In this document: in pieces, positions 1 to 64,000 of the stretch
Position numbering within the stretch: position 1 is the stretch's first letter
How the letters are laid out: each line of letters starts with the position of its first letter
Position numbers and translations under genes: made by a program
Notes under the pieces: generated by a model
Seen by the model: the letters and a program-made list of their open reading frames with translations, nothing else
Databases searched by the model: none
What the model was told of the DNA's origin: nothing
NCBI GenBank assembly: GCA_951406725.2
Contig: OX597820.1
Span: forward strand, 96,720,001 to 96,784,000
DNA from: Octopus vulgaris
Taxonomy: Eukaryota
Direction: 5' to 3'
Length of the DNA stretch: 64,000 bases

Positions 1-522
1 ATCTATTTATGCACTAATTCCAGTTTCATTTTCCAATGAGCAATCCCATTGTTTGTTAAATGGTGCTAGTATGAAGGATATTTCAGTGAAGGCCCTATAA
101 GACAAATATCTGGCCTAGTAGATTAGAGGCAAGAAAATAAAATTTTGTCCTCAGAAGTCGACGCTGTGACTTTTTTTTAATTCATTCGACTGAAAATTCT
201 TCAAGGTAGTGCCCCAACATGGCCACAGTCTAATGACTGTAAATGAAAGCAAAAGGTGAAAGATGTGTAATGAAAGTAAAAGGTGAGAAAGTAAAAAGAA
301 AACAATAAATAGCCGTAAAATATAACAGTGGGGCTTTTGTCCACTTTCACATTTTAACTTTGGGGCTCTTGTCCGTGGGGCTTTTGTGCTGGCGGGGGGG
401 GGGGGGGTCTTGTCCTACACTCATAATAAACATATACACACATATATTTGGAGAGTGTGAACAAGGAATGACTTAGTTTGTATTAGCTGGTGTATGTAAC
501 TGTGTCCGCGCGCTTGTGTGTA

Positions 523-980
523 TCTATTATATAAAATCCGTTCTGTCTGTCTGTGTGTGTGTCTTCTAGGATCTCGGGCATCCTTCTTCCGATTGCGCTC
601 AAATTTGATATGTAGATACCGACGGTATCAGGGCGTTTATAAGTCTTGAAAAAATTACAAAAATCGATTCCAGGTGAGAATGCGATCGATAAAGCCGTGG
701 GAACGTGCATTTGTACGCGCAAGTACATCAGCTGTTGCGATGTACTTACTGGTACTTTAAACTCTTCGGTTGCATATTTGTGTGAATAAAATCGTTTTTC
801 TTTAGAATAGAAAAAAAAGTCTATCTTTATTTCTTCTTTTGCTGGTGTCTCAAATTTAGGTTAAATCAGTGTTTCTCAAAGGGGAGGCCTATGGGACGGT
901 TGGTCAAGTTGTTTTGAGAAAATTTGGTTTAAATGTCTGACAACTCAGCACCGTCCATTGGACGGGGGGCGTTTTGCTCG
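523..980 (+). mobile_element. Non-autonomous Helitron-like element
   Basis: Starts TCTATTATATAAAA. Ends with hairpin CCGTCCATTGGACGG followed by CTCGT, a variant of CTAGT. Confidence 0.55.
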
Positions 981-996
981 TATATAGATAGATATA

Positions 997-2992
997 TCTA
1001 TATATATAAAACTGAAATGCGTTTTTACCGCTTGGATCGCTTTCAATGCCACTACATCCCGTCCGGTTCGCTCCAAAATTTACAGGGACATGTAGAATGA
1101 GGTGACGATGTTCGTGGGCTACCTTAGAAATCCCTATCTTAAAAGGTGTGGTTGCTAGGGCCCATCTTCCTCACTCACGCTATTTCCTCCTTTCCCTCTC
1201 TTACTCCCCTTCATTTATAACATTGAGAAGTCCACTCCAGTTATTTAATGTATTCCCCTCAACTCCCTTTCACTTTCCCTTTATAAGTTCGTCAGGCGGC
1301 CTTCTTTGATGTATCTGTTTGCATTCATAGGGAGAATTATCATCGCCACAATTTATGTATATGTCTTCCTCACTCACTCACTCTTTTTCCTAATGATAAT
1401 TATCATCACCACCACCACCACCACCAACACACAATACTCACTCTATTTCATACAAACGGCCTTCTCTTATGTATCTGTCTGTGTGAAAGAGAGAGATAAC
1501 TGAAATTTTTTACTCGGTTTTTGTAGTGCGTGCGTGTGTATGCATGTATGTGTATATGTATGTATGCATGTATTTGTGTGTGTGTATGTATCTATGTATG
1601 TGTGTGTGTGTGTGTGTGTGTGCGTATGTATGTGTATGTGTGTATGTGTGTGTATGTATGTGTGAGTGTGCATGTATGTATGTACCTTTGCCTGTTTATG
1701 TAACGGTCTGCTATGTAGAAATGAGGTTGACTCAATGGAAATGCATACATACACACACACATACATACACACACATACACACATACATACACTCACATAC
1801 ATACACATACATACACACACACATACATAGATGCAGACCTATGTTAAAAGTGCTGGCAAGTTTGCATGACAACTATTTTTTTTCCTCAAATGAAAGGCGT
1901 AACCTCTAGGACAAAATTCCTCATCTTATAAAATGTGGCCCCAGTACACCCGAATGAAATCGCGTTATATTAACCAAAATGTGAAAAGGGGTATAAATGG
2001 GGCTGGAAGGGGATTAAAATTTAAAGGAGCGGGTGTTTAGGAATTCTCTGTTACATCAAGCTAAAAAATTTGCGCCAGCCTTTTAATCGTCAATGTGTTG
2101 CCGTCCATGATGGAGAAGTTTTGAATGCTTGCCATGGTGAGTCTACTGTTGTGAAAAAGAATCACTTCAAAACTTGGTGTTTAGGGATTTTCTTTTACAT
2201 CAAGTTCAAAATTTTACGCCAGCCGTTAAACTATCAAAACGTTGCTGTCCGTCGTTAAGAAATGCCAGACATGCTGACTCTACTACCCTCAGATTCTATC
2301 CCTTCAAACTTTGGTTTCCAATATTTTATTATTTTCATTCAGCTCGTAAGTTCGTCTGTCCCTTTTAAATGTTAGTCTTTTGCTGTCTGCCTTGAAGCAG
2401 ACCTTTCCGTTGTTACTGCCTGATATTTATGATTGATCTTTCTAAATATTTTATTTCTCAACTTACTCAAGATATTTTGTTGTTTATAAATGGGAGAGAG
2501 ATAGATAAAGATAGAGAGTAAGAGAAAGCGAGGGAAAGTCCGAGAGAAAGGAAGAGTAAGAGAATGGGGAAAGTGAGAGAGAAAGGAGAGAGAAACAAAG
2601 AGGGAAAATCATCATCATCATCATCATCATCGTTTAACGTCCGTTTTCCGTGCTAGCACGGGTTGGACAGTTTGACCGGGGTCTGGGAAGCCAGGAGGCT
2701 GCACCAGGCTCCAGTCTGATCTGGCAGTATTTCTACAGGTGGATGCCCTTCCTAACGCCAACCACTCTGTGAGCGTAGTGGGTGCATTTTTCGTGCCGCA
2801 GGCACAGGTGCCAGGGGGGCTGGCAATGGCCACGATCGGTTGGTGCTTATTACGTGTCACTGGCACAGAAGCCAGTCAAGGCGGCGCTGCAATCCGCCAC
2901 GTTCGGATGGTACTTTTTACGTGCTGAAAGGAAGCAACAGAAAGTAACAACCACACTCTTACCCGCGCGTAGAGCGGGTCACCTTCAGCTAG
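997..2992 (+). mobile_element. Non-autonomous Helitron-like element with nested microsatellites and a SINE
   Basis: 5' TCTATATATATAAAACTGA. 3' hairpin ACCCGC...GCGGGT (2961-2979) then CTAG|T. A similar 5' end (TATATATAAAACTGAG) follows immediately at about 2994. Confidence 0.6.
2610..2920 (-). mobile_element. SINE 3' portion with (GAT)n tail
   Basis: Minus strand reads GTTGGCGTTAGGAAGGGCATCC...CCAACCCGTGCTAGCACGGAAAACGGACGTTAAAC(GAT)n. Resembles Meta-domain/RTE-tailed SINEs; family assignment is from recall. Confidence 0.55.
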
Positions 2993-3242
2993 TATATATA
3001 TAAAACTGAGAATGTGTTTTTGTCTGTATGTGTGCATCACTAAAACTCGAGAACTACCCGACCGATTACACTCAAATTTTACACATGCCTCACTTAGGGT
3101 CCTGCCTAATGCGAGCCCTGAGAGATCTCTTACCTCTTATGCTATTTCAGTATTATGTGTCAAAAGAGAAACCATAATATCTCTATTGTAATGTGAGATA
3201 CTTTCAATTTCATAGTTTCACTATTAATACTGAAACTATTCT

Positions 3243-3979
<737 letters not shown>

Positions 3980-4647
3980 TCCTGATTCACCTTCTGTTTC
4001 TACAGGTGGTTTTGTTACTTGTTTCTCTTGCTTGTTCTTCTGAAATCAATATTTTATAAATTGACAACTTTTCTATAGTGTCGTAATTATAACCAATATA
4101 TTCCCCCCTTATGATATTGGCAGTTATTGGTGTAACTCTGTTAATTGGCTCTTTTGTTTTCGTACGTCGGATGGATGCGACTCTTATCGTGCGACTTATC
4201 ACTTGGATTGGAAAATGGGTTGTGAAGAGGGGTGGTGTCATATCGGTACCTATTCTCTATCCTATCATTTCCCTAGTTGCTGTCTCTGGTTGTCTGTTGT
4301 TGGTGGTGGTCTGTGTTGGCTTGTATGTTTTCATGGTTGCTGTCATTGCTATCCCAATTATTATCGTTATTCTTATAGTTGTGATTGTGGTTGTCGGTCT
4401 TGTTCCTGGTGGTTTTCTCATTGTGTGTGCGGATATCGTTATTCGTGTTGCTGTTGTCTTTGTCACACCAGCTAGTGGTGGTGGTGTTATCGCTGGTTCA
4501 AGTGTTGAGGTTTGTGGTCTTTGTGTCTTTCGTTGTGTTGACCTCTCCGTTCTCATTTTTACTGCTGCTGCTGCTACTCTGGGCACTTAGTTTTGCATGC
4601 TTGTCTTTGTGTTCGTTCTTTGGTGTCGTTGTTGTTGCCGTTGCTGT

Positions 4648-5038
4648 TGGTTTGTTTGTTTGTTGAGCAAAGCGGTCTTCGTCCCAGAGCTCGCAAGCTG
4701 TAGTGGGAGAAGTCCGAAACATGGTCCTTTGCTATTCGTAAGACCCGCAGAAGAGAAAGCAGGTCAACCCCCGACACCGAGGGCATCGACGGGATGGATG
4801 AATGCGCATCCAGGCTCAGCGGTTGCGTAGGAAGTCGGGGACAAGAGACAGGGAGAAAGAGTGAGAGAAAGTTGGAGCGAAAGAGTACAACAGGGGTCGC
4901 CACCCACCCCCCTGCCGGAGCCTCGTGGAGCTTTAGGTGTTTTCGCTCAATAAACACACAACGCCCGGTCTGGGAATCGAAACCACGATCCTCCGACCGC
5001 GAGTCCGCTTCCCTAACCATTGGGCCATTGTGCCTCCA
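4648..5038 (-). mobile_element. tRNA-derived SINE, family S3 (tRNA-Arg-like head)
   Basis: Minus strand GGAGGCACAATGGCCCAATGGTTAGG (A box), GGACTCGCGGTC, GGTTTCGATTCC (B box), (AAAC)n tail. Confidence 0.8.
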
Positions 5039-5520
5039 CTTGCCGTTGCTGTCGTTCTTAGTGGTGCCAATGTTTGGTATGTTGACCCTCGCCTACATTT
5101 TCTTTTCTGTTGCTGCTGCTGCTGTTCTTGACCCTTACTTTAATACTGTTCTTGTATCTTTGTGTGTTCGTTTGTGGTTTTGCCATCGTGACTATGTTTG
5201 TTGGTTTGCACCATAACAGTAACTTCACAAACTGCTGCAACAGCATGAACAACATCATGTAGGAGAAAATATGGGTGATGTGGGGGGTCGGCATGTCGGG
5301 TATTGGTGCCATTGGGAGCGATGGTGGCGGTGGCGACGGCGATACTGTGGGGGGAGGTGACGAACACAAAATACAGAACGACACAACGACGCAGTGAAAG
5401 AAATGAGGACGGAGAGAAGGCCAACGGGACGAGGGATGCAGGGACCACGGGCCCCAACACTGGAACCAGCGATAACACCGCCAGCAGCTGGAGTGACGAG
5501 GACAGCAGTGACATTAATAG

Positions 5521-6119
5521 CTATTTCTTTACTACCCACAAGGGGCTAAGCACAGATGGGACAAGCAAGGACAGACATAGGTATTAAGTCGATTACATCG
5601 ACCCCAGTGCGTAACTGGTACTTAATTTATCGACCCCGAAAGGATGAAAGGCAAAGTTAACCTCGGCGGAATTTGAACTCAGAACGTAACAGCAGACGAA
5701 ATACCTATTTCTTTATTACCCACAAGGGGATAAACATAGAGGGGACAAACAAGGACAGACATAGGTATTAAGTCGATTACATCGACCCCAGTGCGTAACT
5801 GGTACTTAATTTATCGACCCCGAAAGGATGAAAGGCAAAGTTAACCTCGGCGGAATTTGAACTCAGAACGTAACGGCAGACGAAATACCTATTTCTTTAT
5901 TACCCACAAGGGCTAAACATAGAGGGGACAAACAAGGACAGACATAGGTATTAAGTCGATTACATCGACCCCAGTGCGTAACTGGTACTTAATTTATCGA
6001 CCCCGAAAGGATGAAAGGCAAAGTTAACCTCGGCGGAATTTGAACTCAGAACGTAACGGCAGACGAAATACCACTAAGCATTTCGCCCGGCGTGCTATCG
6101 TTTCTGCCAGCTCGCCGCC
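5521..6119 (-). mobile_element. SINE family S1 trimer (one head plus 3 x 183-184 bp)
   Basis: Unit boundaries at 5521, 5705 and 5889. Head GGCGGCGAGCTGGCAGAA at 6119. TSD GTGACATTAATAG at 5508-5520 and 6122-6134. Confidence 0.9.
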
Positions 6120-6770
6120 TTGTGACATTAATAGCGACGGCCACACCTGCAATGAGAGAAGCTGGTGGGGGCAGGACTAGTAGCAGTGATCGTGACTATA
6201 ACAGTAGGGATGATAATGACAGCAACATCGAAAAACAACGGTGAGGGCATGCAGGCCAGCACGTTACTGACAACAATAATACATATGGAGACACCGACGC
6301 CACAAGCAACAGGCAGCCGGGGAGGTGGTGGCTGGGGAAGTGATGAAATAGAAAATAGTACAACAGATATAAATGACACTAATCTGCTTCACATCCTGTT
6401 TTTTTCAATCAAGGTGATATGTCGTGCGATATGAATCGTATTTATCCGACAATTCTTTATCAACAAAAGAATTTGTATCTCACATCAGGCAGACGACGAC
6501 GTGGAGGCGCACTTCACCATAGCTGGTAGAAGACTTGGACTGATTTTGGAGCGGTGCATTGGGGGACAATGGGAGGTGGGCACAGAAACTCGATAAGAGA
6601 TCCGCAAGTGGCCTGCATTATTTAAATTGTATAAATATTCAACTCGTCATTTATCTGTTGAAAGGTTTCGGCGGGTGGGGATGGGGTGGAATATTCTGGA
6701 AACGCTACGATCACTTTAGTCGCATCAAAAACTCATAGCAATTGTTTTTTTTTAAACGAGGACCACTGCT

Positions 6771-7850
6771 GATTCTTTATTCACAAAGGGACTAAACAAA
6801 GAGGGGACTGCACAGGACATTACAAAGTGGGGTAAAATCGAATGAAAAATGAATGATTATATAAGGTAAAAGATGAAATGACGGTTACCGAGCCCCACGA
6901 CCCAGGCAACATCATTGAACATTTTTTACAATGTACATAAATTTTCAAAGTTATTTTTACTTTGCTTGAAGTTACTACAGTTTTTATCATTTCTTTTCAT
7001 TTTTTTGAGAATTTATTTCTCTCTGCAGTTACTTGCTCTTGTGGGTTTGTGTATTCGTGATTTTTCACTCTTTTTGTTTATGGGAGGGAGAGAACTTTTC
7101 ATTCACCATCACTTACCTCTGTAGACATTGATATTAATGGTGTGTCATCTTTTGTCGTGACCATTTCTCTCTCCATCACCTCCTCCTGCTTCTCCCCTTG
7201 GACCTCCTCTTCACCTTTCCCCCTGCTACACACTGGCCCCCTCCCGACTTTCTCCCTGTGCTTCAGGTTGTAGGGCCTGGGGGGGCACGTTTTACTTATG
7301 TGCCCCTTCTGTCTGCACCCGAATTCTGCCCTGAGCGGTGACTTTTAACTTCGTTTCATCCGGAAGAATGACAAATTCCGGTATACCATCAATGTCTGCT
7401 GGTATGGCTTGAATCGTTGCTCTTAAGCCTCTGCCACACTAATTCTGAACACTTCTCTCCTCAAACTCCCAAAGTGTCACCTCCTTTGTTGGCGAAGGCG
7501 GCTGCCAGGAGCCATATCGGTTTAATTGCCGATGCGAACCCTTCTATCGTTATTTTTGTTCTTTTACCGAAGTATGTCGGCAAAAGAGTCAGTCCTTTAG
7601 TCTGCAGGGTGATTGCTAAGTAAACCCTGGCATCATTCTCAGCTATAAACTGAGCTTCACCGTACCATATTTCCTTCCACGTCTCACAGATGCCAGTTTG
7701 TACATAATAGGCTCCAATGCTTTCTATCTCTTCTATGGACGTTATCTCTATTTTTTTAGTCTTCAGTGACAGCGTCCTGTAGATCACCGTTTTGCTCTTC
7801 ATTTCCTCCATTACCTCTTTGGAGGGAGTAACTTTACGTTAGCTCTCTCC
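6771..7850 (-). mobile_element. ORF1-only non-LTR element (L1/Tx1-like), degenerate
   Basis: ORF 7461-7811 followed by a degenerate zinc knuckle (EFGCRQKGHISKTC, 7285-7326), then a LINE-type 3' end (...CCCCTCTTTGTTTAGTCCCTTTGTGAATAAAGAAT). No ORF2 seen. Confidence 0.55.
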
Positions 7851-8215
7851 CCGCGAAAAATTGTTTGAAAATCCGCCCAGGGCTGTTAAACGGAAAATTC
7901 TATTTTACAAAGCTATTTTTTGGCTTAAATAACTTCCCAGCAGTAAAATGAGTTTTGGTATCACCACAATGGCTAGCATCTACATTTTTATTGCCAACAA
8001 AATCTATGGTTGAAATCGGAGGCATTTGCAATTTCACAGAGGGTATTTTCCTCCCTTTGAGTGCCCTAATCGCAATGGAAAGGAAATTTTATGTAGCTCA
8101 TCATCTTTCTCGTAAAATTTTACATGAGAATACATTGTTTTTATGTATCTTTTATTCCCTTTCGTCCTATTGATGTACAGACACAAAAAACACAGACGTT
8201 GAGCTTTATTATATA

Positions 8216-8294
<79 letters not shown>

Positions 8295-8296
<2 letters not shown>

Positions 8297-9670
8297 AGAC
8301 TAGAAACTAGACGGAAACTTAATGGACAGGAAATATAGACAAAGACACGATATACGGAATATACGCAACCGAGTTTTCCTCGTCAGTCAAAAAGTCAAAA
8401 TATCATAGTGATTTCACGCCATTATCATTGAGACCACTCAATCTTGGAGGTGCAAGTGCTGTTATCAAGCTACTGGGGAAAAGCTACTGAATGCACACTT
8501 AGAAACAAACAGGACATTATATAAATACAACAGACGAAGAATTATGCATATATAACAGCAGCTTATATACAACAGAAGAATATATATATATACAACAGAA
8601 GAAATAATAATAATTATTAAACAAATACTACAAATACAACAGAAAGAGCTTTACAGCTATCGCACGAACTTAGTGGGGTTGCGCAAGGTGAAATTGATTA
8701 AGTCCTAATGGACGTAGCAGGAACCTAGACCAGCATGACCAGTCTGGTGTCAAAGGCAGGGAGAAAACGAACAATACCGCCTTCACCAGACACCGGTCAC
8801 GTGGTAGGGAAGAGGAAGTATAGAGGGAAGGAAAGAATGGGATACAGTGAGAGAGAGGGAGAGAGAGAGGGGGAGAGAACGAAGGAGCAAAGGGAGTGGA
8901 GAAACAGAGTGAAAAAGAGAGAAGAGAAGGGTACAAGGAAAGCAAGCAAGGGTGGAAAGAGAGGGTAAGAGTGGAGAAAAAGATGGAGTAAGAGTAGAGG
9001 TGGAAAGAGATGGAGTAAGAGGGGAAGAGAGGGACAGAAAGAGAGAGAACAGAAAGAAAGGGAGACAGAGAAAGAAGAAAAATGTACAAGGGAGGCAAAC
9101 AAGAGCGGAAAGAGAGAGTAAGAGTGGAGAAAGAGATAGAGTAAGATTAAAGAGAGTTAAGAGTCGCACAATAAATATTCAAAGAATATTTTTTTTTACA
9201 ATAAAGTAAACAAGCAATAAAGTAAACAAGCAGCCGTTAGATGTATCAATTATTGGTCCTTTCAAGAAAGCCCTTCGTGCTGAATGGGAGAACTGGTTTT
9301 CAAATGGCAAAAAAGGAGTATACAAATAAAGGATATCGCAAAAAAACTTTCTTATCAAGAGATAGTGAACTTTGTGACCCAAGCTGTTGCCACTTTAAAT
9401 AAAGAAACTATAAAGCGTGCTTTTGAATGTTGTGGAATTGCTCCTCATGGACAGGTGTGCGTTGCGTGCGCTACATGGATGTATCAAGGGTTGAAGAGAT
9501 AGAACACAAGGAGAAAAAGTCAGGCGAAAGCAGAGAAAACGGGAAGCTAGACGAAAACTTAACGGACGGGAAATATAGACAGACACGATACACGGAATAT
9601 TCGCAGCTGAGTCTTCGTAGTCAGATCAAAATATCATAGTGGTTTTGGCGCATTATCATTGAGACCTCTC
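8295..9670. repeat. Diverged direct repeat pair of about 145 bp (8295-8440 and 9530-9670)
   Basis: Shared CTAGACG.AAACTTAA.GGAC.GGAAATATAGAC...CAAAATATCATAGTG...CATTATCATTGAGACC.CTCA. Confidence 0.75.
9228..9455 (+). mobile_element. pogo/Tigger transposase C-terminal remnant
   Basis: Translates to QPLDVSIIGPFKKALRAEWENW and, after a frameshift, ETIKRAFECCGI; both are typical pogo DDE C-terminal motifs. Confidence 0.8.
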
Positions 9671-9767
9671 ATATATGTATGTATGTATGTATGTATGTAT
9701 TATGTATGTATGTATGTATGTATGTATGTATGTATGTATGTATGTATGTATGTATGTATGTATGTAT

Positions 9768-10320
9768 GTCAGGTCACTTTCGTGTGCTACTGGTAATATG
9801 TAACCCAGTACAACCTGTTGCATGGTCGGGTCGTCGGCGACTAAACCGGCAACCTCACCAAGCTTGCTTGGTGAGGAGGATGTTTATTGGATACCCAGCG
9901 GGATGAAAAACAAAACCCGTCAAAGGGCGGAGGAACTCTTGAGAGTCAACGGCCATCCAATAAATGTCTTAAGGCTGTATCATGCGCGGGGACATAGAAA
10001 TAATCGGACTGAATACCCGATCGCGCGGTTAAACCATTGGGAGTGAAGGACTCCTAGCCATTGTTAGGGCATCCTTCTAGGAGAAGGTAACTCAGGTAAC
10101 TGAGATAACTCCGACATAAAACCTGCGGCTCAGTGGTTACCGATGATGTTGACTTGTTCTTTTTTTCGGATTATGGCTGCTGTTGCATAGTGAGTGGGAT
10201 TGACTCAGTGCACAGCCTTTCCTCACTTTAAAAAAATCTTCTTGCACAGGCATTGCACGATAACAACATTCATTAAGCTTCGTGCAATGGCCATACTCGA
10301 TAACGAGTGAATAGCCACTA
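9768..10320 (+). mobile_element. Non-coding RTE-derived element inserted in (TATG)n
   Basis: RTE 5'UTR-like motifs (AAACCCGTCAAAGGGCGGAGGAA, CTAGGAGAAGGTAACTC). 3' end ...CGAGTGAATAGCCAC followed by (TATG)n. (TATG)n on both sides. Confidence 0.5.
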
Positions 10321-10604
10321 TGTATGTATGTATGTATATTTCTTGAACATTTTAGAGATTGCATAAAAAGAGTTTCAAATATTAAGAAGCTCAAGATCTC
10401 AGGACATGAAAATTAAAATATCAAATCAAGCACAGAATAGAATGAGTTCAGAGGAAACAATGAAATATTTTTGTATTAACGAAGCAACGGTAAGAACGAA
10501 AAAAAGAACGAAAGCTAAACCAAAGCCTACATAATAGTTTCAAACTTTCACACAAAGGCAGCAATTTTAACGGAGGGGTAAGTTGATTACATCGGTTCCA
10601 TTGA

Positions 10605-11045
10605 CTGACTTGACAGCATTCACCCGGGGTGGGTTGAGCTGGCTTCATTCATCCTCAATGCTGCATCTCTCACAAACGCCAACCAGACCTGGCGATTTAA
10701 GGCTAACGACCGCGTGATCTCCAACCACTCCTTATTCCAGCGGCGAACGCTGTAGATACGGGGGCCTAGATTGGGTTCCAGATCAGCCTTGACTGTCATC
10801 GGCCAGGTTTTTCGTTGTCCACCACATCGCTTTCGCCAAACCCTGAAGGGGAACTGGGGCAATTGCTTCGTAGATGAATTCTCCTGGTTGACGACGGAGG
10901 GCATGACCCAGCCAACGCAGACGTCTCGTTAGGATGACTTGACGGAGGGAGGTGATTCTGCACTGGTGTCGCACCGAATTGTTGGAGACAAAGTGATGCC
11001 ATCGGACACGAAGGATGCGGCGTAGATAGAGGTGATCGAAGGTTC
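10605..11045 (-). mobile_element. RTE-clade LINE 3' fragment
   Basis: FDHLYLRRILRVRW...VSN...RRLRWLGHALRR is the RTE post-RT signature. Confidence 0.85.
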
Positions 11046-11221
11046 CATTGTTCACCTGGTACTTATTTTACTGATCCCGAAAAAATGAAATGTAAAGTTG
11101 AACACGATAGAATTTGAACTCATAATAGCCAGGTCTTCGGTAACATTAAAACACACATTATGCAAATGTGGATAGAGAATTACCTAAAGTATGTGTAATA
11201 TAGTTTAAAACTCTAATATTA

Positions 11222-11440
11222 CGGCGGCTAGCTTGGCAGAATCATTAACTCGTTAGGCAAAATATTAAGCGGCATTTCATCAGTCTTTAAGCTCTGAGTA
11301 CAAATTCCGCTGAAGCCAACTTAGTCTTTCATCTTTTCGGGGTCGATAAAATAAGTACCAGCTGACCACTGGGATTGATGCAATCGACTAACCCCCTCCC
11401 CCGAAATTGCTGGCCTTGTACCAAAACTTCAAACCAATGT
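11222..11440 (+). mobile_element. Diverged S1-type SINE
   Basis: Degenerate head and TTTCATCTTTTCGGGGTCGATAAAATAAGTACCAG core. Confidence 0.7.
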
Positions 11441-11687
11441 ATTATATACATACATGGGCATACACACATCCTAAGTTCAAATTCCGTTGGGGTCAACTTT
11501 GCCTTTCACCCATCTGGAATCGATATAACCAGTCATGCAGTAGAGTCGATGGTGTCGACAAACGCCTTTCGCTTCAAAATTATTTATTTCTTGTCTACAT
11601 CATAAACTATATTCTTTATCACTGTTCACGTATAAAACAAATTATTGTTTTAGTAAATGTCATTTTTTTCTTTTGCTTGAAATAGTG

Positions 11688-12105
11688 GGATCTTTTCGGC
11701 TTGAACGGCAGTTTTTAACATAATTTCTAGGTAACTAAAAAAGTGTAAACTTCGTATACTGCTAGAAAGTGTTTATAACACATCTTTTCTCTTGGCTTTA
11801 TTGAGAAAATTCTATAGTTTGTAAGATATTTGTAAGATATTTTCTTCAATTTTGGCAATTTCAACCAATCAATGACGTGTATTTGAGGTGAAAACATTCT
11901 GTGCCGTATGAATATGTCCCTCGTTTAAGAAACAGATTGGGTTTATTTACATTTGTGAAGAAAAAAAAGATACCCTTCCACCCTACCCCTAACCCTAACC
12001 CTAAAACAGATTGAAATGCAATAGATCGATACTAGGGTCATAATTATGGGTGACAATTTCATATGACACCGCTAGAAAAAACTGCCGTTCAAACCGAAAA
12101 GATCC
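11688..12105. mobile_element. Merlin-like MITE, copy 1
   Basis: TIR GGATCTTTTCGG(C/T)TTGAACGGCAGTTTTT at both ends, internal CCCTAA repeats. Highly similar to 61608-62036. Confidence 0.8.
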
Positions 12106-12427
12106 AAACAATGTAAATGTTGTCATTTTTTTCTTTTGTTTGAAATAGTGTTCTGTGTGTCAATTACTGAAGCTCACTGTAGGATTTATTTTCATTTTCT
12201 TTTTTTTTTTTTCATCCTAGTGTGCACAGTAGCTAAGAAATATATATATAGCACGACGGTTAGATCTCTCTATTAGTTCGATACAACATTTACTCATCCA
12301 ACCGCTCACTCAGTCAAACATGATAGTTATTCACTGTAGTTCAAAGAATTAACCCAGCCCTTTGCTACTTCTGTCAACTTACAGCTTTCAATGGACTACT
12401 AAGTATTATAAATGCATATACTCGGAA

Positions 12428-12833
12428 GGCGGCGAGCTGGCAGAAACGTTAGCACGCCGGGCGAAATGCGTAGCCGTATTTCGTCTGCCGTTACGTTGTG
12501 AGTTCAAATTCCGCCGAGGTCGACTTTGCCTTTGCCTTTGCATCCTTTCGGGGGTCGATAAATTAAGTACCAGTTACGCACTGGGGTCGATGTATTCGAC
12601 TTAATACCTATGTCTGTCCTTGTTTGTTCCCTCTATGTTTAGCCCCTTGTGGGTAATAAAGAAACAGGCATTTCGTCTGCCGTCACGTTCTGAGTTCAAA
12701 TTCCGCTGAGGTCGACTTTGCCTTTGCAGCCTTTTGGGGCTACGCACTGGGGCCGATGCAATCGACTTAATCCCATTGTCTGTCCTTGTTTGTTCCCTCT
12801 ATGTTCAACCCCCTGTGGGCAATAAAGAAATAG
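12428..12833 (+). mobile_element. SINE family S1 dimer
   Basis: Head, B box GAGTTCAAATTCC, core and tail, then a second headless unit from about 12668 with an internal deletion. Confidence 0.85.
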
Positions 12834-13207
12834 AATATTTCAGAAATGAAAGATAAAGAATAAACGAATGATTGTAAATATTTGTTTGATAAAATATTAC
12901 ATGGGAACCCTTAAGAAAATATTCGAAAATAAAGGAAACATAATGAAAGCAATCACTTGTCTGGGGAAAACGTATCAAAGCAATCATTTGTTAAGTAATC
13001 TTTACTTAGGGTTTTTCTCCCCAAAGCAGATTATTTGTTCTGATTAAATTACCTCTACTTAAAACATTTTGTAACTAAAGCAATGTGCTTAAGCAACTTC
13101 AGACAAAATAGCCTTCAAATTCCTGAGAACATTGCAGCCTTGTTCACATTTAGCATTTGCTCAGTGGTTTCATGGCCAAACAAAAATGGTTTTCTTTTTA
13201 TTGTTAC

Positions 13208-13440
13208 GTGTGGCAGTGTGGTAAGAAGCTTGCTTCACAGCCACATGGTTCCGGGTTCAGTCCCGCTGCGTGCCACTTTGGGCAAGTGGCTTCTACTATA
13301 GCCTCGGGCTGACCAAAACATTATGAGTGGATTTAGTAGACGGAAACTGAAAGAAGCCCTTCGTATGTGTGTGTGTGTGTGTGTGTGTGAGTGTGTTTGT
13401 GTGAGTGTGAGTGTGTGTGTGTGTGAGTGTGTGTGTGTTT

Positions 13441-13504
<64 letters not shown>

Positions 13505-13685
13505 CTGCCTGTGTTTCTCTCCCCACCATCGCTTGATAACCGGTGTTGGTGTGTCTGCGTCACCGTATCTTAGCGGTTCGGCAAAAGAGATCTATAGAAT
13601 AAGTACTAGGCTTAATTCATTCGACTAAAAAAAAAACCAAAACAAGGCCGCAATCTAATGACTGAAATAAGTAAAAGGTAAAAGA
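13208..13685 (+). mobile_element. tRNA-derived SINE family S2 with internal (GT)n
   Basis: GTGGCAGTGTGGTAAG, GGTTCAGTCCC, TTGGGCAAGTG (CORE-like), purine-rich tail. Confidence 0.8.
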
Positions 13686-13879
13686 TTAATATGAAAAAGA
13701 AAGAAATCTATGAAGTAATGACACTGACTTTCCGGATAGCGATGGTCTGGAACCTCTTAAAATCGCACTAGCTTACGAGCAGGAACGAGCGGTCGCTGGA
13801 CTAGTTTACTGGTACTTTGCACAGTCATTATTGATAAATTTGTATCATATATACTAAATGAAATACAGATATCTGTATC

Positions 13880-14265
13880 TTTTATTTTTTTACTTCTTTC
13901 AGTGATCCGATTGCGGCCTTACTGGAGCACAGTCTTGAAAGGTTTTAGTCGAATAGATTTACTCAAAAACTTTTTTTAAAAGCCTAGCACTTATTCTATC
14001 GGTGTCTTTTGCCGAACCACTAAGTTACGGGGACGTAAACGCACCAACACCAGTTGTCAGACACAAAGACACACACACATACATATACATATACAAAAAT
14101 GTGTGTGTGTGTGTGTGTGTGTGTACGACAAGCTTCTTTCAGTTTCTGTCTACCAAATACACTCACAAGGCTTTGGTTGGCTCGAGGCTATAATAGAAGA
14201 CACTCGCCCAAGGTGCTACGCAGTGGGACTGAACTCAGAACCATGTGGTTAGGAAGCACACAGTA
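13880..14265 (-). mobile_element. SINE family S2
   Basis: Reverse complement of the S2 body and tail. Confidence 0.75.
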
Positions 14266-14414
14266 ACACCTTTATGAAAATTTAATATTTGTTTAACTTA
14301 GAGGGCGACTAGACCCATTTTCGAAAAATTAGGAAACTAGATTAGTTTTGGAACCAAAGGAAAATCGATGTTATCCGTATATTTTACTGGAATGTTGTAC
14401 AACAACAACTAAAG

Positions 14415-15570
14415 GGCGGCGAGCTGGCTGAATCGTTAGCACGCCGGGCGAAATGCTTAGCAGTATTTCGTCTGCCGCTACTTTCTGAGTTCAAATTCCG
14501 CCGCGGTCGACTTTGCCTTTCATCCTTTCGGGGTCGATTAAATAAGTACCAGTTACGCACTGGGGTCAATATAATCGACTTAATCCGTTTGTCTGTCCTT
14601 GTTTGTCCTCTCTGTGTTTAGCCCCTTGTGGGTAGTAAAGAAATAGGTATTTCATATGTCTTTACGTTCAGAGTTCAAATTCCGCCGTGGTCGACTTTGC
14701 CTTTCATCCTTTCGGGGTCGATTAAATAAGTACCAGTTATGCACTGGGTTCGATATAATCGACTTAATCCGTTTGTCTGTCCTTGTTTGTCCTCTCTGTG
14801 TTTAGCCCTTTGTGGGTAGTAAAGACATAGGTATTTCGTCTGCCGTTACGTTCTGAGTTCAAATTCCGCCGTGGTCGACTTTGCCTTTCATCCTTTCGGG
14901 GTCGATTAAATAAGTACCAGTTACGCACTGGGGTCAATATAATCGACTTAATCCGTTTGTCTGTCCTTGTTTGTCCTCTCTGTGTTTAGCCCCTTGTGGG
15001 TAGTAAAGAAATAGGTATTTCATATGTCTTTACGTTCAGAGTTCAAATTCCGCCGAGGTCGACTTTGCCTTTCATCCTTTCGGGGTCGATTAAATAAGTA
15101 CCAGTTATGCACTGGGTTCGATATAATCGACTTAATCCGTTTGTCTGTCCTTGTTTGTCCTCTCTGTGTTTAGCCCTTTGTGGGTAGTAAAGACATAGGT
15201 ATTTCGTCTGCCGTTACGTTCTGAGTTCAAATTCCGCCGAGGTCGACTTTGCCTTTCATCCTTTCGGGGTCGATTAAATAAGTACCAGTTACGCACTGGG
15301 GTCAATATAATCGACTTAATCCGTTTGTCTGTCCTTGTTTGTCCTCTCTGTGTTTAGCCCCTTGTGGGTAGTAAAGAAATAGGTATTTCATTTGTCTTTA
15401 CGTTCAGAGTTCAAATTCCGCCGAGGTCGACTTTGCCTTTCATCCTTTCGGAGTCGATTAAATAAGTACCAGTTATGCACTGGGGTCGATATAATCGACT
15501 TAATCCGTTTGTCTGTCGTTGTTTGTCCTCTCTGTGTTTAGCCCCTTGTGGGTAGTAAAGAAATAGGTAT
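14415..15570 (+). mobile_element. SINE family S1 hexamer (one head plus 6 x 184 bp)
   Basis: GTAT(TTC) unit starts at 14463, 14647, 14831, 15015, 15199, 15383 and 15567. TSD AACAA(C/T)TAAAGG at 14404 and 15571. Confidence 0.95.
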
Positions 15571-17459
15571 AACAATTAAAGGCTTTTAAAATTGCGTTGC
15601 AGATACAAAATATGTGAATGGATTTCATCTCGAAGAATATGTACTAAAGAATGTAGGACCTGAAACCGCTCAGTTGTTTAAACAAGAAAAACAATCTACT
15701 AATGTAATTAGCAGTATGTCTCCGTCTCCCTGTTTGTCCGTCTCTGTGGTATAAACAATACAGGTAATAAACTACTAAGGTAATTTTACTATGTCTCAAT
15801 TTCCGGAAACACTGGTAAGCTAAGCTATTATAACTTCAGGGTATGTATTTCGTTGAAACCCTATCAAGTCATTTGACTAAGAAATGTACATAAGTTGAAC
15901 TGTTAACATATTATCATTTGTATGTAGTTACACATACAAACATGTAAGTGTGTGTGTGCATTCAGCTATAATAAAAACATTTTTACAATAATCTGATACG
16001 TATAAGTCTTATACTTTTGTAGAGTACAAATTTATTATCCTCAAACAAGAATATTATTGATAGTGACTTCAAAGTTTCGGTTAGTTAAGCCATCGTCGCT
16101 CTGACGAGTCTACCAACTTATAAAAAGGATTAAATAACTGAAGGATTCCTTTCGAAACAACTTCACTTTAGGTCTTAGATAAAGGATGCTATTTCATTTT
16201 CGGATATGACAGTAATCAAATTAGAATGTTTTTGATATCAGATCAACTTGGATATTGTTTTTAATGTTCAACTGTTTTCTGTACTTTGCTCTCAAATTCA
16301 CAAGTGTAGAAATTACTTATTCGCAAGAGTAGCTTGTTGAAAAAGGCATTTATATTTTTGTCTTTTTCTCAAATACAACAGTGAAAACGCTTCCAGTTTT
16401 CAGAGACCTTCCATATTTTGAAATTCTGTGAGTACTTTATCCTTGGATCGAAGTTTATGAAGTATCCGCACTGATCCTTAGGATTTTCAAGCACATCGTC
16501 AATTTTATAGTTATAAGGATTCGCAGCTCGACCAAAAAGTATGTAAATTAAGGTCTAGAATGTAATAAGAGAACCGCTGCCTGAGTCTGAACTTGTAACT
16601 GACTCCTAGCTGTTACCAAGACTGATTTCCTCACAATATCCTAAAATCATTGCTAGATTTGGAATAGTAACTGTTTTGTTTCAATTTACTTTCTAGTTTA
16701 AGTACAGAAAAGCTTTAGCTCAAATGTTGATATATTTATCTGTGCTAAAACGACATTGATGTTTTATCCATTATAATTCCTTGTTAAATGAAATTACATG
16801 CTCAAAAGATATCACACTTAACACAGAAATGAGTCAACCAAATGAAGTTTCTGAATTAATCTGCAAGGACATGTTTTTGTTGCAACTGATTTTTAAAAAA
16901 TTTCAATTGTAAGAGCTCAAACACTATTGAGGATTTCTCCATATGATGTCATAAAGAGGCATGAGAATAAAGTTTACTTCATCTCCACATAAATTACGAA
17001 ACAGCTGTGTATATAATGGACAGCGATAATTTTCAGTACATTATTAGCTTAGATTCCATTTGCTTTACCACCAATCATTGGTGATGAATAATATGAGCTT
17101 AGGTTCTACTTTTTGCCTGATCCATGCAATCATTGGTGGATGGAGCGCCGTCAACAGATAATTCAATGCAATCTATTCATTTCAAATCAACGTATGACGT
17201 TTGGAAATATGAATTAACTTTTGCATCGGTCAAAATGCCATTCGGTATTTCTTAAACCTCTTTAAGTTCTGAGTTCAAATTTCGCCAAGGTCAACTTTAC
17301 TTTTCCTCCCTCACAGTACCAGTCAAATATTGAAGTCGATGATATCGACTAACTTCCTCGCTTCAAAATTGCTGACCTTACTCCAAATTAGAAGAATATG
17401 AATTACTTCAAAGTTTGGGTTCTGATTTTTTTTTTGTTACCAGAGCAGGAGTGGCTATA

Positions 17460-17624
17460 GGCGCAGGAGTGGCTGTGTGGTAAGTAGCTTGCTAACCAAC
17501 CACATGGTTCCGGGTTCAGTCCCACTGCGTGGCATCTTGGGCAAGTGTCTTCTGCTATAGACCCGGGCCGACCAATGCCTTGTGAGTGGATTTGTTAGAC
17601 GGAAGCCGAAAGAAGCCTGTCGTA

Positions 17625-17673
<49 letters not shown>

Positions 17674-17892
17674 TTGTGTCTGTGTTTGTCCCCCTAGCAT
17701 TGCTTGACAACCGATGCTGGTGTGTTTACGTCCCCGTCACTTAGCGGTTCGGCAAAAGAGACCGATAGAATAAGTACTGGGCTTACAAAGAATAAGTCCC
17801 GGGGTCGATTTACTCGACTAAAGGCGGTGCTCCAGCATGGCCGCAGTCAAATGACTGAAACAAGTAAAAGAGTAAAAGAGAGAGTAAAGAGA
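17460..17892 (+). mobile_element. SINE family S2, full length
   Basis: GGCGCAGGAGTGGCTGTGTGGTAAG head through (GTAAAAGA)n tail, with internal TA/GT microsatellite. Confidence 0.9.
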
Positions 17893-17959
17893 GCCATAAA
17901 ACCATTAACATTAGGCTGGAACGCCGTCAAGAGAGAACCCATGACAATCTGTTCATTTC

Positions 17960-18420
17960 AAATCAAAGCATGATGTTTAGAAATATAATCAATGTTTCAG
18001 AAGACATCAACTCCACGTGATCTCAACTCAAGCGAAGAACAGACCAGTTATTCTTAATAGCATCAGAATTCATATCAGGATACATGCCATCAGTTGTGAA
18101 TTGCTACTGACATCTGTAATCTCATCAAATTCTACAGCAAAATCTTTGCTTTCTTTATATGAAGAAATCAAATGCAGCTTTCTTGTTTCTTTTTAATTTC
18201 CCCTCTTTTCAACAGCTATTTCCCATTTCTCATATAATTCCTTCAGTTTATAACAGAGACATGAGTAATTTGTCAAAGTATTTCTTCCATCGATACTTTT
18301 TGAAATATTCTAAACGCTGCGGTTTCAGTTATCCTTTGTTCTCTGTTTATGAAATTTAGAAAATCTGCCTGGTATTTTAATTTCTTCCCTGACGCCATCA
18401 TTTTTCAAAGTTAAGAGTTA
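17960..18420 (-). mobile_element. hAT (Charlie-like) transposase relic
   Basis: Minus strand KESKDFAVEFDEITDVSSNSQLMACI resembles the first catalytic motif FALQLDESTDV. The rest is highly decayed. Confidence 0.55.
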
Positions 18421-19181
18421 ATTGATAAAAAGAATAAAAAAACTTATATATGAACATTTTAAATGAACTTAGAGGAAAATACAAAAATTTATATAACGCC
18501 ATTTTTTGTATTTTTTTTGTAATATACGGAATGGCCACAGATGGAATGCCTGTAAGCATAAATCTGTACAGTTATCGGGGCCGAGATTGTTAAACGGTAC
18601 ACCAGCGAGTACAGCTGTTGTAGTCTTGTTTATTAAAGCAACAACGACGACTACTACTACGATGAAGATGGCGACGGTGGCGGCGAGAGCCTGTTGGTCA
18701 CGGTTCTGTGGGTCAGAGTAAACCATCCAAAATAGGGTAAAATAGACAAATACAGCTTTGTCAAATGCCATATAACATAAATTCCTGATTTATTAAAATT
18801 ATTTCCACATCGTAGGTGCAGAAGTGGCTGTGTGATAAGTAGCTTGCTTACCAACCACATGGTTCTGGGTTCACTCCCACTGCGTGGCACCTTGGGCAAG
18901 TGTCTTCTACTATAGCCTCGGGCCGTCCAAAGCCTTGTGAGTGGATTTGGTAGACAGAAACTGAAAGAATCCTCTAATTGACCAGACATGAGATGATTTT
19001 CAGCTGAAACTGGTCTTAATTGCATTTTGATAAAGTAAAAAGTAAAAATCAGTTTCTTTCGACTTTTAAGCCATTAAGACCATTCTAAATAGGGGAAAAC
19101 ACACATATATAAATGTGTATATATATATAAATAAATAACAGGAACCAAGAGGTGGAACGAAACGACGAATCGGAACGAATG

Positions 19182-19911
19182 TACGAGCTCTGATCAATAA
19201 GTATCCGGATTGTTGGTATAATAAGAAAGCTAAAGCACACAGAGTGATGTCGCTTAGCAGCGATTGACCTTGAACTCTGTTGTGTATGCAGACAAAGTTT
19301 TAACGTTCTAGCTCATTTCGCTGTTTACAGCAGTGGTTGGAAGGAAGGTATGTAGCGTGTCATCGTCGCATTGACCATGACAGAGAAAGTTGTCCTGGCG
19401 ATACCTGCTCAGAGGCCCACGCAAGGTTGCAGAAAGTGTATGGAGGCGAGTGAATGATCTGCACACATGTGTACGGATGGTTCAGATGTTTCCAATACGG
19501 CCGAAAATAATGTCGATATTGACGAACGTTCTGGGAGACATGTAACCAGCAGAACTGAGAAAAATATTACAGATGTGAGTGCAAATGTGAGGGGAAATCG
19601 TCGAATTACCATCCGTGAGTTATCAGAAGATGTGCAGATTAGTTACGGTTCAGTTCAGTCTATTATCACTGAAGACTTGGGTATGAGACGCGTGTCTACC
19701 AAGTCTGTGCCAAAACTGCTTTCAGATGACCAAAAAAACACTCGGATTTCCCTTGACTGTGTCGAGAACGATGAAAGCTTTTTTGAAAACGTTACGTAAG
19801 CTTCTTATCAGGTACAGCAGAGTTCCAGGTCAATCTCTGCCAAGGGGCTTTACTCGGCGTGTTTTAGCTTCGTTACAAAGGCAACAGTCCGGATACTTAT
19901 TGATCAGACCA
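19182..19911 (+). mobile_element. Non-autonomous mariner element
   Basis: TIR CTGATCAATAAGTATCCGGA at both ends. ERSGR...RRITIRELSEDVQISYGSVQSIITEDLGMRRV..SVPKLL is the mariner HTH2 and WVPxxL linker. Confidence 0.9.
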
Positions 19912-20005
19912 CTGCACACACACACACACACACACAGTAGCTGAGTATCTCACCGTTGCCGGGCAGTTTTCCCAATACAATGCCGTTATTAGACACACTA
20001 ACATA

Positions 20006-20041
<36 letters not shown>

Positions 20042-20042
20042 T

Positions 20043-20100
<58 letters not shown>

Positions 20101-20687
20101 AAATATACACACACTCAACATGGTCGGGGTGGGGAGAGATCTTTTCTGTTGTCACAGATTTAGAAATTTAAGATAAAGGGAAAATTTTCAATTTTGGTAT
20201 ATTGATGTACTTTTTCACGCTGAATCCGATTTTCTGATTCATTTGTTCCAGAAAAAAAAATGTCACAGAATTTTAAAGTTCGATAATTTTTAACCAATCA
20301 GAAAATAGAATTTTAGAGCTAGGATTTTCTACAACAAATTTTCAGTCAATATGAGCATCTCATTATTTCCTGATTAAATGCTCAAGAAGGACGATGAGAT
20401 GACTGATATTTCAAACCATCTGATAAAACGCCTCACAGTATTTCCTAAAACCCTTTAAGTTCTGATTTCAAATTTTGCCGAGGTCAACTTTACTTTTGAT
20501 CCCTCAGAGGTTGATGAAATAAAGTACCAGTCAAATACTGGAGTCGATGGTATCTACTTACTTCCTCCTCTCGAAATTTCTGGCTTACTTTTAAATTAGA
20601 AAACATCATTACATCCTCATCAGTAAGTGTGAGAAAAATGTATCTCCTGCCGCGTGGATTACTCCCAACGCAAATTACCAGGACTGT

Positions 20688-20922
20688 TCTTTTATTCTTT
20701 TACTTGTGTCAGTCATTTGATTACGGCCATGCTGAAGAAGTGCCTTGAAGGGTTTTAGTCGAAGAAATCGATCCCAGGACTTATTCTTTGTAAGCTTAGC
20801 ACTTATTCTATCGGTCTTTCTTGCCGAACCGCTAAGTTACGGGGACATAAACACACCAACATCGGTTGTCAAGCGACGGCGGGAGAACAAACACACATAC
20901 ATACATTCATATATATACATAT

Positions 20923-20969
<47 letters not shown>

Positions 20970-21541
20970 GCCTGAGGCTATAGTGGCAGATACTTGCCCA
21001 AGGTGCCACGCAGTGGGACTGAACCTGGAACCATGTAGTTGTGAAGTTAGCTTCTTACCACACACCCACACCTGCGCCGATAAATGTTTCCTTTTTCTTT
21101 TTTTTTTTTTTTTTTTTGCTACTGGAGAAAAGGTCGGTTAACTGTTGTGAGCATGACGGTTATTGAGTCAGAAACACGTGTCAATGACCGTCCTTTTATC
21201 TCCAGACAATAAGCATGTCATTTTCCTCAATGGTATGTCAATTTTAAAGAATTTTTCATACTTGAGATGATTTTCAGCTGAAACTGGTCTTAATTGCATT
21301 TTGATAATTATGAAAAATCCTTTAGATCTTTTATTTCTATTCTTATTTTTTTACTTGTTTCAGCCATTAGAATGCGGCCATGCTGGGGCATCGCTTTGGA
21401 GAATTTTTAGTCGAACGAATCGACCGCAGTACTTTCTTCTTTTAAGCCTGGTACTTATGCTATCGGTCTCTTCTTACAGAACCGCTAGGTTACAGGGGCG
21501 TAAATGCACCAGCACCGGTTGTGAAGTGGTGGTGGGGGACC

Positions 21542-21576
<35 letters not shown>

Positions 21577-21950
21577 TCGACAGGCTTCTCTTTGTTTCCG
21601 TCTCCCAAATCCTCTCACAAGGCTTTGGTCGGTCCCAGGCTATAGTAGAAGACACTTGCCCAAGGTGCCACGCAGTGTGATTAAACCCAGTCATAACACG
21701 CAGCCACGCCTACGATTACTCTTTACTCTTTTACTCTTTTACTTGTTTCAGGCATTTGACTGCGGCCATGCTGGAGCACCGCCTTTTAGTCGAGCAAATC
21801 GACCCCAGCACTTATTTGTTGTAAGCCTAGTACTTATTCTATCGGTCTCTTTTTTGCCGAACCGCTAAGTGACGGGGACGTAAACATACCAGCATCGGTT
21901 GTCGAGCGATGTTGGGAGGACAAACACAGACACACAAACACACAAACACG

Positions 21951-22011
<61 letters not shown>

Positions 22012-22178
22012 CACGACAGGATTCTTTCAGTTTCCGTCTACCAAATCCACTCACAAGGCTTTGGTCGGCCCGAGGCTATAGTAGAAGACACTTGCCCAAG
22101 GTGCCATGCAGTGGGAGTGAACCCAGAACCATATGGTTGGTAAGCAAGCTACTTACCACACAGCCACGCCTGCACCTA
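20688..22178 (-). mobile_element. Three S2 SINE copies (about 20688-21078, 21335-21712, 21715-22178)
   Basis: Repeated reverse-complement S2 bodies with internal CA/TA microsatellites. Confidence 0.85.
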
Positions 22179-22612
22179 CGATGGGGAAATAATTTTAATA
22201 AATCAGGAATTTATGTTATATGGCATTTGACAAAGCTGTATTTGTCTATTTTACCCTATTTTAGATGGTTTACTCTGACCCACAGAACCGTGACTAACAG
22301 GCTCTCGCCGCCACCGTTGCCATCTTCATCGTAGTAGTAGTCGTCGTTGTTGCTTTAATAAACAAGACTACAACAGCTGTACTCGCTGGTGTACCGTTTA
22401 ACAATCTCGGCCTCGATAACTGTACAGATTTATGTTTACAGGCATTCCAGCTGTGGCCATTCCGTATATTATATATCAGAGACAATATTTGTCTAATGTA
22501 TCCTTCTTTATTAAAGACAATAGCGTGTAATTCTAGAGAAATTAGGTTGAACATACTAGCAGGTCTAGTGATCACGTAGAGCTTTCGTCGGTGTTGTTTA
22601 ACCAGTAGCCTG

Positions 22613-22920
22613 TCTGGAGGCACGTGGCCTAGTGGTTAGAGCAGCGGACTCGCGGTCGAGGGATCGCGGGTTCGAATTTCAGACCGGACGATGTTTATGA
22701 GCGAAACACCTAAGCTCCAGGCGGCTCCGGCAGAAGGTAATGGCGAAACTTCTGCTGACTCTTTCACCACAACTTTCTCTCACTCTTTCCTCCTGCATCT
22801 TGCAGCTCACCTGCGATGGACCGGCGTCCCGTCCAGGTATGGAACCTATACGCCAAGGAAACCGGGAAACTGGCCCTTATGAGCCAGGCATGGCTCGAGA
22901 AGGAACAAAAACAAAAGCAA
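22613..22920 (+). mobile_element. SINE family S3 variant
   Basis: tRNA-like head TGGCCTAGTGGTTAG...GGTTCGAAT. TSD AGTAGCCTG at 22604-22612 and 22921-22929. Confidence 0.85.
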
Positions 22921-23777
22921 AGTAGCCTGCTCTAATTGAGCAGACATGATCAACGACAGCGCTCCAACCATGACAAGCCAATCTTTTTCTACACCAGAGA
23001 TTATACGGCACGATGTATACCTATTTTTAAGATTAAATGGTATAATATGAGGAAATTTGGCTTGTGTTTCTTGCAGGTCGAATGACCATGCAGAGGTTTC
23101 TTCTTGGCATGTTGATATTGAAATTGTCTTTGTAGTTGCTTTTGATGTTGTAACTGCTGTTTTTGTTGTTGCTGAACTAATTGGTATTCCTATTGTTGTG
23201 TTAATTATTGTTGCTGTCGTTGTAATCTCTGGGTAATTGTTTGAGCCGCCGCCACCGCCTCCGCCGTCGCCGTCGTCGTCATGTGACAACTGTTGTATAC
23301 TATACCTGCGTGTCTATTCAATCCGTTTAATGGTCGTTCTGCTTGACTAAATCAATACTATGTAAATAATGAATTCAATATTAGCATGACCTAAAAATAC
23401 GCGAGATAAACTTCTACTGATACAGGCTTGTACACCCAGGATTTGTTGTTTAGAACTTCATTTTTCTTAAGTAAAAACGAAGTAAAAGAAGCGATCGTTA
23501 GTTTTAGGTAACATAAAACTAACTGCTACGATTGATAAAGCAAATCAATCTAAGAAAAATAAAGCAAAAAATAGTCTTGGGTATCCTGAATAAGCGAAAC
23601 GATTATACGAGCGTTTAAAAGTAAAAGTCAATTATCAAGAGCCATTTTCTTTAACTTTTTGAATTTTCCAAGAGAGTTCTTGAATCTTTTGAAGCTACTA
23701 GGCTAGCATCGTAAAAAATAAAACATTATCTCTCTATATATATGTATATGTGTGTACATATATATATATATATATAC

Positions 23778-23835
<58 letters not shown>

Positions 23836-23837
<2 letters not shown>

Positions 23838-24139
23838 TCACGTGATCACGTGACCGACCAGACCATCAGATGTTGTTACACATCGCTGGTCACAATGCGT
23901 TCGCATTGTTTTAGCCTTCGAATGACGCCACCCCGCTGGCTAAGCGAGCAGGCCGACAGAAGAAAGTGTGGGAGGAAGAGTGGTGAAAGAGTACAGCAGG
24001 GATCACCACCCCCTGCAGGAGCCTCGTGGAGCTTTCAGGTGTTTTCGCTCAATAAACACTCACAACGCCCGGTCTAGGAATCGAAACCGCGATCCTGCGA
24101 CCGCGAGTCCGCTGCCCTAACCACTAGGCCATTGCGTCT

Positions 24140-24141
<2 letters not shown>
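23836..24141 (-). mobile_element. SINE family S3 variant
   Basis: Same head as other S3 copies, tail ...GGTCACGTGATCACGTGAT. Homologous to 47083-47390. Confidence 0.85.
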
Positions 24142-24191
<50 letters not shown>

Positions 24192-24219
24192 TCAAAAGTC
24201 GGGTTTACTATTTTTTTTT

Positions 24220-24444
24220 TATTGCGCACAAGGGGCTAAACATAGAGGGGACAAACAAGGGCAGACAAAGGGATTAAGTCGATTACATCGACTCCAGTGT
24301 GCGTATCTGGTACTTAATTTATCGATCCCGAAAGGATGAAAGGCAAAGTCGACCTCTGTAGAATTTGAACTCAGAACGTAGAGACAGACGAAATACCAAT
24401 AAGCATTTCGCCCAGCGTGCTAACGTTTCTGCCAGCTCGCCGCC
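24220..24444 (-). mobile_element. SINE family S1 monomer
   Basis: Head, core and tail each present once. Confidence 0.85.
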
Positions 24445-24811
24445 CTTTTCTATTTTATAGTGAAATGTCCGCAGTGGCTATCGTGTTCTTGGCGTCAGGG
24501 TTACTATTTTATAGTGATGTCGATTAAGTGACATCCTATAATTTAATAAGCATGAGAGAAGGAGTGGTCCCCATCTTGTACGTAATGACAAGAAAAGACT
24601 TTGCGAGATGTTTGTAATAAGTCATGACGTATTTATTACCGGAGGTTATAGGTTAACATATAAGGTTAATTGAAGGAAAAGCTTGTGACATCACATGAAC
24701 ATATTCTTTTGCGACCACGTCTCCAAGCAATGAGGCAAACATACGCGCGTGCGAATGTGTATGCGAGTGGACAGACTCAATGTATGTCGAAGAATCAACA
24801 GGCAATGAATG

Positions 24812-26871
24812 AATTTCTTTATTGCCCATAAGGGCATACATAGAAGATACAAAAGGAGGGGCCTGGGACAAAAAAAAACGGAAGGGGTAGTGGTGTTGGG
24901 GTTACAAACGTGAAAGCTGTGGTGAAAACGGTATGAAGTTAAGATATGTGAATAAAAAAATACTGAAAGCTATATTTTTCCGGGTTTATTTTCAACCTGC
25001 CGATTTGGGACCTTTGTTCCCCCCCCCCCCCCACCGCCGCCACTTTTTTTTGGGGGAAAAGAAAATGTTTTCCTCCTTCTCCGTTTGACCGGCTACACCA
25101 GCACTGCCCCATTCATACTCAGCTTTCTTACCACATTTGCCCATCTTTTCTCATACACGCTGAGAGGAAGAGACTTTCTTTCCAGAGGGACCTTCCTTAA
25201 AAGGTGGAAGTTGAACCAACTTACCAGCCCTTGTCCGGAGATTAAGTGGCATTCCCCAATGCCCTTTGCACGTGTCCTCCACACTGTCACTTTCAGTATG
25301 GCCATTACGCAGAAAAAGGCTGCCCTCCTTTCCTTGTTCGGGGAGGGAGGCGGTACAATCTTAACTATGGACTCAATCCAGAGCCGTACTCCTTCAGTTG
25401 TTCGACAAAGGCTATCAACCCCTCCAACACCCTACAGTGTATGAAGGCGTGCGTGACAGTTTCACTGATGCTCCGCACCTCAGGCATGTGGGGGTGTTGA
25501 AACGTGTCTAGACAACCTCTCTCGAACCGGTAAGACCGATCGGTAGCACAATCAATCCAAGGATTTCGGGAAATTATCCAGACACCTCGGCCCGAATGTC
25601 CTTCCGAACAGGTTGGCCAGTTGTTCGTCATTAAAGCCTAGAGTCTCCCCCAGGACGTCATCGGACTTAAACTCTACCAACCCTCTATAGAAATCTGCAG
25701 TGGTAACCTCGCTACCGGTATTGCTCGCTCGGAAGAACAGAATAAGTGCTTGTCTGCCCTCTTTCTGCCATTCTCCCATCTTAGGTCTCCGCTTGATCCA
25801 TGTACTAAGTCCCAGAGGTACTCCAATTGTGGGTAAAGCTGCTTGGATTGCGGTAACCACACCTGCTCGCCATCCAGGTAACGCCGGAGGTGTCTCAGCC
25901 TCAACGCATGCTTGCGCATCACCAGCCATGGCATCCCCAGCCCATCCTTTAACGGTTTCTGGCAGCAGATGGAGCGCCTCACAAGTGGTGGTTTCCTCTT
26001 CTACATAAAGTGCCAAAGGATCCGTTCCAGCTTGGTCAGACACAAAGCGGAGCAAGGCACGACGGTCAGGCGGTAGGTTATCACAGATGCTATAAACACC
26101 TGTGCAACATCGGCCCTCCCTAGCAAGGATAACGGCCTCCCAGACCAATGCTGGGTTATGGCTGTCACCTTACTCGCTACCTCACTCCGGTTCTTCTCCA
26201 CCTGGAGATCTGATGCAAAACAGATTCCGAGAAATTTAAGCGGAACCTCCATCCAGCGTGCGACGACACTGTTGGGAGGCATCGACTTGCCACGTCAGGT
26301 TCTGAGTTGCAAGCCGACTGATTTTTTCTGGCTAATTTTTGCCCCTACCACCGCTTCGTATCCTTTGATTGCGTCTTCTACATGAGGTAGCTTCCCTTCA
26401 TCAGATACGATGATTGTAACATCATCCACATATGCCGTCGCACTTCAACCATAACATAGATCATGTGGATCTCCCTCCATCGTCCCCAATCTTCGCAGCA
26501 GTGGCTCAAGAGCCAATACATACAGGTGCGGGGACAGAGGGCAGCCCTGGCCTACTGAACGGTCAATCACGAACGGGTTCGAGAAGAACCCCTTCACCTA
26601 GACTACAGATTCGATGTTGCAATATAAAGCGTCGGAAAGTCGGGCCCTGTCCGACCGCCCGGAGGACAGCTGCCAAATACCGATGGTCGACTCTATCGAA
26701 TGCCTTAGACTGTTCAATATTCACCAATGCCCCACCTTTGCCAGGAACTTTACCCATCATCTCTATGGTGTAGCATATGAGATGAAGGTTGTTGAATATC
26801 GTCCTACTTGGGATGGTACATGTCTTTGTCTCTCCCATCAGGTCGCCTATGACAATTCTCTTGGCTAACAC
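24812..26871 (-). mobile_element. L1/Tx1-clade LINE, 5'-truncated, ORF2 pseudogene
   Basis: EQSKAFDRVDH, QGCPLSPHLYVLALEPLL, AYVDDVTIIV, C-terminal ETVTHAFIHC. 3' end GCCCTTATGGGCAATAAAGAAAT. Frameshifted. Confidence 0.9.
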
Positions 26872-27095
26872 CTTGGTATCATAAAAACATTCAGACAAAT
26901 ACATAGCAAAAACATCAGGACTTACAAGTATATATAACATACAGAAAATAGCACTACAAGGCACCGTACACATCCTATGTAAAGCACTTTCAATACAATA
27001 AAAATAAGAGCATCACAACGAACAACAGCGCATACCCAAGGCACACAGAGCTGCGCTCGGTATTGCAGTGAAAGTACGTGATAAAAGTAAGACTA

Positions 27096-27100
<5 letters not shown>
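26872..27100 (+). mobile_element. Dong/R4-like family B, 3' fragment
   Basis: Homologous to about 31350-31578 and followed by (TAA)n. Confidence 0.85.
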
Positions 27101-27166
<66 letters not shown>

Positions 27167-27167
<1 letters not shown>

Positions 27168-27686
27168 TTCTGATCTTAACTGATTGGAAGTGTTATCATG
27201 TACATTGTTTTGTCTTGGTATAAAAGATGGGCTACAGCAAATATTCTGCTCCATACCACAGATTTGCTTGTCAGTTGTTTGACCTTAACCAGTTGAGCAT
27301 GTCCCTTAGTGGCTGACGATATGTGCATCTCTGATCACGAGCAGAAGTAGTGGGGGAGCATCATAGCCATATGTTGAGAGGGATTCTTTGGGGTTTGAAT
27401 AGTTCACCTCTGGAAACATGGGTGGTTCTTTCAACATCCTTAAACAACCCTTATTCAGGGACCGTTTGAGCGGGATTGGCTACTCAACCTGAAGAAAATT
27501 CTAACTGGGCCCCACCTGCAAGGTCATGTGCTGTTTATCTTGATATGAGATCACCATGTCGCGCACATATGGTTGTGATGCATGTGCCTGGTGTACCTTT
27601 ATCAGACGGGTAGTCATGATGGGTATATTGGGCTTCGTATATTTTACCCCAGTGTCACTTTGATGGCATGAACTGCTCTCTCACTC
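27167..27686 (+). mobile_element. 520-bp non-coding insertion within (TAA)n, probably a Dong-type 3'UTR or Dong-mobilised element
   Basis: Bounded on both sides by (TAA)n; no ORF. Strand is inferred from the neighbours. Confidence 0.55.
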
Positions 27687-27765
<79 letters not shown>

Positions 27766-27768
27766 TTG

Positions 27769-27829
<61 letters not shown>

Positions 27830-27830
<1 letters not shown>

Positions 27831-30690
27831 CCTCAACCTCACAAACCTCAACCACCTATACTATGCATCCGCGAAAATCTCAACGATCCTATGTGGTGTA
27901 AAGATTAGAAAACGGCAACAGTCCCACAAAAAGCCTTCTTGGCAAGAGCGTCTGCAACAACAAATTAAAATATTTAGATCTGACATTGAATATTTGAAAA
28001 ACCTTAAGGCTCACAAGATTACCAAACCTACAAAAACCCAAAAATTACTGAAAAAATACAATATGAAAACTATACTTGATATTGATGCCACCATAGAAAC
28101 CATCAAACAAAAGGTATCTGCCAAAGCTGCCCGCATAGCGAGGTATGAAAAGCGTGTTAGATTTTTCAAGGACAACAACATGTTCAAAAATAACACCAAG
28201 AATTTTTACAGGAAGATAGGAAAAACAGCGTTTACTGCAGGGTCTGTACCATCAAAAGAAGAAGTGCAGAGATTTTGGAATAAAATCTGGGCAGAAGAAA
28301 AAACACACAACGAAAAGGCCCCCTGGATTGACAGAATATCTACAGAACTGGACCCCTTAGAAGAGCAAAAGTGGGAGGGTGTCAAGGTAGAAGATATAAG
28401 ATCTGCTCTCAGGAGGTCAAGCAAATGGAAGTCTCCAGGAAAGGATAAAATTCCTAACTTCTGGCTGAATGCCTTCCCAGAGAGCCATGAACTGCTAACA
28501 GAACTGTACAATGATGTTTTGCAACACCCTAGTAGGATGCCTCCTTGGCTAGTTAATGGGTTAACATTCCTGCTTCCAAAAAGTGAAGAAACAAATGAAC
28601 CAAAAAACTATAGACCCATAACCTGCTTAACAACTATGTACAAAACACTAACATCTGTCCTGACGGAATATACCTATAGTTTTTTAACAGACAGCAGCAT
28701 ATTCCCTAATGAACAGAAAGGATGTAAACGTGGATCCTACGGCTGTAAAGACCAACTACTCATCAATAAGATGATCTTAGAAGATTGTCACAAACGACAC
28801 AAAAACTTATCAATAGCCTGGATAGACTATAAAAAGGCTTTTGATAGCCTACCACATAGCTGGATTAGGAAATGCCTTGAAATGTATAAGATAGCACCAA
28901 CTCTGCGAAACTTCTTGACTGTAAGTATGAGATCATGGAGAACCACACTAACTCTGAACAGTGACAGTGAATCCCTAAATGCTGGTGATGTAAAAATTTC
29001 GTGTGGCATTTTCCAGGGTGACTCACTGTCACCACTCCTCTTTTGTTTATCCTTAATACCTCTCTCAAAGCTGCTCAATGACGCGCAGTACGGGTATAAA
29101 ATGTTTGATAAAAATATAAATCATCTCGTTTACATGGATGATTTAAAGCTTTTTGCAAAAAATGATCAACAACTCAAGGGCTTACTAGCGATAGTCAAAC
29201 AATTCAGTGACGACATCAGAATGCAATTCGGCCTCGATAAATGTGCAAAGGCTACCTTTATCAAAGGAAAAATGACAGAAACATCTAACGTTAACCTTGA
29301 CCAACAGAATGTCATAAAAGAACTAGACCCAGCGGAGAGCTACAAGTACCTAGGGATAATTGAAGGGAACGGAATAAGGCATTCAGAGATGAAGGAAAGG
29401 ATCAGGAGAGAATGCTATCGAAGAGTGAGAGCAATACTCAAGACAGAGCTGAATGCAAGAAACAGGATCGAAGCAATCAATGCATTAGCTATACCAGTCG
29501 TGACTTACAGTTTCAATATTGTTAACTGGTCAATTACTGAAATATGTCAGCTCGACAGAAAAATAAGGAAACTGTTGACAATGCATAGAATGCACCACCC
29601 TAAGGCAGATACAGAACGACTATATCTGCCAAGAAAAGAGGGAGGCCGTGGTCTTTTGCAACTGGCAATAACAATGAAGATTGCTACAATTGGCCTAGAC
29701 ACCTACCTGAAAAACTCTGAGGACTGGATGCTAAAACTTGTCTCAAAACATGAAAACAAGAAAGCATCATACTCAGTCACAAAACAGGCAAAGGAATATC
29801 TAAGTGAACTCCGAATACAACCAATTTCGGAATTAGAGATAGATATACAAGAAACAAGCACAGAAAAAGCTAGGCGCATGAAAACCCGTGCCAAAACTGC
29901 GGCCTTAGATATTCTGAATAATAAATGGCAAGAAAAACCTCTCTATGGCAAATACCCAAAGAGAGCGAATAATGCAGATATCGACAAAGCCCTGACCCAT
30001 CAATGGCTAATGGCCTCTGGCTTAAAATCTGAAACAGAGGGGTTTATCATAGCAGCTCAAGATCAATGCCTACCAACAAGAAACTACCAGGCCAACATAT
30101 TAAAGATCAGAAGCAGTCCAACGTGTCGTGTATGCAAGCAACAAAATGAAACCATTGACCATGTGGTCTCCAAGTGCAGTCTTCTAGCGCCTACAGAGTA
30201 TCTCAACAGGCACGATAGAGCTGCACAATATATTCACTGGGTAATCTGTAAAAACCTGGATTTGCCCCATGAAAAAAACTGGTGGGAACACAAACCACCC
30301 CCAGTGCTTGAAAATGACCACATCTCACTCCTCTGGAACTTCACCATTCAAACTGACAGGAAGATAGATGCAAATAGGCCAGACATCATATTGAAAAACT
30401 TCAAACAAAGAACATGCCTCCTCATTGATATGACTGTCCCAATCGATATAAACGTATCTGTCAAGACCTACCAAAAACTGAGCAAATATAAAGATCTTGA
30501 AATAGAAATCAGCAAAATGTGGAAGCTGAAGACTAAAACAATACCTGTTGTCATAGGTGCCCTGGGAATGATAGCAAAAGGGGCTGATAGCTACCTAACT
30601 CAGATACCAGGAAACCCAAAAATGGCAGAAGTTCAAAAGATAGTGCTCATGGGAACTGCTCATATCCTACGCAAAATACTCTCTATGTAA
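27830..30690 (+). CDS. R4/Dong-clade non-LTR retrotransposon ORF (reverse transcriptase, CCHC, restriction-like endonuclease), 5'-truncated
   Basis: Uninterrupted frame with KSPGKD, NYRPITCL, WIDYKKAFDS, GIFQGDSLSP, YMDD (29131), YKYLG, CRVC..HVVSKC, RHD, RPDII, LIDMTVP, KLSKY. The poly-Ile N-terminus is (TAA)n read-through. 3'UTR runs to about 30911. Confidence 0.96.
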
Positions 30691-30910
30691 TCTCAAGGTT
30701 TAAAACAAACATAATTTTCGGTTTAAAAAAAAAAAAAAAAAAAAAAAACTTTTTTTTTTTTAGACATTCATTAGTACAATATCCCCACCCCCCAAATATA
30801 TGGCACACTAGGCATAACAACAACATGAACTTCCAACCCTGTTGTCTCTTGAGGTCTCTGGGTGAGACTTGGAGCCAACTTGTACAAATATAAAGCAAAA
30901 GTCAAACATA

Positions 30911-30960
<50 letters not shown>

Positions 30961-31574
30961 GCTGCCCAGTCCTGGCTAAGAAGGAATATATTCACAGACA
31001 TGACAGAGTTGGAACCTACATACATTGGAAGCTATGCCAACATTATGGAATAACAACAGAAAAAAGATAGTATAGGCACACACCAGAAAAGGTCACAGAA
31101 AACGAGAAAGCAACCACACTCTGGGATATGCCGATACACACAGATAGAGAAATTAAGGCCAACAGACCAGATATAGTTGTCAGAGATCATGAAGAAAAAA
31201 ATGCTTTCTAATTGATGTATCAATACCGGCAGATGACAACGTGTCTCTAAAAGAAATGAAGAAACTCTCAAAATACAAAGACCTGGAAATAGAGGTAACC
31301 AGAATGTGGAATCTAAAAACAGAAACAATTCCAATCATAGTAGGTGCATTAGGTATGATAAAAAAATATTCAGACAAATACATAACAAAAACACCAGGAC
31401 TTACAAACACATATAACATACAGAAAAGTGCACTACTAGGCACTGCACACATCCTACGCAGAACACTTTCCATACAATAACCATCAGAGCATCACAACAA
31501 ATCACAGCACATACCTAAGGCACACAGAGCTGCGCTCGGTAGTGAAGTGAAAGCACGCTATAAAAATAAAACTA

Positions 31575-31578
<4 letters not shown>
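30961..31578 (+). mobile_element. Dong/R4-like family B, 3' fragment (endonuclease region)
   Basis: CPVLAKKEYIHRHDRVG...ANRPDIVV...LIDVSIP...KLSKYKDLEIEV...GTAHILRR, with a stop and a frameshift. Flanked by (TAA)n. Confidence 0.92.
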
Positions 31579-31606
<28 letters not shown>

Positions 31607-32120
31607 GTTCAGCTCACTACTTCTCTTCATCTGATACCAACCCCACACGGATTCCCACTCACCTTCCACATTCAACTGCCCTCCTCCATTTGCGCACTTG
31701 TTGCATACCGCCTACCTTGGTACTCTCACAACACACACCACTATACAAACACCCATACACACTGTTCAGCTCATTACTCACTTCACACATCATTACACAG
31801 ATCCACAAACACCTTCCCACTCCAAACACAGTAGCACCGAACATTTCTTAGCACCCACGTCACACCCTTATCCACAAAATCCACACACCCTCACACACCA
31901 CAATGTCTAACTCAGTACATACACCACACACCATCATGTACACAAGCCCATGATGCCTGAACACAGACAATATATAATATATGCACACACACACACGCAA
32001 CACGCATGCACACAGATAACTTTCACCCACAAACATACACTATACACATGCACAGTATTTTGTCACAGACACACAGAGACACACACATACACACCACCTG
32101 AACAAACTGTTAAACTGTTA

Positions 32121-32141
32121 TCTATATATATATAAAAGAGA

Positions 32142-32206
<65 letters not shown>

Positions 32207-32479
32207 TGCGCGCGTGTGCGTATGTTCCTTATGCATTCGAAAACTGAGTTGCTGATTTTGACGTATGGGGTATCAAAAGATTCAGTAATTTTTCGGCTAC
32301 CAAATAAACTTTACTTTCATTTACATATTTTCTACGTTATCTCAACAACCAACTATAGTTAATTGAAAGACACTGCTGTACAACGACCAGGTTTCATTAC
32401 ATAGTGTTGCATTACGGAGAAAGTAATGTTTCTCCGAATTAGTCACATCTGTACTATAATAAAGAAAGTTGCTTATCAT

Positions 32480-32576
<97 letters not shown>

Positions 32577-33341
32577 AAGGCTGCCAAATAAGCTATGATT
32601 TTGGCACAACAACTCTCTTTACTACTAAAATAACCTCGGAAACGAGCTCGGGTCGCACAATTTTGAAGTCATTTTCGTGCAATATTTCAATTTGCTTCTA
32701 TTTCATTTTCGTCCGATGTTTCACGCATGCGTAGAATTCTGCTCAGACAAACATTTATGAAAATGTACACATAAGTATTGTATTAAAATAAACCACAACC
32801 AAAAAAATTTCATTAAAAACATCCATTTCTCTGTGTTATGAGGAAATACAGGCATTCACACTCTCTCTCACATGCACATACACATGCACACATACATACA
32901 AAAAACATGCATATGTGTGTGTGTCTGTGTGAAAGAGAGAGAGAGTGAGAAAGTGAGTGTCACTTACACATAGATGCAAAATATCTTCACTACCTCCCTC
33001 TTCCTCTCTCTCTCTCACGCACACACGCACACACACAAACACACACACACACGTCCATTTCATATACACGTACATACATCTTTCACCTCCTCTCTTTCAT
33101 TTTCTGCTTTCACTTCAAAGCAAATGTCGCCTTTTCACTTTCTCCTCTCTTTCAATTTCTCCTCTCTTCAAAGCATAGAGAAATAAAAAAATTTTACAGA
33201 AATTAACGAACAATCATATACCATATGATTGGCCTTTTGATCGTGATGGTAACTTTGCTACTTCAAACGAAAGCTTACGCAGAGCAGGTTTTACAGCCAC
33301 ATCATCCAAACCGACCGGGTGAAACCGGGCTTAGCTGCTTG
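32121..33341 (+). mobile_element. Non-autonomous Helitron-like element
   Basis: 5' TCTATATATATATAAAAG. 3' CCGGGTGAAACCGGG hairpin followed by CTTGT. Confidence 0.5.
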
Positions 33342-33819
33342 TTGGCATATAAATATGGAATAAGTGCATTGAAGCTATAGTCGTGTCATCACCTAAGCCC
33401 TTCATCGGGACGGACTGCCCATCTATGTATGCATGGTTCACATTATTGCATCAATTTGTCGCCGAAAGCTTGAAACAACGATAAGGGATTTATCATGGAT
33501 TTTATTCTTTCTTTTTATTCTCGCTTTTATAATCTCTGAATTTCTACCAATTTGTGAAGGAACACTGTGGACGACCTTTCTTTTTTTGCTTAATTTTATA
33601 TTATATTTGTGTAACTTATATATACATGATTTGATGCCTTAAACAACTAAATACGTGTCCATCTCTTATTTAACCTGTATCTACCTTTGCAGAAACGGTA
33701 CGTTTCCCATAGCCAACTCTTCCTCAGCTGGATAATGTCTCCCATGATTAGGATGTTTGTGAGATTTTAGAAAACTGATCAGGTTTGAGCATAAATCCTC
33801 TCTCCTATCTCCACATATA

Positions 33820-34500
33820 TACAGGATGCGTAAGGTGTTTGAGGACATATCTTTTTGGGGTCATTGCTGCATTTTTTGCTAACTCTGTATAATCTTTGTT
33901 CCAGAAAATAATAGCACACTCTCAGCTTACCCAAGAAGTGAAGAGGCATGTTGTTATTGTGGTTATAAAGGTTGAGCATAGTGATTTAGAAATATCTCGA
34001 GTTTTAAAAGTAGCCAGATCTTTCGTCTACAAAGTTTGTAAGGAGCTAGAGAGTGAAGCTGGAAACGTATCACCAGTATCAAAGCATAAAAAGCATTCTA
34101 AACCCTCTAAAATCATCAGAACACCTGAATTTATCCGGCGAGTTCAACAAAGCATTGATTACAATCCCAGAAAGTCTATGAGGCCAATTGCAAAAGATCT
34201 CCATGTGTCAGAAGGAACAGTCAGAAATGTTGTCCTCGATGACATCAGATATAATAAGTCTTATATGATGAGGAAAGGTCAATTTGTCAGAAAAAACAAA
34301 AGAAAATCATTACATCCGATCTAAAAAGCCCTTAAACAAACTGAAAAATCTAGCAGAAGATTTGATTTGGTTTCTCTCAAACGAGAAAAACTTCGACCAA
34401 GATCAAAAAGTTAACAGAAGAAATGACAGATGGTTATATGCAGATTATTCTGAAGTTTCAAGTGTTATGCATATAAAATTTCCTGCACAATGGAAGACCA
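33820..34500 (+). mobile_element. Tc1/mariner maT (DD37D)-like transposase remnant
   Basis: RTPEFI...NPRKSMR.IAKDLHVSEGTVRNVV..DIRY and WFLSNEKNFDQDQKVNRRNDRW. Confidence 0.8.
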
Positions 34501-34745
34501 TGTGTTTCAGTAAGACTCAGCACCCCCCCCCCCCCCCACCACCACCACACACACACGCACACACATGCACACACATGATCACACGCACATTATGTGGTAA
34601 TTCTTCAACAAGTAGAAACGTACTCGATCAGCTAAGAGAGTAAAGATAATCTTTAAACAAAAGCCCACAAATCTTGATCCCCATATATGTCGAGTTGACA
34701 ACTTTGCTTCTTCGAACGAAAGAATGCCATAAAATAACTTCTTTT

Positions 34746-34809
<64 letters not shown>

Positions 34810-35133
34810 CACACACACACATGCACACACACACACATATACACACACTCTAGGTAAAACTTTTGTGCGAATTATGTTATTTCTTGCGGTGTGCACGAGC
34901 AAATTTAAAGCTCAAATCCAATTGAAATGATGTTTTTCTATTGTGTAATTTGTGTTTGTGATGAGCGTATTTAAAAACCTGGTCTTGGATATAAACTTAA
35001 AAGAAAGTTTTCCCAGAAATCTTGTCCTTTACCTCTTCTTTCTAGCATGCCCGGGGTGACATTTCCGCCCCCTCACCTTATTTTCTTCCTAAATTTTTTC
35101 CAATTCCCATGTTTGCGATACTGGACATTTCAT

Positions 35134-35232
35134 CCATAAAACACGTTCTCAATATTTTAATTTTCACCCATAAAACACGTTCTCAATATTTTAATTTTCA
35201 CCCATAAAACACGTTCTCAATATTTTAATTTT
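35134..35232. repeat. 3 x 34-bp tandem repeat
   Basis: CCATAAAACACGTTCTCAATATTTTAATTTTCAC repeated. Confidence 0.9.
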
Positions 35233-35906
35233 CTCCGTCTCCACACCAAATTCATTTTTTATTTTTTTCAAATATTTTTTCTTGGTTATCTATCGAGAAA
35301 AAAAGAAAAAGTACGAATCTTTAAGAATTTTACCCATCACCTCACCACTTCCAAAAAGCTAAACACTTCCAATGTTTCACTTTTAACTTTTTGGAAAGTA
35401 AGGTAGTTTCTTCAGAAATAATGTCATTTACCTGTTGTTTCTAGCATGTCGCGTTTTCTGGTGGTGGTCTGGTATTTTTAACTTTGCTATTTCAGTAGAA
35501 TTCTAAGCATGCGGGAAACATCAGACAAAAGTGAGCGCGAGTAGGTGACGGGTGGGCGACGTGGGGGAAGGTATATTGAGTGTTTCTTTAAGAAAAATTA
35601 AACCATAAAACATGTGTGAATTTCCCGGATTCGTAATCTCTGTATTTTTTTTACGTAGATGAAGAAAATCGAAAAAAAGTTACAAATTAAGAAATTGCGG
35701 TGAGAATGGTGGGTGGGTGAGGGGAAATTAAAATTTTGAAAACGTGATTTCTGGACAAAATCGTATTAATCCTCTTTTATACGATTAAAGAATACATAGT
35801 TTGTGATCCTTCTTAAGAACAGAAAGCAATTTCATACAAACCCATGCAAGTTGTATCCTCGGCCTTCACTATTGAACAAAAAATAACTTCCATTATGCCA
35901 TTAACA

Positions 35907-35984
35907 TAGCAATGCATCCCGGCGTTGCCCGGGTGCCGATTCTGCCTGTAGGTCATAACACCCGGGCAACGCCGGGATGCATTG

Positions 35985-35988
<4 letters not shown>
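35907..35988. repeat. Perfect 29-bp inverted repeat of a Helitron-like 3' terminus
   Basis: 35907-35935 is the reverse complement of 35959-35987 (CACCCGGGCAACGCCGGGATGCATTGCTA, followed by GT). Confidence 0.85.
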
Positions 35989-36032
<44 letters not shown>

Positions 36033-36037
36033 AATGT

Positions 36038-36249
36038 ATGTGACCACGTGTGTATCGTTGGTGATTGTTTTCTTTTGTCTTCCCTTCCTTGGATCTTTCC
36101 TTTTCCTATGTTTCTGACGAAGAGCTCCGCTCGAAACGTTAAATCCTCCTTCTTTCTTTCCTTTCCTGAGCATCTAATAACACTATACTTATTCCACGTC
36201 CTCGCGTTGTTGTGTTTTCTCTTTGTGCTTTCATGTTTGGATTAACTAT
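36038..36249 (+). mobile_element. Short hammerhead-containing element, family A (Penelope pLTR/retrozyme-like)
   Basis: About 210 bp, same boundaries as 40804-41012, lying between microsatellites. Confidence 0.8.
36111..36143 (+). ncRNA. Minimal type I hammerhead ribozyme motif
   Basis: TTT CTGACGA A GAGC TCC GCTC GAAAC GTT AAA: CUGANGA box, stem II, GAAA box, palindromic ACGT stem III, short stem I. Confidence 0.7.
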
Positions 36250-36306
36250 GTATGTATGTATGTATGTATGTATGTATGTATGTATGTATGCATGCATGTG
36301 TGTATA

Positions 36307-38891
36307 CAGGAATGCCATTGATGGGTTTTTTCCATCCAGATCTGGGTTTTTAAGTTAGTTTTGGCAGCAAACTTATCTTTTAAAGAGAATTCGGTGTCAT
36401 ACTCTTTGTATGCAATATATACCAAAGTTGCACCTCTTCTAATAGTTTGTAAACTTGCTATATATTATCCATAATCATCTCACGTACTGAATTTATCGAT
36501 GCAAATGTTGTATGTGACGTAATTACTGATCGTATGCGTTTATTATTTGTTTATACTTGTATCATACAGGGCAACTACAAGTTACAACGCGTAAGTAGCC
36601 GCTTGTACACTTGTCTGAAACTCTAACACCACCAGCTGACAGCTTGACTGTGTTGATGTTGTACGCTTCGATTGTTACTCGAGGTTTAAAAATTGTTTAA
36701 CAACATTTTAAGTGAGTGTTTTTGTTTTGTAACCCTTTGCAAAGTAATGGGAGACAACAGTGTGCCCAAAAAGAGGAAATGATACACCGAAAATTTCAAG
36801 AAGTTGTGGTTGGAGGATGCTGAGCGTAAAGATTGGTTACGGCAAGATGATAAAATCTTGACACCTGTTACTGCGTTTGTTGTAAAGTTGTGTTGAAAAA
36901 TGCTAACAAATCAATGCTGTTAGCTCATAAAAAAACTACCAAATACAAGAAAGCGTTTGTTTGTGTGAAATCTGCTATTAAAAGTAGCTAAGGCAGACTT
37001 GCTACTAACAGGTTATGTTGTTGAACATTACGTACCTTTCATCCATATAAATCACTTAACTGAAATTTGTAAAAAGGCCTTTCTCGATAGTGAAGTAGCT
37101 AAAAATCTACAAATGAAAAAAAAATTAACATACATTATGCAAGACGGAATTGCACATTATGAACAAAATGAAGTCTCGGACATTCTCAAGAAACAAAAGT
37201 TTTCATTATTGATAGATGAGAGTACGGACATCTCACTGACACAAATCTTAGCAATAGTTGTTCGCTTTTTTATGAACAATTTCTTAATGCCAAGGATGTT
37301 CTTCTGGATGCAGTTCTAGTAGAAAATGGTTCGTCTCAGGGTTTGTACGATGCTGTCAAGTCTACGTTTACAAAAGATGTATCTATGAACAACATACTTG
37401 GATTTGCCAGCGATAATTACTCAACAATGATGGGTAACAAGAGCAGGGTTCAAAAGTTATTGAGAAACGATATTCCGACTGTATTTACAATAGGCTGTGT
37501 TTGCAATTCGTCTGCACTTTGTTCAAGTCATGCAGCGATGGTGTTACCTTCTTATCTCGAGTTCTTTTTAAATGACTTAACTTTTTACTTTTCTCGAAGT
37601 AGCAAACGTCAAAAAGACTTCAATATGATACAAAGTGTTGTTGGCACAAAGGAAAATAAGATTCCAAAGTTTTCGCAAACTAGACAGTTGCCACGTGGAA
37701 ATTTAATTAACGTTATAATAGAACAGTACTTTATTTTCAGTCGAGAAAAAAGGATCTATGAAAATGCTGCTCTTCTTACATTATATATATTAAAGAAAGT
37801 AAATGCCCTTAATGTTGAGTTTCAATCGGAACACTTTCGACTGCATCTGTTGCATACACTCGTATCCAGTGAATATAAAAGTATCCTTAGTTGCTTTATA
37901 AAAGAGGATGTTTTATCTGTATCTAAATTGTCAGATATTGATCTTAATAATACAACAAATCATAAAGATATGAGTGATATTTACCTCGGTAGACGCGCAA
38001 TGAGATATCTAGAATAAAACCCCACCTTTGGTGACTCAGCTAAATTCAAAACTGATTTCAAAAATTTTCTTAAAGAATTATGCTTTCAAATAAAAATGCG
38101 CTTTCCTCTCGATGAAGCTGGAGTGTTTTCCATCTTTGAAATACTTGATCCAAAAGTAGCGCACGATCTCACTAACTCTCCTCAATCGATAATTCGCTTG
38201 GTATCAAACTTTCCAGCAATTGCACCAGAAAACACACTTGATGAACTAGACGATGAATGGAGATTATTTCAGCAATATAGAGATATTCCTGTTTCCTCAA
38301 AAAGCATCCCCGAATTCTGGTATTCCATACGCAATCTTAAAGACAGGCTTGACCACACTAAATTTGAGAGGCTGTCACAATTCATGACTAATTTGACGGT
38401 GTTACCTCGTTCATCATTGTGTGTGTGTGGAGCGCATATTTTCCCAAGTAAACTGCACGAAGACAAAGTTCACTAACAGGTTGAAGGCCGAAACGATCAC
38501 CGATCGTCTTACTCGCTAAACAAGCAATTACTAAAAAAGGGAGCGTCATGCATTTCTTGGGAGCCGAACGCTAAACTTATTAAAGATGTAGTGGATGGGT
38601 CTTATCATCGTAGATATACAAGTATATTGAACTTCAAAAAGGAAGAAAATTAGTCTATCACCATTGAAGGAGTGAAGGAAGATGATATGGATGTGTACGA
38701 AATTGACAATTAGCTGCCATATGATATAAAGTAAGTATTAAATTCTGTATTCATTTTGTCATATAACATATTTTATCATTAAATTACCAATTATATATCT
38801 ATTTTCTAACATCTGGGTTTATAAAATAGGATCTGGGTTTTTTTGCAGCAAATAATGTGGGTGTTTTATAATTTGATGAGTGGCAACACAG
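36307..38891 (+). mobile_element. hAT DNA transposon, near full length, pseudogenised transposase
   Basis: Ends CAGGAATGCCA and TGGCAACACAG, TSD TGTGTATA/TATGTATA. FSLLIDESTD, GFASDN, CVC, TR(W)L-like and LPRSS..ERIF dimerisation motifs across frameshifted ORFs 36999-38476. Confidence 0.9.
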
Positions 38892-39772
38892 TATGTATAT
38901 ATGATGGACTCTTCTGTCGAAGACGACGTACGAGTGTTCAGCTTTTGCCAAACAACCTGAGCAAATGAGTTGTTTATTATGATCAAATATATGTGCCGTA
39001 CATTTTCTCACTCCCTATACCAAATTGACTCTGCCTGAACACATGTTCGGTGTACTACGGGTCGGGTGCAGAAGTGATCACAAAACAACGAGAGATGAAG
39101 TGTTTTGCTCAAGAACACAACGCACCATCCTGTCTAGAAATTGAAACCACGAACTTGCGCGATCGTGAGTGCTACACCCTAACCATTGGGCCATACATTT
39201 ATATATATATATATATATATATATATGCATGGTTGTGTGTGTGCGACTTACGTGATACTATAACATCTGGACGACTCTGACCGCTTTTTTTCCCGTCTGA
39301 GAGTGGTTTTACCCGAAATATTTTCGGCTATTATAGATTTGCTTGTAAGCTGCTTTGTAAAATTTCTCAATCCTTCAAATGTATGTAGGCGCAGTTACCT
39401 CTCCTGATGGTAGCTTCCTAAATAGCTCGCCACTAGATGGCACAACGTGTAACCCTAAGGTTCCGACACTTAGTCCTCTTTCTTTGTCATAGCCCACAGC
39501 AGTGTGTGAGGACGCATAACACACGCATAACACACGCAACAGCTAACAGACATTGAGCAGATATGAGGTAGAATATACAGAAGCTGAACATGGCCTTCAC
39601 TTGTAAGCACTTTCTATGGTTATTCAACTTGTATATATTTGTGACCTGGAGTAAAAGCATTTAAAAGTCACAGCTTGGTTCTATGAATTCATTGTACATT
39701 CTTCCTTCATCGAATGACATCTATTCTAGCCTTCTGAACGGAGTCGTCATTAGAGGGTTTCACCACGTGAGG

Positions 39773-39857
39773 CCACGACCATCTATATGTATGACATAAA
39801 AATAGGCGCTCCAGCATGGCCGCAGTCAAATTACTGAAACAAGTAAAAGAATAAAAG

Positions 39858-39935
<78 letters not shown>

Positions 39936-40059
39936 ACACACACACATATGAAGATATGTGTATTTGTGGTCCACGACCATCTCTTTGTATGACATAAAAG
40001 TAGGTGCTCCAGCATGGCCGCAGTCAAATTACTGAAACAAGTAAAAGAATAAAAGAAAA

Positions 40060-40128
<69 letters not shown>

Positions 40129-40180
40129 CATACACACACTCACACACACATATGAAGATACGTGTGAGTGTTTGCGGTCC
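39773..40180. repeat. Tandem duplication of about 197 bp containing an S2 tail and (CA)n
   Basis: CCACGACCATCT.T.TGTATGACATAAAA at 39773 and 39970. Confidence 0.9.
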
Positions 40181-40672
40181 GCGCAAGGAAGAAAGATAAA
40201 TGTGTTAGATTTTTATCTCACTAAAGCGAAGAGTGTTAAGTAAAAGTAAGGTAATGAATCATCGATTGGCCATCTGCAATCTACTATTGAAGCACATACT
40301 TCTGTCACCTTGGGATTTTGTTGTTTCTACTTATGTGACATTCCTTTTCAGTCGGTTTGTCAGTTTACCTTCAACACCTGACATAACTAATCACATACAA
40401 GTTGAAATGGTAACAAAACAAATAATACATATATATGTATGTTTGTGTACGTCTCTCTCTCTCTCTCCATATATATATATATATATATATATGTACATAT
40501 GTATGTGTATATATTAATATATGTGTGTGTATTTATATACATAGACACGCACACGCACACATACACACACACACGCACACATACACACACACACATATAT
40601 ATAAGAGTGTATAAGTATTTATATACAGAGAGGTGACCCTTGACAGGACATCTTATACGCTAGAAAGGGCAA

Positions 40673-40732
<60 letters not shown>

Positions 40733-40803
40733 CATATATATATATACATACATATATATATGCATATATATATATACATATATATACATATATATATATA
40801 TAT

Positions 40804-41012
40804 AGTTAATCCAAACATGAAAACACAAAGAGAAAACACAGCAACGCGAGGACGTGGAACAAGTATAGTATTATTGGACGCTCAGGAAAGAAGGAACGAA
40901 GGAGGATTTAACGTTTCGAGCGGAGCTCTTCGTCAGAAACATAGAAAAAGGAAAGATCCAAAGAAGAGAAGACGGAGGAAAAAAATCGCCAACGGTACAC
41001 AGGCGGTCACAT
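40804..41012 (-). mobile_element. Hammerhead element family A (motif at 40907-40939)
   Basis: Reverse complement of 36038-36249 with identical ribozyme core. 3' end abuts (TA)n. Confidence 0.8.
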
Positions 41013-41058
41013 TTTGAAACCTTTTTCTATTTTCTGTCCCTGTTTATTTCTGTGTTCC

Positions 41059-41095
41059 TTTCTGTCGAAGAGCGTAGGCTCGAAACGTAAAAGAC
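41059..41095 (+). ncRNA. Hammerhead-like motif, family B (CUGUCGA variant)
   Basis: TTT CTGTCGA A GAGC GTAG GCTC GAAAC GTA AAAGA. Confidence 0.55.
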
Positions 41096-42214
41096 TTACG
41101 CTCTTCGACAGAAAGGAACATAGAAATAAACAAGGACAGAAAATAGAAAAAGGTTTAGTGACTAGACAGACAGAAAGACAGATAGATAGATTAGTAGCAG
41201 GTTGTGAAGCTTGCGTTGTTGGTGGTGGATAATATTGGTAAAAGTGGAAGTGGCTGTTGGTTATAGCGGCAATTGTGGCCATCGTAGCGTCGTTGTCGTC
41301 ATTGTTGGTGTTGTTGTTGTAGTTGTTATTGTTGCTGTTGTTGTCGTCATCGTCGCTGATGGTGGTGGTGGTATTGGAAAGAAGTTGGTTTGACTGTCGT
41401 TTTATTGGTTGTTGTTGTTGTCGATTAGCCACAAATCAGTCCTCATAGAGCAGTCCTATTGCATCTTGTCTGCCGCACGACGAAGTGCTGCTCACAGATC
41501 CATTTTATCAGATACGGACCATAATGCGCATTTCGATTTTGCAATGAAGAATCATAAGAGAAGTAGAGTGACAACCTGAACATGAAAATCTCTGCAACAG
41601 TCAGTCTACCCGGTAGATTCTGGTGGTGCTCACGGTAGATGCAACCAAGAGAGACTTGGTCCGAGTTCAATAGTTACTTTTCCATTGATCTGCCCGAATC
41701 GTGGACACGTCGGACAAATCGTTTAGCGTAATTTCTTCCCGTTCTACGTTTTGAGTTCAAAAGTCGACTTTGCCATTCACGGTCGATAAAATAAGAACCA
41801 GCCGAGGAGCACTAGGATCGATGAAATCGACTATCCACTTCCCCCAAAATTTCAGTAGATAGAATCAGTATTTGTTTTATCGTATAGATTCTTTTCACCA
41901 AGCGTTTTATTTGTGGAAAAGAAACTAAATGCTAGTCTAAGTAATGATTTTACAATTGACTTATTATGTGGACATTCGATCTGTCTATGTAGTTATATGT
42001 TAGTCTGAGTCATTTATGTAAACTGACGTAATATATCTTTGGCTTTTATTTCGTCTGCCCTTACGTTCTGAGTTCAAATTCCGCCGAGGTTGATTTTGCT
42101 TTTCATCCTTTCGGGTTCGATAAATTAAGTACCAGTTTAGTATTGGGGTCGATCTAATTTCTGGCCTTGTGCCTAGAGTAGAAAAGAATATATATTTGGC
42201 TTTTAATTTGAATG

Positions 42215-42369
42215 TTTCGTGAATGTGTGGAAGGAAGTCTTCTTCTCAACCACATGCTTTTGAGTTCAGTCTCACTGCGTGGAACCTTGGGCAAGGGTCT
42301 TCTACTATAGCCCCAGGCCGACCAAAGCCTTATGAGTAGTTTTGGTAGACCTAAAGAAGCCCGTTGTCT

Positions 42370-42405
<36 letters not shown>

Positions 42406-42685
42406 GTGTGTGTGTGAGTGCGCGTGTGTGTTGTGTGTTGGTGTGAGTGGGTGGGTGTGAGTGCATATGTGTGATGTGTGTTCCCTCACCACTTGACAAC
42501 TAGCGTTGGTTTGTTTATACCCCAAGAACTTAACGGTTTGGCATATGCGACCGATAAAATACATACCAGGCGATAAAAAAAAAAGTACTGGGATTGACTC
42601 TTCCGACTAAAAACTTACAAGTCGGAGCCTAGCGTGTCCGTAGTCCCATAACTGAAAGCAGTAAAAAGTAAAAGGTAAAAAGATA
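42215..42685 (+). mobile_element. Diverged S2 SINE
   Basis: CCTTGGGCAAG..TCTTCTACTATAGCC...GACCAAAGCCTT, GT tract and tail. Confidence 0.75.
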
Positions 42686-42807
42686 GGTAGAGATTGATGG
42701 TAAATTTTAGCGCTGAATTATTCTCTAGCTTCTTTAATTTCTCAGCGTCTTCTAGCGTGTCCGTTACAACAAGTGTATCGTTTTACATATCTAGGGTATA
42801 TCATATA

Positions 42808-43010
42808 TGGGATCCGGATAAAAGCACCCTAAGACAAAAGCCCCACAGACAAAAGCCCCTAGGATAAAAGCTCCATAGTTAAAGTGTGAAAGTGGACAAA
42901 AGCCCCTCGGTTATATTTTTCGCAGTGAGACGGAACTCAAAAGCATGTGGTTAGGAAGAAAATTTCATTCCACATTCACGAAAGCCCCGCGATTATATTT
43001 TCCGGTTATT
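42808..43010. repeat. GGACAAAAGCCCC short-unit array, probable transposon terminus (reverse-complement copy at about 320-420)
   Basis: Repeated GACAAAAGCCCC units. GTTAAAGTGTGAAAGTGGACAAAAGCCCC matches the reverse complement of 330-360. Confidence 0.65.
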
Positions 43011-43865
43011 TTTTCGCTTTTTTTTCTTTTGACTTGTTGCAGTCATTAGACTGTGGCCATTCTGGGGCAACACCTTGAGGAATTTTTAGTCGAATGTATC
43101 GACCCCAGAATTTTTTTAATGATTTTCAACCAGCGCATGAAGTTGTCCTATTCTCTTCAAAAATCTCTTCAAAAATTTTTATAACCTCCTCAATTATTTA
43201 TTTATTTATTTATTTATTATTATTATTTTTTATTATTATTCGATTTTTTTTTATTTCTTAAAATCTTTTTACTTGTTTCAGTCATTGGACTGCAGCCATG
43301 CTCGGGCACCGTCTTGAGGAATTTTTAGTCGAATGTACCGACCCCAGAATTTTTTTTTTTTTTTGGTAGGTGATTTTCAACCAGTACATGAAGTTAAGTC
43401 TAGAAGGTCTCTTTAATGCTAGAAACAACAGCCAAATCTTAAAATTTCATTTTTTCTTTTATAAATTCGCGTTTGTAAAAAGAAAAAAAATTCATTTTCC
43501 AAAATTCCAATTTTTAAGTAAACAAAATATATTCAATCGAAAATAAATAGAATAGAATAACAGAACAAAAGACTCTTTCCTACTCAATGTACATATTGTC
43601 TGAATTCTAACAGAAGGGAGACCATTTACTTCAAGAAATGCGTAGAAACATAAAAACGATTAAGTGTACGTTTGAATGACTAGCCTTTGGCGCCATAATT
43701 CTGTTAAACCTTCAACGGCCGGACAAAGTTCAAATGGTCAGCTCATTCTCATTAATCTGTAAGTGCTGAAAGAAGAAAACAAAAGACTTTAAATTTAAAT
43801 TTTAAAGTGCTGATTTTTTTGCGACTAGAATTTCAAGGCCTTGTCCCAGCAAGGCCACAGTCTAA

Positions 43866-44375
43866 GGATCTTTACTCTTTGACTGACAGATTTAAAAAAT
43901 AATTTTTTGTAACTAAACACTTTCAAACTTCGGATATTGGTAGAATGTGTCATATAAAACATCTTTTACTCTTAGCATTTTTGAGAAAAACTTATATTTA
44001 CAAAGTTATTTCACGTTAAAGTTGTCCTATTTCGGTAATTTCAACCAATCAATGACATGTATTCAGCTGAATAAAATTACTACTGTTATTTGTCAACAAG
44101 AACTTTCGGCGGTGTATATTTCGTTTGTCACTATGACAACCCTAACCCTAACCCTAAAACGTTAACCCTAACCTTAACCATAAAACCTTAAAGCTAAAAC
44201 CAGTACAAACGATGTTATAAATAACAGAGACAAACGAAAAATACACCGCCAATAGTTGTTATTGACAAACAACGGCAGTAATTTTGTTCAGCTGAATACA
44301 CGCCATTGAAATTACCGAAATAGGACAACTTTAACGTGAAATAACTTCGTAAAAGTAAGTTTTTCTAAAAAATGC
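43866..44375. mobile_element. Fold-back MITE related to the Merlin-like family
   Basis: GGATCTTT start. Long internal inverted arms (about 43975-44130 and 44225-44375) around (TAACCC)n. Confidence 0.65.
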
Positions 44376-44904
44376 CGAACCGATGATTGAATCTCACATA
44401 AGGAGCTCAAAACTTTCTTGAGACATTGTTCCAATATATCTGTTCTCGTATGATTTCGACGGATAATCTCGGGTGTTTGGTGTGCATGGTATAACTCTTA
44501 TAAATACTGGTCCCAGATTTCTGGCATAAGGACAGCATATTCGGGGGATGGGGTAAGTCGATTACGTCGTTCCCCACTGATTTACTGGTACTTATTTTAT
44601 CGACCCCGAAAGGGGTGAAGGGCAAAGTCGACCTCGGCGGAATTTGAACCCAGAGCTGCTGCTAAGCATTTTACCTGGCACGTTAACTATTCTGGTTGAT
44701 ATAAAAGATTTCTCGAATTAGCGCGATATGTTTATATACATAACTGACAAAAAAATCTATGCATGTGATAGACATGTCTAAATGTGAATGTCAATGCGGA
44801 AACTTAGAAACACCTTGAATCACATGTGTATATAGAGGATGTTCAGCGTTTACTAGGCTTCGATTAACCTTGTTTGGGTGCGCCTGTTTCATTGATTGAC
44901 AACA

Positions 44905-45789
44905 TACGTGATCTGACCAATAGGTATCTGGACTGTTGCCATAGCAACGAAGCTGAAGTACTCAGAGTGGAGCCGCTTGACACAGATTGACCTTGAGCTC
45001 TGCTGTGCATATGAACGTTCTAGCTCACTTCCGCTGTTTACAGTAGTGCTTGGAAGGAAGGTGTGTAGCGTGTGATCGTCGCATTGTCCACGACCGAGAG
45101 AGTTGATCAGAGAATTTGCATCAAATTTTGCCAAAGGTTTGGTGATACCTGCTCGGAGGCTTACGCAAAGTTTTCAAAAAGTTTTCATCGTTCTCGAAAA
45201 CAATCAAGATCTTGTGCAACTGAAAACCGTGTGTCTTTTTGGTCTACCGAAAGCAGTTTTGGCACAAACTTGGCAGACACGCGTCTCGTTCCCAAATCTG
45301 CAGTGATAATGAACTGAACCGAACCGTAACTAATCTGCGCATGCTCAAATAACTCACGGATAGTGATTCAACGATTTCCCTTCACACCTACACGCACATC
45401 TGCAATGTTTTTCTCAGTTTTGCTGGTTGAGGTTCTCCCAGAACGTTCGTCAATATCGACGTTTTTCGGTCGTATTGGAAACGTCTAAACCCCTTGTGCA
45501 CTTGTGTGCAGCTCATTCACTCTTCTCCATACACTTTTTGCAACTTTGTGTAGGCCTTTGAGCAGCTATTGCCATAACAACTTTCTCTGTCATGGTCAAT
45601 GCGACGATCACGCACTACACACCTTTCTTCCAAGCACTGCTGCAAACAGCGAAAGTGAGCTAGAACGTTAAATCATAGTGCACGTACACAGCAGAGTTCA
45701 AGGTCAGTCTGTGCTGAACGGTTTCACACTGCGTGCTTTAGCTTCGTTACTATGGCAACAGTCCGGATACTTATTGATCAAACCTCGTA
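44905..45789 (-). mobile_element. Non-autonomous mariner element, same family as 19182-19911
   Basis: TA-flanked TIRs. The minus strand is collinear with the 19182 copy. The left arm encodes QRICIKFCQRFGDT. Confidence 0.9.
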
Positions 45790-46499
45790 CTTATCAGAGT
45801 GAGGAAAACTTAGAAAGAAATCTTTTCTGGTGTCAAACAGTTTGCTTAGCTATTTTCTTTTAAAATTCTTATAGATTTGTTGTTGTTTCTCTCTAGAATT
45901 TTTCACTTGATGTAATTATCCTTCAAGCTTCCAAATGTAGCTGGCGAGTGTAGGCGTAGTTCGCTTATCAAGAGGACGTGATAGTAAAATAATATTGCTT
46001 GAGCTTTCTCTCAACAAACGTTACATCGTATTCCCACTCAGTAGGTTGGACGTGTACAGCTGTTTCGCACACGATTCACTCAATGTTACATGCTTGATTT
46101 AAGAGTATGTTTCAAATTTCCTACAAATACAATCTAATGTAGTTATTTTGACAGGCTTGAAAGTGATAAAATTTTTCATGTTGGGACGACTGTTATCTGA
46201 AAGTAATTTTAAGACGGTTTCTATTGAAGATCTTTCAATAGCAATGGTTTATCTACAAAGATTAAAAATTGCTATATTTATTTTAATGTTTAAACAGAGG
46301 TAGATTAAAATTAGATAATTTTACGAGACCTATTTCCTGGTCTGTAAAGACAGCGGTTTGAGGGCGTGTGGTTTAATCTTTGAAACCTTAAGTAAAGAAC
46401 TGTTATAGTAAGGTCCCGGCTAACAAAATGAAATTTTTTAAATTCATATTAATGAATAGATGTTTTATAATTAGATGTGTATAGCAAGTGCGTTTACTC

Positions 46500-46935
46500 T
46501 GGAAGAGTTCAATATCCTCCTGAACAACCTACACCCGTCTATCCACTTTACAAAGGGGATGAGTGGTACCAAATTACCTTTCCTAGATATAATGGTAATT
46601 AAAAAGGACACCACCATTATCACAGATATGTACCACAAACACACGGACACACATTAACACCTGAATTCTAAGTCGTGCCATTCACCACATACAAAACGCA
46701 ACATACCCTACTGTCTAGCCAGAAGAATTTGTACCAATGTAGAAGATGCGAACATCAGGAACAAACGTCTTACAGAATAAAGAGAATTTTTGCTCAAACA
46801 AAAATACTCGTCTCTACTTATAGAAAATGGCATACAGCAGGCTATAAAAATATGCATACAACAACTAAGAACAACCAAAAGAAGAGGAAAACAGAATAAG
46901 TCATACCATTTATAGTGACACACAACCCATGTCAC
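46500..46935 (+). mobile_element. Penelope-like element RT C-terminal fragment
   Basis: LNNLHPSIHFT...LPFLDIMVIK...TDMYHKHTDTH. Confidence 0.85.
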
Positions 46936-47034
46936 CAAAACAAATTTACCAATCATTATATATATGTGACATGCTTGATTTAAGAGTATATATATTAGCT
47001 GAAACTGGAAAAATCAAAATCAAATCATATATAC

Positions 47035-47082
<48 letters not shown>

Positions 47083-47086
<4 letters not shown>

Positions 47087-47390
47087 AGGCGCAATGGCCC
47101 AGTGGTTAGGGCAGCGGACTCGCGGTCGTAGGATTGCGGTTTCGATTCCCAGACCGAGCGTTGTGAGTGTTTATTGAACGAAAACACCTTTAAGCTCCAC
47201 GAGGCTCCGGCAGTGGGTGGTGATCCCTGCTGTACTCTTTCACCACTCTTTCTCCCACCCTTTCTTCTGTTGGCCTGCTCGCTAAGCCAGCGGGGTGGCG
47301 TCATTCGAAGGCTAAAACAATGCGAACGCATTGTGACCAGCGATGTGTAACTTCATCTGATGGACTGGTCGGTCACGTGATCACGTGATA
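47083..47390 (+). mobile_element. SINE family S3
   Basis: GGAGGCGCAATGGCCCAGTGGTTAGGGCAGCGGACTCGCGG...GGTTTCGATTCCC. Confidence 0.85.
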
Positions 47391-47499
47391 TATATATATA
47401 TATATTTGTATATGTATGTATATGCATATATATATGTATATATATGTATCTATATGTGTGTATATATATGTGTGTGTGTGTGTATGTATATATATGTAT

Positions 47500-47850
47500 A
47501 TACCTTATTTTATTCTTTTATTCGTTTCACTCATTTGACTGTGACACCGCCTTTAGTCGAATACATCGATCCAGGAATCATTCTTTGTAAGCCTAGTACG
47601 TATTCTATCGGTCTCTTTGGTTGAACCGCTAAGTTACGGGGACGTAAACATACCATCACACACACACACACACATTTATATACGATGAGCTTCTTTCAGT
47701 TTCCGTCTACCAAATCCACTCACAAGGCTTTGGTCGGCCCGAGGTTATATTAGAAAACACTCGCGCAAGGTGCCACGGTGTGGTACTGAACCCTGAATTA
47801 TGTGGTTGGTAGGCAAGCAACTTACCACACAGCCACTCCTACGCCTGTAC
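47500..47850 (-). mobile_element. SINE family S2
   Basis: Reverse-complement S2 body. Confidence 0.75.
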
Positions 47851-47857
47851 ATATGTG

Positions 47858-47942
<85 letters not shown>

Positions 47943-47944
47943 GA

Positions 47945-48008
<64 letters not shown>

Positions 48009-48208
48009 GTATATATATATATTTCTATGTTGCGGCTTTATTCACGAATAATATGAAAGAAGTCGATGAATACATATGAATATACAATAGAGAGAAATAT
48101 ATTTTGTACATGGAGAAAGCACTTGCGAATTTAAATGTAAAAATTTTAAATTCAGACCGTGAAATGTGTACTTGATCCCACATCCCACATCAGAGACCTC
48201 TGGTTTTA

Positions 48209-48253
<45 letters not shown>

Positions 48254-48357
48254 TGTCTGTCTGTCTGTCTGTGTGTGTGTGTCTGTGTGTGTCTGTGTGT
48301 GTGTGTCTATGTGTGTATGTCTGTGTGTGTGTCTGTGTGTGTGTGTCTGTGTGTGTA

Positions 48358-48415
<58 letters not shown>

Positions 48416-48594
48416 TAGAGAGAGAAAGAGAAAGTGAGAGCCTGCGTGCATGCATTCAATTGTTAAACTGAAATTCGCTTCAGTACCATGGCTGCATATT
48501 AACTGGGAATGGCTATATACAAAGAAATACATTCATATTCTTGTTCATTATTAAAGTAACTGTTCATTGCACATCAAAAGAAATCGCAAGTTGA

Positions 48595-48662
<68 letters not shown>

Positions 48663-49109
48663 TAGAAATAAAAGGAAATAGCATGACTTGTTAAATTTTT
48701 CTTATAAACCTTTCATCAAGTGGTTTGATTATATCTGGTACATATAAAGAATTTTTTTTTTTTATGCAAGGCCATCGAATTCACTATGAGATACAGTATG
48801 ACATAACTTTTGAAATACCCGTCCATATGATCTTACTCATCGATATGGATTCGGCTTGGTTCAAGAAAATAGGACCGGCAAGTTTGTTCGAAGCTGTATG
48901 TGATCATATACCAGTAGATACATGTACGATCCAGATGAGTCGGAATACAACATCGCAATATATAATAGATTAACACCACAACGATGGGCACACTTCAAAT
49001 ACTCTTAGAAAAAGCGTCATATGCATTTTAATAATCCAAGATTAAAAGAAACCGAAACTGCAAATCATTGGTGACTCTTTAGATGATTAAATGTAAATCA
49101 TTTTACAAA

Positions 49110-49276
49110 TACAGTGGAACCTCAGTTTGCGAACGCCTTTCATCACGAACAAATCGGTTTGCGAATAATTTTTCGAACATGAAACGTATCGGGTGACGAA
49201 CGGTGTCTTGAGTAACGAACACACCATCCGGCAACAACGGTTGGCGACAAGCTGAGAGTATTTGCGGGAGAGCGTC
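49110..49276 (+). mobile_element. pogo/Tigger-like terminus
   Basis: TA CAGTGGAACCTC followed by repeated (A/G)CGAA subterminal motifs. Confidence 0.5.
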
Positions 49277-49459
49277 AGGAGTTCATATTTTGTTGTTACA
49301 AGTAGATAGTGGGGAGAAATAAATTCCTTTCAAAGAGGTCTTGTGGTGTGAATGAAAAACTTCATTTACACCACAAAACCCCTTTGAATGAACAGCACAT
49401 GGAATTTGTCTCCACACTATCCACTTGTAATAACAAAATATGAACTCCTATCGGAATCT

Positions 49460-50345
49460 ACATACAACTGATATCTATTACAAAAGCATAGATACAAACC
49501 AGTACCTAAATTTCAAGTCATGCCACCCAACACACACAAAACACAACATCCCGTACTGTCTACCCAGGAAAATTTGTACTAGAGTAGATGATCTAAATAC
49601 CAGAAACACACGACTTATAGAACTCAAAGGATTTCTTCTCAAGCAAAATTACCCTCTCCTACTTACAGAAAATAGTATACAACGAGCAAAAGCGATACCT
49701 GTAGAACAACTTAGGGCAACACGGAAAAGACGAACCCACCAACAGAATACAATCCCATTTCTAGTAACACACAATCCACATCACCGAAACATTATTAACA
49801 TCATCAAAACAAATTTGATAATCATAAAACAAAGTGAAAAGTTTTTAAAAAAACATAACTAATCAAACACTTATCTTAAGCAAAAGGCAACAAATAACCT
49901 AAAGAAACTATGAGCAAAGGTAAAATTCAACATGAACAAACAGGATAAGACAATCACAGTGTCCTAGTGTAATGATAACAGATGTGGAACGTGTCAATAC
50001 ATACATACGTGCAGATCCATTAGAACAAAAAATGGACAGATTTTCGCAAATGCAGATTTGAACTGCAAAAGCAGGAATTTGATCTACTGCATTAAATGCC
50101 CGAATTGCGAGGAACTATATATAGGCGAGACAGGGAATGCATTATCGGAACGCTCACGAGTGTACAGTCAACAAATCCGGAACACTAAAGTTCGCCAGAT
50201 TCCATTGAGCGAACATATAGAAACTTGTGATCAGCAATGTTTCTAATTTTTCCTTTCCCTAAACTACATGGCACAAGTGATGTTGGAAGAAAAATGAAAA
50301 ACGGTTTATTAAAATGTTCAAACCTTGTCTGAACGGAAATAACAA
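49460..50345 (+). mobile_element. Penelope-like element: RT thumb and GIY-YIG endonuclease, decayed
   Basis: TDIYYKSIDTNQYLNFKSCHP...QNYP and NLIYCIKCPNCEELYIGETG...R. Confidence 0.92.
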
Positions 50346-50723
50346 CAATAATATAACAACCAGTTAATTATGTGGATTAAAAAATATCTTTAACATATGA
50401 GTATGAACAAATTACAGAATATCGGTACGCCTGGCAAACCGTGATGTTTAAGCTGCATGCGGATTGGTCAAAACTGTATTCCATAAATTCGGCTTGTTGG
50501 AGCGTTCTAAGAGGTACTACAGTTGTCGAGAACTCAGCTATTAGTTAAATACATTTCAATTCTAATGATTACTCCCAAACGTATGAAAGCGCTAATTGAA
50601 CTTTATGAACATTACAAAATAATATAAAAAAACGTGTGTATGTGTGCGCGTGTGCGTGCGTGCGTGTGCGTGCGTGCGTGTGCGTGCGTGCGTGTGCGTG
50701 CGTGCGTGTGCGTGCGTGCGTGC

Positions 50724-50782
<59 letters not shown>

Positions 50783-51699
50783 GGCACTGCACAAGTAAAT
50801 AGATACCCTTATTTTCGAAAGATTTATTCTGACTCGTTTGGAGTTGCCCTGCAACATTAGTTGCGTTACAACGGAAATTATTTTCAACAAGCTGCTTGAC
50901 AGTTCGAAGACACTTGTCAGAGGGCGTGGGTCGATGTGAGCGCTATGCTATTGATTTCTTTCCTTTGCTGGTGAACAGTACAATCGCTCTGTTAATTGTT
51001 AATTCCAACAGTTGATACAGTCTTACGCTGGCTAAGTCCATCCTCGAACTGACCCACAATGCACCCTCTTTGAAAATCAGACAACTCTTTTGCTTCTGGT
51101 GTTTGCGGAGAGAGAGGGATGGGGAGAGAGGGAGAGAGAGAGAAAGAAAGAAAGAAGGAGAGAGTGAGAGAGAGTGTGTGTGTGTGTGTCTAGGATTTGA
51201 AACTAAAACCCCTTTGCCTCAGTCACTTGCAAAACATCAATACTCAGAATTGTACCCCCGATTGCAAATAGATAATTTAAAAAATAATAATATAGAAAGA
51301 TAAACGGATGGCCTCCAAAGAAATATCAAAATTATTTCCAAAATGAAACACCAAGATTGTTTAATGTTTTTATCGAACATTTTTCAGAAACAGAACAGGA
51401 ATTAATATTTGGAATATAAACACGAAAGATCATGGAAGATGGTTTAGTAACAATTCACAAAATGTGAATCACATAGTAAATGCCTCATTCTTGTTATGAA
51501 CTCATATGTGAGTGTGCGAGCGCCCGAGTGTGTGTATACGTGTGTACATAGAAGTGCATGTTTATATGCATATACACACAACATATATTTGTCTTTAGGA
51601 ATAATGGCTTCTAATTTAGGTACAATGTCAGCAGTTCTGAGGATAGAGAATATTCGATTAGATTGATCTCAGTGCTAGATAGCTACTTCATTCTTTCAA

Positions 51700-53750
51700 C
51701 CTCGGAAGTTAGAAAATCCACGGAACTTCCCAGGAAGTTTTCGACCAAATTACCCGGGGGTTAGACAATCCACGGAAGTTTCCAGGAAGATTTCGACCAA
51801 ATTTCCTGGAAGTTAGAAAATCCTTGGAACTTTCCACAAAGTTTCCTACCAAAGTTTCCGAAAGTTAGAAAATCCTCGGAACTTCCCAGGAAGTGTTCGA
51901 CCAAATTTCCCGGAAGTTAGAAAATCATCCAAACTTTCAGTAAGTTTTCGGCCAAATCCTGAAGTTAGAAAATCCTGGGAACTTCCGAGGAATTCTTCGA
52001 CCAAATTTCCAGGAAGTCAGAAAATCCTCGGAACTTTCCAGGAAGTTTTCTACCTAATTTCCCGGAAGTTATGGTTATCCGGAAGTTAGAAAATCCAGGG
52101 AACTTCCCTTGCAGGTTTCGACCAAATTTGCCGGAAGTAAGAAAATCATCGTAACTTCCCAGGCAGTTTTCGACCAAATTTTCAGGAAGATAGAAAATCC
52201 TCGGAACTTCCCAGGAAGTTTTCGTAGAAATTTCCCGGAAGTTACAAAGTCCTCAGAACTTCCCAGGAAGTTTTCGGCCAAATTTACCATAAGTTTTAAA
52301 ATCTTCGCAAATTTGCAGGAAGTTTTCGACCAAATTTCCCGAAATTCAGAAAATCCTCAGAACTTTCAAGGAAGTTTTCGACCAAATTTCCCGGATGTTA
52401 GAAATTCCTCGGAAATACCAGCAAGTTTTCGACCAAATTTCCCGGAAGTTAGAACATCCTCAATACTTTCCAGGAAGTTTTCGAACAAATTTCCCGTGAG
52501 TTAGAAAATCCTCAGAAATTCCCAGAAAGATTTCAACCAAATTTCCCGTAAGTTAGAAACTCGTCTGAACTATGCAGGAACTTTTCGAAAAATTATCCGG
52601 ATGTTAGAAAATACTCGGAACGTCCCAGGAAGTTATCTACCAAAGTTCATAGGAGTTAGAAAATCCTCGGAACATTCCAGGAAGTTTTCGACCAAATTCC
52701 CCGGAAGTTAGAAAATCCCTGGAAGTTTTCGACCAAATTTCCCGAAAGTGTAGAAAATCCACGGAACTTTCCAGGAAGTTTTCGACCAAATTTCCCGGAT
52801 GTTAGAACATCCTTGCAACTTTCCTGGAAGTTTTCGACCAAATTTCTCGGGAGTTCGGTAATCCCAGGAACTTACCAAAACGTTTTCGACATGATTTTCT
52901 AGAAGTTGGGAAATCCCCATAATATTCCAGAATGTTTTCGACCAAACTTTCAACCAAACTTTCCGGAAACTGGAAAATCCTCGGAACTTTCCAGGAAAAT
53001 TTCGACTAAACTTACCGGAAGTTGGGAAATCGTCAGAACTTTCCAGGAAGTTTTCCACAAAGCTTCCCGGAAGTTGGGAAATCATCGGAACTTTCCATGA
53101 AGTTTACCACCACATTTTCCGGAAATTAGAAAATCCTCGGAACTTTCCAGGAAGTTTTCGACCAAATTACTCGGAAGTTAGAAAACACTCGGAACTCTCC
53201 AGGAAGTTTTCGACCACATTACACGAAAGTTTCGACCAACTTTGAAAATCCCCGGATTTCGACCAAATTTTCCGGAAGTTGGGAAGTGCCCGGAACTTTC
53301 CAGGAGATTTTCGACCAAATTTTCCGGTGGTTGGAATCCCCAGAACATTCATTGAAGTTTTCTACAAAACTTTCTATCAAACTTCCCGGAAGTTGGGAAT
53401 TCCCAGGAACTTTCCAGGAAGTTTTCGACTAAATTTTCCGGAGGTTGGGAAATCTCCGGAACTTCCCATGAAGTTTTAGTCTAAATTTCCCGGAATTTGG
53501 AAAATTCCATGAACATTTCGACCAAGCTTCGCGGAAATTCGGAAACCCCCGATACTTTCCAGGAAGTTTTCGACCAAACTTACCGAAAGTTGGAACATCC
53601 CCCGGAACTTTCCAGGACGTTTTCGACCAAATTTTCCGGGAGTTAAGTAATCCTCGGAACTTTCCAGGAAGTTTTCAACCAAATTTTCCAGAAGTTCGGT
53701 AATCCCAAGAACTTTCAAGGACGTTTTCGACATGATTTTCCGGATTTTTA
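51700..53750. repeat. Minisatellite of about 52-bp period, roughly 39 diverged copies
   Basis: Consensus GGAAGTTAGAAAATCCTCGGAACTTTCCAGGAAGTTTTCGACCAAATTTCCC. Confidence 0.95.
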
Positions 53751-53769
53751 GTGCCATCTAAGTTGTTTT

Positions 53770-54110
53770 CCTCCAGGTATGTTATTACTTTTTGTCTTCG
53801 GACAAGGCATTGGATAATTTTAGATGTGTAAGACGTGAGAGAAACAGGTCTGTAATTTTTAGCTTCAACATTGCTACCTCTTTTGTACCTATATAGGTTT
53901 TATTATAGCTTCTTTCAATAGTCTCGGGAATATGGCGGTATCTGGCGACTTTTGAAGCAGTACCTTTAATGATTTCATGAGGTGGTTTTTGCACGTTTTT
54001 TAACAATATAACTGGAATACTATTTGGTACAGATGCTGAGTTTGGGCCTAAATCATTAATAGCCGCAAGTATATCAACTTCCATGATATTAATTTTAAGT
54101 TGTGTCTCTG
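53770..54110 (-). mobile_element. CR1-like LINE relic
   Basis: DILAAINDLGPNSASVPNSIPVILLK resembles the pre-RT 'SAAGPDGIP' region. Confidence 0.5.
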
Positions 54111-54129
54111 CACTTGAGTTGTAGGATCA

Positions 54130-54931
54130 AAGAATTCGCTTGAATTATGCACGGGGCTGCGATACGGACAGAGAATGCGGCTTTCCGCCCGTTGAAACGA
54201 AAGTGTCGGGGATAGAGTTTGCGATCACACCCACAAAGACCTCTATCCGGGAAAATCTCCGCAAATGGTAGGTTTACATGTCCGTTGAAGATGTTGAAAG
54301 TCGGATGAGATCTCCCTGCATCCTCCGTCGTTTGAGTGAAGGCAATGCCAGCTGTCGGAGATGTTCCTCTTATGCAAGCTTAGACAAGCCCGCGCCCATT
54401 TGGGTGGCCAAGTGCTGAACCTGTTCCAGGTACTGAATGTCTTTCTGGAGATATGGGTTTGCGGTATGGATGTAATATTCGAGAATGGGTCGAACTAGAG
54501 TGATATATACAGGCCAAAAGACGTCCATTGAAAGGTTAGCAAAGGATCGGTGGATGAGGAAAAGATTCCTTCTGGCTTTGTTCGTTGCCTCGATACCCTG
54601 CCGTGGTAGTTTGAAAGTAGTATCGATCATTATGCTGAGACCCTTTTCTCCAGTGACCATCTTAAGATGTTGATGTTTGTGGCCAATAGTCAAGAGAGAG
54701 TTTGGAGGTGAACCTATTGGCAAATGGCTGCATTTTGAGGCGTTCAAGTTCAGATTCCATTCTTCCGCCCAATTCCAAGCTCGGTTCAGCGACAATTGGA
54801 GTATGTCATATTGATTCCTAGGTGAGACAAGTTTGACGTCGTCTGCAAATAGGAGAACTCTTCCATCAAGAAAATCTGGCAGGTCGTTGATAAAGAGAAG
54901 GAAAAGGATTGGCCCCCAGCATCGACCCCTG
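54130..54931 (-). mobile_element. CR1-clade LINE RT and 3' fragment
   Basis: QGSMLG..LFLLFINDLP...LFADDVKL, YITLVRPILEY, LEQVQ. Confidence 0.9.
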
Positions 54932-54949
54932 TATACATGTATGTATGTA

Positions 54950-55380
54950 TCTCTTATCTTTTAGTCGTTTTACTCATTACACTGCGGCCATTCTGGGGCA
55001 CAACCTTGACGATTTTACTCGAACAAATTGACTCCAGTACCTATTGTTTTCTTTTTGCTTTTGTTTTTTGTTCTTTGTTTTTTTGAAAGTTTGGTACTTA
55101 TTCTTTCGGTCTCAGTTTGCCGAACCTTAACATTACGGAGACATAAACGAACTAACAACGCAGGGAGAACAAACACAATCACTAAGACACTCACACATAG
55201 ATATATGCGCGCGCACACACATACACACACGACAGGCTTCTTTCAGTTTATCATCTTTACTCATAAGATTAAGTCTGCCCGAAGCTATAGTAAAAGTCAC
55301 TTGCCCTAGCTGCCCTGCAGTGGGACTGAACCGAGAAGCATGAGGTTGGGAAACAAACTTCTTACGACACAACCACGCTT
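54950..55380 (-). mobile_element. Diverged S2 SINE
   Basis: Reverse-complement S2 tail, body and head. Confidence 0.7.
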
Positions 55381-55775
55381 GTATGTACGATAGACGTTGT
55401 GCTGTCAAGAATGGAACTTACAACGTAAAACTCTCTTTAAATTCACATTGGTTGAGTGTTTTCAATTGCCGAATTTTATCCGAATGCTTCATGTTACTAA
55501 CTACTATTCAGACTGATTTAAACCAAAATGAATGTCAAAGCACCAGGATATGGTGTGTCTGTGTATCTACTTATGTGCGTACGTTTACAATTACTTGTCA
55601 AGGTAAAATTGTTCTGTTCATAACAACAAATGATTTTAAGCTCCACTTTCATACATAACCGGATACTGTGATTGACAACATAACCACATAGGAAAATACG
55701 CAAACTTTCGTGCTTAAAATAATAAATTTTGTTGCACATTAATGTAAAAGTTACGCGGAATGTAAATATTTTATT

Positions 55776-56195
55776 GGCTGTGTGGTAAGTAGCTTGCTTA
55801 CCAGCCACATGGTTCCGGGTTCAGTCCCACTGCGTGGCACCTTGGGCAAGTGTCTTCTACTATAGCCTCGGGTCGACCAAAGCCTTGTGAGTGGATTCGG
55901 TAGACGGAAACTGAAAGAAGTCCGTTGCATGCATGCATGTATGTATGTATGTATGTATGTATGTATGTATGTATGTATGTATGTATGCCTGTCTGTGTTT
56001 GTACCTCCACCATCGCTGGACAACCGATGCTGGTGTGTTTATGTCCCTGTAACTTAGCGGTTCAGCAAAAGAGACCGATAGAATAAGTACTGGGCTTACA
56101 AAGAATAAGTCCTATGGTCGATTTGTCCGACTAAAGGTGGTGCTCCAGCATGGCCGCAGTCAAATGCCTGAAACAAATAAAAGAATAAAAGAATA
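55776..56195 (+). mobile_element. SINE family S2
   Basis: Close match to 17460-17892, with internal (TATG)n. Confidence 0.9.
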
Positions 56196-56457
56196 TAAAA
56201 ATAAATGATTGCCTTTTTAATGAGGTAAAAAAAAAATTCAATAGTTAAAATTAACAACATTACAAAATTCCTACCGTGACATTTTGTCTAACTTTTGTAA
56301 ATATCCATTTACGTACATGTATAAAATACAGAGGTTTCTCTGTTAACTTTTATTATTTCTTAGCTTTTGATCTTTCGTTTTCTATATCAACAAAAACTTA
56401 AGTATTTAGAAGTCCTGCCTATTTTTCTTTTCTTATATGTAATGTTGCTTTTTCTGA

Positions 56458-56491
<34 letters not shown>

Positions 56492-57019
56492 TGTGTGTGT
56501 TTCGTTATTATTATTTACTGAGTTTTAGCACGCTGGGCGAAATACTTTGCGGTATTTCGCCCGTCTTCACTTTCTGAGTTCAAAATCCCCCGAGGTCGGC
56601 TCTGCCTTTCATTTTATCGGGGTCGATAACTTAAGTACCAGTGAAACACTGGGGTTGATGTAATCAACTAGACCCCTCCCACAAAATTTCAGGCCTTGTA
56701 CCTTTTGCAGAAAGGATTATTGTTGTTTATCGCTCTATTTTTGTTACCCTGTAGCATACATCCTCTCTCTCTCTCTCTCTCTGAGAGTTATAATACAAGT
56801 GCTGACGTGGCGGATGTCAGATGGCTTTTGGCCCCTTGGGCCCAGTTGTGCCCGCTGCTCTGATTGGTTGGTTTTGGTGCAGTTTAACTCTTGTTTTATT
56901 TCGCGCTAATGTGCAAACCAAACAATCGCAGCCTTCTGATAAGGTCCCGTGACACAGTCTTCGAGGTTCTCTTCTGGAGCCCACTAATCTCTTTAAAAGC
57001 TAGATCAACAAACCGTAAT

Positions 57020-58340
57020 TCGGCCTTTTAGCAGATATCTATCGCAACTGGCAACAGGACAGGAGAATTCCTAATTCTGCGAGGCAAGGAGTGGTGGTAC
57101 TGCTGAAAAAGGACCCACACAAAGAGGATCAAATAGAAAATTTTAGGCCCATAACGCTGTTGAACACAATTTTCAAAGTTTTTGTGAAAATGTTAGCAAA
57201 GAGGTTTACGCTTTTCGATGAGGAACTGATTAGTGATGCACAAACATGCGCAATTCCAAGTAGATCCATTCGTGACAACCCTCAACATCATAGACAGAGT
57301 GGGAAAGGAACCTGGCATGAGTGGGCCCTGAACAATTTGGATCAGTCAAAAGCTTTGAATAGAGTCGACCACCAATACTTGGCGGCTATTCTCACGGCGG
57401 CCGGTTTCGGTCCCGTTTTCTGTGGTTGGATCGCTGCAATGTACGGCAACATCTGCTCGGTAGAATGGTTACCCATCGGACCCTTTCAGCATCATGCTCT
57501 CAGTCCATCAAGGGGTTCCCCTCTCGTCTTTTCTGTATGTACTGGCTCTAAACCACTACTGAGGAACTAGGACGTAGAACCGTGTCGACGTACGCAGACG
57601 ATGTCACCGTCGTCATAGTGTCGAACGGCAGGCACATTGACCTGGTTGGCACTGCACTAAAAGAATACGAGGCGGCAACGTCGTTGGATGCTGGACGGCG
57701 AGACCGGTTAAATTGCTCGAGATCTGGTTTGATCCGGATCTCCTGATGAAGAACTGAGACGAGGTGACGAGCATGTCGCCTAATATCATCCAGAAATGAG
57801 AGAAAGCTATCTCTGAAAGGTCGGGCAGAGGTGGAGAAGCATACACTGCCTGACGATTGTGCCTTGCTCGACTTTACGTCTGATCAAACTGGAGCTCGTT
57901 CGCTATCTGTGGAAGGGACGCATCCACTGGTCATGAGATCCAATTGTTGTCAACATCCACTGAATGAAGGGTTGAGAATGTCGTGGCTGCTGATGCACAG
58001 ACATGCACTAAGGCTGCGACATTTTCAGTGCTTCGTTGACAGTGAACTCGTCTCTGAGTTGCAGTATTCGATCAAACGTAGATCGAGGGAAGGCGCCAGT
58101 ACCTGGAGTTTCGTCAGACACTTACAGTTTTCTGTCAGTCGTGCAATACAGTAGGTGGAAGTTCCACTTTGGTATTCCACAGAGGGTTAATGGCGGGTAA
58201 GTACGACGACGTTTTCGGTGAGACACTGGGCGTCGACGAGAATGAACTGGCTGGGCTGTTTTGGCGGACTTTTGGGCCTTGCAGAAATCCTTGGCCTCGA
58301 AGTGCTACCGGGAGGCATTGCTGGCTTGGGATAAACACAA
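57020..58340 (+). mobile_element. L1/Tx1-clade ORF2 remnant
   Basis: VVLLKKDP...NFRPITLLN..FK, LDQSKALNRVDH, YADDVT, MHRHALRLRH. Many deletions. Confidence 0.88.
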
Positions 58341-58341
58341 A

Positions 58342-58637
58342 GGATAAAGGGCAAAGTCGACCTCGGCGGAATTTGAACTCAAAAACGTAAAGACAGACAA
58401 AATACCTATTTCTTTACTACCCACAAGGGGCTAAACACAAAGGGGACAAACAAGGACAAACAAACGGATTAAGTCGATTATATCGACCCCAGTGCGTAAC
58501 TGGTACTTAATTTATCGACCCCGAAAGGATGAAAGGCAAAGTCGACCTCGGCGGAATTTGAACTCAGAACGTAACGGCAGACGAAATATCGCTACCCATT
58601 TCGCCCGGCGTGCTAACGATTCTGCCAGCTCGCCGCC
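58342..58637 (-). mobile_element. SINE family S1, one unit plus a partial second unit
   Basis: Head at 58637, A-type unit, then the start of a B-type unit (GTCTTTACG). Confidence 0.85.
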
Positions 58638-58799
58638 TTCCTTTCTTTATGATATTAAGAATGCTTTTGCTTTCATTTGTGAAACAATTATCACTTGGTA
58701 TCTAAAATCCAAATTTTAAATTCAATTCAGGAAGACGGACAAATCTTTCTTCCATGATCAACAGTTTCATTAATTTCATTATTCCCATTATTTCTTCTC

Positions 58800-60150
58800 T
58801 CGCAGTTAACTATACATTTTAAATTTTTACACCAGACATCTGTTCCTTTTTTTAAAGGTGTCCCTCTGCTTGAATCTTAGTCATCGCATAGTTTCTGCTC
58901 AGTTTCAAGTGAACAACTAATCTATGACTTTCGATTGCTTAAAAACGTCACCTTCAAGAACCTTCTGTTATTACGAAAGTTCATGGTATGGTCTTAGAGT
59001 TGCTTTTTCTTTTTTTAATATGATTTATCCGAATAGGAATTTTTTCTAAATCCATACAAAACCAAGATATTTGTTTCATGAACAGAGTTGCTTCATCTTG
59101 TGTAGTAGATGTTTAATTATGATCATCAACTTTGCTTTGAAAAATGTTCCAAGTTATTAGAATATTCACGAAGTGACTTTACAGACTCGGTTCTGAAGCA
59201 CAAGGGATTTCAGATTCAGATGTGACCACTATTGTTATAGTGGCTTCAGGCTCTTATTAACGAAGAGTTGAACAGGAAAAGAATGAATAAAATGGCCTTA
59301 ATTACAACTTAAATAAAGTTAGCAGCAAAACGCCATGTTTAACAGAACGCTCTCCGGTAATTGTGGCAACCAAGAAATATTACAGTATATTTTCATTAAT
59401 CCCTGTTCAAAAGTTCAACAATCTTCGAACAACGTTTCGTTTTTTGCTGTTTGTTCATAAATTACTTCCAAATTACTTTCTGTATTCTTTTGGTTGTTGT
59501 AAATCCAAGACAAAAATACCCTTAAAAAAATTCTACTTAAAATGATTAACAACATAACGTGCTATGTCCGAATTGGACCAAAGCACAAGGCCAAGTTATT
59601 TATCCTTATGAATCCTATGTGGCAATTTCTGACAAACAAAAGCCTTTAGTTGAATATATTCATTCTGCAATAATGGAGATGCCTAGATATGATGTACTTT
59701 CTAGAGTAATAGAGATATAAATAAATGTATGATATAATTTCTGCACTGTTGGAAATATAAATACATGATATACTTTCTACAATAACTGGGATAATTATAT
59801 AGGATTTTCTTCCAGCATTTTTTCCCACATTACCAAGGTGTTTCTCATGACAGAATGAAAATTTGCTGACGATTTTAACGCTCCTCAAGCATTTCCATAA
59901 TTGTCTTCCTGTTCTTGTTCACGGGTTTTTTATTGCTCAGCAATGAAGTATTGTGAAATACTAAAAATGCTATGCAATGGAGAATTCTGTGCAGATCTTT
60001 GATTTATTTTCTGATGCAATTATACCTTGACTCTCTTTGATAATGCTACCTCTATTTTCTAAGAAACTTCTTTCTATTTCCTTCTAGTGAATCGATAATG
60101 TTTTGCCTTGAGCGATTGACAACTGGGTTAATATTTGTCTTTGTGCATAT
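58800..60150. mobile_element. Possible very old hAT transposase relic
   Basis: Only short motifs (minus strand WNIFQSKV...TR*SNS; plus strand KKYYSIF), and the strands conflict. Confidence 0.25.
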
Positions 60151-60404
60151 GTAACCGCTTACAGTTAATATCCGGCTACGTACTGAAGCTATACACTGAA
60201 TGTGAATGCATTCATACTAAATTGATATTACCACGCATGACCCAGACTTATAAATAAAATGAGTCATTTTTATATTTAAAAAATTCTCTCATTCCACCTC
60301 ACCCCTAAACTGCAAACAATGTGAAGTAGGAAGTATATGCCAGTATGCTCCACTATAAATATGGGATGATCTTGTTTGGATACCCGCTTGAATGGCTTGT
60401 TTCT

Positions 60405-60508
<104 letters not shown>

Positions 60509-60727
60509 GACGGGTTAGACTATATTTTAAAGACAATAAAATCACATGCAAGCAAACACAGAAAATACCAAAGGGGAAAAGGAAAACCAAAAAAGTGCAT
60601 AGCCTATTGGGTTTTACATTGAATTTGTTTCACTTTTTAAAGCACTTAAATTCATCTGATTTTCGACATTTTTTGTCCGAAAATTCCACATCTTTCTCTC
60701 TCTCCCTCCCTCCTCACTCTCTCTCTT

Positions 60728-60780
<53 letters not shown>

Positions 60781-60792
60781 TGTGTATGTATA

Positions 60793-60950
60793 GCCATTAC
60801 ACATTCTTTATTTTCTCACCTTGTTTCTTTCTGCAGCGTAGGCTCGAAACGTTAAAGACTTTTTCACTTCCCGAGCGTTAAACTAAAACATCTGTTTGTT
60901 GTCTACACTATCTGTCTTCGTCTTTTGTTTTTTTGTGTGAATTCTCCCTA
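60793..60950 (+). mobile_element. Hammerhead element family B with deleted core
   Basis: TTTCTG[c]AGCGTAGGCTCGAAACGTTAAAGACTT matches 41059-41097. Lies between (GT)n and (TA)n. Confidence 0.6.
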
Positions 60951-61607
60951 TATATATATAGTGTACTGTTCTGTGATGGTAAGATCAGCAAAAAAAGTAC
61001 TCCATCTAGTGCCAGATTTGAAATTTTCAGCAGATGTAAATATATGGATAAGTTCCTGTTGGCGAATTGGAAAACACCACCGTCTCCGGACTGAGCAGCT
61101 GTACCGCAGACTCTAAGCCCCTATTCATTTATTCTTTCAGCCTTATGACTTTACAGTCGAAGGGGACTTAATTTCTTCTTTTCTATTTTCCGGTGTTTTC
61201 AACCTTTCAACTTTTTACATCTATTTTTTCTCGCATTTTCTCGTATTTTCTCTGATTCTATCATCCTGTTTTATCTTGCTATGCTATGTGGGCCGACCCT
61301 GAGGATTGCGTGAAGGCACCAGACGTGTTATAAAAATGCTATTTGTGTTGTTTTCATCGCATGAAACTACTAGTAGCTCGTAAAAATACCACACACACAC
61401 AAAGTTGTTAACGAAGATTGTTAAACTAAATATAAATTATATTTAAACAGAAAAGAAAAACACACCATAGCTTGCAGTTGTTTTCAGCTTATGCAACATG
61501 TCAATTTGGTTAATACTCGTTATTATTTAGTGTTTGAATATTTTGTGAAACTCTTGGTCTGTTGATTAATATATAAATACCGTACAAAATAACGAAGTAT
61601 GCGAAAT

Positions 61608-62036
61608 GGATCTTTACGGTTTGAACGGCAGTTTTTAACATAATTTCTAGGTAACTAAAAAATATTAAACTTCGTATACTGGTAGAATGTGTTTATAAAA
61701 CATCTTTTTCTCTTGGCTTTATTGAGAAAATTCTATACTTTGTAAGATATTTGTTGGGTTTTTTTCTTCAATTTCTGCAATTTCAACCAATCAATTACGT
61801 CCATTGAGGTAAAAAAAACATTCTGTGCCGTATGAATATGTCCCTCGTTTAAGAAACAGATTGGGTTTATTTAAATTTGTGAAGAAAAAAGATACCCTTC
61901 CCCCCACCCCTAACCCTAACTAATCCTAACCCTAAAACAGATTGAAATGCAACAGATCGATACTAGGGTCATAATTATGGGTGACAATTTCACATGACAC
62001 CGCTAGAAAAAACTGCCGTTCAAACCGAAAAGATCC
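61608..62036. mobile_element. Merlin-like MITE, copy 2
   Basis: GGATC-initiated TIRs of about 29 bp and a perfect 8-bp TSD TGCGAAAT (61600-61607 and 62037-62044). Confidence 0.88.
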
Positions 62037-62139
62037 TGCGAAATAACAAATAATTTTATTTTGTTGTAAATCACAAGCTTCTCCACTGATTGATAAATCA
62101 ATTTAGTTGTAATAAGCTATGATCGACCACAATTCAATA

Positions 62140-62435
62140 TATCATTCATCATTGTTCGACCGTGGTCGAGACAATGGAATTTACTATGTTACGCCAGACT
62201 TCACGGTCCATCATAGCATTACGGAGGTCCTGTTGCTGGATGCCTGTATCCCTGGAGATTACATCAGGGTAGGAGAGTGTGCGCCCTCTGGTATTGCGAA
62301 TAGATGGCTTCCAGAGGAGAAGAGTAGAAATTACTTCTTTTTCAGCTCTACAACAATGTCCAGCAAACTGGACTCTCCTACCTTTCACAAGAGATGACAC
62401 AGGTGGTAATTTCCCATATATAATTCAATATATAA
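62140..62435 (-). mobile_element. RTE/RTE-X LINE 3' fragment
   Basis: RRVQFAGHCCR...LLLWKP...RGR...MMDREVWR. Confidence 0.8.
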
Positions 62436-63399
62436 TATCGGCTTTGTATTCAACAACCAGAAAATAATACAGAAAATATGAATACTCAGAAAGGGGGAAT
62501 AATACATTATACTCAAAAGAATGTTAATATTAGTGATATACTAAAAAAAGGATGGGGCTGAAAGACGTTTGCACGATATACATGTAAGTTTGCATGATAT
62601 GTGCACAAGCTATAGGTAGCTCAATGGTATCTGTGTGTTTTCGTACAAATACGTCTGTAGAAATTTCTGTGCATGCTTTCTACTAAAAGTTGTGTAATAG
62701 TTGCTAGAGTTGCTACGGCTAGCACAGAAAAACGTGTAATTGAATTGACAAGTGTTATGCGTTTTAGTTTACAAACATATATGACTTTATGTTCCATGTC
62801 ATGTCTTCCGGTGAAAACTGAGCTGATCTTTAAAGTCAAGTAGTTTGTTTCTGAAATTCTATTCGGTGAAAAACTGCAGCTGTTAAAATTTGTCACGAAT
62901 TTAAGTTGTTCTGTTTGTCACCATTGTCGGTGGTTTGTTGTGCTTGCGGTTCTTGTATTAACTGCAATGTTGTACGTTAATGTATGAGTATTAAGATTAG
63001 GGTGGTTACCTGTTTATAAACAGGAAAAAAAAACTCGCAAACATTTACCAATATATTAAGTGGAGATCGAACACAAAAATTATTAGATAATCAATGGTAG
63101 AGAAACTTTGGATATAGGGATCGACTTTTATGGTATCTAAATACTATAGTTGGGTTACTTATCCAGTAACCTCTGCCAACGAAGTTGGGTACCAATTTAA
63201 GATCAACAAGGCAAGAAGATAGGCTCGACTGTGGACAAAATGTGCACACTAGTTGATAGGTTGAGAAAAGTAGATAGGCATTGGAAAAGAATCATTGCTC
63301 TTTGAAATGAAATCCATGTACTTGTTTAGAAAATGATTATGCAATACAGCTTTGGTGCCAGTTGATCTGGGAGTTGAACTTTAACCAAATCTGTGAACT

Positions 63400-64000
63400 G
63401 GCGGCCTCTTAGCAGATATCTATCGCAACTGTCAGCTGAACAGGAGAATTCCTAGTTCTGTGAGTCGAGAAGCGGTGACACTACAAGGAAAGGATCCAAA
63501 CAAGAGGGATCAAATAGAACATTATAGGCCCATAACGCTGCTGAACGCAGATTTCAACATTTTGGTGAAGGTATTAGCAAAGAGTTTGGCGCTTGTCGTC
63601 GAGGAACGGATTTGAGATGAGCAAACATGCGCCATCCCTAGCAAGTCTATCTACGACAACCTCCTTATCTTAGACAGGGTAGGTAAAGAAGCTGGCATGG
63701 GTGGAGCCCTGGTCAGTTTGAATCAGTCAAAAGTCTTGGATAGGGTCGACCACTAATACTTGGTGGCTGTTCTCACAGCGGCCGGTTTCGGTCCTGTTTT
63801 TGTGGCTGGATTGCCGCAATGTACATCAACACCTACGCGGTAATTTGGATGAATGGTTACTTATCAGGACATTTCAGCATCATGCTCTCGGTCGATCAAA
63901 GGTATTTCCTCTTGTCTCTTCTGTATGTAGAGCCACTACTATGGAAACTGGAGGCGTTGAGAGGCATCCCGCGCGATCTAGGACGTGGAAGAACCGTGTC
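63400..64000 (+). mobile_element. L1/Tx1-clade ORF2 remnant, running off the window
   Basis: Homologous to 57020-57600 (YRPITLLNADF, NQSKVLDRVDH). Confidence 0.88.

What the first reader, a model, noticed from the sequence alone, without database searches (positions are those of the whole stretch)
14404..15582. SINE concatemer: 6 x 184 bp with ABABAB higher-order structure inside one TSD
Seen: one A-box head, then six exact 184-bp units. Odd units carry GTCTGCCG/TTACGCAC/GGTCAAT; even units carry GTCTTTACGTTCAGAG/TTATGCAC. One 12-bp TSD brackets the whole array. The same junction (tail AAATAG|GTATTTC re-entering 48 nt into the SINE) recurs in the trimer at 5521-6119 (own TSD), the dimer at 12428 and the A-then-B copy at 58342. 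Multimerisation is therefore a family property. Inference: RT template jumping at GTAT microhomology, rolling-circle copying of a circular 184/368-nt RNA, or multimeric source loci. It may also show a satellite being born from a SINE.
Basis: partly seen in the sequence, partly recalled or inferred. Interest (0 to 1): 0.7.

Follow-up and report, generated by a model that had tools for sequence, protein, structure and literature searches.

The report
Self-inserting SINE grown into ABABAB array
A short jumping repeat sits here as one head plus six alternating A/B bodies; its family inserts at one exact spot inside its own older copies, likely steered by its RNA tail, and this array likely reached six units by later DNA duplication, a route from scattered repeats to satellite DNA.

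Summary
Confirmed: 48-nt head plus six units of exactly 184 bp. A/B alternation is real (neighbours differ at 9-13 sites, next-but-one at 1-6). The TSD matches 11 of 12. The junction is family-wide: 26,764 exact 24-mer matches; 31 of 42 tail junctions in 930 kb of unselected DNA re-enter at 48-52.

Rolling circle and same-template RT jumps are not supported as the general route. Dimer units are almost as different as copies from different loci (9.6% vs 10.6%), and no ribozyme was found. In 18 of 26 loci picked for a doubled head, a full copy sits inside an older one with a TSD starting at the junction base. Last units are older (51 of 60). Tail variant predicts site (16 or 48).

Near-identical units appear mainly in long arrays (2 of 52 with two X units, 9 of 11 with six or more). 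Here u2 and u4 share four alleles absent from u6, so the last step was likely a 368-bp DNA duplication.

Against: seamless arrays carry the insert's head. RNA guidance is inferred; unit number was not read-verified. The scan already noted self-insertion on other DNA of this genome.

The parts
14404..14415 (+). left copy of outer target-site duplication (overlaps first G of head)
   Evidence: 11 of 12 match to right copy
14415..14462 (+). single 48-nt tRNA-like head; A-box-like motif at 14425-14435 (box label from recalled consensus)
   Evidence: ARAGORN finds no tRNA gene
14463..14646 (+). unit 1 (A); B-box-like GTTCAAATTCC at 14489-14499; its differences from u3/u5 all lie in its first 42 nt
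14647..14830 (+). unit 2 (B); 1 difference from u4
14831..15014 (+). unit 3 (A); 1 difference from u5
15015..15198 (+). unit 4 (B); shares 58A, 151T, 211T, 228C with u2 only
15199..15382 (+). unit 5 (A)
15383..15566 (+). unit 6 (B in its 5' part; lacks the four u2/u4 alleles; private 58T, 118A, 184G); its last ~45 nt resemble the 3' end of an L1/Tx1-type LINE
15567..15570 (+). tail run-on GTAT, the same letters as the head site at element positions 49-52
15571..15582 (+). right copy of outer TSD; first T4 run (possible Pol III stop) follows at 15584
5521..6119 (-). trimer of same family, same junction, 14-bp exact TSD; u1 and u2 differ at 1 site
12428..12833 (+). dimer; second unit has the older tail type, is more diverged and has a deletion
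58339..58637 (-). head + unit + partial second unit (49-114)

Best explanation
This is a tRNA-type SINE array whose fixed junction arises when a young copy inserts at position 48 of an older copy of its own or a sister family, likely guided by its RNA running on into the same GGTATTTC sequence, and whose ABABAB order likely came from later local DNA duplication of a 368-bp unit pair. Steps: (1) Shown: no T4 stop in the unit, and tails run on into GGTAT(TTC). Inferred: Pol III transcripts read through the junction. (2) Shown for 18 of 26 doubled-head loci: insertion in place with a 9-24 bp TSD starting at G48. Inferred for the seamless majority. (3) Inferred: the 5' end is usually resolved by the cDNA head pairing with the host head, as proposed for R2, so one mostly insert-type head remains. 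(4) Shown at family level: near-identical units accumulate with array length. Inferred here: at least the last step, four to six units, was DNA duplication or unequal exchange. How the first ABAB arose is not resolved. (5) Inferred: the enzyme is an L1/Tx1-type LINE sharing the tail.
For: Nested copies: 47 exact places genome-wide; 18 of 26 distinct loci have host head + full insert + host body, and 7 of 18 TSDs share letters that differ from the A-type unit on both sides. Among loci chosen only for an old-type host letter, 5 of 29 are nested vs 1 of 121 arrays in the other junction-selected and unselected sets (p=0.001). Age polarity: the sister-family (Y) last unit is more diverged than the first in 51 of 60 arrays (9.1% vs 3.8%); CpG decay 59/216 vs 32/216 (p=0.002). 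Outer TSD mismatch: 17/265 in X..Y arrays, like Y monomers (21/360) and above X monomers (5/238, p=0.027). No shared lineage among 73 Y last units. Tail variant predicts site: older tail 1,335 at site 16 vs 480 at site 48; younger tail 138 at site 16 vs up to 26,764 at site 48 (patterns not length-matched). Pairs within 3 differences: 2 of 52 arrays with two X units, 2 of 15 with three, 8 of 16 with 4-5, 9 of 11 with 6 or more; background 12 of 18,721. Hexamer: u2/u4 share four alleles absent from u6; u1/u3/u5 are identical over positions 91-232.
Against: Heads of seamless X..Y arrays are mostly insert-type: divergence 7.3-8.1% vs 5.9% (X monomers) and 12-17% (Y monomers). Head divergence tracks the first unit (rho 0.28, p=0.03), not the last (0.12, n.s.), so the model needs head replacement. 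Visibly nested copies are rare among unselected junctions. In X-X dimers the last unit is not significantly older (10 vs 7 of 18, p=0.24), and the two units share slightly more alleles than chance (p about 0.03). 4 of 51 X..X arrays share 2 or more rare alleles between first and last unit (permutation mean 0.3), including a second ABABAB, L144. TSD calls near Y tails are noisy (ATT repeats). No LINE aimed at this site was found: 0 of 39 3' ends of the tail-sharing LINE land there.
Confidence: 0.65

Rival explanations
1. RT template jump between different RNAs: RT starts on one SINE RNA, stops at position 49 and jumps to the GGTAT end of a young RNA, writing the multimer in one insertion.
Against: Cannot make host head + TSD + full insert + host body (18 of 26). 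Predicts young outer TSDs, but X..Y TSDs are as worn as those of Y monomers. Last units show about 1.8 times the CpG decay.
Confidence: 0.14
2. Whole multimers are transcribed from multimeric source loci and pasted as a block; the junction is inherited.
For: No T4 in the unit; single copies carry 9-16+ nt of the next unit after the tail (L021, L064, L189); a nested insert's own head would transcribe exactly head-X-host, giving insert-type heads.
Against: No shared lineage among 73 Y last units (2,628 pairs), which needs many hundreds of sources; outer TSD age. The first dimer still needs self-insertion. Probably a contributing route rather than the main one.
Confidence: 0.13
3. Rolling-circle or repeated copying of one 184- or 368-nt RNA, or re-insertion of the locus's own dimer transcript, made the array at once.
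For: Both ABABAB hexamers start with A and end with B; L144 looks star-like, with A and B private alleles in all copies. The first ABAB here is unexplained.
Against: Only 1 of 18 X-X dimers has near-identical units. No Rfam match at E<=10; no hammerhead core on either strand. u2/u4 share alleles absent from u6. In L144, u3 and u5 carry a 5' B letter (71T), as expected from a crossover inside the unit. A lag-2 pattern was seen in only 2 of 16 arrays not selected for period.
Confidence: 0.06
4. Assembly artefact.
For: No read or contig spanning the array was seen.
Against: Units carry distinct, ordered alleles; tail-to-49 joints stand in contigs of other runs, including another species label (table 5c).
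Confidence: 0.02

Closest known systems
SINEU-3 / Tx1-Mar of crocodilians (PMC4494074; abstract and section 14 read)
   Same: A SINE with strong preference for one site inside another transposon, sequential tandem insertions, Tx1-type partner inferred.
   Different: There the target is a Mariner element and tandem copies sandwich a TSD. Here the target is the SINE's own head, most joins are seamless, and no LINE with the same target was found.
TSD1-(SINE)n-TSD1 arrays of Scapharca broughtonii (PMC11481361; passages read)
   Same: One complete head, repeated head-truncated bodies, one outer TSD; 4-15 units.
   Different: About 3% of SINEs there, with internal units also 3'-truncated and ascribed to unequal recombination between TSDs. 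Here about half of X elements are multimeric (28 of 52) with full tails, and nested intermediates show insertion.
SINE-derived satellites (sSat) of squamates (PMC10702118; abstract and Discussion read); limpet PcH-sat from a Nin-SINE (PMC11121367; passages read)
   Same: Tandem units from part of a SINE with a longer terminal unit; homogeneity rises with length; alternating di/trimeric patterns noted in Arizona elegans; ~180-bp units.
   Different: Their origin is left to unequal recombination or unspecified. Here one junction is re-made at about 10^5 places (extrapolated) by insertion.
R2 5' junctions (PMC3774820; passages read); SART1Bm/R1Bm priming (PMC7265360; passages read)
   Same: Upstream target homology on the RNA gives mostly precise 5' joins, with a minority of duplicated-target joins; target-like letters at the RNA 3' end improve accurate priming.
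   Different: Those are autonomous elements with site-specific enzymes in rDNA or telomeres. Here a non-autonomous SINE is its own target.
TE dimers by double insertion (McGurk and Barbash, 10.1101/158386; abstract and section 8 read)
   Same: Insertion preference makes dimers, which expand into arrays.
   Different: Their tail-to-internal junctions are dispersed (5' truncation); here they concentrate at two sites set by the tail variant.

Membership tests
tRNA-derived SINE | tRNA-like head with A and B boxes | tested here: inconclusive
   Box-like motifs seen by eye against recalled consensus; ARAGORN 0 genes; Rfam 0 matches.
tRNA-derived SINE | short, non-coding, dispersed at high copy with variable TSDs | tested here: met
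   232 nt; 52 X elements in 930 kb; TSD called in 15 of 30 monomers.
tRNA-derived SINE | 3' tail shared with a LINE | tested here: met
   Last ~47 nt align to the 3' end of a LINE with EN, RT and zf-RVT domains (score 56 vs shuffle max 49 of 500). Related, not identical.
tRNA-derived SINE | Pol III transcription | not testable with these tools
   No RNA run was laid.
octopus OR1/OR2 or Nin/Deu/CORE-domain SINE | match to the published consensus or domain | not tested
   Resemblance is recalled only; no reference sequence came from any call.
retrozyme (ribozyme-bearing tandem retroelement; recalled) | hammerhead or other self-cleaving ribozyme in the unit | tested here: not met
   fold z = -1.56.
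retrozyme (ribozyme-bearing tandem retroelement; recalled) | units of one insertion copied from one circle | tested here: not met
   Dimer units 9.6% apart.
SINE-derived satellite (sSat) | tandem SINE parts with a longer terminal unit; homogeneity rising with length | tested here: met
   22-unit array with mean neighbour distance 1.6.
SINE-derived satellite (sSat) | subtelomeric or heterochromatic location | not tested
   Not counted.
transposon-targeted SINE (SINEU type) | strong preference for one site in a transposon, shown by independent insertions | tested here: met
transposon-targeted SINE (SINEU type) | partner Tx1 LINE with the same target | tested here: inconclusive
   The one tail-sharing family examined lands in (TATC)n-like sequence (39 of 39 ends; 0 at the SINE site); 12 of 12 loci with a LINE-like tail word at site 48 were SINE copies. 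Sister LINE families were not surveyed.

The most novel reading that the evidence does not exclude
A self-homing SINE: with no terminator, its RNA carries a copy of its last landing site, pairs with that site in any relative, and so inherits and can switch its own target (site 16 in the older tail type, site 48 in the younger). This rebuilds one junction about 100,000 times and seeds higher-order satellite arrays genome-wide.
Probability: 0.4. Interest if true: 0.75.

Novelty: new variant of a known kind. Interest (0 to 1): 0.52.

Why it matters
How dispersed transposons become satellites is usually argued from finished arrays. Here every stage sits in one genome: nested insertion with TSD, seamless dimer, mixed short arrays, higher-order ABABAB, and 20-40-unit homogeneous arrays. 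If the RNA run-on sets the target, a non-coding element steers a borrowed LINE enzyme by base pairing and changes target by inheritance, which is testable by changing a few letters. The ABABAB order itself is likely ordinary DNA turnover. Practically, such arrays will be split into many false SINE families by automatic annotation (inference).

Tried and rejected
Ribozyme/retrozyme: Rfam 0 matches at E<=10, hammerhead core 0. Sibling loci sharing the B alleles: the one outside match is an unrelated Y copy. The B-A-B pattern search gave 15 places; it selects only a CpG change, and 1 of 10 complete arrays from it met the lag-2 rule. A trimer test for 5'-last/3'-first hybrids gave no clear pattern in 10 trimers. 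A host-to-insert gradient along the head: only one weak signal (19T in 13 of 22 old-host arrays vs 13 of 42 X monomers, p=0.036, one of several comparisons). LINE landing at site 48: not found. Reads: the two raw-read runs were sampled at about 3% and laid 2 and 23 reads. Contigs in X2 and X4 run from the tail into the right flank but have only 24 letters on the SINE side, under the tool's 31-letter rule, so presence of the insertion in other samples is only suggested. 14308-14403 was uncovered. Look-ups of earlier notes by sequence and for ABAB arrays returned nothing.

Full report
Observation. The array is as described: a 48-nt head (14415-14462), six units spaced exactly 184 bp, GTAT, and a TSD matching 11 of 12. 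Units are not identical: 15 variable columns, odd-even distance 9-13, odd-odd 1-3, even-even 1-7. Positions below are element positions (1 = first G of the head; 49 = unit start). The host is an animal genome of 2.8 Gb, likely an octopus. That label rests on a recalled resemblance to octopus SINEs and on earlier scan notes and was not tested.

The family. A 24-mer across the tail-to-49 junction occurs 26,764 times, its reversed control 0 times. In 93 unselected 10-kb stretches, 52 elements with this tail (X) lay away from stretch edges: 24 single and 28 multi-piece. Of 42 junctions after a complete tail, 31 re-enter at 48-52, 7 at 16-17 and 4 elsewhere; this extrapolates to roughly 90,000 site-48 junctions. 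A sister family (Y) shares positions 1-166 and has another tail; in mixed seamless arrays it was seen as the last unit. Joints from tail to position 49 also stand in contigs of other runs, so the junction is not an assembly product. The six-unit count itself was not verifiable.

Not one template. In 18 seamless X-X dimers the two units differ by 9.6%, against 10.6% between loci; 1 of 18 is near-identical. A slight excess of shared alleles (p about 0.03) remains. Rfam and a hammerhead scan found nothing. Rolling-circle or same-RNA re-copying therefore does not build the typical multimer.

Insertion in place. Earlier notes of this scan proposed self-insertion, which changed my reading, and I tested it. 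A pattern for head site followed by a second full head gives 47 places. Of the first 30 loci, 4 overlapped others and were dropped. Of 26, 18 show host head, full insert, then tail joined to host body, with a 9-24 bp duplication (one mismatch allowed) starting at G48; 7 of 18 share letters that differ from the A-type unit on both sides, some of them private deletions. The other 8 have doubled heads without a downstream junction. Among 29 loci selected only for an old-type host letter, 5 are nested, against 1 of 121 arrays in the other junction-selected and unselected sets. One more nested locus, L040, lies in the period-selected set and is outside that count. In X..Y arrays the last unit is more diverged than the first in 51 of 60, with CpG decay 59/216 vs 32/216 in the first 27. 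Called outer TSDs mismatch at 17/265, like Y monomers (21/360) and above X monomers (5/238); only 18 of 56 X..Y arrays had a callable TSD. No two of 73 Y last units share more than two rare substitutions, apart from overlapping deletions.

What sets the site. TSDs of free copies usually begin right after AAAGAAATA, often with G or GGT for the younger tail and A for the older. Genome-wide, the older tail joins site 16 1,335 times and site 48 480 times; the younger joins site 16 138 times and site 48 up to 26,764 times (patterns differ in length). The six-mer alone is not enough: 388 GGTATT sites lie outside SINEs and 85 inside, yet about 20 young tails continue into a SINE body and 3 into other GGTAT sequence (duplicated units inflate the 20). 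The unit has no T4 run, and some single copies carry 9-16 or more letters of the next unit. I infer that read-through RNA pairs with the host. An endonuclease preference is not excluded. Precedent: target-like 3' letters raise accurate priming in SART1Bm (PMC7265360, passages). The last ~47 nt of the tail resemble the 3' end of a young LINE with endonuclease, RT and zf-RVT domains. That family lands in (TATC)n-like sequence, so it is a relative of the partner at best.

Evidence against. In seamless X..Y arrays the head is mostly the insert's type, and its divergence tracks the first unit, not the last. In-place insertion must then replace the host head, as the cDNA-target heteroduplex model for R2 would allow (PMC3774820, passages). 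Template jumps between RNAs, or re-mobilised dimers, explain this more simply and keep about 0.14 and 0.13. In X-X dimers age polarity is not significant; over 39 X..X arrays it is weak (26 vs 13, p=0.025).

The ABABAB order. Near-identical pairs (3 or fewer differences) occur in 2 of 52 arrays with two X units, 2 of 15 with three, 8 of 16 with 4-5 and 9 of 11 with 6 or more, against 12 of 18,721 between-locus pairs. Long arrays grow by local duplication of founders that began different. Here u2 and u4 share 58A, 151T, 211T and 228C, absent from u6. u1, u3 and u5 are identical from 91 to 232, and u1's three differences lie in its first 42 nt. A one-step copy from a 368-nt template would give star-like decay and needs several reversions in u6, so at least the last step was likely a 368-bp DNA duplication. 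The 5' B word is private to this locus. The origin of the first ABAB is open: serial unequal exchange from two or three founders fits, and re-insertion of the locus's own dimer is not excluded. Position 90 reads C,T,T,A,A,A across u1-u6, which cuts across A/B and suggests conversion or exchange between alleles; it is unexplained. Alternation is uncommon but not unique: 2 of 16 arrays of 4 or more X units not selected for period, including a second ABABAB in unselected DNA (L144), where u3 and u5 carry one 5' B letter.

Comparison with what is known. It works like transposon-targeted SINEU-3 (PMC4494074, abstract and section 14) and double-insertion dimers (10.1101/158386, abstract and section 8). 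It looks like clam TSD-(SINE)n-TSD arrays (PMC11481361, passages) and squamate sSats (PMC10702118, abstract and Discussion). I found no paper on a SINE targeting its own head or on these arrays in nine searches. The repeat annotation PMC13282606 (first third read plus word search) does not mention them in its main text. PMC4758252, PMC5804259 and PMC11121367 were seen as passages. The original octopus SINE and Nin-domain papers were not read, no supplements were read, and subscription journals are not in the library, so absence from print is not established.

Verdict. Real; a new variant of a known kind; already noted by this scan at other loci. This locus adds a higher-order example, and the tests here favour self-insertion plus DNA duplication over rolling circle. 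Interest 0.52.

Noticed in passing
L242:3952-7344 (-) and L212-L241: Very young LINE (EN, RT, zf-RVT; 1130-aa frame). Over 100 places match a 200-aa piece at 100% identity; 39 of 39 3' ends run into (TATC)n-like sequence, often stacked. Shares its last ~47 nt with the SINE tail.
   Followed up: partly
L169:1461-2103; also L149, L154, L161, L173: Tandem copies of the SINE head alone (positions 1-62; eight in L169), apparently grown from head + TSD repeats at site 48.
   Followed up: no
L244:6188-10000 and L245:2-3316; L246:5399-9483: Arrays of about 40 and 22 units of the same 184-bp body; the 22-mer is nearly homogeneous.
   Followed up: partly
L144:7013-8141: Second ABABAB hexamer, in unselected DNA; every B unit has an 8-9 bp deletion.
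   Followed up: partly
L144:8638-9833; L128:6157-6764: Chains of older-tail copies joined at site 16 (217-bp step), a second self-target.
   Followed up: partly
window 27664-30690 (+): 1008-aa open frame with RT and weak zf-RVT, between (AAT)n runs; a 5'-truncated LINE in a microsatellite. Further RT fragments at 54370-54960 and 57019-57570.
   Followed up: partly
window 51703-53731: 52-bp minisatellite, about 39 copies, 70% matches.
   Followed up: no
window 44138-44201: Degenerate (AACCCT)n-like run, resembling an interstitial telomere repeat.
   Followed up: no
L193:1934-2070; L021:1224-1744: Inverted (palindromic) arrangements of SINE copies that include the junction.
   Followed up: no
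window 11223-11389, 56525-56669; many loci: Sister family Y shares head and core but has another tail and often stacks behind other Y copies at ATT-rich ends.
   Followed up: partly

What the first reader, a model, noticed from the sequence alone, without database searches (positions are those of the whole stretch)
26872..31605. Four co-oriented insertions stacked in a (TAA)n tract, including an intact RT-REL ORF
Seen: fragment B, (TAA)n, non-coding insert C, (TAA)n, family A with about 950 open codons, (TAA)n, fragment B, (TAA)n. Known: Dong elements (R4 clade) are site-specific for TAA repeats through a restriction-like endonuclease. Inference: at least two, probably three, lineages share one microsatellite target, and each insertion leaves targets on both sides. 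The unbroken ORF implies recent activity, making it a candidate active site-specific retrotransposase.
Basis: partly seen in the sequence, partly recalled or inferred. Interest (0 to 1): 0.7.

Follow-up and report, generated by a model that had tools for sequence, protein, structure and literature searches.

The report
Dong retrotransposons with a TAA-targeting passenger
Two families of Dong-like jumping genes and a short non-coding element with thousands of copies have piled up in one TAA repeat; such piles are common in this genome and the coding copy here lacks its first quarter, but the short element likely borrows the Dong enzyme without sharing any detectable sequence with it.

Summary
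The stack is real, with two corrections. The 950-codon frame is not intact: it is a 5'-truncated copy (3.07 of 4.95 kb) that lacks the 5' UTR and 323 of 1272 codons. The leftmost fragment has no TAA on its 5' side.

Families A and B are R4/Dong-type RT-REL elements, 43% identical in protein, that insert into pre-existing (TAA)n in one orientation. A is very young: 1,886 exact 3' ends, median 0.16% divergence, 12 of 48 5'-complete copies with open ORFs. TAA-targeting Dong elements, and recent Dong-R4 activity in octopus, are published. Stacks are ordinary here (5 of 40 sampled 10-kb stretches).

The unexpected part is insert C, a 556-558-nt non-coding retroposon with 5,478 exact 5' ends. It has the same target, orientation and junction signature as A and B. 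It has no tRNA, Pol III or Rfam head and no similarity to A or B. It is likely a Dong passenger (inferred; partner unidentified). Clade membership by a tree with named references, polymorphism and expression were not established. Earlier scan notes cover Dong 3' hairpins in this genome, not C.

The parts
26400..26876 (-). Left flank: degraded RT remnant of another non-LTR family ('L1/Tx1-like' is a label recalled from its motifs; Pfam gave no hit). Its left extent was not mapped. It is cut at 26876.
   Evidence: relatives 75-82% identical continue past 26876 with other sequence; outgroup branch
26875..27098 (+). B1: old 3' fragment of Dong-like family B (last ORF codons and 103-nt 3' UTR). No TAA on its 5' side; 2-nt overlap with the left remnant.
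   Evidence: nearest 86-91%; 6.9% from the majority of 19 relatives
27099..27166 (+). (AAT)n tract, 22.7 units
27167..27686 (+). C: positions 37-558 of a 556-558-nt non-coding, TAA-targeted retroposon family
   Evidence: 0.77% from the majority of its 29 best hits
27687..27829 (+). (AAT)n tract, 47.7 units, one interruption
27830..27838 (+). 9-nt junction piece that repeats 27845-27853 of the element (5'-junction duplication)
   Evidence: absent from other copies, which match from query position 10
27839..30911 (+). A: 5'-truncated copy (nt 1878-4951) of young Dong-like family A. Open frame, codons 324-1272, stop at 30688-30690; 3' UTR to 30911.
   Evidence: 2 differences in 2,852 nt from the family majority, both shared with other copies
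29131..29142 (+). RT active-site motif YMDD
   Evidence: (DD in 85 of 85 aligned proteins)
30124..30177 (+). CCHC knuckle C-x2-C-x8-H-x4-C
30208..30489 (+). Restriction-like endonuclease motifs RHD, PD, D, KxxKY, all present
   Evidence: (aligns with R2Tg endonuclease)
30912..30960 (+). (AAT)n tract, 16.3 units
30961..31577 (+). B2: 617-nt 3' fragment of family B, with a stop and a frameshift
   Evidence: nearest 98.5%; 1.46% from the majority of 29 best hits
31578..31606 (+). (AAT)n tract, 9.7 units; right end of the stack

Best explanation
This is a pile of four same-strand retroposon insertions in a TAA microsatellite, from two Dong-like families (A, B) and one non-coding family (C), likely added one at a time by Dong-type target-primed reverse transcription, with C likely copied by a Dong enzyme. 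Shown: the targets pre-exist; all three families sit in TAA on one strand and join the tract in the same register; the ages differ (B1 oldest, then B2 and C, A youngest and in the middle); the A copy here is 5'-truncated while complete ORFs exist elsewhere. Inferred: the endonuclease nicks the (TTA)n strand, the freed end primes reverse transcription at the RNA 3' end, and the cDNA joins the upstream TAA, often early (truncation) or after re-copying the RNA 5' end (tandem duplications). Each insertion splits one tract into two, so later insertions stack. The missing TAA left of B1 is likely a later microhomology deletion.
For: 5' flanks: TAA within about 105 nt of the start in 20 of 20 extended A copies. 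TAA within 90 nt in 29 of 30 5'-complete A hits, the other showing GAA only. TAA directly at the junction in 18 of 20 B copies and in 28 of 30 position-ordered C copies; the other two carry an inversion or a 5' duplication. Genome-wide, 90 of 5,478 C 5' ends have G/C at both -5 and -4, against about 750 for random flanks; most of the 30 examined carry tandem or rearranged pieces of C's own 5' part or an adjacent TAA tract. Empty and filled sites: in a multicopy host repeat with an internal (AAT)n, 8 empty and 8 longer intervals were listed. A fills it cleanly in 3 and C in 2, with both host flanks kept; the other 3 hold A or B pieces in less clear arrangements. Register: 76 of 86 A, 43 of 52 B and 89 of 115 C ends are followed by AATAA(T) in the same phase. 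The 3' flank follows the target: one C sits in a GAA tract with GAA after it (L247), and one runs directly into the host's degenerate tract (L208). Protein: single ORF, closest solved structures R2 (phmmer E 2e-29, Foldseek E 9e-35, 17% identity), no N-terminal zinc finger in 0 of 76, 38% identical over 1,199 aa to a louse RT. Youth. Literature: PMC7998251, PMC3812793, PMC13282606.
Against: No named Dong or R4 reference could be placed in a tree; the tree is a quick, unfinished search without them. The Myb-like call is weak: Z 5.2 to the R2Bm Myb region, best Z 6.2, no Foldseek or Pfam hit. C shares no sequence with A or B and no 3' end with the other TAA-tailed families seen (by eye), so its driver is inferred from target and junctions only. 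One of 16 visible A junctions (L159) had no TAA. B1 lacks the 5' tract. Purifying selection among source copies is not significant (12:12 against 80:41, p = 0.17). A Dong consensus in O. bimaculoides showed no insertion polymorphism (PMC9115989).
Confidence: 0.85

Rival explanations
1. C is mobilised by an APE-type LINE (RTE or Tx1) that prefers AT-rich microsatellites, and only shares the TAA niche with Dong.
For: RTE-related SINEs end in microsatellite-like repeats tied to their target (PMC6007223, abstract). Tx1 families target microsatellites and carry SINEs (PMC4494074, passages). C has no 3' similarity to A or B. At least two C copies sit at GAA tracts.
Against: C matches A and B in strand, register and 5'-duplication signature. 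The recurring coding 3' ends found before TAA tracts were Dong-like where they were checked. No APE-type TAA-tailed LINE was identified among 355 loci, though none was searched for directly.
Confidence: 0.15
2. C is a SIDE-like derivative (5' end plus 3' end) of a Dong family that is extinct or that I did not recover.
For: Fixed 5' end (18 of 30 copies start at positions 1-3). R2 SIDEs are a precedent (PMC3414825, abstract). About eight TAA-tailed families appear, and full-length ends were recovered only for A and B.
Against: No copy extends C on either side into a longer element: 30 of 90 non-TAA 5' flanks and 8 of 8 non-TAA 3' flanks were examined. No protein similarity to 121 R4-like proteins. 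No HDV-like fold by my descriptor (no positive control).
Confidence: 0.3
3. TAA is only a tail; the 5' tracts come from template jumps or from one multi-RNA insertion event.
For: R2 can template-jump (PMC3414825, abstract). 5' tandem duplications show jumping in these families (5 of 30 A hits).
Against: The four parts differ in age from 0.07% to about 7%. Solo copies have TAA on the 5' side, and empty sites in a host repeat already hold the tract.
Confidence: 0.03
4. The window's ORF is itself an active, expressed retrotransposase.
For: 949 open codons with all catalytic motifs.
Against: It lacks the 910-nt 5' UTR, the start codon and the conserved N-terminal helical domain. Its openness is explained by age.
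Confidence: 0.03

Closest known systems
Dong (B. mori), DongAg, DongBg and ostracod Dong1/2: R4 clade, TAA-specific (PMC3812793, PMC7998251; passages)
   Same: Single ORF with RT, CCHC and REL; conserved N-terminal helical, Myb/SANT-like domain without zinc fingers; (TAA)n target on both flanks.
   Different: Thousands of copies and about eight coexisting TAA-tailed families. No HDV-like 5' ribozyme found in A or B, whereas B. mori Dong self-cleaves (PMC3774820, passages).
Dong-R4 LINEs annotated in octopus (PMC13282606, parts 1-2 of 3; PMC9115989, PMC8967140, passages)
   Same: Recently active, abundant Dong-R4 families (5 families, 1,129 near-full insertions within 2% in that annotation).
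   Different: The text read gives no target site, stacking or passenger element. Their sequence library was not available, so A, B and C could not be matched to it.
EhSINE1 of Entamoeba (PMC2996970, passages; that its partner EhLINE1 is R4-like is recalled)
   Same: 500-600-nt non-coding retroposon with no identified small-RNA precursor.
   Different: EhSINE1 shares about 70 nt of 3' end with its LINE and is not site-specific; C shares none with A or B and is TAA-specific.
R2 SIDEs (PMC3414825, abstract)
   Same: Short non-autonomous elements at the target of an RLE-type LINE, with the LINE's 5'-junction variation.
   Different: SIDEs are a ribozyme plus the LINE 3' end and are rare; C has neither detectable part and has tens of thousands of copies.
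SINEU-3 with Tx1-Mar (PMC4494074, passages)
   Same: Target-specific SINE whose partner is inferred from a shared target; sequential insertions; possible transcription from the flank.
   Different: snRNA-derived head, APE-type partner, transposon target.

Membership tests
R4/Dong clade (families A, B) | Single ORF with RT and C-terminal CCHC plus PD-(D/E)xK endonuclease | tested here: met
   (A); B by alignment to A and the C-terminal fragment
R4/Dong clade (families A, B) | No N-terminal zinc fingers | tested here: met
   0 of 76 proteins including A and B, by pattern
R4/Dong clade (families A, B) | Diverged N-terminal Myb/SANT-like domain | tested here: inconclusive
   Conserved helical domain, pLDDT 94. 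Several Myb/SANT domains among the top rows (NgTRF Z 5.8, rmsd 5.1, 75 aligned; R2Bm 143-215 Z 5.2, rmsd 4.0, 72 aligned) but all Z under 8. Deleted in the window copy.
R4/Dong clade (families A, B) | Insertion into (TAA)n, with target on both flanks | tested here: met
   B1 in the window is an exception
R4/Dong clade (families A, B) | RT groups with named Dong/R4 in a tree | not testable with these tools
   No named reference was retrieved. Nearest named protein is a Pediculus RT, XP_002431867.1, 38% over 1,199 aa. PMC7998251 lists a Pediculus R4/Dong, but its accession is in a figure that I could not see.
R4/Dong clade (families A, B) | HDV-like ribozyme at the 5' end | tested here: inconclusive
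   No Rfam hit in the loci given (these held C and 5'-truncated A copies, not the A or B 5' end). No match to my descriptor in the A, B or C 5' regions, without a positive control.
R2 clade | N-terminal zinc fingers and 28S rDNA target | tested here: not met
   17% identity to R2 structures
Classical SINE (family C) | tRNA, 7SL, 5S or snRNA-derived head with Pol III boxes | tested here: not met
   No Rfam family, no tRNA, no A or B box and two internal T4 runs
Classical SINE (family C) | 3' tail shared with a partner LINE | tested here: inconclusive
   None with A or B; none by eye with the other 3' ends seen; the LINE set of the genome was not complete
Non-autonomous retroposon (family C) | Short, non-coding, fixed ends, 5' truncations, dispersed high copy number | tested here: met
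   Longest stop-free run 59 codons
SIDE (family C) | Made of the 5' and 3' ends of its autonomous partner | tested here: inconclusive
   Not met for A and B; untested for families whose 5' ends were not recovered

The most novel reading that the evidence does not exclude
C is a headless and tailless passenger of a microsatellite-specific restriction-endonuclease LINE. It has reached tens of thousands of copies in several related species with no Pol III head, no known ribozyme and no 3' sequence shared with its driver. Dong enzymes would then accept unrelated RNAs, by a cryptic structure or by pairing a few 3' AAU bases with the nicked (TTA)n primer. The TAA tracts would be a self-renewing niche shared by about eight Dong families and one passenger.
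Probability: 0.4. Interest if true: 0.62.

Novelty: new variant of a known kind. Interest (0 to 1): 0.4.

Why it matters
The LINE part adds young members to a known kind. It is useful mainly because complete, near-identical ORFs (12 of 48 examined) give an R4/Dong enzyme with a simple target for biochemistry; the only solved relatives found were R2 proteins. C matters more. If a Dong protein copies it without a shared 3' end, template choice in this group is looser than in R2, and A, B and C form a natural test set. About half of the longer TAA tracts sampled (20 of 38, by eye) touch these elements. That bears on microsatellite markers, and short-read insertion callers may miss insertions inside such repeats (inference).

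Tried and rejected
Rfam at E up to 1 on five loci: only simple-repeat noise, nothing on C. Folding of C in 100-nt windows: no z below -1.7, so no structured head or tail is shown. HDV-like and hammerhead patterns in the A, B, C 5' regions: none. Longer parent of C: none among the non-TAA flanks examined. Named Dong/R4 reference proteins: not retrieved in two searches. Foldseek and Pfam on the N-terminal domain: no significant hit. Tree: careful search unfinished; the quick tree only shows A and B on separate branches with other animals' proteins between them. Reads: the one raw-read run (X24) gave 5 and 11 reads of 12.9 million on A and C and is unexplained and uninformative. X12 is only guessed to be RNA, so expression is not shown. 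Insertion polymorphism at this locus was not tested. Papers not held: the original Dong paper and the 2015 octopus genome paper. The supplement and Zenodo library of PMC13282606 were not seen and may already list C as an unclassified SINE. No paper on a Dong-driven SINE was found in the searches; Repbase and Dfam could not be searched.
Full report
Setting. The window is G000:C7:96,720,001-96,784,000 of a 2.8-Gb genome. That it is octopus-like is my inference from size and repeat content, in line with earlier scan notes.

Observation. Four segments, each followed by (AAT)n, lie on the + strand. B1 (26875-27098) and B2 (30961-31577) are 85% identical. The A frame hits RVT_1 at E 1.7e-27 and keeps YMDD, a CCHC knuckle, and RHD, PD, D and KxxKY. 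Other copies extend 1,877 nt upstream, to a 4,951-nt element with a 910-nt 5' UTR and a 1,272-aa ORF, so the window copy lacks codons 1-323. B1 has no 5' tract: it overlaps by two bases a minus-strand RT remnant whose relatives continue with other sequence, and that remnant does not resume on the right. A later deletion is the simplest reading (inference).

Family A. The 24 best other hits matched 562 nt of the window copy at the top score, reported as 100%. An exact 32-mer of the 3' end occurs 1,886 times and a 25-mer of the 5' end 64 times. Of these 64 I examined 48 loci; 12 have an ORF of at least 1,265 codons. This is a lower bound: older variants were scored as zero by the script, and most breaks seen are one-base changes in homopolymer runs, which may be assembly errors. 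The 30 sequences that could be aligned differ from the majority by a median of 0.16%; the window copy differs by 2 of 2,852 sites, both shared. At the rate quoted in PMC13282606 (0.0036 per Myr) the median is about 0.4 Myr. The model (pLDDT 89) matches R2 structures best, then L1 ORF2p. No N-terminal zinc finger was found in 76 proteins. A conserved helical domain at about residues 115-203 resembles Myb/SANT domains weakly, as described for R4/Dong in PMC7998251 (passages).

Family B. Full length is about 3.95 kb, 42.7% identical to A over 951 aa, with 7,865 exact 29-mers near the 3' end. Eighteen of 20 copies have TAA directly at the 5' junction, one has a 5' duplication first, and one was unresolved by the script. 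Further 3' ends before TAA tracts point to about eight families (counted by eye, not all shown to be coding).

Target. TAA is not only a tail. Copies truncated at many positions begin directly after TAA. A multicopy host repeat with an internal (AAT)n gave 8 empty and 8 longer intervals (two of the empty rows are the same site); A fills it cleanly in 3 and C in 2 with both host flanks kept. All three families join the tract in the same phase. The 3' flank can be GAA or a degenerate tract when the target is (L247, L208), which suggests that the flank is mostly target DNA (inference). Of 30 position-ordered A 3' ends, 14 ran beyond the flank held. Of the 16 visible junctions, 10 had TAA directly, 5 close by, and 1 none.

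How special is the stack? In 40 fixed 10-kb stretches (400 kb) there were 38 tracts of five or more units. By eye, 20 touch a Dong-like or C element (3 of these come from one local tandem amplification), and 5 stretches hold two or more elements in a row. C and B lie close and on the same strand far above chance, as a shared oriented target predicts. Divergence from family majorities is 6.9% (B1), 1.46% (B2), 0.77% (C) and 0.07% (A) (the comparison sets are best hits, so values are biased low). This fits serial insertion with the youngest in the middle.

Family C. It is 556-558 nt long and has no stop-free run over 59 codons and no similarity to 121 R4-like proteins. Exact 5' and 3' words occur 5,478 and 4,779 times. 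The sample holds 4 near-full copies, or 7 with fragments, which scales to roughly 28,000-49,000 copies (95% limits 7,600-101,000). Divergence among 102 copies runs from 0.2 to 14%. Of 30 position-ordered copies, 18 start at positions 1-3 and 28 have TAA directly upstream. Only 90 of 5,478 5' ends and 8 3' ends have the G/C pair that marks a non-TAA flank. The 30 and 8 examined show tandem re-copies or rearranged pieces of C's own start, nearby tracts or unrelated DNA, and no shared extension. The same tandem 5' re-copying occurs in A and B. C has no Rfam family, tRNA or Pol III boxes and no match to A or B. Runs of five coded organisms hold at least 82% of its words. Contigs of organisms B and E cover the A ORF, those of E with many near-fixed differences, and contigs of organisms C and E cover C; the best holder X2 may be the source and is left out. 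I read C as a Dong passenger (about 0.75). Which family drives it, and how its 5' end is made, are open.

Mechanism. Shown: target, orientation, register, truncations, 5' duplications, age order, catalytic motifs. From established R2 biochemistry (recalled; structures): nick, target-primed reverse transcription, second-strand joining. Inferred: that A and B do this at (TAA)n, that the Myb-like domain reads the repeat, and that C is copied in trans.

Known and new. TAA-targeting Dong elements in insects, molluscs and cnidarians are published (PMC3812793, PMC7998251; passages). Dong-R4 is the most numerous recently active LINE group in an octopus annotation (PMC13282606, parts 1-2 of 3), and a full-length Dong consensus without polymorphism was reported in another octopus (PMC9115989, passages). 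Ribozyme-bearing Dong 5' ends are in PMC3774820 (passages). PMC8967140, PMC5678591, PMC12988792, PMC4494074 and PMC2996970 were seen as passages; PMC6007223 and PMC3414825 as abstracts. I found no description of a Dong-driven, TAA-specific non-coding element, but repeat databases and supplements were not seen.

Verdict. A and B are new members of a known kind, and the stack is ordinary. C is a probable new variant of non-autonomous retroposon. Interest 0.4.

Noticed in passing
L156, L157, L272:6971, L281:4920 and many other loci: An abundant SINE-like repeat abuts TAA tracts in the opposite orientation, by its head (36 cases) or its tail (45 cases), so it appears to supply or share Dong targets.
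   Followed up: partly
L208, L216, L326, L333, L344: The internal (AAT)n of a repeat with a tRNA-like head is a repeated landing site for A and C; earlier scan notes call this repeat a Penelope terminal repeat.
   Followed up: partly
L179, L188, L189, L196, L247, L367: (GAA)n runs sit between the TAA tract and the 5' end of several full-length A copies, and two C copies lie at GAA tracts.
   Followed up: partly
L033, L041, L351, L332: A copies that end early at internal A-rich points and are followed by TAA (internal priming, or later insertion or deletion); in L332 A stops at nt 707 and TAA then C follow.
   Followed up: partly
L031, L344: Internally deleted A copies (4.1 and 3.3 kb) with both ends; each seen once.
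   Followed up: no
L211, L043: 5'-inverted copies of C and of A.
   Followed up: no
L058:1599-1605: A recurring joint from about position 135-141 of C back to its start, in contigs of three runs.
   Followed up: no
G000:C1:30148148-30149001, C14:67615175-67615443; L268: Tandem arrays made of the 5' or 3' tip of C.
   Followed up: no
window 30725-30761: The 3' UTR of young A holds an A24 run followed closely by a T run that could pair; older variants lack it.
   Followed up: no
window 5516-6072 and 14479-15570: Tandem arrays of a 184-nt unit resembling the abundant SINE.
   Followed up: no
window 57285-58021: A second remnant about 70% like the left-flank RT element, on the other strand.
   Followed up: no
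window 33893-34643: Broken frames that look like a Tc1/mariner-type transposase (label recalled, not tested).
   Followed up: no
P0114, P0120, P0125: Some relatives of A carry an extra PF02338 domain.
   Followed up: no
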